64,000 nt of DNA from Planctomycetota bacterium (GTDB lineage Bacteria > Planctomycetota > UBA1135 > UBA2386). The stretch is taken from assembly GCA_965228735.1 (NCBI GenBank), contig OZ245838.1, positions 1,403,011-1,467,010 on the forward strand. The letters are read 5' to 3'. Shown here piece after piece: positions 1 to 64,000 of the stretch. The stretch's first letter is position 1. The number at the start of each line of letters is the position of its first letter. The notes beneath the pieces were generated by a model. It was not told where the DNA came from and searched no databases. It worked only from the letters and a program-made list of their open reading frames with translations. The translations under genes and the position numbers were made by a program.

Positions 1-2999
1 ATGTCCTCCTGCGCCGCGTTGGTCGGCATGCGGCGTTCGCCCTGCTGCGCCGGTTCGGGGTTCGCCAACTCGAGATCGCCCGCCCAATTCTCATCGAGGC
101 CGCTGCCGATGTTGATCGGCCCCATGCCCTGGATCTGCAGCTGAATCGGTCGCGGACTGGTCAGGAACCCGCGCGCCACGGCAAACCCACCGACTGCCGA
201 ACCGAGGCGCGTCTCACCCACCATCATCGGCGAGTCCGGCGACAGGAGGTTGCAGTAGCCGTAGAGCTCGACGCGCGCACCAACGGGGTGGGACGGGTAC
301 ACGTCGAGGTTGACGCCCTGCAGCTGATCGATGTCGATCGACGGATTGCCCTCGGCATCCAGCGGGATATCCGGTCGATGCTCGCTCGCGATCTGCCGCG
401 CGCCGCGCCCCCCGAACGAGTCGAGCCACTGGCACTGGAACGTGTTGCCGCTCACCGCGGTGTACTCGAACAGCTCGGTGCCGATCCGCAGCACCCCCTG
501 CGGCGGGAACCCATCCGCGTCCTCGACGTCGATGTTGAGGTAGCGCTGGTTGCCGGCACCCGGCGGGAACGTGTTCTGCGTGATCTGCGCCTGCGGATCG
601 AACGCGTCGATCGGCGACGTGAGATACGTCACGAACTGCTGCTTGCCGCGCGGCACGCCGTCGACGTGCAGCGACAGGTCGTGCGGCCGGCCGCTCTGCG
701 CCGAGACCGCGAGGTGTACGGGCGTGTCCGCCGGCAGGTTGATCTCCGCGAGCGGCACCTCGACGCGCAGCGACGTGCGCTCGACACCCGCCGGCGAATC
801 AGCCGGGTTGGGATCGAGCCCCGCCTCGTCGAGCATCTCGAGCACGAGGTTGCCGTCGCGCCCGAGCAGCGCGAGCCGGTTGCGTTCGAGGTCGCCGTCG
901 CCGTGATCGAGCAGCGTCACGCTGTCGAGCGTCTGCGGCTCCGCCCAGAACTTGACCGCGAACGGGTGCATGAACCCCATGTCCGCGCTGAACGGGAAGT
1001 TGATCTGGTGGCGGTTGCCGCCCTGCTGGGCGCCGCCGCTCCGGTTGGCCGGGCCGGTGTTCTGCATCAGGTACGGCCCGTCCTTGCTGACGTCCTGCCC
1101 GCGCGGATCGAGCCCGAGCGCGAAGCTCTCGTAGCCGCGGATCGTGCGGGCCCACGTCACGGCGGGCGTCGACGCCGGCCCCGGACGCATGCCCGCATCG
1201 ACGTCGTCCTTCGACGCATAGCGCGGCGCGCCGAGCCCAATGCCCGGGAACGCGTGCGCGATCAGGTGCGGGTTGTGACGGCCCGCGGGATCGACGCCGG
1301 CCTCGTTGGGCGGCACCGAACCGAGGTTGACCGGCGTCGTGAGCCAGAACGGCGCGCGCCGATCGAGGCGGAACGCATTTTCGAACTGTTCCTGCGTGCG
1401 CCAGTCGAGGTCGAGCTGGAAGCCCGGCACGGCGGCCGCGATGCCGACGCGCTCGTGGCGCGCCGCGATGTCGGCCGACAGCCGGCTGCGCTTGAGACTC
1501 GCCGCCGCGCGGAACCGGATCCACGGGCCGCTGTCGAAGCAGACCGGCGCGCTCCCCATCTCGAGGATCGCATCGCGCCCGGTGCGCAGGTTGCGATAGA
1601 GCAGCACCCACTGCATCTTCGACGCGAAGCCGTTCGCCGCATCGAGCCGCGGCACGAACAGGCGCTCGCAGAGATCCTGCCAGCTCCGGTACGGCCCGTC
1701 GTTCTCGCGGCTGCTCACGATCTCGTCGACGAGCGCTTTCGCCGTGCGCCGGGTGATCGGCATCGGCGGCTGGGTCTGCTGGCGGCCACCCGCGTGCACC
1801 CGGATGTCGCTCGCGCGCCGGTTGTCCTCGAACACCGCCATGAGCACGTTGGCGGGCGCCGTGTTGATGTTGACGGGCGGCGGCACGAGCGGCTCGACGA
1901 CGGTCGTGTCCGCGGCGAACGTCCGCGCCACCGGCATGAGCAGCTCGAGCCGGAAGATCGACGGCAGCACGAGGTCGCGCTGCGTGCGCTCCTGCATGTT
2001 CGTCGAGCGCATCACGACGTTGTACTCGACCGCGCCGCTCTCCATGTCGCGCAGCCGAACGGTGCTGCCCGCACCGACGTGGATCGCGTTCTTCACGCGC
2101 AGGCTGCGCGACAGCCCCGCCTGCATCGTGTCGAACACGCGCACGGGCCGCCCCCAGGTCGCCGACCGATGCGCCATCGTCGTGACGTGCAGCGCGGCTT
2201 CGAACTTGTCGATCTCCGGTTGCGAGAACTGGCCGATGCCGAACTCACCGACCTCGGCAAGCTCCGACACGGCAGCGTAGGGCCGGCGATCGGCCACGGA
2301 CGACGCGCGGCCGAGGTGCGGCCACGCGGCCGCGATCACGCAGCGGAAGTCGAGCGCGAGCAGCCGCACGGGATACGGCTCGGTCGGCTTGGCGAAGCCC
2401 TGGTCCTGGAACAACGCCCGTTCGAGCTCGAGGAGGCGATTGCCCTCCTTGCTGCCGTAGCGGATGACCTCGTGCCCGATCCAGAGGAAGCCCTCGTCGG
2501 GCAGCGATTCGGCCTGGTCGACGACCATCGCGCCCGCATCGGGCTCGAGCGGCTCGGCCAGGCGCACGGCCGTGCCGAGGACGTTCGCGAGCACGAGCGG
2601 CGAGGCCGCGTCGAGCGCCAGGTAGCGCTGCAGGTCCTCGACGCTGCCGCCGAGCGTGGTCCGCCCGTTGCTCTGCATCTGGGTCATCGCCTCGGGCAAC
2701 ACGACCCGGTCGGGCAGCTCCGCGAGCCCGTCGAACTCCGGATCCTCGTCGAACGGCGGATGCGACAGCACGGCATCGGCGATCAGCAGGTCGCGCACGC
2801 TCGCGGACGCCTGCTCGGCGCGCGCGGAGTCGACCTCACGCGCCGCGGCGTCGGCGCCCGCAGTCATGGACACGCTGAACGGCAGCGCCAGCAGCATCAG
2901 CAGCGTGAGCGCGAACAGCACCGCGAGCAGCGCAACGCCGCGCTCACCGCGCTCGAACCGACCGCGCGACTCGACTCGCGACATCAAGACCGTCGTCAT
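1..2999 (-). CDS. Giant GspK/PilX-like minor (pseudo)pilin, 3' end truncated by the window edge (>=999 aa); absent from the supplied ORF track
   Basis: ATG at 2999 overlaps the TGA (2996-2998) of the upstream pilin (ATGA coupling). Manual translation gives MTTVLMSRVESRGRFERGERGVALLAVLFALTLLMLLALPF (prepilin-like G|xALL start plus hydrophobic helix), and later in frame PYAAVSELAEV and PVNINTAPANVL (GspK-like HhH motif). No stop was seen in the portions translated. Confidence 0.75.
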   Translation of the reverse strand, partial: MTTVLMSRVESRGRFERGERGVALLAVLFALTLLMLLALPFSVSMTAGADAAAREVDSARAEQASASVRDLLIADAVLSHPPFDEDPEFDGLAELPDRVVLPEAMTQMQSNGRTTLGGSVEDLQRYLALDAASPLVLANVLGTAVRLAEPLEPDAGAMVVDQAESLPDEGFLWIGHEVIRYGSKEGNRLLELERALFQDQGFAKPTEPYPVRLLALDFRCVIAAAWPHLGRASSVADRRPYAAVSELAEVGEFGIGQFSQPEIDKFEAALHVTTMAHRSATWGRPVRVFDTMQAGLSRSLRVKNAIHVGAGSTVRLRDMESGAVEYNVVMRSTNMQERTQRDLVLPSIFRLELLMPVARTFAADTTVVEPLVPPPVNINTAPANVLMAVFEDNRRASDIRVHAGGRQQTQPPMPITRRTAKALVDEIVSSRENDGPYRSWQDLCERLFVPRLDAANGFASKMQWVLLYRNLRTGRDAILEMGSAPVCFDSGPWIRFRAAASLKRSRLSADIAARHERVGIAAAVPGFQLDLDWRTQEQFENAFRLDRRAPFWLTTPVNLGSVPPNEAGVDPAGRHNPHLIAHAFPGIGLGAPRYASKDDVDAGMRPGPASTPAVTWARTIRGYESFALGLDPRGQDVSKDGPYLMQNTGPANRSGGAQQGGNRHQINFPFSADMGFMHPFAVKFWAEPQTLDSVTLLDHGDGDLERNRLALLGRDGNLVLEMLDEAGLDPNPADSPAGVERTSLRVEVPLAEINLPADTPVHLAVSAQSGRPHDLSLHVDGVPRGKQQFVTYLTSPIDAFDPQAQITQNTFPPGAGNQRYLNIDVEDADGFPPQGVLRIGTELFEYTAVSGNTFQCQWLDSFGGRGARQIASEHRPDIPLDAEGNPSIDIDQLQGVNLDVYPSHPVGARVELYGYCNLLSPDSPMMVGETRLGSAVGGFAVARGFLTSPRPIQLQIQGMGPINIGSGLDENWAGDLELANPEPAQQGERRMPTNAAQED

Positions 3000-3952
3000 T
3001 GCTGTTCCTCCAGCGTCAGCAGCTTGACCTCGGTCGAACCGAGCGGCTCGCCCGTGGCGCTGAACTCGATGCGGTAGGGTCGGTCCGGCTGCAGTTGCGT
3101 GGGCAGGTACTGGGTCGGGCCGAAGCCGTAGGCGAACACCCGCAGCTCGTCGACCATGCCGGCGATCGCATCGTCGCCCGGCGAGACGACGAGCTCGTCG
3201 CCGTCGTCCTGCAGCGGCCGACCGTCCGCGATCTCGCGGTCGACCTCACGGCCGTCGATCGTGAGCCAGCATTCGCGGCCGTCGCACGCGAATTCGACGG
3301 TGCTCCAGCGTCGCAGCGGCAGCGCCAGGTCGCTCTGCACGTTGGCGACGTTGCTCGCCTGCGCGGACCCACCGGTGAGCCTGAGCCGCGCCCACGGCCG
3401 GCTGTCGGCATCGAGCCGGAGGTCGACGACGCCGCCCCAGCTCAGCAGCGTCGCGTCACCGCGCGCCTCGAGGTAGACGTCGCAGCGGATCGCGAAGCCG
3501 TCCGACAGATCCGCCACCGTCGGCGGCGCGGCCCAGCGCAGGATCGGCACCTCACGCTCGGGATCGTTGCGGCGCGCGTGCCCGAACCGACCGTTCTCGA
3601 CGTCGCGCCCGGCGATGACCGGCCGCAGCGTCTCGTCGGCGACCGGCTCGTCCGGTTCGAAGTGGAACGACACGACGGGCTCGAGCAGGCGTGAGCGCAC
3701 GGTCGCCGGCTGACCGTCCACGCCCGGCACAACGATGACCTCGGTCGGCAGACCGCCGGCCCGCGCCGTCCACTGCGCCGCCCGCAGTTCGCCGCCGAGC
3801 ACCGCGTCCGCGACCTGATACGGGTCCGTCCGCCCGAGATACCCGACCGCGAGTCCGAACAGCACGGCGAGCACACCGCAGACGACCATGAGTTCGAGCA
3901 GCGTGAAGCCCGCTGCCATCCGGTCCGCTCGGTTCGTCGTCGCTGCTGTCAT
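2996..3952 (-). CDS. Prepilin-type N-terminal cleavage/methylation protein with C-terminal LamG/concanavalin-like domain
   Basis: AAG|FTLLELMVVCGVLAVLFGLAV motif. The C-terminal WSTVEFACDGRECWLTIDG...IAGMVDELRVF matches the LamG-type pattern. An alternative start lies at MAAGFTLLE. Confidence 0.8.
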   Translation of the reverse strand: MTAATTNRADRMAAGFTLLELMVVCGVLAVLFGLAVGYLGRTDPYQVADAVLGGELRAAQWTARAGGLPTEVIVVPGVDGQPATVRSRLLEPVVSFHFEPDEPVADETLRPVIAGRDVENGRFGHARRNDPEREVPILRWAAPPTVADLSDGFAIRCDVYLEARGDATLLSWGGVVDLRLDADSRPWARLRLTGGSAQASNVANVQSDLALPLRRWSTVEFACDGRECWLTIDGREVDREIADGRPLQDDGDELVVSPGDDAIAGMVDELRVFAYGFGPTQYLPTQLQPDRPYRIEFSATGEPLGSTEVKLLTLEEQQ

Positions 3953-3974
3953 TCGGCGCTCGCGCTGGTTCTGG

Positions 3975-4619
3975 TCAGTTCCTGGGCCACACGATGTCGT
4001 CGTCCGTGCCGAACGTCCGGTCCTTGCCGGCGCTCACGAACTGGTATTTCCGCGCGCCGACGAAGTCACCGCCAGCGGTGCGCGCAGCCTGAACGTCCTG
4101 GCTCTGACCGTCGATGCCGACGATCGCCTGGGACTGCTTCATCGTGAACTTGGTGAAGTACGCGATCGGCGTGCCCCAGGCGTCCGCGATCTCGATCCGG
4201 TCCGACCGCCCGCCGAGCAGCCGATGTTCGGCCCCGTGCTGGTCCTCGTCCGTGTTCACGATGTTCTGGTCGAGCCCGCCGAGATCCGTGCCGCCGCGCC
4301 GCGAATGGCTCACGAACGCGACGAGCGATTCGATGCCGGTGTTGCGACCGTTGTCGCGCTTCCAGCCGGCAGCGGCCTTCTCGAGCTCGTGCCCCTTCTC
4401 GGGGAATGTCATGTCCGCCGGCGGGTAGACCCCGTGCGACCGTTCGAACGACGAACACGCGCTGTCGAGCTGCACGAAGATCGCCTCCGTCTCGGCCGCG
4501 GCCGCCTCGTCGTTCGCGCCCATGATGTTGGGCAACAGCGCGGCGGCGAGCAGGCCGAGGATCGCGATGACGATCATGAGCTCGACGAGGGTGAATCCGG
4601 CGGTCTTGTAGTTCTGCAT
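3975..4619 (-). CDS. Type IV pilin / GspG-like major (pseudo)pilin
   Basis: MQNYKTAG|FTLVELMIVIAILGLLAAALLP; D-A-W-G-T-P and SAGKDRTFGTDDDI motifs typical of GspG-like proteins. Start re-assigned to ATG 4619. Confidence 0.85.
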   Translation of the reverse strand: MQNYKTAGFTLVELMIVIAILGLLAAALLPNIMGANDEAAAAETEAIFVQLDSACSSFERSHGVYPPADMTFPEKGHELEKAAAGWKRDNGRNTGIESLVAFVSHSRRGGTDLGGLDQNIVNTDEDQHGAEHRLLGGRSDRIEIADAWGTPIAYFTKFTMKQSQAIVGIDGQSQDVQAARTAGGDFVGARKYQFVSAGKDRTFGTDDDIVWPRN

Positions 4620-4639
4620 CTCGATAGTTCTCAGCGGTA

Positions 4640-4669
4640 CCAAACTCAACGCTCCCAAACTCAACGTTC
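4640..4669. repeat. 15-bp tandem duplication (ccaaactcaacgctc / ccaaactcaacgttc) spanning the stop codon of the TPR gene
   Basis: Read directly; one mismatch between copies. Confidence 0.85.
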
Positions 4670-7375
4670 CTTATTGCGCTCCAGCACGTAGTCGTCGAAC
4701 ACCACGTCGCACTGCGCGCCAGGCTGCCCCTCGACGAACAGAACCGTATCGAGCGTGGTCTGGGTCGATCCGCTGAGCCGCTTGAGCTCGCGCTGGTGGA
4801 TGACCTGACCGTCCCAGCTGACCATCAGCACGAACGTGTTGCCGGCCTGCTTGCCCTGCGGCAGCACGCGCAGTTCGAGGCGGTGCTTGCCCGAGCGCGT
4901 GAAGTTGCCGACGCCGAGGTCGGCCGCCTTGAAGCGCTCGACCTCCTTGTCGTCGATCACGAAGTAGGGTTCGCCGTCCCGGACGCCGAGATCGGCGCGG
5001 AAGCCGTTGCGGCTGCTGCTGCCCTGCTGGGCCTGGATCCGCAGCCCGGCAAACCCGGAGCGCGAATGCGACGAGCCGAGCTGCATGTCGATGGCGACGG
5101 CGAGGAAGTTCTTGCCGTTCTGGATCGCGTTGTTGCGCTTGGCCGAGACGAGACCGCGACCACCGGTCGGGAACTTGCCCTGGATCACGAGCTTGCCGCC
5201 CTCGATCTTCGGCCGCAGGGTGCCCTCGTACCCGATATCCCAGACGCTGCCGAGATCCCGGCGCTCGAAGCCGTCCTCGAGCATCTCCTTCTTCGCGTGC
5301 TCGTCGATCGCGATGCGCGTGTCGTCGGCCCAGAGCTTGAACGGGTCCTCCTTGCCGAGGTCCTCGCCCATGCGCAGCAGCACGGCGACCGCGTCGTCCA
5401 CGCGGCCGAGCGCGTAGTCGACGACGGCGAGCGCACCGCGCGCGAACAGCTTGTCGGTGTCGTTTTCCGCGACGTTCTGCGCCCGCATGAACGCGGCCCG
5501 GGCGCCGCGCTGGTCCGTGGCGGCGAAGTGCTGCAGACCCTGCATGATGTAGAGCTCCGCACGCTCGAGCGGTGCAAGCTGCACGGCCCGATCCGAGTAG
5601 CGCGCGGCATCGAGCGCGAGCTGCGCGGACTGGGCCCCGAACTCGATCACGGCGCGCTCGCCGAGCACCTGCGACTTCTCGACGATCGCGTGCACGAAGT
5701 CGTCGTGATGCGCGAGCGCGTTCGACAGCGCCTCCTGGCTCTGGTCGAGCTGGCCGTTGAGCCGCATCGCGCGGCCGCGCAGGTACAGCGAGTAGGCGTC
5801 CTGCGGGTTGGCCTCGAGCGCCCGGTCGGCCCACGCGAGCGACGCCTCGAAGTTGCCGATCCTCTGATAGAGCAGCGCCATGCCGCTCGCGGCCCGGTGG
5901 CGCAGGAGCGGCGCATCGCGGTACACCTCGAGCAGCGCATCGCAGGCCTCCTGCCAGCGCTCGAGCCGCAGCAGGCACGCCGCCGCGCCGAGGCGCGCCT
6001 CGTTGCGTGCCCGGATGCCGGCCGACCCCACGCCCTGGAACAGCCCGAGCGCCCGCTCGACCTCGCCGGCGGCGTAGGCGATCGCGCCGTCGAGCACCGG
6101 CGGCGCGATCGTCGACGCGACCTCGGAGCGCGCATCGCGCGCGCCCTGCACGTCGCCCACCGCGAGCCGGCACGACACGATGATGCGCACGACCCGCGAC
6201 TTCTCGGTGTTCTGCTGCAGCGCGCCGAAGTGGCGCTCGGCGCGGTCGGCGAACGCCACGGCCTCGCCGCTGCGCTCCTGATCGAGCAGGAACTCGGCGA
6301 GCGACGCGAGGCTGCCCGCGTCGTTCGGCGTGAGCTCGACGGCCCGCCGCAGGTTCTGCTCCGCGTCGACGCGCAGCCCGAGGCGGGCCTGCAGCCGGCC
6401 GAGGCTCTCGTAGCGGAACGACGTCTCGCGCAGTTCGCCAGTCATGCCCATGAGCAGCTGCAGCTCCTGCTGCACGTCGCCCATGGCCTGCAGCACCCGC
6501 TGCTGCCAGCGCAGACCGCGCAGCTCGCCCTTGGCGATCGCGGTGATCTCCTTGGCCTGCTCGAGCGCGTCCTCGTAGACGGACACGTCCTCCTTGGCCC
6601 ACTCGAGCAGGTCGACGATCAGCACCTCGCGTTCGTCGACGCCGCTGTAGCCGGACGGGATCGCGCGGCGCCGGCGCTCGATCTCGTTGCGCAGGTTGTC
6701 CGCCAGCGCGATCCGCTCGACCACACCGCTCGTCGGGTTCGAACCGACGAACTCCACCTCGTTGCCGAGTTGGCCCTTGCTGACGCGGTAGACGCGGATC
6801 CGAACCACGACGTCGCTGAAGTCGGTGAGCTTCTCCGCGTCGAACTTGTTCATCCCGTCGACGGACACGAATCCGAAGAGCGGGTTCCGCATGCCGGCCT
6901 GCCAAACCCGATCGTAGGTCTTGGCGGCCTGCTCCCGCATCTGCTCCGGGTCGGGCGGCCCCTCGACCGCCGTCGGATCCTGGGTCTCGTCCTCGCTCGG
7001 GGTCTCGGCCGCGGTCTCGGACACGGTGGCGCCCTGCGCAACGCCACCGTCCATCGCAAGCCGCACGAGATTGCGATAGTCGAACCCGGTCGGCAGCGGC
7101 AGCGCCGCGACCGACGCGGGCGAACGCGGCGGGAAGTCGAGATCGCGCGGCGGCAGCGGTCGGGTCTCGCGCGGCTGCGTGAACAGGTCGCGGCGCGTCG
7201 GCACGGGCGCGTCGGTCTCGACGAGCGGCGCCTTGGCTACGGGCATGACCTCGAGGTCCGTCGGGTTCGGGAGCCGCCCCTGGAGCACCACGGCACCCTG
7301 CATGTAGGCGTAGACCCCGTAGGCGCCGAGCAGGATCGCGATCAGCGCGAGGACTTGTTCTTTCTTCAGACTCAC
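4661..7375 (-). CDS. Membrane-anchored TPR-repeat protein (904 aa) with beta-rich C-terminal domain
   Basis: N-terminal hydrophobic helix and multiple TPR-like helical repeats (e.g. ASLAWADRALEANPQDAYSLYLRGRAM). GTG start overlaps the stop of the PilO-like gene. Confidence 0.75.
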   Translation of the reverse strand: MSLKKEQVLALIAILLGAYGVYAYMQGAVVLQGRLPNPTDLEVMPVAKAPLVETDAPVPTRRDLFTQPRETRPLPPRDLDFPPRSPASVAALPLPTGFDYRNLVRLAMDGGVAQGATVSETAAETPSEDETQDPTAVEGPPDPEQMREQAAKTYDRVWQAGMRNPLFGFVSVDGMNKFDAEKLTDFSDVVVRIRVYRVSKGQLGNEVEFVGSNPTSGVVERIALADNLRNEIERRRRAIPSGYSGVDEREVLIVDLLEWAKEDVSVYEDALEQAKEITAIAKGELRGLRWQQRVLQAMGDVQQELQLLMGMTGELRETSFRYESLGRLQARLGLRVDAEQNLRRAVELTPNDAGSLASLAEFLLDQERSGEAVAFADRAERHFGALQQNTEKSRVVRIIVSCRLAVGDVQGARDARSEVASTIAPPVLDGAIAYAAGEVERALGLFQGVGSAGIRARNEARLGAAACLLRLERWQEACDALLEVYRDAPLLRHRAASGMALLYQRIGNFEASLAWADRALEANPQDAYSLYLRGRAMRLNGQLDQSQEALSNALAHHDDFVHAIVEKSQVLGERAVIEFGAQSAQLALDAARYSDRAVQLAPLERAELYIMQGLQHFAATDQRGARAAFMRAQNVAENDTDKLFARGALAVVDYALGRVDDAVAVLLRMGEDLGKEDPFKLWADDTRIAIDEHAKKEMLEDGFERRDLGSVWDIGYEGTLRPKIEGGKLVIQGKFPTGGRGLVSAKRNNAIQNGKNFLAVAIDMQLGSSHSRSGFAGLRIQAQQGSSSRNGFRADLGVRDGEPYFVIDDKEVERFKAADLGVGNFTRSGKHRLELRVLPQGKQAGNTFVLMVSWDGQVIHQRELKRLSGSTQTTLDTVLFVEGQPGAQCDVVFDDYVLERNKER

Positions 7376-8184
7376 TTCGGCGACTCCTTGAACGCGATGC
7401 CGGTCAGGGTCCCTTGCACGACCACGGGCTCACCGATCTGCTCGGGCTGCTGCATCTGCACGTTCTCGACCACGAGCGTGCGCCCCGGCTCGCGACACGA
7501 TTCGAAGAACCGCGTGAGCGTCGCGGCGTCAGCTTCGAACTTGAACGCCACGCGCTCCTGTTCGACGTAGTCCGCGAGGTCGACGCCGTCACGGCCACCG
7601 CGCCGGAACCGCGGCCGCGACGACCGCTTCCGGACGTCGGCCCGCAGCTGCAGGATCGAGCGCAGCCCGACCGCGTCGGGATCGGCGGCGAACGCCGCGT
7701 CGTGCGCCGCGAACAGGCGCTTCGTCGCCTCGTCCAGCAGTTCGATCGCGAACATCACGCGCTTGATCTCGTCGACGCTGGAGGGCACCGGCCACTGGAT
7801 CTCGCGCTCGGTCACCTCGACGTTGCGCTCGTTGGCCCGATCGGCGATCGCGGCCTTGAGCTCCCGGCTCTTCTCGAACAGCAGACTGCCCGCGTCCTGC
7901 CCGGCCGCGACCTGGTAGTCCGCGCCGCGCTCGAAGGCCAGCACGCTCTCGAGTCGCTGGCGCTCGGCCTGCAGCGCCTCCTGCTCGGCGAGCAGATCGT
8001 CCTGCGCGTTCTTGCCGTAGAGCTCGCGCGGCAGCTGGTTGCGCATCCGCGACAGTCCGCTGCGCGCCGCCGCCGGATCGTAGATCGACTCGATCACGGC
8101 TTGCCCGATGAGGAACAGGATGAACCCGACCACCACGCCGATCAGCCAGCGCTTGTTCTCCTGCACGAATGCTCCGATGTCCAT
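7372..8184 (-). CDS. PilO/GspM-like inner-membrane alignment protein
   Basis: N-terminal TM helix, coiled coil, C-terminal ferredoxin-like pattern (VAFKFEAD..LTRFFE...LVVENVQM); lies directly after pilM. Confidence 0.55.
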   Translation of the reverse strand: MDIGAFVQENKRWLIGVVVGFILFLIGQAVIESIYDPAAARSGLSRMRNQLPRELYGKNAQDDLLAEQEALQAERQRLESVLAFERGADYQVAAGQDAGSLLFEKSRELKAAIADRANERNVEVTEREIQWPVPSSVDEIKRVMFAIELLDEATKRLFAAHDAAFAADPDAVGLRSILQLRADVRKRSSRPRFRRGGRDGVDLADYVEQERVAFKFEADAATLTRFFESCREPGRTLVVENVQMQQPEQIGEPVVVQGTLTGIAFKESPK

Positions 8185-8199
8185 CTGGGTATCTCCCTG

Positions 8200-9816
8200 C
8201 TACTCCGTGCCGCCGAAACGGACCTTGAACTCGAATGGCAGCGTGTCGTCCACGCTGACGCCCCCGGTCTGGTCCACGGCCGCTCCGACCGCCTCGAGAT
8301 CGGCCTTCACCCGCTTGTAGAACTCGATGTAGACCTCGTTGACGTCCACACCGTTGATCTCCTTGCCGACGCCCTTGACGGTGATCGTCGTGCCCTTCGG
8401 CGCGTTGCGCGAACCGCCGCTCTTGCTGCCGACGTCGAACTTCTCGATCCACAGCTGCGGCGGCAGGTGCTCGGCGAGCGCGCGCTGCACGCGCAGCAGC
8501 CCGTTGAGCGGCACCGCCTGCGCGCTGAGGTGATCGACGAGGGCGCGCGCGACCTTGTTCTCCTCGATGAGCGACTCGGCCGCGGAGTGCACCGACCGCG
8601 CGCGGTTGATCGCCGCGCGTTCCCGACCAGCCGCTGCGGCGGCCGCCTCATAGGTCTCCTTGCTCTTCTGCATGATGAAGACCAGCAGCCCGATCGCGAC
8701 GAGCGCGGCGAGGATGTTCCAGACCGTGCGCTGCTGGAACTGCTGCTTCTTGCGCACCGACTCCGGCAGGATCGCGAGCTCGTAGAGCGTGTCGTCGAGC
8801 TGCCCCGCGGCGAGCCCGAGGGCGACGACGGCCTCGTAGCGCATCTCCTGCAGCTGCTCGGCGTCCTCTTCGGGCAAGCCCGACAGGTCGAGGTTGGCGA
8901 ACGGGTCGAACAGTTCGACCGGGCACCGCAGCTGTTCGCGCAGCATGCCGCGCACGCCGCGCAGGCGCGCGCCGCCGCCGCTGAGCAGCACGCGGTCGAG
9001 CCGCAGGTCCTGGATCTTGGTCTGCGCCTTGCAGAACGACAGCGAACTCTGGATCGCCGCGCTGATCGAGGTCGCCGCGCCGCCGACGGCCATCGTGACC
9101 TTCTCGGCCTGGCCGCTCGCGTAGCGCCCGCGCGACGCGGGATCGAGGTCGAGCAGGTCCTTCTTGAGCGTCTCGGCCTTGCGCGCGCCGACGTTGAACG
9201 ACGCCGCGATCGCGTCGTCGAGCGCCTTCGTGCCGGTCGTCAGGTTGCGCGCGAACAGCAGGTCGGTGCCGCGCACGAGCGCGATATCGATCGTCTCGTG
9301 GCCGATGTTGGCGAGACAGACGACGGTGTCGGGCTCGACCGGGCCGCATTTGAGGAACGCGTTGTAGAGCGCCGTGCAGTTGGGCGTGAACGCGCCGGCA
9401 CCGCCGCCCGCGTCCTTGAGGTCGCCCTCCATGCGCTCGAGGCTCTCGTCCTTCGCGAGCGCGAGCAGGATCGTCTCGACCTCACCCTCGGGATCCTCGA
9501 TCGGCAGCAGGTTGTAGTCGGCCGACAGCGAACCGCCCGACTGCTGCGACAGGTCCTGGATCTCGAGATCCATGAGGTTGCGCAGCTGCCAGTCCGGCGT
9601 CGGCGGCACCTGACTGTAACGCAGCGTCATGTCCTTGCCGGCGAGGCCGCACACGACGTCCTTGAGCGGAATGTCCGACTCGGCGAGCGACACCGGGTTC
9701 TCGCCGCGCGGCAGACCCGCGAAGCGCGTGACGCGCAGGCCGTGCTTCGTGGTCTCCGCGACGAGCACCTTGGCCGAGTGATGGCCGATGTCGACGGCAG
9801 TGGATTTCTTGGCCAT
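8200..9816 (-). CDS. pilM: PilM-like actin-fold protein fused to a PilN-like TM/periplasmic domain
   Basis: AVDIGHHSAKV, ANIGHETIDI, VLLSGGGARLRG and PVELFDPF motifs, followed by TM helix (WNILAALVAIGLLVFIM), coiled coil and LPPQLWIEKF (PilN-like). Confidence 0.85.
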   Translation of the reverse strand: MAKKSTAVDIGHHSAKVLVAETTKHGLRVTRFAGLPRGENPVSLAESDIPLKDVVCGLAGKDMTLRYSQVPPTPDWQLRNLMDLEIQDLSQQSGGSLSADYNLLPIEDPEGEVETILLALAKDESLERMEGDLKDAGGGAGAFTPNCTALYNAFLKCGPVEPDTVVCLANIGHETIDIALVRGTDLLFARNLTTGTKALDDAIAASFNVGARKAETLKKDLLDLDPASRGRYASGQAEKVTMAVGGAATSISAAIQSSLSFCKAQTKIQDLRLDRVLLSGGGARLRGVRGMLREQLRCPVELFDPFANLDLSGLPEEDAEQLQEMRYEAVVALGLAAGQLDDTLYELAILPESVRKKQQFQQRTVWNILAALVAIGLLVFIMQKSKETYEAAAAAAGRERAAINRARSVHSAAESLIEENKVARALVDHLSAQAVPLNGLLRVQRALAEHLPPQLWIEKFDVGSKSGGSRNAPKGTTITVKGVGKEINGVDVNEVYIEFYKRVKADLEAVGAAVDQTGGVSVDDTLPFEFKVRFGGTE

Positions 9817-9819
9817 GCC

Positions 9820-11778
9820 TCAGTCCTTCCCCGCTTCGGCGGACAGGTGATTCTCAGTGTAGTCGGCGACGAGCTTGGCGAGCTCCGGCTGCCCGGCCTT
9901 CGTGAACGCGTTGGCCAACGCCTGCAGTCGTTCCAGTTCGGCCCCCTGCTGCTCGGCATCGAGCGCAGCGAGCCGCGCGTTGGCCTTGTCGCGCAGTTCG
10001 GCGGCGACCGGCCGCGCCTGCATCGGCGCTTCGCCGTAGAGCTCGTGCAGCCGCTCAACGCCGGCCCGAACGCGCGCGAATCCGCCGCGCGTGTCGAAGA
10101 ACTCGGCTTCGTTGAGGTCGCGCTGCAGCGCGGCGACCCGATCGTCGAGCCCCGCGAGGATCTCGCCGCGCAACGTCGACGCCTCGCGCAGGACCTCGCT
10201 GCTGTGGGGTGCCTCCTGCTGCAGTTGATCGAGCAATGCCAGCGCCGCGGCCGGATCGTTCGCGTCGCGCCTGGCGCTCGCCTGCCGGAACAGCTCGCCG
10301 CCCTGTTGCTTCTGCGCGCGGAAGCCGACGACGAAGTCGACCTCGGTGGCCGCGACGTCGACCCGGTACAGGCCACCGCCGAGCTGACGCGTGACGGCGC
10401 AGGGCGCCGCCGTGCGCAACAGCACGCGCGTCCTCTTACCGCCGACGAGCAGCTCCACGAGCTGATCGTTGCCGGCCGCGGCCACGGAAGCGAACGGCCC
10501 GCCGCTCGCCCTGCGCGCGAGCACCTGACCAGCAGCGTCGGCCGGAAAGACGAACCGCATGCCGGTGACGTCGCCGCCGCTCACGGCCAATGCGATGTGG
10601 CGCTCCTCGGCCGTTGCCGTGAGGCTCGCGCCCAGATCGGACAACACGCAGAGATCGGCCGCGTGCAGCTGCCGGAACGCCGCGGGCACGGCACTCGGCG
10701 CCAAGCCGGCGAGCGTGACCTCCGCCGACTGCACGAACAGCGCGCAGCCGGTGCCCGTCGCGGTCTGACCGCCTTCTTCGATCGTGATCTGCGTCGGTTC
10801 CGCAGCCCCCGCCTCGGTCACCGCGACGTCGTCGACGTAGGCCACCGAGTCGCCGTCGGGCAGCAGCGCGACGACTTCGAGCGTGAGCTGATCGCAGCCC
10901 GGCGGCACCGCGAGCTGCACCTCGACGCGCTCCCAGCCGGCGTGCGCCGCGATCGCGCTGCCGCTGCGAAAGCGCAGCAGGCCGGTCTCGTCGCGGCTCT
11001 GCGAGAACACCGCGCGGACCCCGGCGAGCGCCTTCCCCTCGGTCCGCAGGTGGGCCGCGATCGTGAGGCTGCGACCCGACAACACGGCGACCGGCTCGGT
11101 CGGCGACGCGATCGCGTAGTCGGTGTCGTTGCCTTCGACGCGCAGTGCCTCGAGCGCGCCCTTGCCGCTGTTGCTGAGCCCGCTCGCCTGGAACGCGAGG
11201 CCGTGCGCCCCGAGGTTCCAACCGTCGGGCGCTTCGCAGTTGCCGACGTCGCCGGGGAGCTTGTTGCCGCTGACGACGAGCGCCGCCTTCTGCTCGGCCG
11301 CGGGCACCCCGGGCGTCGCCGCGTTCTGCTGCTGGCTGTCCCACCAGAAGTAGCCGCCGACCCCACCCGCGACGAGCACGAGCAGCGCGATGAGCGCGAC
11401 CGGACTGCCGCGCTTCTGCAATCGACCGGCGTCGAGCCGATGCATCGACAGCTCTTCGCTGTCGGAGCTGCCGGCGGCGGGTTCGGAATCGTCGCCGAAG
11501 CGAACGCGCAGGCGCCCGATCGTGACGACGTCGCCGACGCTCAGAACGATCTCGGTGACGCGCTTGCCGTCGAGGAACGTGCCGTTCGTCGAACCGAGAT
11601 CGCGCAGCACGTGCCGATCGCCTTCCATGACGATCTCGGCGTGCACGCCCGAGGTCTTCTCGTCCGCGAGAACGAGATCGTTCGCGGGCTTTCGACCGAT
11701 ACGCAACGCCCCGTCGGGAACGGGTAGAACCTCGCCAGCGCGATCCCCATCGAGGATCTCGAGGACGTATTTGACCAT
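9820..11778 (-). CDS. FHA-domain membrane protein with extracytoplasmic carbohydrate-binding-like and helical domains (652 aa)
   Basis: FHA motifs IGRKPANDLVL, SGVHAEI, LRDLGSTNGTFLDG; TM helix ALIALLVLVAGGVGGYFWW. Start re-assigned to ATG 11778 (MVKYVLEIL). Confidence 0.85.
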   Translation of the reverse strand: MVKYVLEILDGDRAGEVLPVPDGALRIGRKPANDLVLADEKTSGVHAEIVMEGDRHVLRDLGSTNGTFLDGKRVTEIVLSVGDVVTIGRLRVRFGDDSEPAAGSSDSEELSMHRLDAGRLQKRGSPVALIALLVLVAGGVGGYFWWDSQQQNAATPGVPAAEQKAALVVSGNKLPGDVGNCEAPDGWNLGAHGLAFQASGLSNSGKGALEALRVEGNDTDYAIASPTEPVAVLSGRSLTIAAHLRTEGKALAGVRAVFSQSRDETGLLRFRSGSAIAAHAGWERVEVQLAVPPGCDQLTLEVVALLPDGDSVAYVDDVAVTEAGAAEPTQITIEEGGQTATGTGCALFVQSAEVTLAGLAPSAVPAAFRQLHAADLCVLSDLGASLTATAEERHIALAVSGGDVTGMRFVFPADAAGQVLARRASGGPFASVAAAGNDQLVELLVGGKRTRVLLRTAAPCAVTRQLGGGLYRVDVAATEVDFVVGFRAQKQQGGELFRQASARRDANDPAAALALLDQLQQEAPHSSEVLREASTLRGEILAGLDDRVAALQRDLNEAEFFDTRGGFARVRAGVERLHELYGEAPMQARPVAAELRDKANARLAALDAEQQGAELERLQALANAFTKAGQPELAKLVADYTENHLSAEAGKD

Positions 11779-12055
11779 ACGAATTAGAGGGGTCACGTCC
11801 GAGGGCCACGACAAGGCCGTGGCCTGCGAACGCCGGGATAGATGCCGGAGAGAGGGTCCGGTGGGGACCGGACGGGAGAACTTGGGGGCCAGACGCTTCC
11901 AGGAGCCGGACGCGCCCGCAACCGGCCGAGGGGCGGCGGCTGAGTGCGGACCCGCACAGGGTAACCGGAACCACCGTACCCGCAAGTGGACGGATGCCCG
12001 AGGACCGGAAAAGACGGCGGGTTCGGGCGGCCCAGCGCTACAACCGGCCGACGGT

Positions 12056-12823
12056 ATGGCGCAGCGCTACTTCGTGGACGAGCTCCCCGAGCCCGGCTCC
12101 TTCGAGCTCACGGGCGACCTCGCGCACCATCTCCGCACCGTCCTGCGCAGCAAACCCGGCCAGGAGATCCGGCTCGCCGACGGCCGCGGTGGCACGGCCC
12201 GCGCCGGCATCGTCGCCGTGGATCGGCGCGCCGTGACGCTGCAGGTCGCCCCGAGCGAGCGGCAGCCCGCGCCCGCCCGGCGGCTGCACCTCGCGGTCTC
12301 GCCACCACGCAAGACCCGCGCCGACTGGCTGTTCGAGCACGGCACCGAGGTCGGCGTCAGCGTGTTCTGGCCGATCTGGACCCGCCGCACGCGGCCGCAG
12401 GGCGAGAAGCCCGACCGCTGGGAACGACTCGTCCGGGCCGCCGCGGGCCAGTGTAACCGCGCCTGGCTGCCCGTCGTGCAGCCGGTCAGCGAGCTCGAAG
12501 ACTTCCTGGCGCGCCGGGACCTGCCGGAGCAGCGTTACATCGCCGACCGCGACGGTGAGCTGCCGCCCGCGGTCGCGCCCGTTCTCACGGGCAGCGGGCC
12601 AGCTACGAGCAAGCCGCGCGACCGGGGCGACGTGCTCCTGCTCGTCGGGCCCGAGGGCGGCTTCGCGGCCGAGGAACGCGAGACCGCGCTCGCCGCGGGG
12701 TTCACGCCGCTGCGCCTCGGCAATCACGTACTGCGAACCGAAACCGCAGCACTCGTCGGCGCGGCGCTGCTGGGACTCGATCTCGACCGCCACACCGGCG
12801 CCGGCGCGCCGGACGATTCCTGA
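12056..12823 (+). CDS. rsmE: 16S rRNA (uracil1498-N3)-methyltransferase
   Basis: HHLRTVLR, ATEVGV-like segment, AAAGQCNR, LLVGPEGGF, LGNHVLRTETAA motifs; start at ATG 12056. Confidence 0.93.
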   Translation: MAQRYFVDELPEPGSFELTGDLAHHLRTVLRSKPGQEIRLADGRGGTARAGIVAVDRRAVTLQVAPSERQPAPARRLHLAVSPPRKTRADWLFEHGTEVGVSVFWPIWTRRTRPQGEKPDRWERLVRAAAGQCNRAWLPVVQPVSELEDFLARRDLPEQRYIADRDGELPPAVAPVLTGSGPATSKPRDRGDVLLLVGPEGGFAAEERETALAAGFTPLRLGNHVLRTETAALVGAALLGLDLDRHTGAGAPDDS

Positions 12824-13058
12824 GGGCCGCGCGTTTCGCCAGCCGCCGCCTGGGCCAGACAGCGAACTCCAACGCATTCGCTGATAGGCTATCCGGCGGG
12901 AGTCCGCGTCGCGCGCAGGCTCCCACATTCGACCCAGCGGCCCGGATGGGCCGGTCGCACCGTCGGCAAACGGCTACGCCGGGCGCCGCCCGCGAACCGA
13001 TACGACGGATTCGGAACCTGCGACCGCGCCCCCGCGTCCAATCGGGCGTTCGCCAGCC

Positions 13059-14429
13059 ATGCATCTGCAACCTGCCCTCGATTCCCCCGCCCTTCGTCCC
13101 GCCACGGGGCGCGTGGCCCTGACCGCGACCCTGCTCGCGACCGCCGCCGGCTTCGCGATCCCGGGCACCGGCCTGGCGCGCGCCCAGGCGCAGCCGTTCG
13201 ATCGCGCGATCGTCGTATCCCAGCCCAACGTGGCCGGGTCGACCGTGGTCTGGGAGGTCGACCTGCAGACCGGCGCGTTCACCGCGCTGCCGCCGTTCTC
13301 GACGGACGCGTTCTCGCCGCTCGCCGTGGTCGCCGACCCGGTCGACAAGAGCCTGATCGTCGCGTTGGATCGCGGCACGCAGAGTCAGATCATGCGGCGC
13401 CGCTACGGGGCCAACCCGACGGAGGCGCTGCTCGCGACCGTGCCCGGTCGCGTCGAAGACCTGCTCATCGACCGGTTCGGCGACGTCACGCTCGTCATCG
13501 GCGGCAGCGCGGGCGGCGTCTTCCGGCTCGACCGACTCACGGGCGCGCTCGCGACCGTGCGCAGCATGCCGTTCGCGACCGCTGCCGCGACGCTGCAGGA
13601 CCTCGCGTGGTACGCGGTGATCGGCACTTCTGGCGCGGCCAACCCACCGCGGGATCCGCAGCTCGGCAACCTCGACCTCGGGGACGGCGCGTGGCTGCAG
13701 GGCCCGACGACGCTCACGGGCTTCACGCCGCGCGGCATCGTCGGCATGGTCGACATGCCGACCGCGGTGCCGCGCCAGATCCTCGCGCACGAGACCGGCG
13801 ACATGTCGATCTACTCGTGGGGCACGGCGAGCAACCCGCTGCTCGCGACGGTCACGCCGACGCTGCCGCCCGGCGGCATCGCGGCGATGAAGGCGCACGG
13901 CGGCCCCGCGTTCGTGCTCGGCGGCGCGGTCAACCCCAACCTCTACACGTTCGATCCGACGACGGCGATCGGCGGCGGCGTCGCGCTGACGATGGTCGCC
14001 GGGCCGCTGCCCGCGATCCCGGTCGACTTCACGATCATGCCGCTCGCTGCGGCCAGCCTCGTCACGTTCGGGCGCCCGTGCGGCGGCGCGGCCGAGCTGC
14101 GGATCGGGCAGACACCGAACGGTCCGCCCCAGCTCGGCAACGCGACGTTCGGCGTCGCCCTGCGGCAGGCGGAGCCGAACGGGTTGGCCTGGCTCGCGCT
14201 CGGCTTCGGCGAGACGACGTTCCCGTTCCCGAACGGTTGCGAGCTGCGCGTCACGCTCGACGCGGTCGTCGCGGCGCAGACGGACAGCACGGGCGACGCG
14301 AGCGCCACGATCCCGATCCCCAACCTCGCGAGCCTGCTCGGCGTGCGGTTCTTCGGCGAATGGCTGCAGCCGGACAACCTCCTGCCGTTCATGACGAGCG
14401 ACCTCGCGCGGATCGAGATCGGTCTCTGA
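13059..14429 (+). CDS. Secreted hypothetical protein: signal peptide, beta-propeller-like repeats, conserved two-Cys C-terminal domain
   Basis: Signal peptide ending ARAQA; beta-rich repeats; the C-terminal ~120 aa align by eye with the C-termini of 37034-39364 and 39679-41802. Confidence 0.7.
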   Translation: MHLQPALDSPALRPATGRVALTATLLATAAGFAIPGTGLARAQAQPFDRAIVVSQPNVAGSTVVWEVDLQTGAFTALPPFSTDAFSPLAVVADPVDKSLIVALDRGTQSQIMRRRYGANPTEALLATVPGRVEDLLIDRFGDVTLVIGGSAGGVFRLDRLTGALATVRSMPFATAAATLQDLAWYAVIGTSGAANPPRDPQLGNLDLGDGAWLQGPTTLTGFTPRGIVGMVDMPTAVPRQILAHETGDMSIYSWGTASNPLLATVTPTLPPGGIAAMKAHGGPAFVLGGAVNPNLYTFDPTTAIGGGVALTMVAGPLPAIPVDFTIMPLAAASLVTFGRPCGGAAELRIGQTPNGPPQLGNATFGVALRQAEPNGLAWLALGFGETTFPFPNGCELRVTLDAVVAAQTDSTGDASATIPIPNLASLLGVRFFGEWLQPDNLLPFMTSDLARIEIGL

Positions 14430-14453
14430 TCGCGTCGCACGGTGCGCGACGCG

Positions 14454-16466
14454 CTACTCGGGCAGCACCTGCCCGACCGCCGCGACGAAGTGCGGCACCG
14501 GGTCGACGAGATCGATGTCGATGCGATCGAACGTGACCGCGCGTTCGAGGTCGACGACGTGCGGCACGAGCCCGAGCAGCTGCGACACGGCGAGCAGATC
14601 GACCGCGACGTCGGCCGCGGGCGCCGCGTCCCCGGCGGAGCAGCGGATGCGATACCGGAAGCCCCCGGCGAGCTGCATCGCGATGCGACTCGCGGTCACC
14701 GCGGTGGCGAACGTCACGCGCAGGCCGCCGCGCTGCACGACGCGCACACGGTCGTCGTCGAACCACAGCGCGCCGACGCCGGGCAAGGTCGACGGTCGCA
14801 CCGACGCGACGGCGCTGCCGGCGACCTCCCGCCGTGCCGGGGTCAGGTACGGGCCTGCGGCGTAGCTCTCGAGTTCGGCATCGAACGCACCCGACCACAG
14901 CTGCCACAGCGCGGACCACCGCTCACCGGCGAACAACTCCCCCGCCGTCGCCTGGCGCAACGCGTCGTAGTAGCGGCGCAGTCCCGGATCGACGATGCGG
15001 TTGTCGCCGAACGCGATCGACTCGAGATAGCCGGCCGGGATCTCGCGCGGGATGTGGCCGACGCGCCACTCCGCGGTCGGGCTCGCGGGCAGGCGCGCGA
15101 GCAGCGCATCGCAGAGCAGCGGATCGAAGAAGCGCATCAGCGTCCCGCCTTCGAACGCGTAGATGCCGGCCTTGCCGGCCGAGGCGACGAGCGGGCGGGT
15201 CCGGCCGAGCTGCTGCAGCGACGCGGTCGCGCCGCCCGGCACCGGAATGTCTCGGGTCGGGGCGAACAACCCGACCTCGCGCACGTAGGCGCTGCGTTCG
15301 TCGAGGATGCCGCGGTGATGCCAGACCGGTTCGGTCTCGGACGCGGGCGCCACGAGCCACTTCGGAACGCCGCCGATGAAGCCGAGCGCGGCCGCCAGGA
15401 TCATCGCGAGCGCCGCGAGCCAGCGTCGGGACGGCACTGCGAACATGGGGGTCAGCAGCGCGAGCGCGACGAAGAACGGCGGCGAGAAGAACCGTCCCGC
15501 CATGAAATCGCCGCCGACCTTGACGATGTAGGCAACGTAGGCGAGCACGCCGACAGCGAGCCACCGGCTGCCCGCGCGCGGGTGCAAGAACGCGCTGACC
15601 ACACCCGCGCCGATCACGAGCAGCGTGAGCGGATCGTAGAGCACCATGAACACGACGTGGTGCAGGCCCTGCTCCAACATCGTGAGCGCCGGCAATCCGT
15701 GACTCAGCTTGGCATACGCCGTGATCGGCAGCGGCGTGCCGTAGTAGACCGTCGCGAACAGCAGCCACAGCCACAGCGGCAGGAGGCCGAGCAGGCACGC
15801 GATGCTCCACCGGGCGACGCCGGCCGCCCGCAGCGTCGACAGCAGCACCGGTCCGGCGAGCACGACGAGGTCGAGGCGCGTGGTCGCGAGCAGACCGACG
15901 AGCACCGCGAGGCGGCGCGTCTTCCGAACGGCGGCGGCGGCGCGAGCGTCACCTGCAAGGGACAAATCGGCCGGCCGCGATTCGACCGCGAGAACGAGGA
16001 ACGCCAGCAGGGCGAACGTGAGCGGGTTCTCGAGTCCGGACACGGCGAACTCGGTGAACGCCCGCGACCAGAGCAACAGCCACATGACCACCGCCGCGGC
16101 GACCGCGCCGCCGCTCCGACCACCGGATCGGTCGCCGCACCGGCCGGCGCGGAGAGCGAGCAGCGCCACGGCCGTGATCGCGAGCAGGTACGACAGCGCG
16201 ATCGTGCCGAAGTAGCACTCCCCCGTGCACAGCCGCGCGCCCGTGAGCAGCAGCATCCACAGCGGGTGCGTGTAGCACTGCAGCCGTTCGCCGGCGTTCC
16301 ACACGGCACCGTGCCCGGTCGCGATGTTCTCGACGGTGCGCAGCGTGATGTAGGTGTCGTCCCCGACCCAGGCGAGGCGCAGCAGCACCGCGGCGAGCAC
16401 GACGCCGATCAGCAACGCTGCGATGATCCAGGCCACGCGGGCTTGCGGCGACGAGAACGACGACAT
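14454..16466 (-). CDS. GT-C fold polytopic membrane glycosyltransferase (arabinofuranosyltransferase AftB-like)
   Basis: GDDTYITLRTVENIATGHGAVWNAGERLQCYTHPLW first-loop motif with DD, SGLENPL, GGDFMAGRFF, many TM helices; start ATG 16466. Confidence 0.65.
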   Translation of the reverse strand: MSSFSSPQARVAWIIAALLIGVVLAAVLLRLAWVGDDTYITLRTVENIATGHGAVWNAGERLQCYTHPLWMLLLTGARLCTGECYFGTIALSYLLAITAVALLALRAGRCGDRSGGRSGGAVAAAVVMWLLLWSRAFTEFAVSGLENPLTFALLAFLVLAVESRPADLSLAGDARAAAAVRKTRRLAVLVGLLATTRLDLVVLAGPVLLSTLRAAGVARWSIACLLGLLPLWLWLLFATVYYGTPLPITAYAKLSHGLPALTMLEQGLHHVVFMVLYDPLTLLVIGAGVVSAFLHPRAGSRWLAVGVLAYVAYIVKVGGDFMAGRFFSPPFFVALALLTPMFAVPSRRWLAALAMILAAALGFIGGVPKWLVAPASETEPVWHHRGILDERSAYVREVGLFAPTRDIPVPGGATASLQQLGRTRPLVASAGKAGIYAFEGGTLMRFFDPLLCDALLARLPASPTAEWRVGHIPREIPAGYLESIAFGDNRIVDPGLRRYYDALRQATAGELFAGERWSALWQLWSGAFDAELESYAAGPYLTPARREVAGSAVASVRPSTLPGVGALWFDDDRVRVVQRGGLRVTFATAVTASRIAMQLAGGFRYRIRCSAGDAAPAADVAVDLLAVSQLLGLVPHVVDLERAVTFDRIDIDLVDPVPHFVAAVGQVLPE

Positions 16467-16588
16467 CGGCGTGCCGTGATACGGCCGTGCCCGGCGCCAG
16501 CCAAGCGGCGACTGCCACGCAGCCATCCGGAAACGGATGCGCGGGAATCCCTTGCACCCGACCCACGCGATCCGTTGAGTGCCCGGCG

Positions 16589-19870
<3,282 letters not shown>

Positions 19871-19873
19871 CGG

Positions 19874-21031
19874 ATGGCGCTGCCCGAGATCCGACTCAAG
19901 GTGAAGGCCACGGGGCGGCACCCGTGGTTCTACCGCAAGATGATCCAGAAGCCGTCGGCCCGGCTGCCGGCCGGCAGCCCCGTGCGCGTGCGCGATCGCG
20001 AGGGCCGGCTCGTCGGCAGCGGCTTCTACAACCCGCGCGCCGAGCTCGCGCTGCGCATGTTCAGCGACCGCGCCGTCGGCGCAGACGCCGTCGAGCAACA
20101 CTTCGTTCAGGCGCTGAAGAACGCCGTCGAGCTGCGCGAACGCGTGCTCGATCTGCCGAGCGTGACCGACGCGTATCGTCTCGTGCACGCCGAGGCCGAC
20201 GGCTTCCCCGGCGTCGTGATCGACAGGCTCGGCCAGGCGATCGTCGCGCAGGTCAGTTCGCTCGGCATGCTCGAGCGGCTCGAAGGCGCCGGCGAGTGGC
20301 TGCTGCGCCACTTCCAGGGCAGCCAGCTGCTGCTGTTGTTGGACAAGGACTGGTCGGTGCGCGAAGGGCTGCCCAAGGTGCCCCGGCCAGAGCCCGTGGC
20401 GACGACCGTGCAGGAGCACGGCATCACGTACGCGGTCACGGCCGGCACCGGGCACAAGACGGGGTTCTTCGCCGACCAGCGCGACAACCGCCAGCTCGTC
20501 CGGCAGCTCGCGCGCGGCAAGCGCGTGCTCGATCTGTGCTGCAACAGCGGCGGCTTCGCGCTCAACGCGGCCGCGGGCGGCGCCAAGCACGTGCTCGCGG
20601 CCGACCTCGACGAGGCCATGGTCGCGCAGACGGAACACAACGCGGGGCAGAACGACCTGCGCCTCGAGGTCGCGCACGCCGACGCGTTCGACCTGCTGCG
20701 CGACCTCGAACCGGCCCGGCACGACCTGATCGTGCTCGATCCGCCGAAGTGGGTCCGCGGCAAGGAAGAGCTCGAGGGCGGCCTGCGCCGCTACGCGGAC
20801 CTGAATCGACTCGGCCTCGAGAAGGTCGCGCCGGGCGGCCTCGTCTTGACGTGCTCCTGTTCGGGCGCCGTCCGCGAGGGCGACTTCCTGCGGATGCTCA
20901 CCGGCGCGGCCGCGCAGGCCCGGCGCGACGTGCGGGTGCTGCAGCTGCGCGGCGCCGGTGCCGATCACCCGGTCGCGCTCGAGTGCCCCGAGACGCGCTA
21001 CCTCAAGGTCGCGCTATTGCAGGTGCGTTGA
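19874..21031 (+). CDS. rlmI: RlmI-like class I SAM-dependent rRNA methyltransferase (PUA + MTase)
   Basis: GRHPWFY, EADGFPGVVID, GHKTGFFADQRDNR, VLDLCCNSGGF, IVLDPP, DHPV...ETRYLK. Confidence 0.85.
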   Translation: MALPEIRLKVKATGRHPWFYRKMIQKPSARLPAGSPVRVRDREGRLVGSGFYNPRAELALRMFSDRAVGADAVEQHFVQALKNAVELRERVLDLPSVTDAYRLVHAEADGFPGVVIDRLGQAIVAQVSSLGMLERLEGAGEWLLRHFQGSQLLLLLDKDWSVREGLPKVPRPEPVATTVQEHGITYAVTAGTGHKTGFFADQRDNRQLVRQLARGKRVLDLCCNSGGFALNAAAGGAKHVLAADLDEAMVAQTEHNAGQNDLRLEVAHADAFDLLRDLEPARHDLIVLDPPKWVRGKEELEGGLRRYADLNRLGLEKVAPGGLVLTCSCSGAVREGDFLRMLTGAAAQARRDVRVLQLRGAGADHPVALECPETRYLKVALLQVR

Positions 21032-21048
21032 CGCACTGACGCTCGGGC

Positions 21049-21642
21049 TCAGTCAGAACCATCCTCGCCCCACGCGCGCACGAGCTCTTCGGACTCGTTC
21101 TCGACGCCGAGCGCGTCGGCGATGCGGTTGATGTAGTTGAAGTAGCCGATCACCTGCGCCGCGTCGTGGATCGCCGGATCCGAGAACCCGGCCGCGCGCA
21201 GATCCGTGACCGCGCGTTCCGATCGCGCTGCGGGACTCGTCGTCATGTGCTCGGCGAACGCGCACAGCGCCCGGTCCTCCGCGCGAAGCGCCGCATGCCG
21301 CCAATCGCGCGCCACTGCCTCGATCAGGGCGTCCGCGGCGTCCGCCGCAGCGCCGTCGTCGACCTCGGCCCGGAGGTCGTGGGCATGGGCGCGCGTTCAA
21401 TAGACGCAGCCGTTGCGCCGGCTCGTGACGACGGCGAGAAGCTCGCGCTGCCAGCGCGACAGCTCGGACTCGCCGAACATCACGGCGCGATACATCGCCA
21501 TCGACGCCTTCAGCACCACCGGGTTCGGCGTCATGATCCGCACGATGTTCCAGACGCGACCGGCGCGCTTCCGCGCGAGTTCGAGCTCGCGCGCGGCCGC
21601 GCCGGTTGCCTCGGCGTCCTCGACCTGTCGAATGAACGGCAT
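21049..21642 (-). CDS. AhpD/CMD-like peroxidase with in-frame UGA at a CxxU motif: probable selenoprotein (197 aa, Sec82)
   Basis: Track ORFs 21397-21642 and 21049-21315 are in the same frame. Read-through gives ...VTSRRNGC-V-Y-[UGA]-TRAHAHDL..., the AhpD NxCxYCxxxH motif with UGA at the second Cys. The C-terminal half ends YFNYINRIADALGV, typical of the family. Confidence 0.82.
21360..21399 (-). promoter_or_regulatory. Putative bacterial SECIS hairpin directly 3' of the UGA
   Basis: On the minus strand, UGA (21397-21399) is followed by a 17-nt spacer, then CGACCTC-[CGGGCC]-GAGGTCG: a perfect 7-bp stem whose loop begins 24 nt after the UGA, with G at loop position 2. Confidence 0.65.
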
Positions 21643-21666
21643 GGTCGTCTACTGTACCGCCGCCCG

Positions 21667-22260
21667 ATGACCGCGTTCGACGACATGCTGCAGAAGTGCC
21701 TCGATCCGGTCCCCGCGTCGTGGCCGGTGAGCGAGCGGCGCAACGCCGCCGTGCTGTGCCCCATCGTCGACCGGAACGGCGTCGATCACGCGCTGTTCAC
21801 CGTGCGACCCGGCAACCTGCGACGGCACGCGGGCCAGATCGGCTTTCCGGGCGGCATGCAGGAGCTCGATGAGGCCCCGGCCACGACGGCACTGCGCGAG
21901 TGCCACGAGGAGATCGGCGTGCCAGCGGACGCGGTTCAGCTGCTCGGCGCGGTCGCGACGCGCGAGAGTTCGTCGCGCATCGACGTGCACTGCCTCGTGG
22001 GGCGGGTGGCGCCCGTCGAGCTCGTGCTCGCCGCGGACGAGGTCGAGCGCGTGATCTACGTGCCGATGCCCGAGTTGCTCGATCGCTCTCGCTGGGCCCA
22101 ACGGCCACCGCCGATCCGCGTGAAAGGAACGCAGCCGCCGACGAGCCCGCACTTCCGCTTCGGCGACGACCTGCTCTGGGGCCTGACGGGCCGCTTCGTG
22201 TTCGAGCTCGTGACCCGCGTCGACGGCCCGGATCACTCGAAGACCGGCAGCGCGCAGTAG
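21667..22260 (+). CDS. Nudix hydrolase, CoA pyrophosphatase subfamily
   Basis: AAVLCP, HAGQIGFPGG, TALRECHEEIG Nudix box, LWGLTG. Confidence 0.9.
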   Translation: MTAFDDMLQKCLDPVPASWPVSERRNAAVLCPIVDRNGVDHALFTVRPGNLRRHAGQIGFPGGMQELDEAPATTALRECHEEIGVPADAVQLLGAVATRESSSRIDVHCLVGRVAPVELVLAADEVERVIYVPMPELLDRSRWAQRPPPIRVKGTQPPTSPHFRFGDDLLWGLTGRFVFELVTRVDGPDHSKTGSAQ

Positions 22261-23228
22261 CGGTAATAGATCTCGAGCGTCAGGAGGTGGACCGCGCTGG
22301 TGCCGACGCGCCCGAAGCGTTCGCCGAACGCGCCGGCCGGGTCCCACGTTCCCGGCCGCGGATCCGCGGGCTGCTGCTGTGACTTCACGACGGTAAGCAG
22401 GCGCTTCGAGCCGTCCTTCCAGGTCGCGCCGCCGATCTGGAACGCCGTCACGGTGCAGTAGAACGTCGTCCACGGATCGGCCATGAGGTCGTCCGGCCAC
22501 GGCACTGCCGGGAACGTCGGGCGGTCATCCACCGCACTCGCAGCCGAGATGCGCACCGTTCGGCGCAGCACCTCGACCGCGCGTTCGCGGTCGCTGCGCG
22601 GCCTCGTCGCGTGCCATCGCCCGGTCAACGCCGTGAGTGCCGCCGTTGGGCGGGCGAGCCGCTGGTACGAGTCATCCGCGCGCGCCGCGTGACCCGTCCT
22701 CTCCGCGTCATCGACGGGACGCGGCCCCGCCCGCAACGACCGCAGCACGACCTCGGCCCAGAACCGTTGCTCGGCTCCGATCGGCGGCCGACGGACCGTG
22801 AGCTCCCGCACGAGCGCGTCGACGGCGCGCCGGGCCCGATCCGCCCGCACGATGCCGGGCGCCGCCCGCAGGTCCTCGGCCAGGACGAGCGTGGCGAACG
22901 TGTGATCGAGCAGCCAGTCCGGCTCAGCGCGGAAGCCGATGCGACCCTGCTCGTCCTGGCGCCCCCGCAGCCACCGCAGCCCGGCAACGATCGCTTCCCG
23001 ATTCCGACCGTACGCCGACGACTGCCCATCGCCGAGGAAGCACAGCAGCATCCAGGCCGTCACGCGCAGGTCCGCGGCGGTTGGCTCGCCGTCCTCGCGG
23101 GCACTCCAGCGCCCGTCCCGGAGCTGCAGGGACGCGAGCTGCAGGGACGCGAGCTGGGCCCGCGACGTTGCCAGCAGCCCGAGCACCGCGACGACGAGGA
23201 GCACGGGCCGCTGTCGGAGACCAGACAC
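22233..23228 (-). CDS. Secreted prenyltransferase/squalene-oxidase-repeat (alpha/alpha barrel) protein, paralog 1
   Basis: Signal-peptide-like N-terminus; QW-like motifs (QLRDGRW, GRQDEQGRIG); C-terminal GRVGTSAVHLLTLEIYYRY. Start uncertain (GTG 23228 or CTG 23264). Confidence 0.65.
   Translation of the reverse strand: MSGLRQRPVLLVVAVLGLLATSRAQLASLQLASLQLRDGRWSAREDGEPTAADLRVTAWMLLCFLGDGQSSAYGRNREAIVAGLRWLRGRQDEQGRIGFRAEPDWLLDHTFATLVLAEDLRAAPGIVRADRARRAVDALVRELTVRRPPIGAEQRFWAEVVLRSLRAGPRPVDDAERTGHAARADDSYQRLARPTAALTALTGRWHATRPRSDRERAVEVLRRTVRISAASAVDDRPTFPAVPWPDDLMADPWTTFYCTVTAFQIGGATWKDGSKRLLTVVKSQQQPADPRPGTWDPAGAFGERFGRVGTSAVHLLTLEIYYRYCALPVFE
23121..23156. repeat. 15-bp tandem repeat x2.4 (gagctgcagggacgc) encoding QLASL-QLASL-QL
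   Basis: Read directly; absent from the equivalent region of the neighbouring paralog. Confidence 0.9.
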
Positions 23229-23286
23229 GTGGGTTCCAACGGTCCGACTCGCGCCGCGGTTCAGCTCCGGTTCACCCCGCGCGCGA

Positions 23287-24312
23287 TCACTGAATGAACG
23301 CGAGCGTACAGTAGCGGTAGTAGCACTCGAGGGTGAGCATGTGCACGGCGCTCGTGCCGAGGCGCCCCCAGCGGTCGCCGAACTCACCCTGCGGCTGCCA
23401 CAGCCCGCGGTGCTCGCCGTTCGGCTCCTCGTTCTGCGCGTCGACCACCTGCCGCAGCTCGCGATAGGCACCCGCGTAGGCCTCCCGACTCGACCGCAGC
23501 GCGGCCATCGCGAGGTAGAACGTCGTCATCGGGTCCGCGAGCGGGTCGTCGGGCCAGCCCGGCGGCCGCGTGCCCTCGTCGCTCTTCGGCCACGGACCGC
23601 GCAACGCATCGGGACGGTCGGGGCCGGCGAACGTGACCAGGACCTGGGCCGCGGCCCGGTCGCGCGGCGTACGGGGTTCTGCTTTCGGCAACCCGGACAG
23701 CGCCGATTCCAACACCGCAGCGGCGTCATCGAGCGCGGTGCGGAACGCGCTGCCCGCCTGGCCGCGATCGTCGTGCGGATGCTTCCGCCGCAGCGCCCGG
23801 ACAATGCCGGCGGACCAGAGGCGCAGCTCCGCCGTCGGCACCGGGCGCGCCCGCTCGATCCCGGAGACCAACGCGGCAACCGCATTCAACGCCCATCGCA
23901 CGCGCAGAGTCACCTTGCCCGGCGGCCGCGCCCGCACGTCCTCGACGAACGCGAGCGTCGCGAGCGCGTGGTCGAGCAGCCAATCCGGATCGGCGCGCAG
24001 CCCGATCCGACCGGCCTCGTCCTGCTGCCGCGCGAGCCAGCGCATCCCGCGCCGGATCGCCGCGCGGTCCCGGCCCGACCCCGAACACTGCCCGTCGCCG
24101 AGGTGCGCGAGCAGCACGAGCGTCGTGACGCGGAGATCGGCACGGTCGGGCGCACCGTCGGCCCGCGCGGCCCAACGACCGTCCTCGGACTGCCGCTCCG
24201 CGAGTTGCGCCGGCAGCGTCGCCAGGACGCTCGCGAGCGTCGTGGCAACGACGGTGAGACGACTTCGCAGGAACACGACAGCTCGAACGGCGCGCCGAGC
24301 GGATCGGTTCAC
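23287..24312 (-). CDS. Secreted prenyltransferase/squalene-oxidase-repeat protein, paralog 2
   Basis: RQSEDGRW, RQQDEAGRIGLRADPDWLLDH and GRLGTSAVHMLTLECYYRY closely match paralog 1. Confidence 0.7.
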   Translation of the reverse strand: MNRSARRAVRAVVFLRSRLTVVATTLASVLATLPAQLAERQSEDGRWAARADGAPDRADLRVTTLVLLAHLGDGQCSGSGRDRAAIRRGMRWLARQQDEAGRIGLRADPDWLLDHALATLAFVEDVRARPPGKVTLRVRWALNAVAALVSGIERARPVPTAELRLWSAGIVRALRRKHPHDDRGQAGSAFRTALDDAAAVLESALSGLPKAEPRTPRDRAAAQVLVTFAGPDRPDALRGPWPKSDEGTRPPGWPDDPLADPMTTFYLAMAALRSSREAYAGAYRELRQVVDAQNEEPNGEHRGLWQPQGEFGDRWGRLGTSAVHMLTLECYYRYCTLAFIQ

Positions 24313-24328
24313 GCCCGAACGGCGAAGA

Positions 24329-26746
24329 TCAGCCGCGCAGCTCGGCCCCGATGCTCGCGGCCTGCTCGCGCACCTTCTTCAGGAACTTGCTCTCGTCCTT
24401 GTCCGCGAGCGTGCGGTCGTCCGCGCCGAGCGTGACCGTGAAGTTGAGGCTCTTCTTGCCGGCGGGCACGTGCTCGCCGCGGTAGGCCTCGAAGAGCTCG
24501 ACGTGGCGCACGAGCTTGCGTCCCACCTGCCGCAGGAAGTCAGAGGCGGCCTTGACCTGCACGCCCTCGTCGACGAGCAGCGCGACGTCGACGGGCAGCG
24601 GCGGGAACGTCGGCACGGGCGCGTACTGCGCGATCTGCCGACCCGCGACGATCAGCGCCCGCACGTCGAGGCACGCGATCGCCACCGTCTTCGGCAGATC
24701 GAGCGCCCGCGCGACGCCGGGGTGCAGATGCGCGACGTAGCCGACGGGCGAGCCGTCGCGATCGATCGCGACCGCGCGCTGCGGGTGCACCCACGGCTGG
24801 TCCTTGCCGTGCCAGACGCGTTCGAGCACGGCCGGGTAGCCACCACGACCGAGCATCGCCTGCACCGCCTCGCGCAGTTCACCGAACGGATGCTCGCCGT
24901 CGCGCCGGGCGAATACGATCGCGATCTCGCGGACCTCGTGCGCGAGCACGTGGTCCTCGCCCTTCATCTCCGCGTGGTAGCCCTTGCCGTGCTCGACGAG
25001 CCGCACCTCGCCCTGTTCGCGCAGGTTCGGCGCGAGGTTACCGAGCAGACTCGGCAGCACGTGCCGGCGGATGCGGGTCATCTCGGGCGCGACCGGGTTG
25101 GTCGCTCGCAGGTAGGCGTGACCGCCGGCGCCGCACGCCTGCACGGCCGCGTCACCGATGAACGTGTAGTTGTAGGCCTCGCTGCAGCCGAGGTCGAAGC
25201 ACGCACTCTCGACGAGCCGGCGCGACAACCCGAGCTCATCGTTCCGCGGCGGCGGCTCGATCGTGCCCGTGAGCGGCTTCTCCGGAATGTTGTCGTAGCG
25301 GAACATCCGACCGACCTCCTCGATGAGGTCGTCCTCGGCGTTGATGTCCTTCGTCGCGCGGAAACTCGGCACGCGCACGGTGAAGCCCGTCTCCGTGACG
25401 TCGACGCCGAACTGCAGCGACTCGAAGATCGCCTGGACCTGTGCGTCGTCGAGCTCGTGACCGAGCTTCTGGTGCAGCCGCGCCCGCCGCAGCTCGACCA
25501 CCGGTGGCTCGAAGTCGAAGCCAGCCGGGTCGACGAGCGGGCCCGCCGCGCGCGCGTCGGGACAGTGCTCCTGCAGCAGGCGAACGAAGTGGTGCACCGC
25601 GAGCTCGGCATTGGCCGGGTCCTGCGCCTTCTCGAAGCGCGCGCTCGCGTCGGTCCGCAGCCCGAGCCGCATGCTCGTGCGCCGGATCGTCGTCGCGTGG
25701 AAGTTGGCCGACTCGAGGAAGAGCGTGGACGTGCCCTCCTCGACCATCGTGCCGGCTCCACCCATGACGCCGGCGAGCGCCTCCGGCGTGTCGCCGGAGC
25801 AGATCAGCAGGTCCGTGGTCTCGAGCGCGCGTTCCTGGCCGTCGAGCGTCGTCATCGCCTCACCGTCGCGAGCGAACCGGACCCGCACGGGCCCGTCCCC
25901 GACGTGCCGGCGATCGAACGCGTGCATCGGCTGCCCGAGATCGAGCATCACGAAGTTGGTCAGGTCGACCGGCAGGTTGATCGCGCGCTGCCCGACCGCG
26001 GCGAGCAGCCAGCGCAGCTCGTTCGGCGACGGGCCGCTGTCGACGCCATCGATGACGAGACCGCAGTAGCGCGGACACGCCGCCTTCGCCGCCTCGTCGA
26101 TCTCGATCGGCAGCGCGTCGCCCTCGGTCGGGAAGTCGAGACGCTCGGTCACGGGCTTGCACTCGAGCCCGTAGATCGCCGCGAGTTCGCGCGCGAAGCC
26201 GTAGTGCCCCCAGAGGTCGGGTCGGTGGTTCACCGACTTGTTGTCGATCTCGAAGACCCAGTCCTGCACGGGACAGACGTCGACGAACTTCGCGCCGATC
26301 GGGGTCTTCTCGGGCAACACGAAGATGCCGTCGGCCTCCTCGGACAGGCCGAGCTCGGCCTCCGAGCAGATCATGCCGTGCGACTCGACGCCGCGGATCT
26401 TGCCGACCTTGATCTTGAGCGCGCCCTTGTTGCCAACGGGCGGCAGCGTGTCACCCGGGCGGATCACGACGACGCGCTGACCGGCCGCGACGTTGGGCGC
26501 GCCGCAGACGATCTGCACGACGCCGCCGGCGTCCTGCAGGTCGACCGTGCAGACCGACAGCTTGTCGGCGTCGGGGTGCTTCTCGCGCTTGCGCACGTGC
26601 CCGACGACGAGGCACTCGAGCCCGTCGCCGAAGCGCTCGAGCCCTTCGATCTCGGCCGTGCTCATCGTCAGATCGGCGAGGATCTGCTTGGGGTCGAGGT
26701 GCGAGACGTCGACGTGCCGCGACAGCCAACGGAGCGAGAGCTTCAT
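24329..26746 (-). CDS. pheT: Phenylalanine--tRNA ligase beta subunit
   Basis: MKLSLRWL, HPDADKL, VCGAPNV, IDNKSVNHRPDL, DASARFEK, C-terminal FDX-ACB domain; ATG overlaps the pheS stop. Confidence 0.97.
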   Translation of the reverse strand: MKLSLRWLSRHVDVSHLDPKQILADLTMSTAEIEGLERFGDGLECLVVGHVRKREKHPDADKLSVCTVDLQDAGGVVQIVCGAPNVAAGQRVVVIRPGDTLPPVGNKGALKIKVGKIRGVESHGMICSEAELGLSEEADGIFVLPEKTPIGAKFVDVCPVQDWVFEIDNKSVNHRPDLWGHYGFARELAAIYGLECKPVTERLDFPTEGDALPIEIDEAAKAACPRYCGLVIDGVDSGPSPNELRWLLAAVGQRAINLPVDLTNFVMLDLGQPMHAFDRRHVGDGPVRVRFARDGEAMTTLDGQERALETTDLLICSGDTPEALAGVMGGAGTMVEEGTSTLFLESANFHATTIRRTSMRLGLRTDASARFEKAQDPANAELAVHHFVRLLQEHCPDARAAGPLVDPAGFDFEPPVVELRRARLHQKLGHELDDAQVQAIFESLQFGVDVTETGFTVRVPSFRATKDINAEDDLIEEVGRMFRYDNIPEKPLTGTIEPPPRNDELGLSRRLVESACFDLGCSEAYNYTFIGDAAVQACGAGGHAYLRATNPVAPEMTRIRRHVLPSLLGNLAPNLREQGEVRLVEHGKGYHAEMKGEDHVLAHEVREIAIVFARRDGEHPFGELREAVQAMLGRGGYPAVLERVWHGKDQPWVHPQRAVAIDRDGSPVGYVAHLHPGVARALDLPKTVAIACLDVRALIVAGRQIAQYAPVPTFPPLPVDVALLVDEGVQVKAASDFLRQVGRKLVRHVELFEAYRGEHVPAGKKSLNFTVTLGADDRTLADKDESKFLKKVREQAASIGAELRG

Positions 26747-27786
26747 CGCGGCACCTCCTGGAACTGGCGCAGGAAGCGCTGATCGCCGCCCATGAACTGC
26801 CGGATGTCGTCGATGCCGTAGCGCAGCATCACGACGCGCTGCAGCCCCATGCCGAACGCGAACCCGGTGTACTCCTCGGGGTCGATGCCGCCTTCCCTCA
26901 GCACGTGCGGATGCACCATCCCGCACGGGAGGATCTCGATCCACCCGGACTGCTTGCAGACCGAGCAGCCCTTGCCGCCGCAGAACGGACAGTTGACGTC
27001 GAGCTCGAAACCCGGCTCGACGAACGGGAAGTAGCCGGGCCGCAGCCGCACCTCGACGTCGCGCTCGAGCACGACGCGCAGGCACGTCTTCATCGTGTGG
27101 ATCAGGTTGGCGACGCTCACGTCCTTGTCCACGACGAGCCCTTCCATCTGGTAGAAGGTGTGCTCGTGCGTCTTGTCGACGGTCTCGCACCGGAAGCACC
27201 GGCCGGGAACGATGACGCGCAGCGGCGGCTCGAAGCCGTTCTTCGTGAGCTTCTGCATCGTGCGCACCTGCACGGGGGACGTGTGCGTGCGCAGCAGACT
27301 GCCGTCATCGAGCCAGAACGTGTCCTGACTCTCGCGCGCCGGGTGATCGCCCGGGATGTTGAGAGCGTCGAAGTTGTAGTACTCGCTCTCGACCTCGGGC
27401 CCGTCTTCCTGGCGGAAGCCCATGGACTGGAACAGGTCGACGAGCTCGCTCTGCACGATCGTGATCGGGTGCAAAGCACCGCGCGCGAACGCGGGCCCGG
27501 GCTCGGTCGGGTCGAAGTCGGTCGCCGCGAGCTCCTGCTCGAGCGCCTGCTGCTCGAAGCGTTCGCGCGCCGCGTTCAGCTCCTGCTCGAGCGCCTGCTT
27601 GACCTGGTTGGCGGCCTTGCCGAACGCCGGCCGCTCCTCCTTCGGCAGCGAGGTCACGGACCGGACGAGCTGCATCACCTCGCCCTTCGGTCCGAAGAGG
27701 CGCTTGTCGACGGCGGCGAGCTCGTCGCCCGTCGCCGCCGCGGCGATCGCGGCCGACCAGTCTTCTTGCTGTTGGTTCAGGTCCAT
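26743..27786 (-). CDS. pheS: Phenylalanine--tRNA ligase alpha subunit
   Basis: GALHPIT, YNFDALNIPGDHPAR, LLRTHTSPVQVR, FYQMEG, YFPFVEPG, GFAFGMG. Carries a CPFCGGKGCSVCK Zn-type motif. Start ATG 27786. Confidence 0.97.
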   Translation of the reverse strand: MDLNQQQEDWSAAIAAAATGDELAAVDKRLFGPKGEVMQLVRSVTSLPKEERPAFGKAANQVKQALEQELNAARERFEQQALEQELAATDFDPTEPGPAFARGALHPITIVQSELVDLFQSMGFRQEDGPEVESEYYNFDALNIPGDHPARESQDTFWLDDGSLLRTHTSPVQVRTMQKLTKNGFEPPLRVIVPGRCFRCETVDKTHEHTFYQMEGLVVDKDVSVANLIHTMKTCLRVVLERDVEVRLRPGYFPFVEPGFELDVNCPFCGGKGCSVCKQSGWIEILPCGMVHPHVLREGGIDPEEYTGFAFGMGLQRVVMLRYGIDDIRQFMGGDQRFLRQFQEVPR

Positions 27787-27942
27787 GGGACGAGCATTCG
27801 GAATCGAGCCGGCGAGCGATGGCCCCGAACCACTGAGCTGCAGAGCTGCGGAGGAGCCGGAACTAGAGAGGGGCCTAGAAACGACAAAGGGCACTGGCAA
27901 TCGCCAGCGCCCTTCGGTGTCGACCGGGGGAGGCGGTCGCGC

Positions 27943-28299
27943 TCAGGCGATGGCGGCCTTGGCCTGCCCGACGATCGTCTCGAAGGTCTTGGGATCGTGG
28001 ATCGCGATCTCCGAGAGTTCCTTGCGATTGAGCGTGATGCCGGCCTTCTGCACGCCGTGAATGAACAGCGAGTAGCGCAGGCCGTGCAGCTTGGCGGCCG
28101 CAGTCAGGCGGGTGATCCACAGCGACCGGAACACGCGCTTCTTCGCGCGGCGGTCGCGGTAGGCGAACGCGTCACCGCGAATGCCCGTGATCTTGGCCTG
28201 CTTGTAGAGATTGCCGCGGCTCTGACGGAAGCCCTTGGCGCGCTTGAGGACGCGGTTGCGACGCTGCCGGGTCGCGGGACTGTTGGTTGCGCGTGACAT
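27943..28299 (-). CDS. rplT: 50S ribosomal protein L20
   Basis: AKGF, AYRDRRAKKRVFRSLWITR, LNRKELSEIA. Confidence 0.97.
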   Translation of the reverse strand: MSRATNSPATRQRRNRVLKRAKGFRQSRGNLYKQAKITGIRGDAFAYRDRRAKKRVFRSLWITRLTAAAKLHGLRYSLFIHGVQKAGITLNRKELSEIAIHDPKTFETIVGQAKAAIA

Positions 28300-28317
28300 G
28301 CTTGCTTACCGCTTTCG

Positions 28318-28515
28318 TTAGGCCCCACCCAGGAGCATCCGCAGGTTGACGCCGGTCTTGCCGGGCACGATCGCGGCGCGGCGCAGGTGGCGCTTCCGCT
28401 TGGTGCTCCGGCGCACCATGATGTGCGACGTAAAGGCGTGGTGGAACTTCACCTTGCCGGTCTTGGTCAGCTTCATGCGCTTGACCACGGCCTTCTTGGT
28501 CTTCTGCTTCGTCAT
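28318..28515 (-). CDS. rpmI: 50S ribosomal protein L35
   Basis: MTKQKTKKAVVKRMKLTKTGKV...H...KRKRHLR, 65 aa, directly upstream of rplT. Confidence 0.95.
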   Translation of the reverse strand: MTKQKTKKAVVKRMKLTKTGKVKFHHAFTSHIMVRRSTKRKRHLRRAAIVPGKTGVNLRMLLGGA

Positions 28516-28673
28516 CGCCGAATCGGTGGGTGCAGTCCGAGGACTTCGGACAGCAAGGCGAAGCAAGTTAGCGACGGGCCCGACCCCCAGCAAGCGTCCG
28601 AGCGGAAAACTCTGGCTTCGGGCCCGGGACGCGGTGAAAACCCCTCGCAGCCCTGCCATTAGGGCCGCCGCGC

Positions 28674-29507
28674 ATGGATCTCACCGCTGCCCTCCTCCAG
28701 TTCCTGGCCTTCCTCCTGCTGGGGCTCGGCCTCGCCGAACCTGCGGTCCGCCGATACGGCCTCGCCGCTGGCGGTCTCGCGGCCCTGTTCGGGCTGGTCC
28801 ACGGCGCCACCGGGCCCGCGGAGCGGACGCTGATGCCGGTCCACCACTACGCCGGCTACGAGGGCAGCGCGCTCGAGGTCAGCATGGTCGCGTTCCCGAC
28901 GATGCCGCTCGACGAGCCGTTTGCCGCGCCGGGCTGGCAGTGGTCGCTGCCGTTCCTCGGGTTCGTTCTGGTCTGGGGCACGATCACGGTGCTGCTCGGC
29001 AAGAAGACCCTGAAGAGCCCGTTCCTGCTGCCGATGCTCTACGCCTGGAGTGCGGCCACGGCGTGGCTGGCCATGCAGGCGCTCGCGGCGCCGAGCGCCG
29101 TCGTGCAGCCGGTCGGCATCGACCGCTTCCTGTGGCCGGCCGGCCTCGCGCTGTCGCTGCTCGTCGCCCGCCAGGCGCGCGGCATCCTCGTCGTGATCAT
29201 CATGGTCAGCGCGTCGATGCTCGCGATCCGGCTGCCGATCGCGATGTTCAGCAAGTATGCGTCCGACGAACGCCTCGGCACCTCGCTCGACATCACGGCC
29301 GTCACCGAGTCGACCGACGCGGAGATCGTCAACCCGATGACGCAGATGACGTTCGATCCAGGCCTGGCCCCGGGCTCCGACGACCAGCAGTTCTGGCTGA
29401 TCTGGCTCGAACACTTGATCATCTTCCCGGCGCTCTACACCCTGAGCCTGTTCGGCATCGCGCTCGGCGTGCACCTCTGGCACAAGCACCGAGACGATCC
29501 GGAGTAG
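28674..29507 (+). CDS. Hypothetical polytopic membrane protein (277 aa)
   Basis: Several hydrophobic helices and two soluble loops; GC3-rich codon usage; no family recognised. Confidence 0.6.
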   Translation: MDLTAALLQFLAFLLLGLGLAEPAVRRYGLAAGGLAALFGLVHGATGPAERTLMPVHHYAGYEGSALEVSMVAFPTMPLDEPFAAPGWQWSLPFLGFVLVWGTITVLLGKKTLKSPFLLPMLYAWSAATAWLAMQALAAPSAVVQPVGIDRFLWPAGLALSLLVARQARGILVVIIMVSASMLAIRLPIAMFSKYASDERLGTSLDITAVTESTDAEIVNPMTQMTFDPGLAPGSDDQQFWLIWLEHLIIFPALYTLSLFGIALGVHLWHKHRDDPE

Positions 29508-29622
29508 AGCGGAGGCGCACCGGAGTCTGCCGAACGGTACCGCTCCGTACGGTACCGGGTTCACGTTGCCGGCCGTGAGGGCGTTGCCTCACGGCTGGCG
29601 TCCGGCCGGCCGGCAGCTTCCC

Positions 29623-31314
29623 CTACTGCTTCTTGTCGGCCTTGCGCTCGAGCTCGTCGGCGAGCTTCGGGGCGTCGTAGATCTTGCGCAGGGACTCGAT
29701 GATGATCGCCGGGTGGACGGAGACCGAGCGGGTGATCTCGTCGTCGTAGACGTAGCGGTTGCCGAGCATCTCGATGTTGCCGTCGAAGATCAGGCCGACG
29801 ACCTCGAGGTCCTTGTTGACGACCGGTGAACCCGAGTTGCCGCCGATGATGTCGTTCGTCGCGACGAAGTTGAACGGCGTCGTCAGGTCGAGCTGCTCCT
29901 CGCGCTCGAGCCACGCCTTCGGCAGGTCGAACGGGTGCTCACCGCCGAACTCGTGGTGGCGCGCGAACAGGCCGTAGAGCGTCGTGTAGTGCGGCGCGAT
30001 CGTGCCGTTGTACTCGTAGCCCTTGACGACGCCGTCGCTGAGGCGCAGCGACATCGTCGCGTCCGGCGGGATCTCCGTGCCGTAGACGGCGAAGCAGGCC
30101 TCACCGACCTGCTTGTTGAGCTCCGTCTCCTGCGCCTGCAGCTCGGCCATGGCGTCGCGATCACCGCTCGCCTCGACCTTCTTGGCCTGGATCGCCGCGA
30201 TCTCGTCCCAGACCTTGCCGTACTTTTCGCTGAGCTTCGGGTCCTTGGCAACGGCCGCGCGCAGCTCGTTCTCGGCCTTCTCCTTGACCGCCATGATGCG
30301 CGGGTTGCGCAGGCCGTCGAGGTAGCCCTGGAACGCCTTGCGGGCGTTCTCGATCTGCAGGATCTGCGACGTGAGCTGCTTCTTCGCCTCGGCGCTCTGC
30401 TTGGCGCGCGCATTGAGGTTGTCGAGCATCGCATGGATGCGCTGCAGCATGCCCGGGTAGTAGTGATCGCGCCGGTACTCGCACTGCGCGAGCGTCTGCA
30501 GCCGGCCCGTGCTGCCCGGGTTGCCCGTGACGAACACGACCTCACCCTTGGCGGCACCCTTCGTCTGCCAGTCGAAGCACATCTCGCTGCTGTCGATCGG
30601 CTTGCCGTCCTTGCCGTAGGCGCGCAGGAACGAGAAGTCGAGACCCCAGCGCGGGTAGCAGAAGTTGTCCGGATCGCCGCCGAAGTGCGCGCTCTGGCCG
30701 TGCGGGGCGCAGACGAGCCGCAGGTCGTCGTAGATCTTGTGGCTGTAGAGCATGTAGAGCCCGCCCTGGTAGAGCGAGACGACCTCGTGGTAGAGGTCGG
30801 GCTCGGCCTTCCTGGCGGCGTCCTTCACCGCCTGCTCGCCCTGGTCGCGCACCTCGGCGGTCACGTCCTTCTGCGCGACGAGCTGCGACACGACCGCGCC
30901 CGGGATCTTGACCTCGTTCTCGTAGGCGCCGGCGTAGAAGCCGTCGGTCTGCCAGTCGTTCTCACCCTGCGTCGACGCGATGAAGTCGCGCGCGCAGTGG
31001 TGGTTCGTCATCACGAGGCCGTAGGGGCTCACGAACGACGCCGAGCAGAAGTAGCTGTAGCCGTTCGCGCCGCCCTCGCGGCCGAGGCGCAGCGACGCCA
31101 TGCGGGCGTGGTCGAGCCACTTCTCCGACGGCTGCCAATCGTAGGCCTGCTGGAACCAGCCGAGCGGCGCGTGCTCGAAGGTCCACATGCGGCCGAGTTC
31201 CTTGCGCGCCTGCGCACTGGTCTCGGTCGCGAAGCCGAGGCTCGTGGCCGCGAGGAGAAGAACGGAGATGAGGGGCCGCCGCCGGCGGCCGACAGTGTCG
31301 TGCAGGTGTGTCAT
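29623..31314 (-). CDS. S46 family dipeptidyl peptidase (DPP7-like), compact form
   Basis: GRMWT, CSASFVS, TNHHC (His), FGGDPDNF..PR..LDFSFLR (Asp), DIIGGNSGSP (Ser), GLIFDGN. Confidence 0.92.
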   Translation of the reverse strand: MTHLHDTVGRRRRPLISVLLLAATSLGFATETSAQARKELGRMWTFEHAPLGWFQQAYDWQPSEKWLDHARMASLRLGREGGANGYSYFCSASFVSPYGLVMTNHHCARDFIASTQGENDWQTDGFYAGAYENEVKIPGAVVSQLVAQKDVTAEVRDQGEQAVKDAARKAEPDLYHEVVSLYQGGLYMLYSHKIYDDLRLVCAPHGQSAHFGGDPDNFCYPRWGLDFSFLRAYGKDGKPIDSSEMCFDWQTKGAAKGEVVFVTGNPGSTGRLQTLAQCEYRRDHYYPGMLQRIHAMLDNLNARAKQSAEAKKQLTSQILQIENARKAFQGYLDGLRNPRIMAVKEKAENELRAAVAKDPKLSEKYGKVWDEIAAIQAKKVEASGDRDAMAELQAQETELNKQVGEACFAVYGTEIPPDATMSLRLSDGVVKGYEYNGTIAPHYTTLYGLFARHHEFGGEHPFDLPKAWLEREEQLDLTTPFNFVATNDIIGGNSGSPVVNKDLEVVGLIFDGNIEMLGNRYVYDDEITRSVSVHPAIIIESLRKIYDAPKLADELERKADKKQ

Positions 31315-31439
31315 GCGGAATTCGTGTCTATGGCCCGCAGTCTACGCACGGGCTACGGCAGCGGCGAACCGCAGTTGCCGCCTTTTTCCAGCCAAGCCGC
31401 GGTCACTACCGCGGCAGACAAGGTGCGGTCACTACCGCG

Positions 31440-32657
31440 TCAGCCGGCAACCACGAGCAGATCCCGCACGAACGCCTCGGACATCTCGAGCGTGAAGTCG
31501 AGGTCGTCGTGGCGCACGACGATCCAGCCGTCGCCCACCACGACCTTGCGCCAGTCCTTCTTCGGGTGCCCGACGGGCGTGAGCTCGATCGACGCGATGT
31601 GCGGGCCGTAGCGCTGCAGCAGCTCGCGCAGGCCGCGGTGCTCGACGACCGTGGACCCGGCCCCCTGCGCCCGCTTGAAGATCATCGACGCGTTGTACTT
31701 CGGCTTCGTGTCCTGACTCAGCCGGCCATAGCAGATCGCCTCGGCCCAGCCGCGAAACAGGTCGATGTCGTAGCCGTAGTTCATCGCGTGGACGAGCCGC
31801 GCGCCCGGCGGCCGACCGCCGATCTCGCCGAAGACCGCCTCGCCGCTCGCGGTCCGGAACCACTCCATGTGCGTGAACCCGGACTCGAACCCGAGCGCCT
31901 GCAGCACGCCGTGCCCGAGCTCGACCCCCGGCCGCGGCAGCTCCGCGTGGATGTCCTTGAGCACGATGTTCTGCATCGAGATCCACTCGTGCTGCGCGAG
32001 GATCATCGGCTTGGGCTTGTACCACGACACGTTCTCGAACAGCACCTTGCCGCCGGCGCACACCGTGTCGTAGGTCAGCTCCTCGCCCTCGACGTACTCC
32101 TCGACCGAGATCTCCTCGACGTGGCGCGTGCGCGCGAGCGCCTGCTCGAACTCGGCCCGATCCCCGCAGCGGAACGTGTTCTGGCTGCCGGCCCCGTCGA
32201 TCGGTTTGACGATCGCCGGATACCCGACCTGCTCGGCGACGGCCCACGCCTCGCTCTGCGTGCGCGCGCGCCCGTGCCGCGGCACGCGTAAACCGGCGGC
32301 CTCGACGGCCTGCTTCATCGCTTCCTTGTCGCGCACGACGGCGGTCTGCGCCATCGTCATGCCGGGCACGTCGAACGCGTGGCGCAGTCGCGCGGCCAGG
32401 TACATGAGGCGTTCCCACGAGCACTCGACCCGATCGACGCTGCGGCCACGGAGCCAGCTGCGCACGCGTTCGACCGCGGCCTCTTCGTCGGCGAACGAGC
32501 ACTGCAGGTAGTCGGCGAGGACCTCGCGCGCCTCCTGCGGCAACGCCGCCGCCGGTTGGTCGCCGACGCCGTAGACGCGGGCACCGACCTGGGCGAGTCC
32601 GCGCGCGAACAGCGGCATCTCGGCGGGAAAGCCAGGACTGAGAAAGACGACGTTCAT
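31440..32657 (-). CDS. ATP-grasp ligase, paralog A
   Basis: RDKEAMK, GYPAIVKPIDGAGS, EEYVEGEE, THMEWF, EIGGRPPG; start ATG 32657. Confidence 0.88.
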   Translation of the reverse strand: MNVVFLSPGFPAEMPLFARGLAQVGARVYGVGDQPAAALPQEAREVLADYLQCSFADEEAAVERVRSWLRGRSVDRVECSWERLMYLAARLRHAFDVPGMTMAQTAVVRDKEAMKQAVEAAGLRVPRHGRARTQSEAWAVAEQVGYPAIVKPIDGAGSQNTFRCGDRAEFEQALARTRHVEEISVEEYVEGEELTYDTVCAGGKVLFENVSWYKPKPMILAQHEWISMQNIVLKDIHAELPRPGVELGHGVLQALGFESGFTHMEWFRTASGEAVFGEIGGRPPGARLVHAMNYGYDIDLFRGWAEAICYGRLSQDTKPKYNASMIFKRAQGAGSTVVEHRGLRELLQRYGPHIASIELTPVGHPKKDWRKVVVGDGWIVVRHDDLDFTLEMSEAFVRDLLVVAG

Positions 32658-32700
32658 GGTGCTTGCTGCGCGGGTCCCTGAGCGAACAACTTGCGAGCGG

Positions 32701-33954
32701 TCAACTCCCGAGCTCGACACGCACGGTGGTGAGAATGCGGTCGGCAGCCGCCTGCACGACCTCGGTGTCCGGGTGCCGGACGATCACATGCCCCTCGCCC
32801 TCGTAGCTCGCGCTCGGCGCCTGACCGACCTCCGGCATCATCGCCTCGACGATCAGCGGGCCGAGCTCCTGCTCGATCTCCCGCACGCCGTGGACGGCCG
32901 TCACGCGCCGCGCGCCGCCGCGCCCCCGCTTGCCGTCCTGGCCGGCGAGCTGACCGCGCAGGTAGACCGCGGCGACCGCGTACTGCCGCGCCGGCGGCTC
33001 GAACCGTTCGAACACCATGAGCTCGGCGAACGCGCGATACATGTCGCGGTCGTAGGCGTAGCTCATGAGCGACACGAACTGCGCGCCCGGCGGCCGCGCG
33101 GCGACCTCGCCGATCGCGATCGAACCGTCGTCGCGCCGGAACCACTCCATGTGGGTCATCCCGGTCCACATGCCGAGCGCCTGCAGCGCCGCGGGACCGA
33201 AGCGGTGGATCTGGGCGTACTCCGGCCCGTCGATCTGGCGCGGGAGCACGACGCACCACTGGATCCACGGGTTGTCCATCACCGTGAGCGGCGTCGGGTG
33301 GTAGCTCGAGATGCTGTGCAGCACATGCATGCCGTGCAGCGTGATCGAGTCGAACGAGAACTCGCGCCCCTGCACGAACTCCTCGACGAGCACCTCGCGG
33401 CCGGGTGCGGGCCGCGTCGCCTGCAGGAAGTGCCGCAGGTCGTCCTGGTTCTCGCAGCGTGACGTCGACTTGGCCCCGGCCCCGGCCGGCGGTTTGGCGA
33501 CGAGCGGATAGCCGATCGCGCTCGCGAACGCCTCGGCCATCGCCGCCGAGCTGCAGAGCCGGTGCCGCGCGGTGCCGATCCCGTGCGAGCTGAGCACCTC
33601 CTTCATGCGCGCCTTGTCGCGGAAGTTCCTGGCCTCCTGGCGATCCATACCGCGGATGGACAGCTCCTCGCGCACCTGGCCGAGCGGCTCCTGCAGCGGC
33701 TCGAGGATGCCGAGCAGGCGTTCGACCTCACCGTGGGCCGCGCCCAGCTCGCGCACCGAACGCGCGATCACCGCGGGATCGAGGGCGTCGCCGACCGTGC
33801 GCAGGTCCACGAGCCGATCGGTCAGGTCCGCGGGCAACGCGGATCGTTGGTCCTGCGTCACGACGCTGAGCTCGACGCCCGGCAGCGCGGCGACCGCGCG
33901 CGCGAATCGCAGCGAGCTTTGCATTCCGAACGGGATGACGAAGACGACGTGCAT
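32701..33954 (-). CDS. ATP-grasp ligase, paralog B
   Basis: RDKARMK, GYPLVAKP..GAGA, EEFVQGRE, THMEWF, EVAARPPG; start ATG 33954. Confidence 0.88.
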   Translation of the reverse strand: MHVVFVIPFGMQSSLRFARAVAALPGVELSVVTQDQRSALPADLTDRLVDLRTVGDALDPAVIARSVRELGAAHGEVERLLGILEPLQEPLGQVREELSIRGMDRQEARNFRDKARMKEVLSSHGIGTARHRLCSSAAMAEAFASAIGYPLVAKPPAGAGAKSTSRCENQDDLRHFLQATRPAPGREVLVEEFVQGREFSFDSITLHGMHVLHSISSYHPTPLTVMDNPWIQWCVVLPRQIDGPEYAQIHRFGPAALQALGMWTGMTHMEWFRRDDGSIAIGEVAARPPGAQFVSLMSYAYDRDMYRAFAELMVFERFEPPARQYAVAAVYLRGQLAGQDGKRGRGGARRVTAVHGVREIEQELGPLIVEAMMPEVGQAPSASYEGEGHVIVRHPDTEVVQAAADRILTTVRVELGS

Positions 33955-34098
33955 GAGAGCGGAGCGGTCGCGCATGCTATTGCGACCACCGCGCCGTCGC
34001 TACCTTTGAGCCACCGCTCTCGCGCGGAGCGCCCATCGTTGCGAACTTCGGCGACACCACGCTCGCGTCGTGGCGGCCGGCATGCGAGCATCGCAGTC

Positions 34099-35565
34099 AT
34101 GCGTCCCCTGCGCATCTGCCTCGCCGCCTCGGAGCTGTCGCCGTACGCCAAGACCGGCGGCCTCGCCGACGTGGTCACGGGTCTCGGCCGGTATCTCGGC
34201 CGGGCGGGCCACGAGACCCGCATCTTCGTGCCGCTGTATCGCAGCATCGCGGAGTCGGACCTCCAGACCACGGTGCTCGAACGAGCTCAGGACATCGACG
34301 TCCGGTTCCCCGACCGCACCGTCCGGTTCTCGATCCGGACCGCGACGTTGCCAGGGCAGGAGAACGGCAGCTCGCCGCAGGTGTGCTTCGTCGACTGCCC
34401 CGAGCTCTACCACCGGGCCGGCCTCTACACCGAGGACGGCGACGAGTCGCTGCGCTTCGCGACGCTCAACCGCGCCGTGCTCGACACGTGCCAGCGCCTC
34501 GGCTGGGCGCCGGACGTGATCCACTGCAACGACTGGCACACGAGCCTGATCCCGCTGCTGCTGCGCACGACGTATCACTGGGACAAGCTGTTCCGCAAGA
34601 CCAGGACCCTGCTGACGATCCACAACATCGGCTACCAGGGCTCGTTCGCCGACAGCCACCTCAAGACGATCGGCCTCGACGATCAGCGCGCACACCTGCA
34701 CCACGGCGACCTGCGCGACGGGCGCTTCGCGTTCCTCAAGACCGGCGTGCTGCACGCCAACAAGCTGTCCACGGTCTCGGTGACGTACGCCGAGGAGATC
34801 CAAACCGCGGAGTACGGCATGGGGATGGAAGAGCTGCTGCAGACGCGCAAGCGCGACCTGGTCGGCATCGTCAACGGCGTCGACTACGGCGACTGGGATC
34901 CGGCGACCGATCCGCTGATCCCGCACCACTACTCCGCCGACGATCCGAGCGGCAAGGCCAAGATGAAGGCCGCGCTGCTGCAGCGCATGGAGCTGCCGCA
35001 CGACCCGCGCGCCCCGGTGTTCGGCGTCGTCTCGCGCCTCACGGCGCAGAAGGGCTTCGAGCTGTTCGCCGACTCGATCCCGGTCTTCCTGCAGCGCGAG
35101 GACATGCGCCTCGTCGTGCTCGGCTCGGGCGAGAGCAAGCACGAGACCTACTTCCAATGGCTGCGCGACACGTGGCCCGACAAGGTCGGGCTCTACCGCG
35201 GCTTCCACAACGAGCTCGCCCACTGGATCGAGGCCGGCAGCGACGTGTTCCTCATGCCGTCGCGCTTCGAGCCGTGCGGGCTCAACCAGATGTACAGCCT
35301 GCGCTACGGCACCGCGCCGATCGTGCGCAAGACCGGCGGGCTCGCCGACACGGTGCAGCCGTGGGATCCCGCGGCCCGCACCGGCACGGGCTTTCTGTTC
35401 GAGGAGTACACGAGCCAGGCGCTCGCCGGCACGATCGACTGGTGCCTGCGCAACTGGCGCGACCAGGAGGGCTGGCGGCAGTTGATCAAGAACGGCATGC
35501 AGCGCGATTTCTCCTGGGACCGCCAGGGCGCCGAGTACGTGAAGCTCTACCGTGAGCTGGCCTGA
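34099..35565 (+). CDS. glgA: Glycogen/starch synthase (GT5)
   Basis: SELSPYAKTGGLADV, HCNDWHT, TIHNIGYQG, GIVNGVDY, MPSRFEPCGLNQMYSLRYG, TGGLADTV. Confidence 0.96.
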   Translation: MRPLRICLAASELSPYAKTGGLADVVTGLGRYLGRAGHETRIFVPLYRSIAESDLQTTVLERAQDIDVRFPDRTVRFSIRTATLPGQENGSSPQVCFVDCPELYHRAGLYTEDGDESLRFATLNRAVLDTCQRLGWAPDVIHCNDWHTSLIPLLLRTTYHWDKLFRKTRTLLTIHNIGYQGSFADSHLKTIGLDDQRAHLHHGDLRDGRFAFLKTGVLHANKLSTVSVTYAEEIQTAEYGMGMEELLQTRKRDLVGIVNGVDYGDWDPATDPLIPHHYSADDPSGKAKMKAALLQRMELPHDPRAPVFGVVSRLTAQKGFELFADSIPVFLQREDMRLVVLGSGESKHETYFQWLRDTWPDKVGLYRGFHNELAHWIEAGSDVFLMPSRFEPCGLNQMYSLRYGTAPIVRKTGGLADTVQPWDPAARTGTGFLFEEYTSQALAGTIDWCLRNWRDQEGWRQLIKNGMQRDFSWDRQGAEYVKLYRELA

Positions 35566-35633
35566 GCCGGACACGGCTCCGCCAGACCTCACCGCTCGAC
35601 CTCACCGGCCACCGACCGCAGAAACCCCACCCC

Positions 35634-36854
35634 ATGCACGTCGTTCTCGTCGAACCTGCCTTCCCAGCCAACCAGCGCGAGTTCCTGCGCGGCCTGCTCT
35701 CCACGGGCGCGCGCATCTCCGCGATCAGTGAGCGGCCACCCGAGGCGTTGCCCACCGACCTCCGAGAAGGACTGTTCCAGCACGAACGCATCCGGTCCGT
35801 CGTCGACGAACGCGCGCTCGCCGACGCGGTCAAACGGTTGTCACAGCGCGCGCGCGTCGACCGACTCGAGGCGACGATCGAGGCCCACGTGATGGCCGCG
35901 GCCCACGTACGCGAGCACCTCGACATCCCCGGCACGACGAGCAAGACGGCGTGGCTCTGCCGCGACAAGCCGGCGATGAAGGACGCCGTTCGCGAAGCCG
36001 GGATCGCGTGTGCCGCGAGCGCGCGCGTGACGAGCCCCGAGGACGCGCGCGCGTTCGCCGAACGCGAAGGCTACCCGTTGATCCTCAAGCCGCTCGACGG
36101 CGCCGGCGCGTCCGGCACGCACAAGGTCGACGACGTCGACCAGCTCGAGTCGGTGATCGCGGAGCTCGGCGTCGACCGCGGGCGCGAGGTCGCGATCGAG
36201 GAGTTCCTGTCCGGCCACGAGGGTTTCTACGACTCTCTCTGCGTCGCGGGGAAGCCGGTGATCGACTTCGCGTGTCACTACTTCCCCAACGTGCTCGAGG
36301 CGATGCGCACGCGCTGGATCTCGCCGCAGATCCTCGTGACGAATCGCATCGGCGAATCGACCTACGAAGAACTGCGTACGATGGGTCAGGCCGCGATCTC
36401 GGCGCTCGGCATCTGGACGTCGGCAACGCACATGGAGTGGTTCTTCGGCGAGAAGGGCCTGAAGTTCTCCGAGATCGGCTGCCGCCCGCCGGGCGTCGGC
36501 GTGTGGGACCTCTACTGCTCGGCCAACGAATTCGATCTCTACGCGGCGTGGGGCCACGCGATCGTGCACGAGGACGTGCCGTTCGAACCGTCGCGCAAGT
36601 ACGCCGCCGGGATGATCGCGCTGCGCCCCGAGAAGGACGGGACGATCACGGGCTACGACGGGCTCGACGAACTGCAGCGCCGCTACGGCGAGTGGATCCT
36701 CGACGTGCACACGCCGCCGCCGGGCACCAGGACGCAGGGCGTCGAGGCGGGCTACATGGCCAACGCCTGGATCCGCATGCGGCACCCGGACTACGACGCG
36801 CTGCGTTCGATGTTCGATACCGTCGGCGAGTTGGTGAAGGTGCGCGCGCGCTGA
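35634..36854 (+). CDS. ATP-grasp ligase, paralog C
   Basis: RDKPAMK, GYPLILKPLDGAGA, EEFLSGHE, THMEWF, EIGCRPPG. Confidence 0.9.
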   Translation: MHVVLVEPAFPANQREFLRGLLSTGARISAISERPPEALPTDLREGLFQHERIRSVVDERALADAVKRLSQRARVDRLEATIEAHVMAAAHVREHLDIPGTTSKTAWLCRDKPAMKDAVREAGIACAASARVTSPEDARAFAEREGYPLILKPLDGAGASGTHKVDDVDQLESVIAELGVDRGREVAIEEFLSGHEGFYDSLCVAGKPVIDFACHYFPNVLEAMRTRWISPQILVTNRIGESTYEELRTMGQAAISALGIWTSATHMEWFFGEKGLKFSEIGCRPPGVGVWDLYCSANEFDLYAAWGHAIVHEDVPFEPSRKYAAGMIALRPEKDGTITGYDGLDELQRRYGEWILDVHTPPPGTRTQGVEAGYMANAWIRMRHPDYDALRSMFDTVGELVKVRAR

Positions 36855-36987
36855 GGACCGACGCGCCGCCGACACGGCCGAGCGTACGAACACCCGGGAC
36901 CGTAGAACGGCCCGGGCATCATCCATCGCGGTCATTGCCCCCGAGTTCGTCCGTAAGCACCTCTCGATGGCGCGTCCGGCTCCTGCA

Positions 36988-36996
36988 GTGCTACAA
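36988..36996 (+). promoter_or_regulatory. GTGCTACAA motif (extended -10-like) upstream of PKD paralog 1
   Basis: The identical 9-mer occurs at 39631-39639 at nearly the same distance from the second paralog's ATG. Confidence 0.5.
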
Positions 36997-37033
36997 CAGT
37001 GGTCTGTCTCTTCCGCTCCAACTTCGTTTCATC

Positions 37034-39364
37034 ATGAGTGCGACACCTGTCCGTTTTCTCGTCCCGGCCATCCTGGCTGCGGGCCTCTCCTCGAGCCTCA
37101 CGGCGCAATTCACCGTCGTCGTGCCCGACGGCACGGCCAACGCGCCGGGCAACTCCTCCAACGCGTTCCCCTGGGGCACCACCGCCGGGTCCTTCCCCGG
37201 TCTGCGGCTGATGGCGACCTACGGTGCAGTCAACTTCACCAACCAGGCCGTCAACTCGCCGATCCTGATCACGGGCGTCAAGTGGCGGCCGAACGACACC
37301 TCCGCGGCCGTCGGCGGCGGCCAGTTCAACGCCGGGACGATCGAGATGTCGACCTCGGCCGTCGGCCAGGCCAACGTCACGACCAACTTCGCCACCAACC
37401 ACGGTGTGGATCGCACGGTCGTCTATGACGCGGCGGTCAACGGGCCGGTCGTGCACACGCCGTCGCCCGGCTCGGGGGCCTGGACGCCGCAGTCCTGGGT
37501 CGTCGACGTGACGCTCGCCACGCCGTTCCTCTACGACCCCACGTCCGGCGACCTCGTCGTCGACGTCGACTACCCGACCGGCAGCTTCTCCGGGGCGGGC
37601 GTCGGCCAGATGGACATCCAGTCGACGGGTAGCAACTCGTCGCGCGTCTTCGCCAGCACGAACTACCCGGCCGCCAACGGCACGACCTCGAACCACGGCC
37701 CGGTCATCGAGCTGACCTACGTGCCGCCCGTCGGCGTGTACGCGAACTTCAGCGCCAACGTGCAGACCGGCCCGTCGCCGCTGATGGTCAACTTCACCGA
37801 CACGAGCTTCAGCAGCCCCAACCCGATCACGTCGTGGGCCTGGGACTTCGAGAACGACGGCACCGTCGACTCGACCGCCCAGAACCCGTCGCACACCTAC
37901 GCGTCGTGCGGCGAGTTCGACGTCAGCCTGACGGTCACCGACAGCCTGAACCAGTCCTCGACCCTGGTCAAGAACGCCTTCATCGCCGTCGACCCGCTCG
38001 CGGCCGACTTCACGGCGACGCCGACGTTCGGCGCCGAACCGCTCATCGTGAACTTCACGGACACGTCGACCGGCGGGTCCGCGGTCCCGATCATGTGGGA
38101 GTGGGACATGGACGGCGATGGTGTCTTCGACATCATGGGCACCACGCCAGCCGAGCAGAACCCCGTCTGGGTCTACCTCGGCGGCACCTACACCGTCACG
38201 CTCCGCACGACCTTCGCCTGCACGAGCGGCGTCGGTGTCGTAACGGAGACCAAGACCGACCTGATCACGTGCGTCGGCGCGACGACCAACACGCAGGGCG
38301 CGGACCTCTTCGAGTTCCAGTTCAACGAAGTGCGCGGCGACCAGGCCTTCAACGCCGCGTCGACGACCGCGGCGCCGGCGTCGGCGACCGTCAGCTCGAC
38401 GACCTGGCAGGTCGACCCGGGCCGCCTGGACTTCAAGGGCGACGGCCCGACGGGCGCGCTCGGCAACGGCGGCCTCGTCGCGACCGGCCACGCGCTCGAT
38501 CAGCAGGGCAGCATGACGATCTGCTGGTGGCAGCGCCTGAACACGCCCCCGGGCGCCTCGCTCGCGTACGTGTTCGGCGGCTCGGGTGGCAGCTTCCGCT
38601 GCTTCACGGGCGGCGTCGCGGGGAACACCCTGTGGTACCGCGGCAGCTCCATCGGTGACGTGCAGGCGAGCTACGACGTCCAGGCCAACGCCGGCGTCTG
38701 GGAGCACGTCGCGCTCGTCGTCGACGACACCGCGGGCACGGCCGACTGGTACTTCAACGGCGTGTTCGACACGTCGACCGCGTTCCCGGCCGGCACCCAC
38801 ACGGCGACCAACACCGACTACCACGTCGGCTACCACACGAGCACCGCGTCGATCTACACCTCGGGCTACGACCTGGACGACTACCGGCACTACAACAACG
38901 CCCTGACCGCGACCGAGATCGCGGCCATCGCGTCCGGGACCGAGCACGCCGCGAGCACGAACTACGGCAGCGGTTGCGCCGGTTCGGCGGGCACCCCGTC
39001 GATCTCCGGCAACGAAGCGCCGGACGGCAGCGGCCCCATCGGCACGCCGACCTACAGCGTCAACCTCAGCGGCGCCCAGCCGAACGCCGGTGCGTTCCTC
39101 GCGTTCGGCTTCCTCGCGGGCAGCAACCCGCTGCTGCCGTTCGACCTCGGCGCGGTCCTCGGTGCCCCCTACGCGGGTTGCGAGATCCACACCGACGCGA
39201 GCTCGGCGCTGTTCCTCCTGACGGATGCCTCCGGCTCCGCGTCGGTGCCGCTGCCGATCCCGGGCAACGGTCAGTTCACGCAGCTGCACATCTACTGTCA
39301 GTACATGGTGCTCGACAGCACCGTGGGCTCCGTTTCGGACGCCCTCGACGTCAACATCAAGTAG
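37034..39364 (+). CDS. Secreted protein: N-terminal domain, 2 PKD domains, LamG-like domain, conserved two-Cys C-terminal domain (776 aa)
   Basis: Signal peptide MSATPVRFLVPAILAAGLSSSLTAQ; PKD motifs VNFTDTS..WAWDFENDG..QNPSHTY and VNFTDTS..WEWDMDGDG; WEHVALV..WYFNG..LDDYRHYNNALT (LamG). Confidence 0.88.
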   Translation: MSATPVRFLVPAILAAGLSSSLTAQFTVVVPDGTANAPGNSSNAFPWGTTAGSFPGLRLMATYGAVNFTNQAVNSPILITGVKWRPNDTSAAVGGGQFNAGTIEMSTSAVGQANVTTNFATNHGVDRTVVYDAAVNGPVVHTPSPGSGAWTPQSWVVDVTLATPFLYDPTSGDLVVDVDYPTGSFSGAGVGQMDIQSTGSNSSRVFASTNYPAANGTTSNHGPVIELTYVPPVGVYANFSANVQTGPSPLMVNFTDTSFSSPNPITSWAWDFENDGTVDSTAQNPSHTYASCGEFDVSLTVTDSLNQSSTLVKNAFIAVDPLAADFTATPTFGAEPLIVNFTDTSTGGSAVPIMWEWDMDGDGVFDIMGTTPAEQNPVWVYLGGTYTVTLRTTFACTSGVGVVTETKTDLITCVGATTNTQGADLFEFQFNEVRGDQAFNAASTTAAPASATVSSTTWQVDPGRLDFKGDGPTGALGNGGLVATGHALDQQGSMTICWWQRLNTPPGASLAYVFGGSGGSFRCFTGGVAGNTLWYRGSSIGDVQASYDVQANAGVWEHVALVVDDTAGTADWYFNGVFDTSTAFPAGTHTATNTDYHVGYHTSTASIYTSGYDLDDYRHYNNALTATEIAAIASGTEHAASTNYGSGCAGSAGTPSISGNEAPDGSGPIGTPTYSVNLSGAQPNAGAFLAFGFLAGSNPLLPFDLGAVLGAPYAGCEIHTDASSALFLLTDASGSASVPLPIPGNGQFTQLHIYCQYMVLDSTVGSVSDALDVNIK

Positions 39365-39383
39365 GACTCGCGTCCTGCCGACC

Positions 39384-39405
39384 GCGCGCGCCGACCGGCG
39401 CGCGC
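39384..39405 (+). terminator. GC-rich hairpin (gcgcgcgccg-ac-cggcgcgcgc) after PKD paralog 1; no U-tract
   Basis: Perfect inverted repeat about 20 nt after the stop codon. Confidence 0.35.
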
Positions 39406-39630
39406 CTCACGGGCTCGATCGTGCGACGCGCACGCTCGGGCCCGTTCCACGTCCGGCTGCTTCGATTCGGCCGCTGCCGTCGGCGATCGCTCGTCAGCTC
39501 GCGAACCGACACCCGTGGCGACCCGCGTGACGATTCACCCAGGACCGAAAACCCGGCGATTCGCGGCCGCTTGCGGACTTGCCCCGAAGTTGTCCAAACG
39601 GTTCAACCTGCGCACGACTGCGCAACGGGG

Positions 39631-39639
39631 GTGCTACAA
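39631..39639 (+). promoter_or_regulatory. GTGCTACAA motif upstream of PKD paralog 2
   Basis: Duplicate of 36988-36996. Confidence 0.5.
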
Positions 39640-39678
39640 GAGCCGCTCGTAACCTTCCACGCTCCCCATCAGAACACC

Positions 39679-41802
39679 ATGAGTGCGACACCCTTCCGAC
39701 TCCTCGCTTCCACCGCCCTGCTGACCGCCGGGCTCGCCACCGGGCTCGACGCGCAGCAGACCGTCGTCATCCCCAACGGCATGGCCAACGCTGCCGGCAG
39801 CACGGCCAACAACTTCCCCTTCGGCTACACGGGCACCGCGTGGCCGGGCCTGCGCACGATGGCGTGCTACGACACGTCGCACTTCACGCAGCAGGGCATC
39901 AACCAGCCGATTCTGATCCAGTCGATCTCCTGGCGCGCCAACGACACGACGGCGTCCTGGACCGGCGGCACGCACCCGAACGCGACGATCGCGATGGCGA
40001 GTGCCGCGGTCGACTACACCGCGGTCACGACCACCTTCGCGTCGAACGTCGGCCCGGACTACGCGGTCGTCTACACCGGTCCCGTCACGGTCACGGCCGG
40101 CGCGGGCGCCGGCACGGGCACGCCGTCGCCGTTCTACATCACGGTGCAGATCCCCGGCGCGGGCTTCCTCTACGACCCGACCGCGGGCAACGACCTGATC
40201 GTCGACTGTGACAACATGCTCGGCGGCTGGTCCGGCGGTTCGACGACCTCGCACGATGTCGACGGCAGCCCCAGCGCGATGGCGAGCCGCATCTATGCGA
40301 GCTCGAACTACCCGACGGCCAACGGCACGACCCAGAACCACGGCATCGTGATCGAACTCGGCTACGTCCCGGCCTCGGGTCTCTACGCCAACTTCGACTC
40401 GGACGTCCAGACCGGCAGCTCGCCGCTGACGGTGAACTTCACCGACACGTCGTTCACGAGCACGCCGACCGGCGTGACCACGTGGGCGTGGGACTTCGAG
40501 AACGACGGCACGATCGACTCGACGCTGCAGAACCCGTCACACGTCTACCCGGCGTGCGGTTCGTACGACGTCGCGCTGACCGTCGACGACGGCGTCTTCC
40601 CGACCTCCACGATCGTCAAGAACGCGTTCATCCAGCCGGACCTGGTGCCGATCACCCCGAGCTTCTCGGTCACGCCGATCGCGGCGAACGTCTACCAGTT
40701 CATGGACACGTCGACCCCGACGCCCACGGCGTGGGAGTGGGACTTCGACAACGACGGCATCGTCGACTCGACGGGTCAGAACCCGGCATGGGCATTCCCG
40801 TCGCCGTGCGGCGCCGAGGAGATCCGCCTCGCGGTCTACAACCAGTGTCACGGCCCGTGGGAGACCGTGCAGTCGCTCGCGATCGCGCCCAACACGTTCT
40901 CGACGACGTTCGTGCCGAACAACGGTCTCTCCGGCAACGGCGCCGGCAACCTGTTCGACATCGACGTCACGAACCCCCGCGGCGTGAACATCTGCGGCCT
41001 CACTCTGACGCCGTACTCGACGACTGCCGGCAACCCGATCACGTGTGAGGTCTGGGTGACCGACGCGCCCGGCGGCGTGCAGGGCAACTACAACGACCCG
41101 AGCGTCTGGCGCCTGATGACGACCGGCTCCGGCATCGACACCGGCACGACGGGCGCGCTGACGGCCTTCGACCTCAACCAGCCGCTCTACCTGCCGTTCG
41201 GCCAGTACGCGATGGCGATCGGCACGAGCCAGGGCCTGCGTTACCAGACGCTGAGCGCCGGCCCGACGACGGTCGTCGGCCCGGACTTCACGATCACGGC
41301 GGGCCGCAGCGCTTCCACGCTGTTCACGGCCGGCATCGACAACCGCGCCATCTGCGGCGAGCTGGCCTACAGCATCGCGGGCGGCGGCGACCTCGCGGGC
41401 TTCGGCCTCGAGGGCATCGGTTGCCCGGGCTCGCTGGGTCAGTCGACGATCACCGCGAGCGGCCCGCCCCAGATCGGCACGACCTTCACGGTCACGGTCG
41501 ACAACCTGCCAGCCAACGCCGCGATCCTGATGACCGGCTTCAGCAACACGACGTCGGTGCTCGGCAGCCTGCCGCTCAGCACTGCGCCGTTCGGCGCCCC
41601 CGGCTGCGCGCTCAACATCAGCCCGGACGTCAACACGTTCCTGGCCGGCACGGGCAACACCGTGAGCTCGAGTCTGACGATTCCGGCCAACGCGGTGCTG
41701 ATCGACGTGCTGATGTTCCAGCAGGCCGTCGTCCTCGACCCGGGTTTCAACGCCGCCAGCGCAGTCGGCTCGGACAGCTCCGCGGTCTACGTGGGCCTGT
41801 AG
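39679..41802 (+). CDS. Secreted PKD-domain protein with conserved two-Cys C-terminal domain (707 aa), tandem paralog
   Basis: Signal peptide MSATPFRLLASTALLTAGLATGLDAQ; PKD motifs WAWDFENDG..QNPSHVY and WEWDFDNDG..QNP. Confidence 0.88.
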   Translation: MSATPFRLLASTALLTAGLATGLDAQQTVVIPNGMANAAGSTANNFPFGYTGTAWPGLRTMACYDTSHFTQQGINQPILIQSISWRANDTTASWTGGTHPNATIAMASAAVDYTAVTTTFASNVGPDYAVVYTGPVTVTAGAGAGTGTPSPFYITVQIPGAGFLYDPTAGNDLIVDCDNMLGGWSGGSTTSHDVDGSPSAMASRIYASSNYPTANGTTQNHGIVIELGYVPASGLYANFDSDVQTGSSPLTVNFTDTSFTSTPTGVTTWAWDFENDGTIDSTLQNPSHVYPACGSYDVALTVDDGVFPTSTIVKNAFIQPDLVPITPSFSVTPIAANVYQFMDTSTPTPTAWEWDFDNDGIVDSTGQNPAWAFPSPCGAEEIRLAVYNQCHGPWETVQSLAIAPNTFSTTFVPNNGLSGNGAGNLFDIDVTNPRGVNICGLTLTPYSTTAGNPITCEVWVTDAPGGVQGNYNDPSVWRLMTTGSGIDTGTTGALTAFDLNQPLYLPFGQYAMAIGTSQGLRYQTLSAGPTTVVGPDFTITAGRSASTLFTAGIDNRAICGELAYSIAGGGDLAGFGLEGIGCPGSLGQSTITASGPPQIGTTFTVTVDNLPANAAILMTGFSNTTSVLGSLPLSTAPFGAPGCALNISPDVNTFLAGTGNTVSSSLTIPANAVLIDVLMFQQAVVLDPGFNAASAVGSDSSAVYVGL

Positions 41803-41883
41803 TTCGAGTCCCCCCTTCGGGCCGGCCCGCGATCCGGGTCGGCCCAATCCCGATCGGGCGCACCCCGATCCGTCGCCCGCCGA

Positions 41884-42639
41884 TCAGGCGAGCCGCAAGC
41901 GGAAGCGCCGAACCGCGACTTCCTCGCCGCCGCCCGCGCGCCGCATCGCCAGCGCTCCCACGAAGTCGGGGCCCGGCGACACGTCGAGCATGCGCCAGGC
42001 ATCGGGCTGCTCGTCGCCCTCGCGGCACGCGCAGAGCCTCGGCTCCTCGTCGATGCTGACGTCGAACGTGTCGAGCCCCATCGTCAGGCCCTCGCCGAGC
42101 GCCTTGATGTAGGCCTCCTTGCGGGTCCAGCAACGATAGAACGCGAGCAGGCGCGCCTGGTCATCGAGCCTCTCGAGACCGTCGAACTCCGCGGCCGAGA
42201 AGTGCCGGCGCGCGATCTCGCGGTAGCTCTCGAGGCGGCGCAGCTTCTCGCAGTCGACGCCGAGCTCGGTCGCCGCGACGCCGATCAGCGTCAGCTTGCC
42301 CGAGTGCGACAGACTGAAGAACGGCGCGCCGTCGCCCTCGAGATACGGCTTGCCCTTCGGCCCGAGGCGGAACTCGAGGTCCGCGGGCGCCTTCCCGACG
42401 TAGCCCGCGAGCACGTGGCGCAGCGCCCCGTGCGTGATCTCGTAGCGCCGCCGATGGTCCGCGAAGTGAAAGCGCCCGGCGCGTTCCCGTTCGCCCACGG
42501 ACAGCGGCGCCAGGAACGGCTCGGGGTCGCCGTCGAGCGGCACGGCCCACAGGTGCACCGCGACGCCCGCAGCCGCCGACAGTTCGAATCGGCCCGGGGC
42601 GGTCGCACCGAAGTCGTCGAACAGGGCGATCTCGTCCAT
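41884..42639 (-). CDS. Sfp-type 4'-phosphopantetheinyl transferase
   Basis: GPKGKP, FSLSHS, LGVDCE, FYRCWTRKEAYIKALGEGL. Confidence 0.93.
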   Translation of the reverse strand: MDEIALFDDFGATAPGRFELSAAAGVAVHLWAVPLDGDPEPFLAPLSVGERERAGRFHFADHRRRYEITHGALRHVLAGYVGKAPADLEFRLGPKGKPYLEGDGAPFFSLSHSGKLTLIGVAATELGVDCEKLRRLESYREIARRHFSAAEFDGLERLDDQARLLAFYRCWTRKEAYIKALGEGLTMGLDTFDVSIDEEPRLCACREGDEQPDAWRMLDVSPGPDFVGALAMRRAGGGEEVAVRRFRLRLA

Positions 42640-42660
42640 TCGGTCGCTGAACGTAACCGC

Positions 42661-45555
42661 TCAGCGCGGCAACGCCAGCCGGAACGGGCCGGCCGGGAGC
42701 CCGGCCGCATTGCGCAGGTTGGCATCGGGCACAGCAGTCCACGCGTAGCGCACGGCAACCGGCGCTTCGATGCCGGCCGCCTTCACCTCGACGAGATCGG
42801 CGGCGACGACCCGTGCGGTCGCCGGCACGAACTCCGATCGCCCCCGCGCGCGGACCTCGAAGCCGCTGACGGCACCATCCGCAGCGAGCGGGCTCGCGCT
42901 CGCCGCGAACCGCACCAGCAGCGCCTCGCCCGTCGCCTCGAGGCCGACCGCGACCGGGCCGTCGCAGACGACGTTCTCACCGTAGCAGTGCCGCAGCGCG
43001 TGCAGCGCCAGCCGCTGGCCGACCGCCTGCTTGTTGCGCGGATGGATGTCACGCGCGTTGCCGATGTCGAGCGTCACGACCATCCCCGTCCGCGGCAGCC
43101 GCAGCGCCTGCGTCTGCGCCCAGCGCAGATCGACGCCGCCGAGACGTTCGCCGGCGTAGGAGAACGGCGCGATCTGGACGAAGTAAAACGGCAGGTCGCG
43201 GCCGAAGTGGTGCCGCCAGTCGCGGATCATCGCGGGGAAGAGCCGTTCGTACTGCGCGGCCCGCAGCCGGTTCGACTCACCCTGGTACCAGATCGCGCCG
43301 CGGAACGGGAACGGGGCGAGCGGCGCGATCATGCCGTTGAACAGGACCGTCGGGCGGTTGGGGCCGGCCGCGCGTCGCGGCCACGCCGGCAGATCGGCGA
43401 TCGCCGGGCCACGCGCGCGCCGCCACGAACCCGCGAGTTCGATCTTCACCTCGGGCGCCCCGCTCGTCGTGATGAGCTGAAGCGCTGCTGGCGCCGCGGT
43501 GAAGCCGCCTTCGCCGCCGGTGTCGACGACCCGCACGATGATCTCGAGCTCCGCGCGTGCTCCGACCAGCGCGCCCGGGATCGCGTACTGGCGCGGCGTC
43601 GACCACGCCCCGTCGCGCTCGAGCCCGCCGATGCGCTGACCGTTGCACCAGGCCGTGTCCATGTCGTCGACCGCGCCGAGGTCGAGCCGCAGGTCGCGAC
43701 CGCGCAGGACGTCGGGCACGGGCAGGACCTGGCGATAGAACGCGACGCCATCGAAGTCGCCGAGGCCGCTCTCGGACCATCGGTCGGGCATCTCGACGAG
43801 TTGCCACGCGGCGTCGCCCGGGGCCGGCACTCCGGGCACCGCGCTCCAGAACCGCTGCATCGCGGCGTCGCGACCGTCACCGGCAGCCAGCCGGCGGATC
43901 GCCGGCGCGAACTCGGGGAACGCGTCCAGACCCGGCGCGCTCGTCCACGCCTCGCAGATCGTCCCGCCCCACGCCGACACCACGAGACCGATCGGACCGT
44001 GACCGCGCTGGAGCAGCTCGCGCGCGAAGAAGTACGCCGACGCCGAGAAGCCGCCGGCCGTCGCGGGCGAGCACACCAGCCACTCGCCCTCGATCGCGTC
44101 GAGCGGCACGGCGCTCGTCTTCTTCTGCACGGTGAACACGCGCAGCTCCGGGAAGTCGGCGGCCGCGACTTCCTGCTCCCAGTTCCTCACGCCCTGGCGC
44201 CAACCGCTGTGCCGCCCGACCTCCATCTCCATGTTGGATTGCCCCGAGGCGAGCCACACGTCGCCGACGAGCACGTCGCGGATCGCGATCTGCTGATCGT
44301 CGCACGCCAACGTCAGCGAGTGCGCCCCGCCTTGCCCTGGGGTCACGACGGCGCAGCGCCAAGAGCCGTCGGCGGTGACCGTCGTCGTTGTCTCGGCGCC
44401 CCACGACGTCGTGACCGCAACCGGCGATTGCGCCGGCCCGTGGCCGCGCAGCATGATCGTCGCGTCGGCCGGCAGCACCATGTGATCACCGAACAGCGCC
44501 ATCACGGTGAACGGGGTGACGGCGCGCTCGGCGAGCCGGGCGATCCGACCGTTGCTGCCACACGCGATCACCGTTCCGTCCGCCGCACGTTCGAGCGCGT
44601 GAAACCCCGTCGCGCCGAACGGCGCCCAGGTGCGGCCGCCGTCTCGCGACCGACTCGCGCCGTGCGACCCGACCGCGAGCACGGTCGATTCGTCGAGCCA
44701 GGCCACCGCGGAACGGAAGCCCCCGGCATTGCTGCGGGTCCACGTCGCGCCACCGTCCGCCGTCCACGCCGCGGTCCCGGCCGCGCGCTCGGGCTCGTCG
44801 TAGAGCCCGCCGACCACGACGCCGCGCCGGCCGTCGAACGTCACGGCGAACGCGCCGCCGGCCGGCGCGCCGTGCTCGAGCGGCAACCCGACCGACTGCC
44901 AGCTGCGCCCGGTATCGCGACGCGAGAAGCAGCGCGCGCGGGCCCCGCCGGTCACGATTCGCGCGACCCCGGCCGTGACGTCGATGCACGAACCGCTCGC
45001 GGCGAACCCGTATTCGCCTTCGATCGCCTCGGGCAACCCGGTCACGGGTCCCCACGTGCGGCCACCATCGGTCGAACGCCGGACGTACATCTGCCCGCCG
45101 AGCGGGTCACCGAACAGATAGCCCGTCTCCCCTTCGAACTCGATGCTGTCGAAGAACGCCGCCGGGTCGCGTTCGGCGTGCACGCGCTGCCACGACCCGC
45201 CGCCGTCCGTGGTGCGATAGAGGTGCGCGGGCTGCCCGGCGACCATCGCGACCGCCGTGCTGGCGTCGAACGCGTGCAGGTCGCGGAAGTCGAACCCGGC
45301 GACGCCTTCGACCCGCGGCGCGACGTTCGCGAACGTCGCGCCACCGTCACCCGAGCGCAGGATCGTGCCGCCCGTGCCACCCGCCCAGATCGTGCTCCGG
45401 TCGACGACCGCGAGCGCGCGCAGGCTCAGGCCGGCGCGTTCATGGAGCACATCCCACGCCGGATCGCGCTGCGCCCCATCGGCCTGACCCGGCGCGGCGA
45501 CAGCCAACAGAATCGCGCCCACGAGGCCGTTCGACAGCAGCGACGAGGTGTTCAT
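42661..45555 (-). CDS. Secreted fusion: BNR/Ycf48-like beta-propeller + sialate O-acetylesterase (SASA) with galactose-binding insert (964 aa)
   Basis: BNR repeats (RSGDGGATF, RTTDGGGSW, RSTDGGRTW); SASA motifs GDVWLASGQSNM, WGGT, IWYQGESN, IHPRNKQAVG; start ATG 45555. Confidence 0.88.
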   Translation of the reverse strand: MNTSSLLSNGLVGAILLAVAAPGQADGAQRDPAWDVLHERAGLSLRALAVVDRSTIWAGGTGGTILRSGDGGATFANVAPRVEGVAGFDFRDLHAFDASTAVAMVAGQPAHLYRTTDGGGSWQRVHAERDPAAFFDSIEFEGETGYLFGDPLGGQMYVRRSTDGGRTWGPVTGLPEAIEGEYGFAASGSCIDVTAGVARIVTGGARARCFSRRDTGRSWQSVGLPLEHGAPAGGAFAVTFDGRRGVVVGGLYDEPERAAGTAAWTADGGATWTRSNAGGFRSAVAWLDESTVLAVGSHGASRSRDGGRTWAPFGATGFHALERAADGTVIACGSNGRIARLAERAVTPFTVMALFGDHMVLPADATIMLRGHGPAQSPVAVTTSWGAETTTTVTADGSWRCAVVTPGQGGAHSLTLACDDQQIAIRDVLVGDVWLASGQSNMEMEVGRHSGWRQGVRNWEQEVAAADFPELRVFTVQKKTSAVPLDAIEGEWLVCSPATAGGFSASAYFFARELLQRGHGPIGLVVSAWGGTICEAWTSAPGLDAFPEFAPAIRRLAAGDGRDAAMQRFWSAVPGVPAPGDAAWQLVEMPDRWSESGLGDFDGVAFYRQVLPVPDVLRGRDLRLDLGAVDDMDTAWCNGQRIGGLERDGAWSTPRQYAIPGALVGARAELEIIVRVVDTGGEGGFTAAPAALQLITTSGAPEVKIELAGSWRRARGPAIADLPAWPRRAAGPNRPTVLFNGMIAPLAPFPFRGAIWYQGESNRLRAAQYERLFPAMIRDWRHHFGRDLPFYFVQIAPFSYAGERLGGVDLRWAQTQALRLPRTGMVVTLDIGNARDIHPRNKQAVGQRLALHALRHCYGENVVCDGPVAVGLEATGEALLVRFAASASPLAADGAVSGFEVRARGRSEFVPATARVVAADLVEVKAAGIEAPVAVRYAWTAVPDANLRNAAGLPAGPFRLALPR

Positions 45556-45878
45556 GCCGCCGATGTAGCGGATCCACGGGCCCCTGCCCAGCGCGACGAA
45601 GCTCCGGCGCGACCGGGTTTTCCCGCGCGATGAGGACCGTTTCGACACGGGATGCGGGCCACGGCCGGCCGCTTTCGTCCCCCGCCGAGACCGGCACGCA
45701 TCCCGCCGTTCTGGCAAGCCAGGACGCCGCACGGCGACCCTGCTGCCGCTTCGCGGTCGATTCCCGACCCCTGTTTGGGTTCAGCGTCGCCCGCCATCGG
45801 CCGATCAGTAGGGATGAACCCACGCCCTGACACTTGCGTGACGTGAACACCGGGCGAACGTTCCACCACGACACACCA

Positions 45879-46550
45879 ATGTACCTACGACACGCCGCTA
45901 CCATTCTGTTCACCATCGCGCTCGGCGCGTGCGCTTCGGGGTCGCGCCTCGAAGAGGCTCCGAACCGCAAAGAGAACCTCACGACCTGGATCGAGAAGGT
46001 CCACATCGAGGCCGGCCGCTCGCGCGACTCGATCGCCGAGAGCTACGAACGCCTGCAGATGCTCGCCTCCGGCGAGTACCCGCAGGGCGACGCCGCGATG
46101 GCCTACGCCCAGTTCGTGCAGTCGATCGACATCGCCGAGACCCAGGCCACGCGCTTCCGCGAGGTCGTCGAACCGCTCGCGTCCGCGGCCGCCCCGGTCT
46201 TCGAGCAGTGGGCGCAGGACGTCCAGACGATCGGCAACGAACGCCTGCGCACGCGCGGCGAGCTCAGCATGACCGTCAGCAAGGAACGCTACGAAGCGGT
46301 CCTCGCGTCGGCGAACGATGCCCGCGAGCAGTTCAACGGCTTCGTGCAGGACCTCCGCGACCACGCGGCGTTCCTCGCGCACGACCTCAACCCGCGCGCG
46401 CTCGACGAGATCCAGGAAGACGTGAAGATGGTGCGCAACAACGCGGAGAAGCTCGACCAGGAGCTCGACCGCACGCTCACCGCGGCGCGCGCCTACGTCG
46501 ATCTCAACGCGCTGCCGGCGCAGGGTTCGCCCGCGTCGCCGAATCGCTGA
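45879..46550 (+). CDS. Helical lipoprotein, DUF2959-like
   Basis: Lipobox IALGA|C; LRDHAAFLAHDLNPRAL resembles the DUF2959 consensus (recalled, not searched). Confidence 0.6.
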   Translation: MYLRHAATILFTIALGACASGSRLEEAPNRKENLTTWIEKVHIEAGRSRDSIAESYERLQMLASGEYPQGDAAMAYAQFVQSIDIAETQATRFREVVEPLASAAAPVFEQWAQDVQTIGNERLRTRGELSMTVSKERYEAVLASANDAREQFNGFVQDLRDHAAFLAHDLNPRALDEIQEDVKMVRNNAEKLDQELDRTLTAARAYVDLNALPAQGSPASPNR

Positions 46551-46565
46551 TCACCGAATCGCTGA
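46539..46565 (+). repeat. Direct repeat ccgaatcgctga x2 with 15-bp period, including the stop codon
   Basis: Copies at 46539-46550 and 46554-46565. Confidence 0.85.
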
Positions 46566-46692
46566 GCCCCGGACCGCTTGATCAGGGGATCGGCGAAACC
46601 AACGGGCCGTCCGCGGCCCATCACGATAGTCCGCGCTCGGGGAAGGGCGCGGACACCCCCATGACACCTGCACCCCGCCCCACAGGAGGCCC

Positions 46693-48921
46693 GTGACCTG
46701 GACGCTGCTGAGCTGCCTGGCCGTCGTGCTGCTCCTGGGCCTCGCGGTCGCGTTCCAGCGCCGCGCCGACCTGCGGCGGCAACGCAGCGTCGTGGCCGAA
46801 CGCGCCGCGATGGCGCGGCGCAAGAACGACACCGCACCGCTCGTCGTGCCGGTCATCGACCTGCAGCGGTGTCTCGGGTGCGGCACGTGCGTGCGCTCGT
46901 GCCCCGAGGAGGGCGTGCTCGACCTCGTGCATGGCCAGGCGGCCGTGGTCAACGCCGCGCAATGCGTCGGTCATGCGCGCTGTGTCGCGGAATGTCCCGT
47001 CGGCGCGGTCACGCTCGGCACCGGCGACCTCGCGGAACGCGACGACGTGCCCGTCCTCGGCCCGGATCTCGCGGCCGTCGGCACGCCGGGGCTGTATCTG
47101 GTCGGTGAAATCACCGCGAAGGCGCTGATTCGACCGGCCACCGAGCAGGGCGCGCGCGTAGCGCGCACGATCGGGCAGGCGCGGGGCGAGACCATGCCGG
47201 GCGTGCACGATCTCGTCGTCATCGGCGCCGGCCCGGGCGGTCTGGCATGCGCGCTGGGGGCGATCGAACAGGACCTCGACCTCCTCGTGCTCGATCAAGA
47301 ACCGGTCATCGGCGGCACCGTCGCGAAGTATCCGCGCCGCAAGCTCGTGCTCACCGAGCCGATCGACCTGCCGCTGCACGGCCGCGTGCGGCAGAAGGAG
47401 TTCGAGAAAGAGCAGCTCATCGACCTTTGGCAGGATCTCGCGGCCGAGCACCAGGTGCCGTTCCGCGGCGGCGTGACGTTCGAACGCTGCGAACGGCTGG
47501 CCGACGGCACGTTCCGGATTCACACCGACGCCCCGGACCTCGCGGAGCTGCGCGCGCAGAACGTCGTGCTCGCGGTCGGACGTCGCGGCCAGCCGCGCCG
47601 CCTCGGCATCCCGGGCGAGGAGCTGCCGCACGTCGCGTACAGCCTGCTCGACGCGGGTGCGTTCGAGGACTGCGAGATCGTCGTCATCGGCGGCGGTGAC
47701 AGCGCGGTCGAGGCCGCGATGGCGCTCGCCGATCAGGCCGGCAACCGCGTCACGATCGTCTACCGCCAGGACCAGTTCTTCCGCATCCGCCGCAAGAACA
47801 AGGACCGCCTCGAGCAGCGACTCGAGCCCGGTCGTCTCGAGGTCGTGTTCCGGCACGAGCCGACGGAGATCGACGTCGACTTCGTCACGATCCGGAGCAA
47901 CGACGGCTCGGGGGTCGAACGGGAGATCCCGGCCGATCAGGTGTTCGTCCTCGTCGGCGGCGAACCGCCGTTCCCCGCGCTGCAGCAGAGCGGCGTGTCG
48001 TTCGATCATTCGACGCCGGCAGCGGCTGCGGCCGCGAACACGCAGCCGTCCGAAACCGCGGCCGAGCGGTCGCTCTTGCCCGTCCTCGGCGGCTCCGTCG
48101 TGCTCACGCTCGCGACGTTCGCGTTCGCGCTCTGGCACTTCGACTACTACTCCAAGGTCGCAGCCCTCCGGGCCGCCGATCCGAAGCATGCGTTGCTGCG
48201 GCCCGATCAGAGCCTCGGTCTCTGGTTCGGGATCGTGGCGGTGATCGCGCTGCTCGCCAACCTCGCCTACCTGCTGCGCCGTCGTCTCACGGTCACGTTC
48301 GGGTCGCTCACGGGCTGGATGGACGCGCACATCGTCACGGGCGTCGGCGCGCTGCTGCTCGCGGCGTTGCACGCCGCGATGGCGCCGCGGTCGACGCCGG
48401 GCGGGCATGCGTTCTGGGCCCTCGCGGCGCTCGTCGTCACGGGCGCGATTGGCCGCTGGTTCTACGCCTGGCTGCCGCGCGCGGCGAACGGCCGTGAGCT
48501 CGACCTCGAAGCGATCCGTGGCGACCTGCGCTCGCAACGGGGCGGCACGACGGGGTTCGCCGCCGCAGCGCAGCAGGAGACCGAGAAGCTGCTCGAGCGT
48601 CGCCAGTGGCGTTCGACGTTCGCGGGCCGCGCGCTGACGCTGATCGGCCTGTCGTGGGATCTCAACCGCACGCTCAACCGGCTGCGGCAACGAGCCCGGG
48701 CCGAGGGCATCGCCCCCACTGATCGCAATGCGACGTTCGCGACGATCCGCGCGGCCTACAAGACGTCGGTCGCCGCGGGCCATCTCGAGGACCTGCGCGC
48801 CGTGCTCGCGACCTGGCGCTGGCTGCACCGCTGGCTCGCGCTGCTGCTCATGCTGCTCATCGGCGTCCACGTGGTCATGGCGTGGCTGCACGGCGCGTTC
48901 TCGTTCGGAGGCTCCGCGTGA
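46693..48921 (+). CDS. Membrane oxidoreductase fusion: TM anchor, 2x[4Fe-4S] ferredoxin, FAD/NAD(P)H TrxR-like domain, di-heme-b-like TM domain
   Basis: CLGCGTCVRSCP and CVGHARCVAECP; VIGAGPGG; VIGGGDSAVEAA..YR; two TM helices each with a His pair 14 residues apart (DAH...LHA; WLH...VHV). Confidence 0.85.
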   Translation: MTWTLLSCLAVVLLLGLAVAFQRRADLRRQRSVVAERAAMARRKNDTAPLVVPVIDLQRCLGCGTCVRSCPEEGVLDLVHGQAAVVNAAQCVGHARCVAECPVGAVTLGTGDLAERDDVPVLGPDLAAVGTPGLYLVGEITAKALIRPATEQGARVARTIGQARGETMPGVHDLVVIGAGPGGLACALGAIEQDLDLLVLDQEPVIGGTVAKYPRRKLVLTEPIDLPLHGRVRQKEFEKEQLIDLWQDLAAEHQVPFRGGVTFERCERLADGTFRIHTDAPDLAELRAQNVVLAVGRRGQPRRLGIPGEELPHVAYSLLDAGAFEDCEIVVIGGGDSAVEAAMALADQAGNRVTIVYRQDQFFRIRRKNKDRLEQRLEPGRLEVVFRHEPTEIDVDFVTIRSNDGSGVEREIPADQVFVLVGGEPPFPALQQSGVSFDHSTPAAAAAANTQPSETAAERSLLPVLGGSVVLTLATFAFALWHFDYYSKVAALRAADPKHALLRPDQSLGLWFGIVAVIALLANLAYLLRRRLTVTFGSLTGWMDAHIVTGVGALLLAALHAAMAPRSTPGGHAFWALAALVVTGAIGRWFYAWLPRAANGRELDLEAIRGDLRSQRGGTTGFAAAAQQETEKLLERRQWRSTFAGRALTLIGLSWDLNRTLNRLRQRARAEGIAPTDRNATFATIRAAYKTSVAAGHLEDLRAVLATWRWLHRWLALLLMLLIGVHVVMAWLHGAFSFGGSA

Positions 48922-50990
48922 ACAAGAGCAAGGCGGGGCTCGGGGTGGGGATCGCGTCGCTCGTCGGCGTGCTGCTGCTCGCGTTCGTGAATCTCGACCG
49001 CGAGCCGCCGGGCCCGGTCGCGGCCGTGCACGCCGCACTGCCCGAACTCGAGGGCGGCAGCAACTGCGCGGCCTGCCACGGCGGCTGGTTCGGCGACATG
49101 CAGAAGGCGTGCATGGAGTGCCACGCGGACATCGCGGACCAGCTGGCGCGCGGCAGCGGCCTGCACGGCCGGCTCGACGCGGGCGCGGCGGCGAGTTGCT
49201 CGACCTGCCACGGCGACCACCACGGCCAGGAGTTCCGGCTCGTGAACGCTCTCGCGTTCGCCCAGGCCGGCGTGCCGGACGAGCAGCAGTTCGACCACAG
49301 GATGGTCGGCTTCGCGATGCACGGGCGGCACACCGAGCTCGACTGCACCGAGTGCCACGAGCACGCCGAGACCGCGGTCCTGGCGGCAGGCCAGAAGCGC
49401 TACCTCGGTCTCACGCAGAACTGTGCGACGTGCCACGAGGATCCGCACGGCGGTCAGATGCAGATGAACTGCACGACGTGCCACGGCCAGGATTCGTTCG
49501 ACGAGCACATCGTCCGCAACCACGACGCCCACCTCGAGCTCAGCGGCCCCCACGGCAACGCGACGTGCCGCGACTGTCATGCGACCGGCACGCGGCACGC
49601 CCTCGAACACATCCCGCAGGGTGGCATCGCGCGTGGGCGTGCGTGCGGCGACTGTCACGAGTCCCCGCACGATCCGACGTTCGTTTTGGCCAACGGCGCC
49701 GCGATGGAACTGTCGCCGAACCAGAGCTGCGAGGTCTGCCACTCGCTGGCGATTCCGCACTTCGACGACCCGGTCGTGACGGTGACCCCGGCGCAGCACG
49801 CCCACTCGGGCTTCTCGCTCGGGGAGCCCCATGCGGCCGTCCGCTGTGAGCAGTGCCACCCGGCCGGCCAGGACCGCGACGCCAGCGGCGACGATTGGGC
49901 GATCCGCCACCCGGGGCGCGATGCGAAGGACTGCCGCGCGTGTCACGAAGATCCGCACGGCGGCCAGTTCGACAACGCGCCGTTCGCCGCCGAGGGCTGC
50001 ATCAGCTGCCACGCGGAGACTCACTTCGGCCCGCACGAGTTCGATCTCGCGGCCCACGCCCGGACGACCTTCCCGCTCACGGGCAAGCACTCCGAGCTCG
50101 GCTGCGAGTCGTGCCACCCCGATCCGAAGGGCGACGAGCCCCGCCAGTTCGACGGCACACCCAACCGGTGCGAACAATGCCACGACGACGCCCACCACGG
50201 CGCGTTCGCGGCGCACCAGGACCGCTTCGCCGCCAATCCACGGGGCTCGTGCGCCGAGTGTCACGGCACCGAGCTGTTCCGCAACGTCGACCTCGCCGTG
50301 TTCCACCATGGCGAGCACGCCGGCTTCCAGCTCGACGGCGCCCACGATCAGATCCACTGCACCGACTGCCACGAACGCACCGCCACGCCCGACGCGCTCG
50401 GCCGCACGTTCGGCCGGATTCTCGACGGCGACCGCGAGTGGAACGGCTGCCGCACCTGCCACCAGGATCCGCACGACGGCAAGTTCGACTCCGCGACGCT
50501 GCCGCAGGAGATCGACGGCCGCCGCGGCTGCGTGCGATGCCACTCCACGGTCTCGTTCCGCCTGCTGCCGCACGGTTTCGAGCACGGCGCGTTCACGGGC
50601 TTCGAGCTCGCCGGCGCCCACGCCAAGATCGACTGCGCCGCGTGCCACCTGCCGCGCGACGAAGAGACGCCAGCCGGCCGCACGACGATGCCCGCCAACG
50701 GCACCAACTGCGGCGACTGCCACGAAGACTCGCACCAGAATCAATTCGAGCGCCTCGGGCGCACGGATTGCGCCCGGTGCCACAAGAGCCAGATCTCGTT
50801 CCGCCGGATCTCGTTCCGACACAACCTCGACTCGCGGTTCGCGCTCGGGGACGCGCACCAGAAGGTCGCGTGCAAGGAGTGTCACAAGGTGGAAGACATC
50901 CACGGCGTTCAGGCCGTTCGCTACAAGCCACTGCCGACGAAGTGCGTCGAGTGCCACGGCACGGACAACCCGCGAAGGAGACGACGATGA
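48918..50990 (+). CDS. Membrane-anchored multiheme cytochrome c, 23 CxxCH motifs (690 aa)
   Basis: 23 CxxCH counted by hand; N-terminal hydrophobic helix; GTG start overlaps the upstream TGA. Confidence 0.93.
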   Translation: MNKSKAGLGVGIASLVGVLLLAFVNLDREPPGPVAAVHAALPELEGGSNCAACHGGWFGDMQKACMECHADIADQLARGSGLHGRLDAGAAASCSTCHGDHHGQEFRLVNALAFAQAGVPDEQQFDHRMVGFAMHGRHTELDCTECHEHAETAVLAAGQKRYLGLTQNCATCHEDPHGGQMQMNCTTCHGQDSFDEHIVRNHDAHLELSGPHGNATCRDCHATGTRHALEHIPQGGIARGRACGDCHESPHDPTFVLANGAAMELSPNQSCEVCHSLAIPHFDDPVVTVTPAQHAHSGFSLGEPHAAVRCEQCHPAGQDRDASGDDWAIRHPGRDAKDCRACHEDPHGGQFDNAPFAAEGCISCHAETHFGPHEFDLAAHARTTFPLTGKHSELGCESCHPDPKGDEPRQFDGTPNRCEQCHDDAHHGAFAAHQDRFAANPRGSCAECHGTELFRNVDLAVFHHGEHAGFQLDGAHDQIHCTDCHERTATPDALGRTFGRILDGDREWNGCRTCHQDPHDGKFDSATLPQEIDGRRGCVRCHSTVSFRLLPHGFEHGAFTGFELAGAHAKIDCAACHLPRDEETPAGRTTMPANGTNCGDCHEDSHQNQFERLGRTDCARCHKSQISFRRISFRHNLDSRFALGDAHQKVACKECHKVEDIHGVQAVRYKPLPTKCVECHGTDNPRRRRR

Positions 50991-52723
50991 CCGGTCAGCC
51001 CGTCCACTCCTGCCCACCGCCTCATGCGCCGCTCGGTCGCATCGTCGGTATGGCACTCCTGCTCACGGCTCCTGCGCTCGCGCAGGTCCCGCGCTTCAAC
51101 AAGGTCGAGGTGCGCATCATCGCGACGCCACGCGCCGGGGTCGTGACGATCGACCGCGGCACGCGCGACCTCGTGCAGAAGGGCGACAAGGTCGTGCTGC
51201 TGCCGCGCGACGGCCGCGTCCTGCACGGCACGGTCAGCGCGACCGAGTCGCGCACGTCGACCGTCGAGCTCGTCAATCCGAACGACAAGGTCCGACCCGG
51301 GGTGCGCGGCGAGGTCCTCGTGCCGCGGATGCGCCGCCAGCAGCAGGACGAGCCCGCGAAACCGATCGAGCGACCCGCGGATCCGGTCGCCGAGCCACAG
51401 GAACCCGACAAGCCGGCGGACGAGCCCGAGAAGCCCGCAGACGGGGAACGGCGGTTCGGTGACGACAACTGGCGTCCCGGCATGCCGCTGCTCACGGGCG
51501 GCCGCCCGCTGCGCCCGAACGAGCGCGTCACCCGGACGACCGGTCAGGTCTACACCGCGGGCGACCTCACCCGCACGCTCGATACCTGGAACAACTCCTA
51601 CTTCCGGCTCGGCACGAACCTCGACGTCGAGAACCCCGCCGGCTTCGGTGGCGTGCTGCGCATCAACACCGAGTTCGCGCAGCTCACCGAGATCAACGAT
51701 CAGACCGACCCCGACCTGCGCGTCTACGAGCTGTCCTACGAGCTCGGCGGCAACCGCTACGAACCGACGCGCTGGACGTTCGGCCGGTACCTGTCGCGCG
51801 ACATGCCGGAGTTCGGCCTCGTCGACGGCATCGAGTGGAGCCATCGCACGGACACCGGCCAGCGGTTCGGCGTCAGCTTCGGCGCGCTGCCCGAACTCGA
51901 CGAAGACCTCGACACGGGGTCGGACCTGCAGTTCGCGGCCTATTGGCTGTGGCCCGACACGATCGCCGAACGGTTGACGTTCGGCCTCGGCTACCAGAAG
52001 ACGTGGCACCACCTGCGCGCCGACCGCGACCTCATCGTCGGCAAGATGCGCTACCTGCCGATCGATGGCTGGGACGTCGCCGCGACGACCTGGATCGACA
52101 TCTACTACGGCAGCGACACGAAGGGCGACGGCCCCGAGCTCACCCGCGCCCGCGCGCACGCGACGCGGCGTTACGACACGGGCGGCGGACTGCAGTTCAC
52201 CTACGATCACGAAGAACTCGTCGATCAGCGCCGCACGGAGTTCCTGCAGACCATCCAGCCCGCGACGCTGCTCAACGCCCACGCCGACCGTGTCACGATG
52301 CATGCCTGGTCGATGACGGACGGCGGCAGCCGGCTGTTCACGCGCATCACGGGTTTTCACGACCAGGCCCGCACGGGCGGGACGGCCGAAGCGGGCTTCC
52401 TCGCCGACGATTGGCTCATGGACGAGATGCGCAGCGGCCTCGCGGCATTCGTCGTGCACGGCCGTCACAGCACGGTCGCGGGCGGCCGGCTCGACCACAG
52501 CGGTGAGGCCTGGGGTGGCCGGCTCGACGCCCTGCTCGAGGTGTCGTTCGTTCACCACGAGAGCTTCAACAACGACGGCGACGATCTGATCCAGTACCGC
52601 CTCGGCGCGTACTGGACACGCGCGGTCGGTGACAACTGGTACCTTCTCAGCTACGGCGACTCGACCCTCTGGGACACCGAGTTCTCGATGAGCGCCGGCT
52701 TCTACCTCCAACGGACGTTCTGA
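50987..52723 (+). CDS. Outer-membrane beta-barrel protein (putative cytochrome-conduit porin) with N-terminal periplasmic domain and Pro-rich linker (578 aa)
   Basis: AAGGAG RBS and ATGA overlap; signal peptide (ALLLTAPALA|Q); amphipathic beta-strands; C-terminal beta-signal GFYLQRTF. Confidence 0.72.
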   Translation: MTGQPVHSCPPPHAPLGRIVGMALLLTAPALAQVPRFNKVEVRIIATPRAGVVTIDRGTRDLVQKGDKVVLLPRDGRVLHGTVSATESRTSTVELVNPNDKVRPGVRGEVLVPRMRRQQQDEPAKPIERPADPVAEPQEPDKPADEPEKPADGERRFGDDNWRPGMPLLTGGRPLRPNERVTRTTGQVYTAGDLTRTLDTWNNSYFRLGTNLDVENPAGFGGVLRINTEFAQLTEINDQTDPDLRVYELSYELGGNRYEPTRWTFGRYLSRDMPEFGLVDGIEWSHRTDTGQRFGVSFGALPELDEDLDTGSDLQFAAYWLWPDTIAERLTFGLGYQKTWHHLRADRDLIVGKMRYLPIDGWDVAATTWIDIYYGSDTKGDGPELTRARAHATRRYDTGGGLQFTYDHEELVDQRRTEFLQTIQPATLLNAHADRVTMHAWSMTDGGSRLFTRITGFHDQARTGGTAEAGFLADDWLMDEMRSGLAAFVVHGRHSTVAGGRLDHSGEAWGGRLDALLEVSFVHHESFNNDGDDLIQYRLGAYWTRAVGDNWYLLSYGDSTLWDTEFSMSAGFYLQRTF

Positions 52724-52733
52724 GGCATCCCCC

Positions 52734-53396
52734 ATGCGCACGAATCGACCAACCAATCGCTTCCGCCTCGGCCACGCGCTCGTGCTGGCCTGGATCGTCG
52801 CCGTCGTCGCCTGCACCGTGGTGTCGCCGCGGGAACGCGAACTCCACCGCTGGTGGGCCGGCTTCGGCATGGTCGTCAAGCACGACTCGTTCCCGGGCGA
52901 GTGTGGTGACTGCCACATCGGCGCCAACTGGAACGAGATCTCGGCCACGTTCGAGTTCGACCACGAGCGGGAGACCGGCGTGGCACTGACCGGCGCGCAC
53001 GCCCAGGCGCAGTGCCTGCGGTGCCACAACGATCGCGGCCCGGTCGCGACGTTCGCCGCGAAGGGGTGTGCCGGCTGCCACGAGGACGTGCACTACGGCG
53101 AGCTCGGCAAGGACTGCACGACGTGTCACAGCGACACGGTCTGGCGCGTCCCGAACGCGCGCGTCAACCACCTGCACGGCCGCTTCCCGCTCACGGGAGC
53201 GCACCTGCAGGTCGCCTGTCACCGCTGCCACGCCGGCGCCTGGGTCCGCAACTTCCGCCCGACGGATCCGACGTGCGAGAGCTGCCACTACGACGAGGGC
53301 GCCAACGTCAACAACCCACCGCACCTCAACCTCGGCTGGACCGACTGCGACCGCTGCCACATCCCGACCGGCTGGCGGCCCGCGGTCATCCGCTGA
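52734..53396 (+). CDS. Hepta-heme cytochrome c lipoprotein
   Basis: Lipobox-like IVAVVA|C; 7 CxxCH; same LTGAH..CxxCH repeat type as the 23-heme protein. Confidence 0.88.
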   Translation: MRTNRPTNRFRLGHALVLAWIVAVVACTVVSPRERELHRWWAGFGMVVKHDSFPGECGDCHIGANWNEISATFEFDHERETGVALTGAHAQAQCLRCHNDRGPVATFAAKGCAGCHEDVHYGELGKDCTTCHSDTVWRVPNARVNHLHGRFPLTGAHLQVACHRCHAGAWVRNFRPTDPTCESCHYDEGANVNNPPHLNLGWTDCDRCHIPTGWRPAVIR

Positions 53397-53540
53397 CACC
53401 CAGGAGCCTGGGCCACGAAACCCCTCGATGACACGGACATGACGAACCGCTCCGTCCCGAACCGGGATCACTACGGGTTGATCCGGTCTCGAAAGGTCGA
53501 TGAACCCGGCACTCGGGAGGTCCCTGGAGGACCGAAGGCC

Positions 53541-56342
53541 ATGAAGCAGACCTTGCACCGCCCATTGAGTCTGACCGCGCTCGCATTCGTGACCGCGGTC
53601 GGCTGGCTGTCGATCACGTCCTCGTGCGTCGAGGAAGCCGGTCGCGAGTCGTCGCTCGCGACGGCCGAGTCGTGCATGAGCTGTCACAACGGCTCCCTGC
53701 ACGATGACTACGCGGGCCCGGGTCTCGAGAACCCGCACCCGTTCCCCGGCGATGCGGAGGTGCTGACCTGCACCGCGTGTCACGGCGGCAACCCGAACGG
53801 TCGCGATGCGGCCTCGGCCCACGTGCCGCCGCCGCCGTCGATCGGCGACCGCGACTTCCAGGACCGCAACGCGCAGGCCTACTTCAACAAGCTGACGCTC
53901 ACCGGCATCGACAAGGTGCCGGATTACACCGTCGACGGTGTGACCTACACCGGCATCGACTACCTGCAGTTCCTCAACCCGGGCGACCTCCGCGTGACGG
54001 AAGCTGCGCGCGGCTGCGGCGAGTGCCACGGCGATCACAGCGCCAGCATGGCGCGCGCGCCGATCGGCCTGTCGATGGGCATCTTCTCGGGCGCCTCGTA
54101 CGCGAGCGGCCAGCTCAACCAGATCCCGGGCCACCAGGGCCTGTTCGAGGACACGGCCGCGGACCTCGCGTTCCGCGCGGTCACGGATCCGAGTCACGTC
54201 CACAGCGCGACCGAGGTCGGCAAGATCGGGCAACTCATCGAAGCGCCGGTCTGGGCGTCCCGGCAGGACCAGGGCCCCGACTTCCTGTTCCGCAACCAGG
54301 ACTTCGTCGTCGCCAATCTCGTCAACGACGTGAACGCCGACGGCTCGCTCGTCAACAACTCGCGGCTCGCGAAGCTCTACCAGGAGCAGGTCATGTTCAC
54401 CTGCGGTGACTGCCACGCCGGCAGCAGCGGTGCGAACAACCGCTACGGTGACTTCCGGCCGTCCGGCTGCGCGGCGTGCCACATGCCCTACAGCCTCGAC
54501 GGTCGCAGCCGCAGTCTCGACCCGAACGTCCCGAAGGACGAACCCGCGGACCCGGACGACATCGACGATCCGGAACGCGCCCACGTGCGCGCCCACCGGA
54601 TCGTCAACGTCAATCGAACGCTGAGCAACGGCGTGCAGGTCGGCGGCATCGACGACTACACCTGCGCCGGCTGCCACCAGGGCAGCAACCGCACGGTCAT
54701 GCAGTACTGGGGCATCCGCCTCGACCAGAACGAGGACGTGCGCCGCGGCTTCCAGTACCCGGCCAACCCCGTCGAGTTCCGGACGACGCGTTTCGACACG
54801 CGCCTGTTCGACCCGGAGGTCGACAACAACACGTTCAACGGCCGCAATCACCGCCAGTACCTGCTGTTCGAAGACTACGACGGCGACACGCGTGACGACA
54901 CGCCGGCCGACGTGCACTACGAAGCGGGCATGGGCTGTGTCGACTGCCACGGCGGCACCGACCTGCACGGCGAGGTCAAGACCGGCGGCGGCGCGATCGT
55001 CAGCCGCATGAGCCACGCGGTCGCGATCTCGTGCGAGACGTGCCACGGTTCGTCGACCGCGTACGCGGCGACGACCGTCGGCGAGAACTACCAGGGCTTC
55101 ACCGTGCCCCTCGCCGTCGACGAGAAGGGCGTCGCGTTGCGTCACGTCGAGCGCGACACCGACGGCAACTACTGGCTCACGAGCAAGCTCACGGGCAACC
55201 GCCACTTCATCCGCCAGACGATGGACGTCGTCGTCGACAACGGCAAGCTGAACCCGTTGACCAACGAACCGCTCTACTCGGCCAAGGCGTCGTTCGCCAT
55301 GGGCCGCGACGACGGCCTGGCATCGACGGGCCTCGGCCCGCAGCAGAACGGCGTGACGGCGACCGGCTTCGCCCACAGCGACAGCATGGACTGCGCGTCG
55401 TGCCACTCGGCGTGGACCAACACGTGCATCGGCTGCCACCTCGAGGGTGAGTACAACGAGGGCAACAACTTCAGCAACGTCACGGGCGAGCGGATCTCGT
55501 TCCGGGAACGCTTCGCGGAGTTCGTCTACCAGTCGCCGGTGAACTTCAGTCTCGGCGTCGGTCCGGACAACCGGATCACGAACACCGCGGCCAACACCAA
55601 GGTGTTCTTCCGCTACACGGACATCAACGGCGACCGGACCCCGGTGTTCGCGTTCAGTGACCGCAACGGGCAGGGCAGCAACACCGCCGCCAACCCGGCG
55701 CGGCCGCTGCCGTCGCTCGGGCACAACGCGCTCATGGCGCACTCGATCCGTGGTCGCGTGACCGCGAGCAACGAGGGGCCGCGCTACTGCGTGTCGTGCC
55801 ACCTCACCGACACGGCTCTCGCGAACCACCGGACGGCGTACGAGACGTTCCGCACGCAGCTGGCGACGAACGACTTCGCGAACATCGACTACGACACGTT
55901 GCGCACCCACATCGGGCTCAACCCGGGCAACCAGCTCAACTCGCCGTGGTTCGTGCACATGGCCGCCGGTCTCGGCACCGGTCTCTACCTGTTCGACGCC
56001 AACGGTGGCGCGCAGAACCCGATCGACGACAACGCCAACCGCTACGGCAGTGACGGCGTCGCCCCGCGCGACCAGTTCAACCCAGCCAACGTGGTCTACG
56101 ACCTCGATCGCGTCGTCGACGACACGAACGGCCGTTCGAACGGTTCGAGCAGCGTGCCCATGGATCAGCCGATCCTCGGCCCGCTGCGCCGCACGGGCGC
56201 AACCAACACGAACATGACGGGGCCGCTCGGCCTGAACCTCGCGAACCGGCTGGCCGACCCGAACACGGGCATCATCCTCAACGCGTGGATCAACGCGGAC
56301 GGCGTCGCAAACGGCTTCGCCGCGCAGATCATCGACCCGTAG
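53541..56342 (+). CDS. Large multiheme cytochrome c, probable lipoprotein, 11 CxxCH (933 aa)
   Basis: GGAGG upstream of ATG 53541; signal ending ITSS|C; 11 CxxCH counted by hand with long heme-free inserts. Confidence 0.88.
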   Translation: MKQTLHRPLSLTALAFVTAVGWLSITSSCVEEAGRESSLATAESCMSCHNGSLHDDYAGPGLENPHPFPGDAEVLTCTACHGGNPNGRDAASAHVPPPPSIGDRDFQDRNAQAYFNKLTLTGIDKVPDYTVDGVTYTGIDYLQFLNPGDLRVTEAARGCGECHGDHSASMARAPIGLSMGIFSGASYASGQLNQIPGHQGLFEDTAADLAFRAVTDPSHVHSATEVGKIGQLIEAPVWASRQDQGPDFLFRNQDFVVANLVNDVNADGSLVNNSRLAKLYQEQVMFTCGDCHAGSSGANNRYGDFRPSGCAACHMPYSLDGRSRSLDPNVPKDEPADPDDIDDPERAHVRAHRIVNVNRTLSNGVQVGGIDDYTCAGCHQGSNRTVMQYWGIRLDQNEDVRRGFQYPANPVEFRTTRFDTRLFDPEVDNNTFNGRNHRQYLLFEDYDGDTRDDTPADVHYEAGMGCVDCHGGTDLHGEVKTGGGAIVSRMSHAVAISCETCHGSSTAYAATTVGENYQGFTVPLAVDEKGVALRHVERDTDGNYWLTSKLTGNRHFIRQTMDVVVDNGKLNPLTNEPLYSAKASFAMGRDDGLASTGLGPQQNGVTATGFAHSDSMDCASCHSAWTNTCIGCHLEGEYNEGNNFSNVTGERISFRERFAEFVYQSPVNFSLGVGPDNRITNTAANTKVFFRYTDINGDRTPVFAFSDRNGQGSNTAANPARPLPSLGHNALMAHSIRGRVTASNEGPRYCVSCHLTDTALANHRTAYETFRTQLATNDFANIDYDTLRTHIGLNPGNQLNSPWFVHMAAGLGTGLYLFDANGGAQNPIDDNANRYGSDGVAPRDQFNPANVVYDLDRVVDDTNGRSNGSSSVPMDQPILGPLRRTGATNTNMTGPLGLNLANRLADPNTGIILNAWINADGVANGFAAQIIDP

Positions 56343-56355
56343 GCCGACGGCACTC

Positions 56356-59217
56356 TCAACGACCGCGCCCCGGCCCGTCGTCAGGCCGCGGTCCGTCCGG
56401 CCGTCGCTCCCCGCGCGACGGCGGCACCCGCGGCATGAGCTCCCGGATCGTGCTGCGGAATTCCTGCACCTTCGCGTCGAACGCGGCACTCGTTCGCCAA
56501 CGCCGGCCGCCGGGACCGCGCCGCGGGTCCGCTCGCCCGCCGCGGCCCTCTTCGCGGTCACCCCGGCCCCACGCGGAGAAGCCTCCCCAGCGCTCCGGCC
56601 GGCTCGCCCGGGCGCCGGCCTCGACGAGCGCCTCGACGGCCTCGCGCAGCTGCGCGAACGCGCGGTCGAGCATGGCATCGGCTTCCTGCGCCCGGTCTTG
56701 CTCGCGGAGCAGGTTGTCCAGCTCACGGATCGCGCCCACGGCGCGCATCGGGTGCGCCACGCCGGGCTCGGCCACGACTCGCCGCAACTCGCGCTCGGCC
56801 CGCGCCAGCAGTTTCGGACGCTCGGCCTCGCCCGCAGTCCGAGCCCGGTAGAGCAACTCGCTGCCGAGTTCGCCGGCAACCCGGGAACGCAGCGCGCGAT
56901 GATCGCGAATGTCGGGTCGGTCCTTCACGAGGCGAGCCGCGTGGCCAGCGGCCTCCTCGAGCAGGGCAAGCCGTTCCGCCCGCGGCAACACGCGGACCAG
57001 GTCGACCACCGTGTCGCAGAACTCGAGGCGGAACTGCTCCAGGTCGGGATCGGCAGTGACGATCTCGCGCAGGATCTGCAGGCCCGCCCGGGCGCTCTGC
57101 AGCCCCGTGTCGAGCGGCTGCAACTGCCCCGCGAGCAGCAGGCAGCGTGCCTCGAACGCGCGCACCTCCGGCTTGCCCCGCTCGGCCGCCGGCAGCGCCG
57201 CGAGTGTCGCCTGGGCGGCGTCGAGGTAGCCGAGCGCGCGTTGCAGTCGCTCCTGACGGCCACGGCGCCCGTCGCGGACTCCGTCCGGCGGCGCACCGGA
57301 CGGCCGCTCGCCAGAAGGCCGCTCGTCGGGCGGCCGCTCGCCGCGATCCCGCCGCCGACCATCGCCGCGCCCGCGCCGCGACAGGCGTTCCGTCCGGGCC
57401 AGTTCGTACTGCACCGTCGCACATTCGAACTGCAGCGCGACGGACTCGTCCCCGGTCCGCTCCCGTTCGGCCGTGAGCACCTGCAGGGCGAGCTGGAAGC
57501 GGCGCGCGGCCTCTTCGCGGTTGCGGCGCCGCATCTCGAGGTGCCCGTACTCGAGGTGGACCGCCGCGAGCTCGCGCGCGATGTCGCGGTCGGACACGAC
57601 CGAGTAGAGCTCGAGCGCCTCGTCGTAGGCTGCGGCGGCCTCCTCGAGGTTGCCGAGACGCTTGTGGATCACGCCGACCCGGCGATGGGCCCGCGCGGTC
57701 TCGAACCGCAGCGACTGGCTCGCCGCATTCTGAGCCGCGAAGTCGTCGTAGAAGGACAGCATCTCGAGCAGCAGCTGCAGGTCCTGGTCGCGAACGTTGC
57801 GCACCGCGACCACGTATTCCTCGCCGGTGTCCGGGTCGGCCTCGAACATCAACAGCGGGTCACGACCGACGAGCCCGTCGAACACGTCCTCGAACGCGGC
57901 CAGGGCGTGTCGCAGGTTGCCTTCCGCCCGCAACCGCTCTTGCTCGAGTTCCACGCCCGCCGTCTCGGCCCGCGTCAGCGCGTCGCTCGTGACGACGTAG
58001 GCCCCCCAGCCGATCCCTCCGGCGACGACGATCGCCGTGAGCGTCGCTGCGAGCAACCCGGCCATCGCGCGGTTCCGGCGACACCAACGCAGGACCTGCG
58101 CGACCGAACTCTGGCGCCGCGCGGCGATCGGGCGGTCCTCGAGGAACGCGACGAGGTCCTGCTCGAGTTCCTCCGCCGTGCCGTAGCGGTCCGCGGGGTC
58201 GCTCGCCGTCGCCTTGCCGATCACCGTCTCGAGGTCGCGCGGCACGTCCGCCACGAGCCTCGACACGGGCGTCGGTCGACCGCGCTGGATCGCGGCCATC
58301 AACTCGGAACGGGACTGCCCCGCGTAGGCCGGCCGCAACGTGAGCAATTCGTAGAGCGTGATCCCGAGCGCGTAGACCTCACTGCGCGCATCGTAGATCC
58401 CGGCGAACTGCTCCGGCGCCATGTACTGCATCGTCCCGACCAGGTCGCCCGACTGGGTCAGCCCCTCGGCCTCGAGCGCCTTGGCGAGACCGAAGTCGGT
58501 GACCCATACGTGCTCGTCTTCCCCGAGCAGCAGGTTCCCCGGTTTGATGTCACGGTGCAGCGTGCCGTGCTCGTGGGCGTAGTGCAGCGCCTCGGCGACC
58601 TGCGCGCCGATCCGCGCGACGAAGCGCGCACGATCCCGCCACGCCGCGCTGCCCTCCGGCGGGTGCTGCCCTGCGTCCGTGCGCCACGCGTCGAGCCCTG
58701 TCCCGCTGATGAACTGCATCGCGTACCAGTGGTAGCCGTCCGTCTCACCGCTGCCGAACACCGGCACGATGTTGCTGTGGTGCAGCTGCGCTGCGACCTG
58801 CGCCTCGCGCTGGAAGCGCATGAGCTGGTTGCCCGTCAGGAGCGACGCCTGTGGCAGCACCTTGAGCGCGACGCGTCGCGAAAGCGACTCCTGGAACGCC
58901 TCGAACACGACGCCCATGCCGCCGCGCCCGACCTCGGCGACGATGCGGAAGTCGCCGAGCCGGTGCATGTCCGGCAGCGCCACGCGCGCGAGCTGCCCGC
59001 CGGTCGACTCGCGGTCGCGCTTGACCTGCTCGAGCGCCTGCAGGGTCGGCAACAGGTCGAGCAGCGCCTCGCGCTGCTCGGGGTGAGCGGCGGCGAACGC
59101 GGGCACGTCGACGAACTCGCCGCTCCGCAGTCGCCTGGTGTACTCCTCGACGAGCAGATCGAGCGGATCGCGTTCGCTGCCTCTGCCGTCGGTCACGGCG
59201 TCGTCGTCCAGACTCAT
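56356..59217 (-). CDS. Ser/Thr protein kinase with TM helix and TPR-like C-terminus (953 aa)
   Basis: VGRGGMGVV, VALKVL, HRDIKPGN, DFGLAK, GTMQYMAPEQ; start ATG 59217. Confidence 0.95.
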   Translation of the reverse strand: MSLDDDAVTDGRGSERDPLDLLVEEYTRRLRSGEFVDVPAFAAAHPEQREALLDLLPTLQALEQVKRDRESTGGQLARVALPDMHRLGDFRIVAEVGRGGMGVVFEAFQESLSRRVALKVLPQASLLTGNQLMRFQREAQVAAQLHHSNIVPVFGSGETDGYHWYAMQFISGTGLDAWRTDAGQHPPEGSAAWRDRARFVARIGAQVAEALHYAHEHGTLHRDIKPGNLLLGEDEHVWVTDFGLAKALEAEGLTQSGDLVGTMQYMAPEQFAGIYDARSEVYALGITLYELLTLRPAYAGQSRSELMAAIQRGRPTPVSRLVADVPRDLETVIGKATASDPADRYGTAEELEQDLVAFLEDRPIAARRQSSVAQVLRWCRRNRAMAGLLAATLTAIVVAGGIGWGAYVVTSDALTRAETAGVELEQERLRAEGNLRHALAAFEDVFDGLVGRDPLLMFEADPDTGEEYVVAVRNVRDQDLQLLLEMLSFYDDFAAQNAASQSLRFETARAHRRVGVIHKRLGNLEEAAAAYDEALELYSVVSDRDIARELAAVHLEYGHLEMRRRNREEAARRFQLALQVLTAERERTGDESVALQFECATVQYELARTERLSRRGRGDGRRRDRGERPPDERPSGERPSGAPPDGVRDGRRGRQERLQRALGYLDAAQATLAALPAAERGKPEVRAFEARCLLLAGQLQPLDTGLQSARAGLQILREIVTADPDLEQFRLEFCDTVVDLVRVLPRAERLALLEEAAGHAARLVKDRPDIRDHRALRSRVAGELGSELLYRARTAGEAERPKLLARAERELRRVVAEPGVAHPMRAVGAIRELDNLLREQDRAQEADAMLDRAFAQLREAVEALVEAGARASRPERWGGFSAWGRGDREEGRGGRADPRRGPGGRRWRTSAAFDAKVQEFRSTIRELMPRVPPSRGERRPDGPRPDDGPGRGR

Positions 59218-59236
59218 CGCGCGCACCGCCTCATGA

Positions 59237-59830
59237 TCAACCGTCCGCGAGCTCGGCGAGCAGACCGCGCAGGCGCCCGAGTGCCCGCACGTAGCGATTA
59301 CTTGCCGCGTTCTCCTGGATACCCAGCACGTCGGCGGTCTCCTTGTTGGACAGCTCCTCGAAGTGCCGCAGAAGAAGCACCTCGCGGTCGATCTCGTCCA
59401 TGCTATCGAGCGCGGCCTCGATCTTTTGCCGCAGCTCCTCGCGCATCGCAGCACCGCTCGGGGACGTCGCGTGGCCGACGAAGAAGCCGCTGATCATCTG
59501 GCTCTGGGGCGACTGGACCTCGCGCCCCGCGGTGCGCATCTTGGCGCCGACGTGCTTGCGATGCAGATCGACCATCGTCTGCTGCGCGATCAGCCGCATC
59601 CACAGGAAGAACGGCTTGTCGTCGCCGCGGAACGCGCCGAGCCGCTTCTCCGCCTCGATGTAGGCCTCCTGCAACACGTCCTCGGGATCGATCCGCCCGA
59701 GCAGGCGCGGGTCGAGCCGGAATTGGATCATGCGCAGCAGCCGGTCCCTGACGCCGTCGAACAACGGAGCCAGGGCAGCGTCATCACCGGCGCGCAGCGT
59801 CGCTTCGAGTTCTGCATCGGAGTCTGGCAT
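59237..59830 (-). CDS. ECF sigma-70 factor of the planctomycete kinase-associated type
   Basis: DPEDVLQEAY (sigma2), FFLWMRLIAQQTMVDLHRKH, SPSGAAMREE, DREVLLLRHFEELSNKETADVLG (sigma4); 19 bp upstream of the kinase. Confidence 0.92.
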   Translation of the reverse strand: MPDSDAELEATLRAGDDAALAPLFDGVRDRLLRMIQFRLDPRLLGRIDPEDVLQEAYIEAEKRLGAFRGDDKPFFLWMRLIAQQTMVDLHRKHVGAKMRTAGREVQSPQSQMISGFFVGHATSPSGAAMREELRQKIEAALDSMDEIDREVLLLRHFEELSNKETADVLGIQENAASNRYVRALGRLRGLLAELADG

Positions 59831-60057
59831 CGCTGCGCGCACCATAGCCGATCGACGACCCTCCGAAAGACGCGCGAGGACCGCCAGCGCGTCCCTGCCA
59901 TCGCCGAGACGGCGGTGAGTCGCACTCAGAACGGACCGGATCGTGGGCATGACTACGATTGCGGCGGTAGAACGCCGGCGGGACATCCGAGTCCACAGCC
60001 AGAGCGGCGTTCTCGGGGCCCGAGACGCAATCGTGACGCGGACCGGGCCCGGGCGAC

Positions 60058-61569
60058 TCAGATCGCGCCGGCGACGAACCGGCGCAGCTCGTCCGTCGTC
60101 ACGGACTTGCCCGTGAACGACCGCACCTGCGACTTCGCCTGCTCGAGGAACATCTCGAGCCCGTGCACGACCCGCGCACCGACTGCTTTGGCGTCGCGCA
60201 GCAGGCGCGTCTCGTGCGGCCGATAGACCATGTCGAAGACCACGGTGCCGGGCTCCGGCACCCAGTCGGGCAGCGGCCGCTCGTCCGGGACGCGATCTGC
60301 CCCCGCGCTGCCGAGCGGCGTCGCGTTGACGACGACGCTGGGCCGCAGGCCGTCGGGCAACCGCGTGGACAGACTGCCGAGCCGGATGCCGTGGCGTTCG
60401 GCGAACGCGCGCACCCCGTCGATCGAACGCCCGAGGATCGTGACCTCGAAGCCGAGTTCGAGCAACGCGAAGGCGCCGGCGCGCGCGGCACCACCGGCGC
60501 CGAGCACCACGGCCGCGGGTTTCGCTGCCCCCGCGCCGGCCGACCCGCCAGGTCGTGAAACGACTTCGGCGAGAGCGCGCTGCACGCCCGCGACATCCGT
60601 GTTGTGACCCTCCCACCCTGCACCGTCGTCGACGGCCACGAGCGTGTTCACGACCTCGACCGCGGCGGCTTCTTCAGACCACCGCGCGCACCGCTCCGCC
60701 ATCGCGGCCTTGTGCGGCGCCGTCACCGACAGTCCGCCGACCCGGCCCGGCGGCAGCATGTCGAGGACGGCGTCGGGTCGCGAGGTCTCGAACGGCAGGT
60801 AGATCGCGTCCACCCCGAGCCGGCGGAACGCGCGGTTGTGGACCCATGGCCCGAGCGACTGCAGCGCGGGGTTGCCGAGCAGGCCGAAGATCCGCGTTCC
60901 GGCGCCGATCGTCTGCGCGCGGTAGAGGCCTTTCAGCAACGCGACGGGCAGCTGCCCGACCGCGGTCTCGGCGCCGCCCTCGAGACTGCCGTACACGAAC
61001 GGCGCGCCGTGCGCGAGCGCGAGCAGGCGCGTCGGCCAGGCGGTGCGTCCCATCGCGAACGCCACGGTCGGCGTCGCTGCCTGATCGATCGTTCGCAACA
61101 GCTCGAAGACCGGGGCGGCGTCAGCCAGGTCGTGCGCCGTCACGACGATCTTGGCGACCGCGCCCGGCACTTCGACGAGGCGCGCGTGGATCGCGTCGAG
61201 CTCGCGCGGCACGCCGGTGAAGCTGTGGAACGACCGCACGATGCGACGCAGACCGGTGCGGCCGGCCGGCGGCATCCAGCGATCGTCGATGTCGAGGTCG
61301 ACGCCTTCGGCGCCGGCGATCAGCGCCGCGGTCAGGAGCTCGCGCCGTTCACCGAGCGTGCCACGGAAGTGGCCGCCGTTCTCGGGCGTGTGGCACGTGA
61401 CGAGCACCGGCAGCCGCACCGCCGCGACCGCGGCCGCGACGTCCTCGTCGCTCGGCCAACGATCGAGCCGCAGCTCCAGCCAGTCCGCGCCGGCCATCGC
61501 GGCCGTCGCCCCGGCCCGCGCGACCTGCGCGACCGACTCGGCGAAGACGCTGGCGATGATGTCTGGCAT
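60058..61569 (-). CDS. aroE: Bifunctional type I 3-dehydroquinate dehydratase / shikimate dehydrogenase (AroD-AroE fusion)
   Basis: N-terminal WLELRLD, SFHSF, AFAMG; C-terminal SVTAPHK, VNT, NTD, LGAGGAA, NATPLG, DMVY, GLEMFLEQA. Confidence 0.92.
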   Translation of the reverse strand: MPDIIASVFAESVAQVARAGATAAMAGADWLELRLDRWPSDEDVAAAVAAVRLPVLVTCHTPENGGHFRGTLGERRELLTAALIAGAEGVDLDIDDRWMPPAGRTGLRRIVRSFHSFTGVPRELDAIHARLVEVPGAVAKIVVTAHDLADAAPVFELLRTIDQAATPTVAFAMGRTAWPTRLLALAHGAPFVYGSLEGGAETAVGQLPVALLKGLYRAQTIGAGTRIFGLLGNPALQSLGPWVHNRAFRRLGVDAIYLPFETSRPDAVLDMLPPGRVGGLSVTAPHKAAMAERCARWSEEAAAVEVVNTLVAVDDGAGWEGHNTDVAGVQRALAEVVSRPGGSAGAGAAKPAAVVLGAGGAARAGAFALLELGFEVTILGRSIDGVRAFAERHGIRLGSLSTRLPDGLRPSVVVNATPLGSAGADRVPDERPLPDWVPEPGTVVFDMVYRPHETRLLRDAKAVGARVVHGLEMFLEQAKSQVRSFTGKSVTTDELRRFVAGAI

Positions 61570-61684
61570 CCGGCGCGCGCAGCGTAGCAGAGCCGCGGGC
61601 CATTCTCTGCCGCCTACTCCCTACCGCTATGGCACTGCCGCTGGAGAACTGCGTCCGAAGAACTGCCGCCGGGGGTGCCGGCGC

Positions 61685-62557
61685 CTACCGATCGAGCAGG
61701 TCACGCAATCGGGCAGCCGACTGCGCATCGAGCCCGCGCTCCACGGCGAGGTCGATCGCCGCGACCATGAGCGCGCGGTAGCCCGGCACCGCGGCCGGAA
61801 CCCGCTGCCTCAGGGCCTCGAGGTGACGCGCGACCGTCGCATGATCACCGCGGCGAACGGGCCCCGACAGAGCGGCTGCGGCCCCGAGCTCGTTCGTGCC
61901 TGCGAGCGCCATCGTCATGAGCGCGGTCGCGATCCGATCGGCGTCGGCCGGCGCGAGGCCGCCGGCCGCTCCGAGCACCGTGTCGACCAGTCCGCGCAGC
62001 GCGACGAGCCCGTTCGCGGCCAACGCACAACCGGCGTGATACAGCGCCCGGGCCTCGGCGTTCCCGGCCATGACGACCGGGGTCATTGCCATGCCGTAGG
62101 CCAGTTTCTCGAGCAGCTCCATCGCCGCGGGATCACCCGTGATCACCGCCGGCTGCCCCGCCATCGCCCGGTACCCCGCTTCGGCGTCCGGGAACGGGGC
62201 GACCGGGTGCAGCGCACCGCGGCGCGCGCCACCCGCGCTCGCCGGCTCCAGCACGGTGAGGTCGTGGCTCCCGCTCGTGTGCACCCACAGACTGCAACTC
62301 CGCGGCGGCGCGGCGGCCGTGAGCCCGACCACCGTCGTCTCGAGGTCGGGATCACCGACGGCGACGAGCACGACGTGCCCTTCGACGTGGTCTCCGGGCT
62401 CGAGCACCCGCCCCACGCCGGCGAAGGCGACCGCGCGTTCGGCACCCGCACGCTGACGCCCGATGAAGCCGACGACCTCGAAGCCGCTCTCGTGCAGCCG
62501 GCGGCCGCACGCTGCGCCGACCCGACCCGGCCCGACGATGACGACCCGGACCGCCAT
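61685..62557 (-). CDS. Rossmann-like + DUF2520 domain oxidoreductase (PanG-like ketopantoate reductase candidate)
   Basis: IVGPGRVG, HTSGS, LHP, YHAGCALAAN, LSGPVRRGD. Confidence 0.8.
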   Translation of the reverse strand: MAVRVVIVGPGRVGAACGRRLHESGFEVVGFIGRQRAGAERAVAFAGVGRVLEPGDHVEGHVVLVAVGDPDLETTVVGLTAAAPPRSCSLWVHTSGSHDLTVLEPASAGGARRGALHPVAPFPDAEAGYRAMAGQPAVITGDPAAMELLEKLAYGMAMTPVVMAGNAEARALYHAGCALAANGLVALRGLVDTVLGAAGGLAPADADRIATALMTMALAGTNELGAAAALSGPVRRGDHATVARHLEALRQRVPAAVPGYRALMVAAIDLAVERGLDAQSAARLRDLLDR

Positions 62558-62578
62558 CAGGAACGCGCCCCCGCGGCG

Positions 62579-63181
62579 TCAGTCCGCGGCGTGACTGGCC
62601 GCACCGCCGTCGTCACCGGGCCCCGCACCACCGCCATCTCCGAGCTTCTGACGCTGCAACTCGCGCGCGGTTTGCCGCCGCTCGAGCTCTTCGATGTAGT
62701 CGTCGTCGACCATGTCGCTGAGCGCATCGAGGTCGTCGAACGTCTTGGGCTGGTAGCGCGGACCGTCACGTTGCGCTGCCTCGACCTCCTGCGCGTAGGC
62801 CTGCACGACCGCCTTGTGCACCTCGATCCGCGTCGCGCTGTTGATCGGGTGCGCGAGGTCGGCGTGCAGCTGCGAACGACCGCGTTCGTCCCGCGGCGCC
62901 CGCTCGGGATCGAGCCGAGCGCCGCACTGATTGCAGTAGGCCGCGCGCAGGTGGTTCTTGTGATGACAACTCGCGCAGTGGTCCGCGAGCTTGCGGCTCG
63001 GCATGGCGACGAACGGTCCACGGTTGCCATCGATGATCTTGAGGTCGCGCACGACGAACGCATTGTCGATCGTCACGCTGCAGTAGGCCTTGAGCTTGTT
63101 GCGGGGGTCGTCCGTGAGTTTGACGCGAACCTCCGTGATACGGAACCTCGGATCGCCGCGACGTTCTTTGCCCTTCGTCAC
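62579..63181 (-). CDS. spoVG: SpoVG family nucleic-acid-binding protein with Zn-ribbon insert and acidic tail
   Basis: [40 protein letters not shown]; GGGAGG RBS upstream of the GTG start. Confidence 0.9.
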
Positions 63182-63272
63182 TGTGGAACCCTCCCTGGGT
63201 CAGTGGCCGCCCGCCCGCTGCCTGAGCCCGCTGCCCGCGGGCGCCCGTGGCCCGGCGGCCGCGGGCCAACCG

Positions 63273-64000
63273 TCACCGCGCGGGCGCGACCCCGAGCCCG
63301 GGCACCGGCGTGATCGGCGGCAGGTCCGCGACCGTGCGGGCGCGGATCAGCTGCACGCCTTCGGCCAGGAGCGGCCCGAGCGCGCGCGCCGCTCGGTCGG
63401 CCCGGTCCGCCGCGTCGACCGCGAGGAACAGCGTCGAGCCGCTGCCCGTCACGACGACGGGGACGTCGGCGAGCTCGCTGGCCCGCCGCCGCAGCGTCGC
63501 CAACTCCGGCCGGACCGCTTCGGCCGCCGCAGTCAGATCGTTGCTGAACTCGATACGCCAAACGCAGTCCCTGGTGGTAGGCAGACTTGCGTCGCCACAA
63601 GTACCTTGCGGCGGACCGTCGTTCCAGTGCGCTGCAAAGTTTTTGTACACCGCTGCCGTTTCGCAATCGAACGGCGGCACCAGCAGCACCACGTGCCGCG
63701 TCGGGGCCTGCACCGGCGTGAGCACGTCGCCGACCCCGGTGCCCCAGGCGGCGCCGCCGAGCAGGAAGAACGCGACGTCCGCGCCGAGACCACTCGCCAA
63801 CGCCGGCAGGATGGCCGGATCCAGCGGCACCGGGAGCAGCGCGTTCGCGAGCCGCAGGGCGGCCGCGGCATCGCTGCTGCCCCCGCCGAGTCCGCCGCCG
63901 ACGGGCACCCGCTTGCGCAATAGCGCGCGGAATCCCGGCGCGTCGATCCCGGCCCGTGCCGCCGCTGCCTGCACCGCCGCGAGCGCCCGACCGACGAGGT
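63273..64000 (-). CDS. ispE: 4-diphosphocytidyl-2-C-methyl-D-erythritol kinase, 5' end truncated by the window edge
   Basis: (N)LVGRA, KRVPVGGGLGGGSSDAAA, LGADVAFF, NDL, VTGSGSTLF. Confidence 0.92.
   Translation of the reverse strand, partial: LVGRALAAVQAAAARAGIDAPGFRALLRKRVPVGGGLGGGSSDAAAALRLANALLPVPLDPAILPALASGLGADVAFFLLGGAAWGTGVGDVLTPVQAPTRHVVLLVPPFDCETAAVYKNFAAHWNDGPPQGTCGDASLPTTRDCVWRIEFSNDLTAAAEAVRPELATLRRRASELADVPVVVTGSGSTLFLAVDAADRADRAARALGPLLAEGVQLIRARTVADLPPITPVPGLGVAPAR

Follow-up and report, generated by a model that had tools for sequence, protein, structure and literature searches.

The stretch of DNA analysed here (the window) is 64,000 nucleotides long and comes from a Planctomycetota bacterium. 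On its forward strand lies a six-gene operon, the second gene of which encodes a protein that joins a membrane anchor, a ferredoxin domain, a rearranged flavoprotein and a five-helix membrane domain (Table 1). This gene has a GTG start with AGGAGG 6 nt upstream and is present as a single copy in the 7.19 Mb genome. The open reading frame, and every motif quoted in an initial annotation made from the letters alone, were located at the positions which that annotation had assigned to them. Stop and start codons overlap at two junctions of the operon, as GTGA between the fusion gene and the 23-haem cytochrome gene, which starts with GTG, and as ATGA between the latter and the putative barrel gene, which starts with ATG. 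The DUF2959 frame can be called from a TTG at 45834, with a Met at 45879, and the 967-aa cytochrome might alternatively start at an internal Met that precedes a signal-like stretch.

Table 1. Features of the operon and of the fusion protein, with positions counted from the first letter of the window
Feature	Position	Strand	Remarks
DUF2959 protein, lipobox-like LGAC	45879..46550	+	Pfam PF11172, 69 bits; first gene of conserved cluster
Fusion protein, 742 aa	46693..48921	+	Membrane anchor, ferredoxin, permuted flavoprotein, putative dihaem-type membrane domain
N-terminal transmembrane anchor, aa 2-22	46696..46758	+	Hydropathy scan; followed by Arg/Lys-rich cytoplasmic stretch
Dicluster ferredoxin domain, aa 53-107	46849..47013	+	Pfam Fer4_10 and related families; seven Cys invariant
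Displaced FAD-binding 'GD-motif' strand and helix, aa ~116-165	47038..47187	+	N-terminal to GxGxxG
FAD and NAD(P)H domains, YpdA/TrxR-type fold	47203..48012	+	Canonical C-terminal element absent
Five-helix membrane domain, aa 460-742	48070..48918	+	Two H-x13-H motifs; weak dihaem cytochrome b matches
23-haem cytochrome c, N-terminal membrane anchor	48918..50990	+	23 CxxCH; Pfam Cytochrome_C7, c3, MtrC/MtrF-like
578-aa putative outer-membrane barrel	50987..52723	+	Signal peptide, C-terminal ...YLQRTF
220-aa cytochrome c, 7 CxxCH	52734..53396	+	~220-aa cytochrome gene kept at same position in Planctomycetota loci
967-aa cytochrome c, 11 CxxCH, MtrC/MtrF-like domains	53439..56342	+	~900-aa multihaem cytochrome kept at same position

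The operon is conserved in Planctomycetota while its flanking genes differ. In loci L001-L006 the DUF2959 gene immediately precedes the fusion gene, the other flanks varying, and in all Planctomycetota loci examined the 23-haem cytochrome gene directly follows the fusion gene. Pfam returned no significant family for the putative barrel; a gene of ~560 aa, likewise without a Pfam match, occupies the same position in L001, L005 and L006. Together the 23-, 7- and 11-haem cytochromes amount to 41 c-type haems, and the 11-haem protein is the probable outer-surface component.

More than 700 homologues of the fusion protein were found, each about 740 aa long. Across 116 of them (48-72% identity) the seven cluster Cys, E139, H546, H560, H712 and H726 are invariant, so the motif features of the protein are not chance occurrences. 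An AlphaFold2 model had a mean pLDDT of 88.1 and a pTM of 0.77. No Lys or Arg precedes the N-terminal helix and nine fall within aa 23-52, a charge distribution that fits a predicted topology with the flavoprotein on the cytoplasmic side; the anchor also occurs in stand-alone flavoprotein modules of other phyla. The architecture proposed in the initial annotation (anchor, His-variant dicluster ferredoxin, permuted disulfide-less flavoprotein and four-His membrane domain) withstood every computational test run. A near-identical sequence was found in coral and macroalgal metagenomes, an oxic setting, and none of the RNA sequencing runs searched contained the fusion sequence.

The ferredoxin domain carries a complete first cluster motif, C60xxC63xxC66xxxC70P, and a second motif that reads C91xxH94xxC97xxxC101P. 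The Fer4_10 match (3.5e-10) indicates that the fold is recognised despite the incomplete second motif; the two full CxxCxxCxxxCP motifs and eight Cys of a bacterial-type 2x[4Fe-4S] ferredoxin are not present. The His-containing motif had been pointed out previously and proved to be the family norm: among 238 family members position 94 is His in 194, Val in 19, Ile in 15, another residue in 9 and Cys in 1, and it is His in 16/16 phylum-spanning modules. An interpretation drawn from 42 close relatives, in which H94 was held to be poorly conserved and hence no ligand, was dropped once these two wider samples were seen, and with His in 194/238 a firm [3Fe-4S] assignment was also withdrawn. From the motif, the second cluster may be either a [3Fe-4S] or a His-ligated [4Fe-4S] cluster, the former option being kept because Val or Ile occupies position 94 in 34/238 members. 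The dicluster type of the domain is supported, whereas the 2[4Fe-4S] content described earlier is not established, the fourth canonical Cys of the second motif being absent in 237/238 sequences.

For the flavoprotein, sequence and structure searches converged on the two-dinucleotide-binding-domain fold of YpdA/Bdr and TrxR-type FNR. Pyr_redox_3 matched at 1.7e-33, and PDB sequence matches were to 7a7b and 7a76 (best E 5e-19). Foldseek of the predicted structure also placed YpdA/Bdr and TrxR-type FNR on top, with E about 1e-18, an alignment over about 270 residues of targets about 325 residues long and TM 0.62-0.65 on the target. The FAD motif GAGPGG begins at aa 178 (G178, G180 and G183 invariant), the invariant NAD(P)H motif GGGDSA at aa 333 within a Pyr_redox match over aa 329-396, and DQVFVLVGGEP stands at aa 415. 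Matches from Pfam, NCBIfam and the PDB nevertheless end at about position 250-280 of 300-316, and the YpdA profile match covers positions 1-280 of 316. The GD strand and helix, which would be expected C-terminal to the NAD(P)H domain, instead stand before GxGxxG: the element lies around GTPGLYLVGEITAKALIRPATEQG (aa 130-153) and reads G138-E139, with Glu replacing Asp.

The initial annotation had proposed a circular permutation on these grounds, and a de-permutation test bore it out. When aa 113-170 were moved in silico to after aa 440 and profiles were compared again, the YpdA match grew from profile positions 1-263 to 1-291 (+8.8 bits), and matches to TrxR, lipoamide dehydrogenase, glutathione reductase and an AhpF homologue lengthened by 30-50 profile positions; a reversed-segment control gave no extension of the profile matches. 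Four modules of other phyla, treated likewise, gained 12.3-16.8 bits in YpdA score, and their matches reached profile position 315 of 316. A profile made from the segment alone matched GltD, trimethylamine dehydrogenase, glutathione reductase, lipoamide dehydrogenase and a TrxR-like chain at their C-terminal GD element, and pLDDT over the displaced segment was 83-97. The classical GD-motif pattern is T-x4-G-h-h-A-x-G-D; the segment consensus in split modules is FETNVPGxFIAGELGG, of which FETNVPGxFIAGE fits this pattern. By these sequence comparisons, the permutation is real and family-wide, with the fold retained and its last FAD-binding strand and helix placed first. A search of the literature on the thioredoxin-reductase fold family and TrxR-type flavoproteins yielded no account of a circular permutation.

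YpdA is defined by a conserved Cys in its first glycine-rich loop, as seen in Bdr structures. Against the YpdA/Bdr model TIGR04018 the protein scored 139.6 bits (cut-off 339.9) and its first glycine loop, GAGPGG, lacks a Cys; against thioredoxin reductase (TIGR01292) it scored 68.7 bits (cut-off 343.45) and has no redox CxxC. No CxxC occurs in the fusion protein outside the ferredoxin domain, and the only flavoprotein cysteines, C186, C266 and C327, are not conserved outside close relatives, in agreement with the suggestion that the protein is FNR/YpdA-like and not a disulfide reductase. It resembles YpdA/Bdr and TrxR-type FNR (7A76, 7A7B, 7APR, 2ZBW, 3LZW and 6GAS) in fold, GxGxxG, GGGDSA and a GD-type element, and shares with FNR and YpdA the lack of CxxC. 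Unlike these enzymes, it has a permuted order, Glu for the Asp of GD and no YpdA-type Cys, and it adds an N-terminal anchor, a ferredoxin domain and a tie to a membrane cytochrome. The GGGDSA..YR signature noted earlier is present, its pattern Y357-R358...R364 is conserved, and from this pattern a preference for NADPH may be read.

The membrane domain has helices in the models at aa 461-481, 507-531, 539-560, 569-594 and 706-732, with a cytoplasmic helical insert of ~110 aa (aa 595-705). Its motifs are W542-x3-H546-x13-H560 on the third helix, T583-G-x2-G587 on the fourth and W708-x3-H712-x13-H726 on the fifth. The Trp and His residues are invariant, as are both Gly of T583-G584-A-I-G587, and the Thr, which replaces the Ser of SGxxG, is conserved in at least 90% of sequences. 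The His pairs, described initially as fourteen residues apart on two transmembrane helices, accordingly correspond to H-x13-H. In cytochrome b and ferric-reductase domains, H-x13-H pairs on two helices bind two stacked b haems, and from these motifs the domain is predicted to bind haem. Pfam matches were weak and all below the curated cut-off; among 27 family members they were to DUF4405 (27/27), Ferric_reduct (26/27) and Ni_hydr_CYTB (14/27). PF01794 (Ferric reductase) gave 10.4 bits against a threshold of 28, with a best E among relatives of 8.9e-7, which does not place the domain in the NOX family. When the membrane domain was modelled by itself (pLDDT 86) and compared with the PDB by Foldseek, nothing significant came back (best E 0.45), the returns being proteins with long helices, among them BAR domains and ABC exporters; this model-based result gives no support to either the presence or the absence of a cytochrome b fold. 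A literature search on DUF4405 with multihaem cytochromes found nothing relevant.

The same combination of features defines the 'conserved inner membrane protein' of the PCC3 and PCC4 porin-cytochrome c clusters, which has five helices, W-x3-H-x13-H on the third and fifth and SGxxG on the fourth (He et al. 2017, PMC5566968). These clusters are known as bioinformatic predictions (PMC5566968, PMC9900912). All of these elements, with (S/T)GxxG on the fourth helix, were found in the membrane domain, and the fusion gene lies beside genes for periplasmic-type and probable extracellular multihaem cytochromes and a putative porin. When the domain served as a profile query, most matches were fragments of the fused protein and none was a PCC3 protein; hhalign against stand-alone membrane proteins of ~300 aa, encoded beside separate flavoprotein modules, gave probabilities of 97.6% and 99.2%. 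Stand-alone homologues carry SGVIG. In Undibacterium and other Betaproteobacteria they head clusters with the PCC3 gene order, where the membrane protein is followed by a multihaem cytochrome of ~600 aa, a giant multihaem cytochrome and a putative porin of ~750 aa; metagenomic and Oxalobacteraceae loci served for this comparison, and relatives occur in Sulfuricella and Sulfurimicrobium. By motif definition and through these relatives, the membrane half appears to be homologous to the ~300-aa PCC3 inner-membrane protein. Also in line with PCC3 are the size of the domain (about 290 aa), the 23-haem periplasmic-type cytochrome (published range 21-27), the 11-haem cytochrome (10-35) and the putative barrel. 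The operon differs in its additional 7-haem cytochrome and DUF2959 gene, in the fusion of the membrane protein to a ferredoxin-flavoprotein module, which the published PCC3 descriptions searched do not mention, and in pointing to cytoplasmic NAD(P)H where the published model points to quinones and Fe(II) oxidation. The porin-cytochrome system of freshwater Verrucomicrobia is a distinct, 8-haem one (PMC5615132).

Outside Planctomycetota, the two halves are encoded by separate adjacent genes, one for a flavoprotein of ~440 aa and one for a membrane protein of ~300 aa; in Planctomycetota they are fused. The initial annotation, correct as to the motifs, had missed both this fusion of two elsewhere-separate genes and the PCC3 nature of the membrane half. 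Split pairs adjoin 20-24-haem and 34-42-haem cytochromes and come in three gene arrangements; they were found in Kiritimatiellota, Bacteroidia, Ignavibacteria, Acidobacteriota, Gemmatimonadota and Proteobacteria. In other proteins the flavoprotein module is fused directly to multihaem cytochrome domains. Most carriers found belong to heterotroph-type lineages that are not known iron oxidisers. In-frame TGA codons in some short-module matches were considered as selenocysteine and rejected, being the ordinary stops of ~440-aa genes.

The observed domain order, permutation, residue conservation, gene fusion and operon conservation are best explained, at a probability of about 0.6, if the two-gene fusion acts as an inner-membrane wire from NAD(P)H to cytochromes, with outward electron flow. 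Residues 1-440 would be held at the cytoplasmic face by the N-terminal helix, and NAD(P)H, probably NADPH, would reduce the FAD of the permuted flavoprotein. Electrons would then pass to the Fe-S cluster bound by C60/C63/C66/C101, to the second cluster bound by C70/C91/C97 with or without H94, to a cytoplasmic-side haem b (H546 and H712) and to a periplasmic-side haem b (H560 and H726). The acceptor of the latter would be the membrane-anchored 23-haem cytochrome c, from which electrons would reach an external acceptor by way of the putative outer-membrane barrel and the 7- and 11-haem cytochromes. Judged from sequence and gene order, the protein probably feeds cytoplasmic electrons into this 41-haem chain to the cell surface, and its most likely function is quinone-independent electron export from NAD(P)H. 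We infer outward flow because it would be downhill in redox potential and with the membrane potential, no energy-coupling element being visible. Several points count against this reading: the membrane domain has sub-threshold Pfam matches and no significant match among solved structures, the need for an external electron sink in an oxic coral or macroalgal setting is not obvious, and the PCC3 literature proposes the opposite direction and a quinone link (PMC5566968).

Similar relays are known with other parts. As in NOX/FRE enzymes, cytoplasmic NADPH is proposed to reduce FAD and then two stacked b haems on two His-pair helices, leading to an external acceptor, and the sub-threshold Ferric_reduct matches point the same way. 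NOX, however, has a ferredoxin-NADP-reductase-type domain without Fe-S, as opposed to the TrxR fold and Fe-S here, and PF01794/NOX proteins have six helices, compared with five and the cytoplasmic insert, and a proposed multihaem cytochrome acceptor, in the fusion protein. The order flavin, Fe-S relay (proximal C-x2-(non-Cys)-x2-C-x3-C-P), dihaem cytochrome b is that of dihaem succinate:quinone oxidoreductase and fumarate reductase; the [3Fe-4S] motif of FrdB/SdhB is the pattern copied by the Val and Ile variants at position 94. The flavoprotein, Fe-S and membrane parts are nevertheless all unrelated in sequence to those of complex II-type enzymes, and the fusion protein differs in having a pyridine nucleotide substrate, two clusters instead of three and no evident quinone site. 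With MtrCAB and the Geobacter Omb/Oma/Omc systems the operon shares a periplasm-spanning multihaem cytochrome, a putative barrel, surface multihaem cytochromes and MtrC/MtrF-like and c7-like domains. Those conduits are quinol-fed (CymA, ImcH, CbcL), whereas the inner-membrane protein here has its own NAD(P)H-flavin-Fe-S input.

The membrane domain could instead be a quinone-reactive cytochrome b through which the conduit trades electrons with the quinone pool; the flavoprotein would then be no obligatory donor to the haems but a feeder resembling type-II NADH dehydrogenase, or a side branch. Quinone sites are common in dihaem cytochrome b proteins, and the domain is weakly similar to the Ni_hydr_CYTB and Cytochrome_B families. 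A quinone link was also proposed by He et al. for PCC3 (PMC5566968). Covalent fusion, and adjacency in three arrangements over many phyla, speak on the other hand for a direct physical partnership of the two halves, and direct transfer to haem calls for a relay of this kind, with two clusters and its end at the membrane. No quinone-site motif was noticed in the protein sequence, and on balance we consider this alternative unlikely.

We also regard as improbable that the same wire runs in reverse, electrons from an external donor such as Fe(II) reducing NAD(P)+ at the flavin to supply reductant for biosynthesis. The NAD(P)+/NAD(P)H couple lies near -320 mV, far below Fe(II)/Fe(III) couples at neutral pH; by standard bioenergetics such flow would be several hundred millivolts uphill, and electrons moving inward would do so against an inside-negative membrane potential. 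Pfam and NCBIfam profiles revealed no proton-coupling, quinone-cycle or bifurcation element in the protein, and the predominance of heterotroph-type carriers is likewise at odds with this direction. In its favour, PCC3 conduits are common in Gallionellaceae iron oxidisers and have been proposed for iron oxidation or electron uptake (PMC5566968, PMC9900912), in the former case with a quinone link, and in Sideroxydans CL21 iron-oxidising activity was accompanied by a rise in the inner-membrane component of one of the PCC3 copies (10.1101/2025.02.27.639646). In Sideroxydans ES-1, however, both PCC3 clusters are down-regulated on Fe(II), so that a role other than iron oxidation fits (PMC8788666).

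A haem-free membrane domain, serving as anchor or sensor for a tethered YpdA-like NAD(P)H reductase of a soluble cytoplasmic substrate, is very improbable. The soluble part does have YpdA/Bdr enzymes as its best sequence and fold matches, and Foldseek found the membrane domain no relative among solved structures, but the four His are invariant across phyla at dihaem-typical spacing and helices, the YpdA active-site Cys is absent with no flavoprotein Cys conserved family-wide, and the genes are tightly coupled to those of multihaem cytochromes. That the N-terminal segment is what degeneration has left of an additional Rossmann beta-alpha-beta unit, the fold being truncated and not permuted, is hardly credible: although the top single stretch of the segment profile in GltD is the NADPH-binding GGGDTA region and not the GD motif, and individual E-values of that search are weak, all other matches fall on the GD element, including a second GltD stretch, de-permutation extends the matches to at least seven independent family profiles towards their C-terminal ends in five proteins and the reversed control none, the FETNVPGxFIAGE consensus is of the classical form, and a TrxR-type FAD domain without a GD element could not complete its FAD site.

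The known extracellular electron-transfer routes (Mtr, Geobacter Pcc and FLEET) draw from the quinone pool. No relevant paper turned up in a literature search on NAD(P)H-linked entry to conduits of this type, and a flavoprotein entry route is absent from the published descriptions of porin-cytochrome conduits searched. If an outward NAD(P)H-to-cytochrome wire is the correct reading, a widespread module would connect cytoplasmic NAD(P)H via flavin, Fe-S and two b haems to multihaem cytochromes, a different entry principle. The fusion provides a single-gene handle on it, since all predicted cofactors between NAD(P)H and the periplasmic side sit on one polypeptide, and the near-total replacement of Cys by His (or Val/Ile) in the cluster motif is a natural experiment in Fe-S ligand choice.

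More tentatively, and with somewhat more doubt than confidence, PCC3-type conduits in at least ten phyla may work as hard-wired oxidoreductases that pass electrons from NAD(P)H to extracellular acceptors independently of quinones, as a bacterial equivalent of NOX/FRE and not as quinone-linked iron-oxidation systems. Their obligatory inner-membrane entry would be a permuted TrxR-fold Fe-S flavoprotein together with a new type of dihaem cytochrome b, on which it would dock or to which, in Planctomycetota, it is joined in one chain. On this reading the permutation would allow the build, setting the ferredoxin beside the flavin at the new N-terminus and leaving the C-terminus free at the membrane face, and the His, Val or Ile of the second motif would be the sign of a cluster close to the membrane and of high potential, [3Fe-4S]-type or His-ligated, that is tuned to feed haem b. 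A wire of this kind would conserve no energy and would act as a redox-balancing electron sink, and it would change the reading of PCC3 genes, which are now candidate markers of iron oxidation in environmental genomes.

All of the motifs quoted in the initial annotation could be located where they had been placed in the 742-aa product of the fusion gene, in which an anchor, a ferredoxin, a permuted flavoprotein and a membrane domain follow one another. Pfam and NCBIfam models assigned a dicluster ferredoxin to aa 53–107 and a pyridine-nucleotide-disulphide-oxidoreductase fold to aa 173–458. The closest curated models were those for YpdA (139.6 bits, cut-off 339.9) and thioredoxin reductase (TrxR; 68.7 bits, cut-off 343.45); because both scores lie under their cut-offs, the protein is claimed by no specific curated family. 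The gene, in a window of ~70% G+C, is present in one copy in the 7.19-Mb one-contig genome, and DNA near-identical to it is found in coral and macroalgal metagenomes. Its full architecture is common to more than 700 proteins of ~740 aa, mostly from metagenome-assembled genomes of Planctomycetota and carrying generic names only. When 1.84 billion representatives were searched exhaustively, 596 clusters were obtained at E ≤ 1e-30, and in an even sample of Planctomycetota, matches were seen in 43 of 301 genomes (37 of 230 genera), with the full-length fusion in about two dozen of the 43. Some genomes of this phylum hold two full-length copies, 44–58% identical to the query, and others a fused copy together with a stand-alone ~440-aa module (anchor, ferredoxin and flavoprotein). 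Residues invariant in 116 homologues (48–72% identity) include all seven cysteines of the clusters, E139, R358 and the glycines in both dinucleotide motifs.

It had been proposed that the flavoprotein is circularly permuted, a normally C-terminal segment lying N-terminal to GxGxxG; the displaced part is the GD element (the last FAD-binding strand and helix of the TrxR-type fold, here aa ~116–165). Matches to YpdA, TrxR and solved structures end 35–50 residues before the canonical C terminus, and the alignment to PDB entry 7A7B breaks off just ahead of the last FAD-binding strand of that structure. Past residue ~440 of the fusion protein, the AlphaFold2 model (pLDDT 88.1, pTM 0.77) contains a low-confidence linker and then a transmembrane helix, so that the GD element is absent from the C-terminal side of the flavoprotein. 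A de-permutation test was employed, whereby aa 113–170 were relocated after aa 440 and the profiles rescanned, a version with this segment in reverse serving as the control. The YpdA match was extended from profile positions 1–263 to 1–291 (137.7 to 146.5 bits), TrxR from 1–249 to 1–278, lipoamide dehydrogenase from 121–285 to 121–333 (+8 bits), glutathione reductase from 125–268 to 125–311, and an AhpF homologue from 4–246 to 4–297; with the reversed segment, no profile match was extended. De-permuting stand-alone modules gave YpdA gains of 12.7 bits (Pontiella), 16.8 bits (a Prolixibacteraceae genome), 15.7 bits (Undibacterium) and 12.3 bits (a Gemmatimonadota genome), with positions 1–315 of 316 of the YpdA profile covered in one module and TrxR coverage of up to 297 of 300.

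The displaced segment was also examined by itself. A segment-only profile matched the GD element of GltD (401–448 of 456) and trimethylamine dehydrogenase (665–697 of 729), as well as that of glutathione reductase (~315–353), lipoamide dehydrogenase and a TrxR-like chain (266–299 of 304), all at weak E-values of 0.06–1 and with one GltD stretch lying on the NADPH motif, not the GD element. In the split modules, the consensus FETNVPGxFIAGELGGMGLIRNAVEQG corresponds to the classical T-x4-G-h-h-A-x-G-D motif, except that Glu takes the place of Asp, and 218 of 238 relatives show a GE-type motif in the stretch from ferredoxin to GxGxxG. AlphaFold2 predicted a strand (134–136) and then a helix (146–162) in the segment, with pLDDT of 83–97 across it. 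The best Foldseek matches were YpdA/Bdr and TrxR-type ferredoxin-NADP reductases with ~270 of ~325 target residues aligned, as is expected of a sequential aligner on a permuted fold. The truncated matches, the gains relative to the reversed control and their recurrence in four stand-alone modules bear out the proposal; profiles and model together indicate a genuine permutation that characterizes the module family as a whole. No report of circular permutation of a thioredoxin-reductase-fold flavoprotein was found within the searchable literature, to which it is apparently new.

Following the ligand pattern standard for dicluster ferredoxins, C60, C63, C66 and C101 would hold one cluster and C70, C91 and C97, with position 94, the other. 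A first sample, with His 32, Ile 6 and Val 4 at position 94, had been read as showing H94 to be dispensable, which was overturned by wider sampling: each of 16 modules from across the phyla has His there, and His predominates across 238 members (table), in keeping with the His reported initially. Where the second Cys of the first motif is lost in these members (55 cases, to Ser or another residue), the second motif always has His; Val, Ile, Tyr, Ala or Asp at position 94 were seen solely in members whose first motif is intact. This pattern suggests that at most one of the two positions may lose its potential ligand. The Val/Ile variants match the FrdB/SdhB [3Fe-4S] motif, so these members at least should carry a three-iron cluster. 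For the His forms, sequence cannot distinguish a [4Fe-4S] cluster that has the His as a ligand from a [3Fe-4S] cluster with the His close by, so the pair of [4Fe-4S] clusters in the initial annotation is unproven.

No redox CxxC is present in the flavoprotein part, as had been stated. The one Cys in it that is conserved locally, C186, gives way to Ser or Ala in other phyla, and the YpdA-type Cys is not found in the first glycine loop (GAGPGG) of the fusion protein. After the second Rossmann strand, Y357-R358 and R364 are kept across the family, a pattern that resembles the HRRxxxR 2'-phosphate site of Escherichia coli TrxR, and no acidic residue was found in the family where NADH selection usually sits. 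A preference for NADPH is probable.

Five helices were seen for aa 460–742 in both predicted models. The two transmembrane helices anticipated to carry a His pair each are the third (H546/H560) and fifth (H712/H726), and all four residues, together with H697, are invariant among the same 116 homologues. Mitochondrial cytochrome b likewise has H-x13-H spacing on two helices. By K+R distribution, the N-terminal soluble part, the 528–541 loop and a 595–707 helical insert were assigned to the cytoplasm. On this topology, H546 and H712 would lie at the inner membrane level and H560 and H726 at the outer one. Weak matches among 27 members, all under curated cut-offs, were to DUF4405 (27 of 27), Ferric_reduct (26 of 27) and Ni_hydr_CYTB (14 of 27), and a model of this domain by itself (pLDDT 86) had no significant match among solved structures. 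Haem binding is putative, from motifs and topology only. Within the ~110-aa insert, PRAANGRE following the fourth helix, W639, R646 and, just ahead of the last helix, H697-x-E699-D700-x-R702 are invariant. The insert may be where the Fe-S flavoprotein docks, or an additional cofactor site.

Features of the fusion gene and its surroundings (window coordinates)
Feature	Residues (aa)	Position (nt)	Strand	Remarks
DUF2959 lipoprotein-like gene		45834–46550	+	Lipobox-like LGAC; just upstream of fusion gene
Fusion gene	742 aa	46693–48921	+	GTG start; AGGAGG 6 nt upstream
First ferredoxin motif, ligand position 2	63	46879–46881		Cys 183, Ser 50, others 5 (n = 238 members)
Second ferredoxin motif, ligand position 2	94	46972–46974		His 194, Val 19, Ile 15, others 9, Cys 1 (n = 238 members)
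Third helix	W542-x3-H546-x13-H560			Invariant or nearly so
Fourth helix	T583-G-x2-G587			Invariant or nearly so
Helical insert	595–705	48475–48807		Between fourth and fifth helices
Fifth helix	W708-x3-H712-x13-H726			Invariant or nearly so
23-haem cytochrome gene				After fusion gene; GTGA overlap
Putative barrel gene	578 aa			After 23-haem cytochrome gene; ATGA overlap; C-terminal Phe
7-haem cytochrome gene				After barrel gene
11-haem cytochrome gene				After 7-haem cytochrome gene; MtrC/MtrF-like domains
Ser/Thr protein kinase gene	1032 aa	56356–59454	−	TPR repeats; convergent, immediately 3' of operon

For the porin-cytochrome c gene clusters PCC3 and PCC4, He et al. 2017 (PMC5566968) described a conserved inner membrane protein of ~300 aa with five helices, two W-x3-H-x13-H motifs and SGxxG, and these defining features match those of the membrane domain exactly. 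Gene arrangement was scanned using one genome per species. Outside Planctomycetota, the two halves are separate genes, the ~440-aa module adjoining a ~290–345-aa protein with two W-x3-H-x13-H motifs, and the pair adjoins cytochromes with 20–24 and 34–42 haems. The module precedes the membrane protein in Pontiella and follows it in Bacteroidia, Ignavibacteria, Neomarinimicrobiota and Acidobacteriota, while the two are divergent in Undibacterium, Rubrivivax, Hyphomicrobium and Gemmatimonadota. The C-terminal domain of the fusion protein is homologous to the stand-alone membrane proteins (hhalign 97.6%, E 2.9e-12; 99.2%, E 6.5e-20), which have close relatives in Sulfuricella, Sulfurimicrobium and Sulfurirhabdus; the helical insert is also found in stand-alone PCC3-type proteins. 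Where betaproteobacterial loci follow the gene order published for PCC3, the module lies upstream in divergent orientation. By homology and gene arrangement, the Planctomycetota protein unites, through gene fusion, the PCC3 membrane protein and its module partner, a ferredoxin-flavoprotein unmentioned in the PCC3 literature examined.

Two betaproteobacterial loci (L087 and L088) have a gene for ~300–320 aa with a weak GGDEF match (8848–9813, minus strand) between the module and PCC3 membrane protein genes, which hints at cyclic-di-GMP-linked regulation. Beyond these proteins, the module is also joined directly to C- or N-terminal multihaem cytochrome c domains, to FHA domains and to long TPR regions (P0162, P0154, P0243, P0216, P0170, P0188 and P0195); its fusions to periplasmic cytochromes have no obvious haem-b domain, raising the question of the electron route across the membrane.

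The fusion gene is part of a tightly packed six-gene set (table), and all six genes recur in Planctomycetota loci with unrelated flanks. In L001–L006, all of the Planctomycetota loci examined here, the DUF2959 gene immediately precedes the fusion gene, the remaining flanks being variable.

The features in the initial annotation are confirmed, and the architecture proposed there, a single-chain wire from NADPH to haem b, is supported, with either cluster type possible and haem binding putative. Electrons would pass from NAD(P)H to FAD and two Fe-S clusters, through the inner and outer haems b to the 23-haem cytochrome, and from there to the barrel with its 7- and 11-haem cytochromes and an external acceptor. 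This path from NAD(P)H to an external acceptor is most likely, its direction, cofactors and physiological acceptor all being inferred. Outward flow would be downhill in potential and helped by the inside-negative membrane potential, whereas the reverse would be uphill both ways, and no coupling device for inward flow is visible. Sideroxydans ES-1 is reported to express both PCC3 clusters at a lower level on Fe(II) (PMC8788666), which fits outward flow, whereas in Sideroxydans CL21 one inner-membrane component increases together with iron oxidation (10.1101/2025.02.27.639646), which does not. Bypassing quinones and conserving no energy, such a path would serve as an electron sink, for NAD(P)+ regeneration or reductive dissolution of metal oxides. 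The fusion protein belongs to a type of system already known, though purely by prediction. Its main value is twofold: the fusion argues for an entry to PCC3-type conduits that is fed by NAD(P)H and independent of quinones, and its flavoprotein displays an apparently undescribed circular permutation of the thioredoxin-reductase fold.

Follow-up and report, generated by a model that had tools for sequence, protein, structure and literature searches.

A putative membrane-tethered 23-heme cytochrome chain in a Planctomycetota operon resembling porin-cytochrome clusters

Tri-heme polymers and porin-cytochrome clusters

The best PDB sequence match of the 23-heme cytochrome analysed here (hereafter protein B) is GSU1996 of Geobacter (3ov0, E 6e-8), in which four tri-heme domains, each with one His-Met heme, are arranged linearly (PMC10138318); Pokkuluri et al. 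2011, to which that paper refers, speaks of a linear 12 nm chain in its title. Like GSU1996, GSU0592 and the 27-heme GSU2210, protein B is a single polypeptide of tandem units of about 75-90 amino acids with three CxxCH motifs each, and it shares with these polymers the Pfam family Cytochrome_C7, a heme number built up in threes and a very low number of amino acids per heme, which He et al. 2017 (PMC5566968) take as typical of wire-like cytochromes. Protein B differs from them in heme ligation, a membrane anchor and the operon setting. Each unit carries three invariant distal His and is apparently all bis-His, in contrast to the single His-Met heme per domain of GSU1996, and its third distal His is placed after the second CxxCH (CxxCH-x-D-x-H), which differs from the Geobacter polymers. 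Additionally, these polymers lack the N-terminal membrane anchor and the three-heme head of protein B, whose operon includes a putative inner-membrane redox protein and a predicted outer-membrane barrel. Against the NCBIfam model TIGR04257 (nanowire_3heme), protein B scored 27.7 bits, under the cut-off of 40.

In gene content and motifs, the cluster of genes A to E described below resembles the PCC3 porin-cytochrome clusters, themselves putative, in which a multiheme cytochrome on the outer side and a many-heme one in the periplasm likewise accompany a barrel and an inner-membrane protein. The PCC3 periplasmic cytochrome has a median of 21 hemes and a low number of amino acids per heme, and was proposed to be able to bridge both membranes; the inner-membrane proteins of PCC3 and PCC4 contain two W-x3-H-x13-H motifs, the PCC3 one being about 300 amino acids long with five transmembrane helices (He et al. 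2017, PMC5566968). However, PCC3 was reported in Alpha-, Beta- and Gammaproteobacteria whereas the present locus belongs to Planctomycetota, the outer cytochromes have 7 and 11 hemes here and a median of 34 in PCC3, and the membrane domain here forms a fusion of 742 amino acids with a flavo-FeS NAD(P)H module. Several other identities were considered and rejected: PCC4, although reported in Planctomycetes, has cytochromes of 4, 5 and 10 hemes and no outer cytochrome (He et al. 2017); the 26-heme cytochrome of Desulfuromonadales/SEEP-SRB1 (PMC5539420) has no transmembrane helix and lies in another operon, with a beta-propeller protein and a PPIase; and the periplasmic cytochromes of the Verrucomicrobia porin-cytochrome clusters (PMC5615132) have 8 hemes.

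A comparable chain of bis-His hemes, leading through an outer-membrane barrel to a surface lipoprotein cytochrome, is that of MtrA (MtrCAB of Shewanella, PDB 6r2q) and DmsE, to which the role proposed for protein B is similar. Protein B shows weak similarity to the DmsE model (residues 510-681) and to 6r2q_A, and scored 46.7 bits against the MtrA/DmsE decaheme family TIGR03508, far under its cut-off of 192.2. MtrA has 10 hemes instead of 23 and no membrane anchor; it is not known to cross the periplasm, and soluble carriers bridge the gap.

A literature search with incomplete journal coverage found no paper on the protein B family, whose members at present carry the annotation 'cytochrome c3 family protein' or 'hypothetical protein'.

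Anatomy of the 23-heme protein and its operon

The window, a stretch of 64,000 nucleotides from contig OZ245838.1 of a Planctomycetota bacterium, contains the gene for protein B together with those of its putative partners (Table 1).

Table 1. Features of the protein B gene and of the neighbouring genes (positions in the window)
Feature	Position	Strand	Remarks
U: heme-free DUF2959 lipoprotein	45879..46550	+	upstream of A
A: 742 aa, upstream partner	46693..48921	+	stop overlaps B start (GTGA)
B: gene for 690-aa 23-heme cytochrome c	48918..50990	+	ORF, motif count, Pfam Cytochrome_C7, homologs
B, N-terminal basic stretch and ~22-residue hydrophobic helix (residues 1-26)	48918..48995	+	AF2 helix residues 3-26
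B, N-terminal three-heme module	48996..49277	+	CxxCH at residues 50, 65, 94; invariant His 38, 83, 101
B, tri-heme unit R1 (residues 121-194)	49278..49499	+	
B, tri-heme unit R2 (residues 195-287)	49500..49778	+	
B, tri-heme unit R3 (residues 288-373)	49779..50036	+	
B, tri-heme unit R4 (residues 374-458)	50037..50291	+	unit type absent from 20-heme relatives
B, tri-heme unit R5 (residues 459-550)	50292..50567	+	unit type tandem-duplicated in 26-/29-heme relatives
B, tri-heme unit R6 (residues 551-629)	50568..50804	+	
B, terminal two-heme unit R7 and conserved poly-Arg tail (residues 630-690)	50805..50987	+	
C: 578 aa, downstream partner	50987..52723	+	start overlaps B stop (ATGA)
D: 7-heme lipoprotein of protein B-type tri-heme units	52734..53396	+	1 + 3 + 3 hemes; lipobox Cys
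E: 11-heme lipoprotein, about 930 aa	53541..56342	+	lipobox ITSSC

The reading frame of protein B is open from 48882 and ends with a stop codon at 50988-50990. The GTG at 48918 is a better start than 48882 because GGAGG stands 7 nt before it and the stop codon of gene A overlaps it; the corresponding position 1 is M in 80% of the aligned homologs. The N-terminal helix, together with the motif R-x-SPGP-x-S-x-VH that comes after it, is kept in all full-length homologs, and neither an AxA site nor a lipobox Cys is present at the N-terminus. Residues 1-26 are read as an uncleaved signal anchor with the N-terminus in the cytoplasm, and the first heme ligand lies approximately 12 residues beyond the membrane helix.

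Motif mapping bore out the layout of the original prediction, namely three N-terminal hemes followed by six tri-heme repeats and one two-heme repeat, as well as its total of 23 hemes. The full repeats have the form [F-x-L-x-G-x-H..CxxCH][CxxCH-x-(D/S)-x-H][CxxCH]. Protein B contains 23 CxxCH motifs that account for all of its 46 Cys, no variant motif such as CxxCK, 65 His and 8 Met, with about 30 amino acids per heme. Six stretches match Pfam PF14522 (Cytochrome_C7; 94.7 bits against a gathering cut-off of 24.8, E 2.9e-27), and two protein searches returned 2090 and 2774 homologs. The units are 25-41% identical to one another in pairwise comparisons. When the Cys and His of the motifs were kept in place and the remaining residues were shuffled 200 times, unit-versus-unit scores exceeded those of the shuffles (mean z 4.5), and for 12 of the 21 pairs the score was matched by none of the 200 shuffles, so the repeat goes beyond the mere recurrence of CxxCH. 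The same unit had been noted in the 7-heme lipoprotein D, and it aligned there with 37% identity over two units (E 5e-14).

Exactly 23 His outside the motifs are invariant among 81 homologs (46-63% identity), distributed as three per full unit, two in R7 and three in the N-terminal module. Since this number equals that of the CxxCH motifs, all 23 hemes are probably bis-His ligated, in agreement with the earlier suggestion that each repeat carries spare His suited to such ligation. Conserved Met are limited to residues 61, 134 and 181 and do not recur once per unit.

The overlaps at both ends of the gene suggest coupled translation of A, B and C. Protein A consists of a transmembrane helix, a 2x[4Fe-4S] ferredoxin domain, a FAD/NAD(P)H Pyr_redox domain and a C-terminal membrane domain. 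The latter, the C-terminal part of a flavo-FeS fusion, contains two W-x3-H-x13-H motifs (at 542 and 708) and a loop of about 100 residues ahead of the last helix. A search with this membrane domain alone recovered almost only fragments of the same fusion and no free-standing proteobacterial relative. Protein C starts with a signal peptide and a small beta domain (37-113), which a Pro/Glu-rich linker joins to a 22-strand beta-barrel (183-577); it ends in Phe and is predicted to be an outer-membrane barrel; its AF2 model (pLDDT 84, pTM 0.67) matched ushers, TonB-dependent receptors and porins in Foldseek.

The order A-B-C(-D-E) is kept in 36 of 38 related Planctomycetota loci; the gene for protein C is syntenic with that for B in nearly all loci, and U lies upstream of A in four of the six related loci with sequence reaching upstream of A. 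A protein B homolog is carried by 46 of 401 sampled Planctomycetota genomes (about 11%). The cytochrome c maturation genes CcsB and CcsA were found in the genome. Outside the phylum, a genome scan gave, in Proteobacteria, only weak and generic matches to 9-heme proteins, and distant matches in genomes of Sedimenticola, Chromatiales, Thiodiazotropha, Calditrichales and Verrucomicrobiota were set aside because they are generic proteins of 9 to 11 hemes and the operon is absent. A Gemmatimonadota locus contains a 21-heme ORF inside a multiheme-rich cluster.

Heme-number variation and chain geometry

Heme number was 23 in 119 of the 120 closest homologs (45-63% identity). In a wider sample of 119 full-length-looking representatives of 50%-identity clusters, it varied in steps of three, with 20 (10 representatives), 23 (38), 26 (50), 29 (3) and 32 hemes (1). 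The chain was originally predicted to be extensible, which is supported for this wider family but not for the close clade. The counts differ by entire units from the middle of the chain, with 10 hemes at its start and 6 at its end being constant, and extra central units most resemble the adjacent ones. These comparisons suggest that central units are gained by tandem duplication or lost whole while both ends are conserved. Heme number changed at least 34 times on a tree of 118 entries, and 12-13 of these changes are forced by well-supported branches.

Paralogs with 23 and 26 hemes occur together in six genomes, and paralogs with 23 and 20 hemes in one. Every one of them is located in its own operon copy; heme number therefore tracks the type of operon and not the cell. 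The idea that chain length is matched to the width of the periplasm is, in its simple form, unsupported since 23- and 26-heme paralogs share genomes: if both extend over the same gap, at least one of them has to be bent or be inserted less or more deeply than the other.

A linear nanowire is a plausible shape for protein B, with a length that would be about 18-23 nm. The low number of amino acids per heme, the self-contained nature of the units and the linearity of GSU1996 speak for such a shape. The AF2 model, which is heme-free, has a mean pLDDT of 84 and a pTM of 0.47, values to be expected of a protein whose modelled domains are locally well defined and do not form one globule. Repeated tolerance of whole-unit insertions and deletions would fit a serial arrangement and not an interlocked one. 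A Foldseek search of the model against the PDB returned only two meaningless matches (E about 10), multihemes being poor in secondary structure for this method.

A putative electron conduit and its alternatives

On balance, we favour a reading of protein B as a serial chain of 23 bis-His hemes tethered to the inner membrane, which probably forms the middle part of a cytoplasm-to-surface conduit encoded by the operon. Protein A would take electrons from NAD(P)H via FAD and two [4Fe-4S] clusters and move them across the inner membrane via two b-type hemes held by the two W-x3-H-x13-H helices. The first hemes of protein B, about 12-25 residues from its membrane helix, would accept these electrons, and the 23 hemes would carry them over the periplasm. 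The conserved C-terminal units may dock at or inside the barrel of protein C, from which lipoproteins D and E would hand electrons to an extracellular acceptor. The ends of protein B would thus be conserved adaptors and its centre a spacer whose length is set by unit duplication or loss. Gene order and topology suggest that protein B is in contact with both A and C; we likewise infer which way the electrons flow and what accepts them. Against the proposed route, lipoproteins D and E might be exposed to the periplasm and not to the outside, and NAD(P)H-driven outward export would dissipate the membrane potential.

The same bis-His chain would in principle be reversible, and electrons donated outside the cell by Fe(II), Mn(II), reduced humics or a partner cell could flow through this architecture to the inner-membrane protein, as proposed in iron oxidisers for PCC3/PCC4 clusters with the W-x3-H-x13-H inner-membrane signature (He et al. 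2017). We nevertheless consider inward flow quite unlikely: protein A ends in a cytoplasmic FAD/NAD(P)H and 2x[4Fe-4S] module, the reduction of NAD(P)+ by electrons at the level of Fe(II) would be uphill, and negative charge would be moved inward against the membrane potential. Protein B may also stop short of the outer membrane and act as a membrane-tethered periplasmic capacitor or distribution hub from which diffusing partners take electrons. Such a role was proposed for the periplasmic GSU1996, GSU0592 and GSU2210 of Geobacter (PMC10138318), and 23- and 26-heme paralogs in one genome are less puzzling if the chain does not have to cover an exact distance. Strict synteny and the start/stop overlap nevertheless tie protein B to the outer-membrane barrel, the conservation of both ends with variation in the centre alone suggests docking at both ends, and the operon encodes no soluble small cytochrome; we therefore regard this role as unlikely, while giving it some weight. 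Finally, weak matches to NrfA and NrfB (E 0.001-0.005) recall compact or catalytic multiheme enzymes such as hydroxylamine oxidoreductase and the octaheme reductases. An enzyme of this kind is highly improbable here, for a conserved second His for every heme leaves no open or unusual coordination site apparent, variant motifs are absent, a catalytic domain has no room at such a heme density, and whole-unit insertions and deletions have been tolerated repeatedly.

Returning to the proposed cytoplasm-to-surface conduit, we put forward more tentatively, as possible rather than probable, that a single polypeptide, anchored in the inner membrane next to a NOX-like NAD(P)H/FAD/FeS/di-heme-b protein, makes a fixed connection from there to the pore of a 22-strand barrel, so that no diffusing carrier or quinone step would be needed. 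The family might then be a set of wires of fixed length, with 20 to 32 hemes and steps of about 2.5-3 nm, produced by duplication of central units between fixed docking ends.

To our knowledge, the periplasm is crossed by diffusing carriers in known extracellular electron transfer systems, and Planctomycetota are not known for metal respiration. Were protein B only a tethered electron store, it would still represent a large, uncharacterised family. If it reaches the outer membrane, it would bridge the periplasm in another way, as part of an unbroken wire that links the cytoplasmic face with the cell surface. With its fixed ends and a centre varying by three-heme units, the family offers a natural experiment relating chain length to envelope geometry and electron-transfer rate, and its units may serve as ready-made modules for engineered protein wires of defined length.

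Repeat units, predicted membrane anchor and predicted heme ligands of B

The gene coding for B, the 23-heme cytochrome under study, lies in a plus-strand frame that is open from position 48882 to the stop codon at 50988-50990. The GTG at 48918 is a better start than 48882, because it has a GGAGG 7 nt upstream and forms a GTGA overlap with the stop codon of the preceding gene, A; a methionine occupies position 1 in 80% of the aligned homologs. As originally predicted, the product of 690 amino acids contains 23 CxxCH motifs, and the variants CxxxCH, CxxxxCH and CxxCK were not found in it. All of its 46 cysteines lie inside these motifs, and it also has 65 histidines and 8 methionines. The predicted layout was recovered as well: an N-terminal module of three hemes, six tri-heme units (R1 to R6) with the pattern [F-x-L-x-G-x-H ... 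CxxCH], [CxxCH-x-(D/S)-x-H], [CxxCH], and a terminal two-heme unit (R7). These units are 25-41% identical among themselves. When the motif cysteines and histidines were held in place and the remainder shuffled 200 times, the real units still gave much higher alignment scores than their shuffled versions (mean z 4.5; for 12 of the 21 pairs, none of the 200 shuffles reached the real score), so that what recurs is a duplicated domain and not only a heme motif.

Residues 1-26 of B consist of a short basic segment plus a hydrophobic helix some 22 residues long (helix 3-26 in the AF2 model), and neither an AxA cleavage site nor a lipobox was found at this N-terminus. The helix is followed by a conserved R-x-SPGP-x-S-x-VH motif, an arrangement common to all full-length homologs inspected. 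From these features we infer that the helix is an uncleaved signal anchor. The first invariant histidine lies about 12 residues past it, so that the first heme should be near the membrane surface.

Alignment of 81 homologs (46-63% identity) revealed exactly 23 invariant histidines outside the heme motifs, three in the N-terminal module, three per full unit and two in R7, in agreement with the spare histidines suited to bis-His ligation that had been proposed for each repeat. A methionine conserved once per unit was not found in this alignment. In the simplest reading, each of the 23 hemes would receive a second histidine ligand, with three supplied by each unit itself; since each unit provides its own three distal histidines, the units would be self-contained.

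The operon around B

Six genes, U-A-B-C-D-E (table below), run in the same direction, with B in third place. Of the 38 related Planctomycetota loci compared, 36 retain the order A-B-C(-D-E), and two (L052 and L053) gave no C homolog; U is syntenic in four of the six related loci with sequence reaching upstream of A. Homologs of B are carried by 46 of 401 sampled Planctomycetota genomes, and by 42 of 288 genera; Engelhardtia mirabilis is one of the carriers in culture.

Coordinates of B, its operon and other features (window positions unless stated otherwise)
Feature	Position	Strand	Description
U	45879..46550	+	heme-free lipoprotein, DUF2959 (E 5e-19), directly upstream of A
A	46693..48921	+	N-terminal TM helix, 2x[4Fe-4S] ferredoxin domain, FAD/NAD(P)H pyridine-nucleotide oxidoreductase domain, C-terminal membrane domain
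A, two W-x3-H-x13-H motifs	48316-48372 and 48814-48870 (A residues 542-560, 708-726)		on separate predicted TM helices
B	48918..50990	+	23-heme cytochrome
B, N-terminal module	CxxCH at residues 50, 65, 94		three hemes
B, C-terminus	50958-50987		conserved poly-Arg tail
C	50987..52723	+	signal peptide with ALA|Q, small beta domain, Pro/Glu-rich low-confidence linker, 22-strand barrel, terminal Phe
C, linker	51344-51511		acidic, Pro/Glu-rich, between N-terminal beta domain and barrel
D	52734..53396	+	220 aa, 7 CxxCH and one more Cys, in the lipobox
E	53541..56342	+	lipoprotein, about 930 aa, 11 hemes, about 85 aa per heme
Downstream genes	56356-60616	-	Ser/Thr protein kinase (1032 aa, TPR-like repeats) and ECF-type sigma factor
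CcsB (ResB) and CcsA, adjacent genes	G000:C1:790036-792293 (window's own genome)		System II cytochrome c maturation pathway
Second operon of relatives	L054-L063		genomes G240, G358, G004, G071, G119, G256, G389, G397, G157, G371

The membrane domain of A, the flavo-FeS protein, has an Arg-rich loop of about 100 residues between its last two helices. Two W-x3-H-x13-H motifs are a trait of inner-membrane proteins in the putative PCC3/PCC4 clusters, and the pair has been likened to the di-heme-b ferric reductase/NADPH oxidase domain (He et al. 2017, PMC5566968). Precomputed Pfam matches on some fragments homologous to this membrane domain were to DUF4405 or cytochrome b561.

The start of C overlaps the stop of B as ATGA. 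Its AF2 model (pLDDT 84, pTM 0.67) matched ushers, TonB-dependent receptors and porins in Foldseek, while Pfam and NCBIfam searches gave nothing above cut-off; judging from the model and these searches, C is a large outer-membrane barrel outside any described family. The tail of B ends in ..NPRRRRR (family consensus RRRRR), and this basic tail and the acidic linker of C could act as a docking pair. The 7-heme lipoprotein D matches two adjacent units of B (37% identity, E 5e-14) and uses the same unit, as had been anticipated. E weakly matches the cytochrome ExtM, which belongs to the selenite/tellurite reduction operon (55 bits, where the cut-off is 800), as well as domains II/IV of MtrC/MtrF, and may be the terminal reductase.

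Heme number and periplasm width

The original prediction of an extensible protein held for the wider family but not for the near clade. Exactly 23 motifs were found in 119 of the 120 top-ranking homologs (653-709 aa long, 45-63% identity), as well as in 31 of 35 complete loci from two genome scans. The wider family was sampled through the 150 best cluster representatives at 50% identity, and among these the expected variation in repeat number is present: the 119 that look full-length include forms with 20 (10), 23 (38), 26 (50), 29 (3) and 32 (1) hemes, a series of three-heme steps that covers 102 of the 119. No aligned example lacks any of the first ten or last six heme positions, and gains and losses occur only in the centre. 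Unit-by-unit mapping revealed that 20-heme forms are devoid of an R4-type unit and that 26- and 29-heme forms carry, between R4 and R6, additional units similar to R5 or R3; these additional units are closest to their own neighbours, which points to tandem duplication. On a FastTree phylogeny of 118 proteins based on the conserved ends only, in which the exact count of changes is rough, heme number changed at least 34 times, with 12-13 changes between 23 and 26 forced by well-supported branches alone.

More distant relatives, whose signal peptides are cleaved, reach 36-94 hemes, and their 32/16/25 spacing is very regular. Two giant proteins, P0263 (2321 aa, 94 hemes) and P0325 (2005 aa, 81 hemes), hold about 27-31 copies of the tri-heme unit of B at almost perfectly regular 32/16/25 intervals (about 25 aa per heme) behind cleavable signal peptides, and may be extracellular wires.

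Many relatives harbor a second, paralogous operon, A'-B'-C'-D', without an E-like gene, in which B' mostly has 26 hemes and D' is a longer lipoprotein of 13-38 hemes that starts like D (..GPVVPHD.FP.DC.LCH). The window's own genome lacks this second operon and has only the 23-heme one. In the ten genomes checked, the B paralogs have 23 and 26 hemes in six, 23 and 20 in one, 23 and 23 in two, and 26 and 26 in one. As one cell has one envelope, heme number follows the type of operon and not the organism, and these pairs speak against the proposed matching of length to periplasm width, at least as a simple one-to-one relation. The ends of B are conserved as if docking to partners, with only the spacer varying, and length may still have a role.

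Known relatives and the proposed role of B

Pfam places Cytochrome_C7 in six stretches of B (E 2.9e-27), and cytochrome c3 models also match. The best match of the family profile among solved structures was the Geobacter dodecaheme GSU1996 (3ov0, E 6e-8), with OcwA, MtrF, MtrA and NrfB at lower rank. GSU1996 is built from four tri-heme domains in a linear heme arrangement, with one His-Met heme per domain; GSU0592, with 12 hemes, and GSU2210, with 27, are named as its sister proteins (PMC10138318). Nanowires composed of tri-heme units in tandem are thus not new as a kind of protein, and the building principle of B has its precedent in Geobacter. However, B has no His-Met heme, places its third distal histidine after the second motif, possesses a membrane helix and scores 27.7 bits with TIGR04257, below the 40-bit cut-off; in the strict sense, it falls outside the GSU1996 family. 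An assignment as MtrA/DmsE decaheme was ruled out (46.7 bits against 192.2). The logic of the operon resembles that of the PCC3 clusters, themselves only predicted. In public records the homologs of B are named only "cytochrome c3 family protein" or "hypothetical protein", and the literature searched yielded no description of a large family of anchored Planctomycetota cytochromes with bis-His ligation throughout, of fixed ends around a centre varying by three-heme steps, or of such a cytochrome partnered by a flavo-FeS/di-heme-b protein and a 22-strand barrel.

The AF2 model of B (mean pLDDT 84.1, pTM 0.47) gave no meaningful Foldseek match. Its high local and low global confidence, together with a ratio of about 30 aa per heme, the self-contained nature of the units, the fact that whole units have repeatedly been gained or lost and the linearity of the closest solved relative, argues indirectly for hemes arranged as a serial chain. 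MtrA holds ten hemes in about 8 nm. GSU1996 spans 12 nm with 12 hemes (Pokkuluri et al. 2011, as quoted in PMC10138318). Scaled from these two proteins, the 23 hemes of B would extend over an estimated 18-23 nm, and each added unit over some 2.5-3 nm. A length of about 18-23 nm is of the order of the Gram-negative periplasm. Among the rival readings, a tethered electron store falling short of the outer membrane seems unlikely, and inward electron flow, for which the architecture would be the same, seems quite unlikely; we regard a compact or catalytic enzyme as highly improbable.

The best-supported reading, which we consider probable, is that B acts as a wire, anchored in the membrane and reaching across the periplasm, as part of an outward conduit. 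Electrons would enter from NAD(P)H through FAD, two FeS clusters and two b hemes, would pass along the 23 c hemes of B to the barrel C, and would leave through the 7- and 11-heme lipoproteins to an external acceptor.
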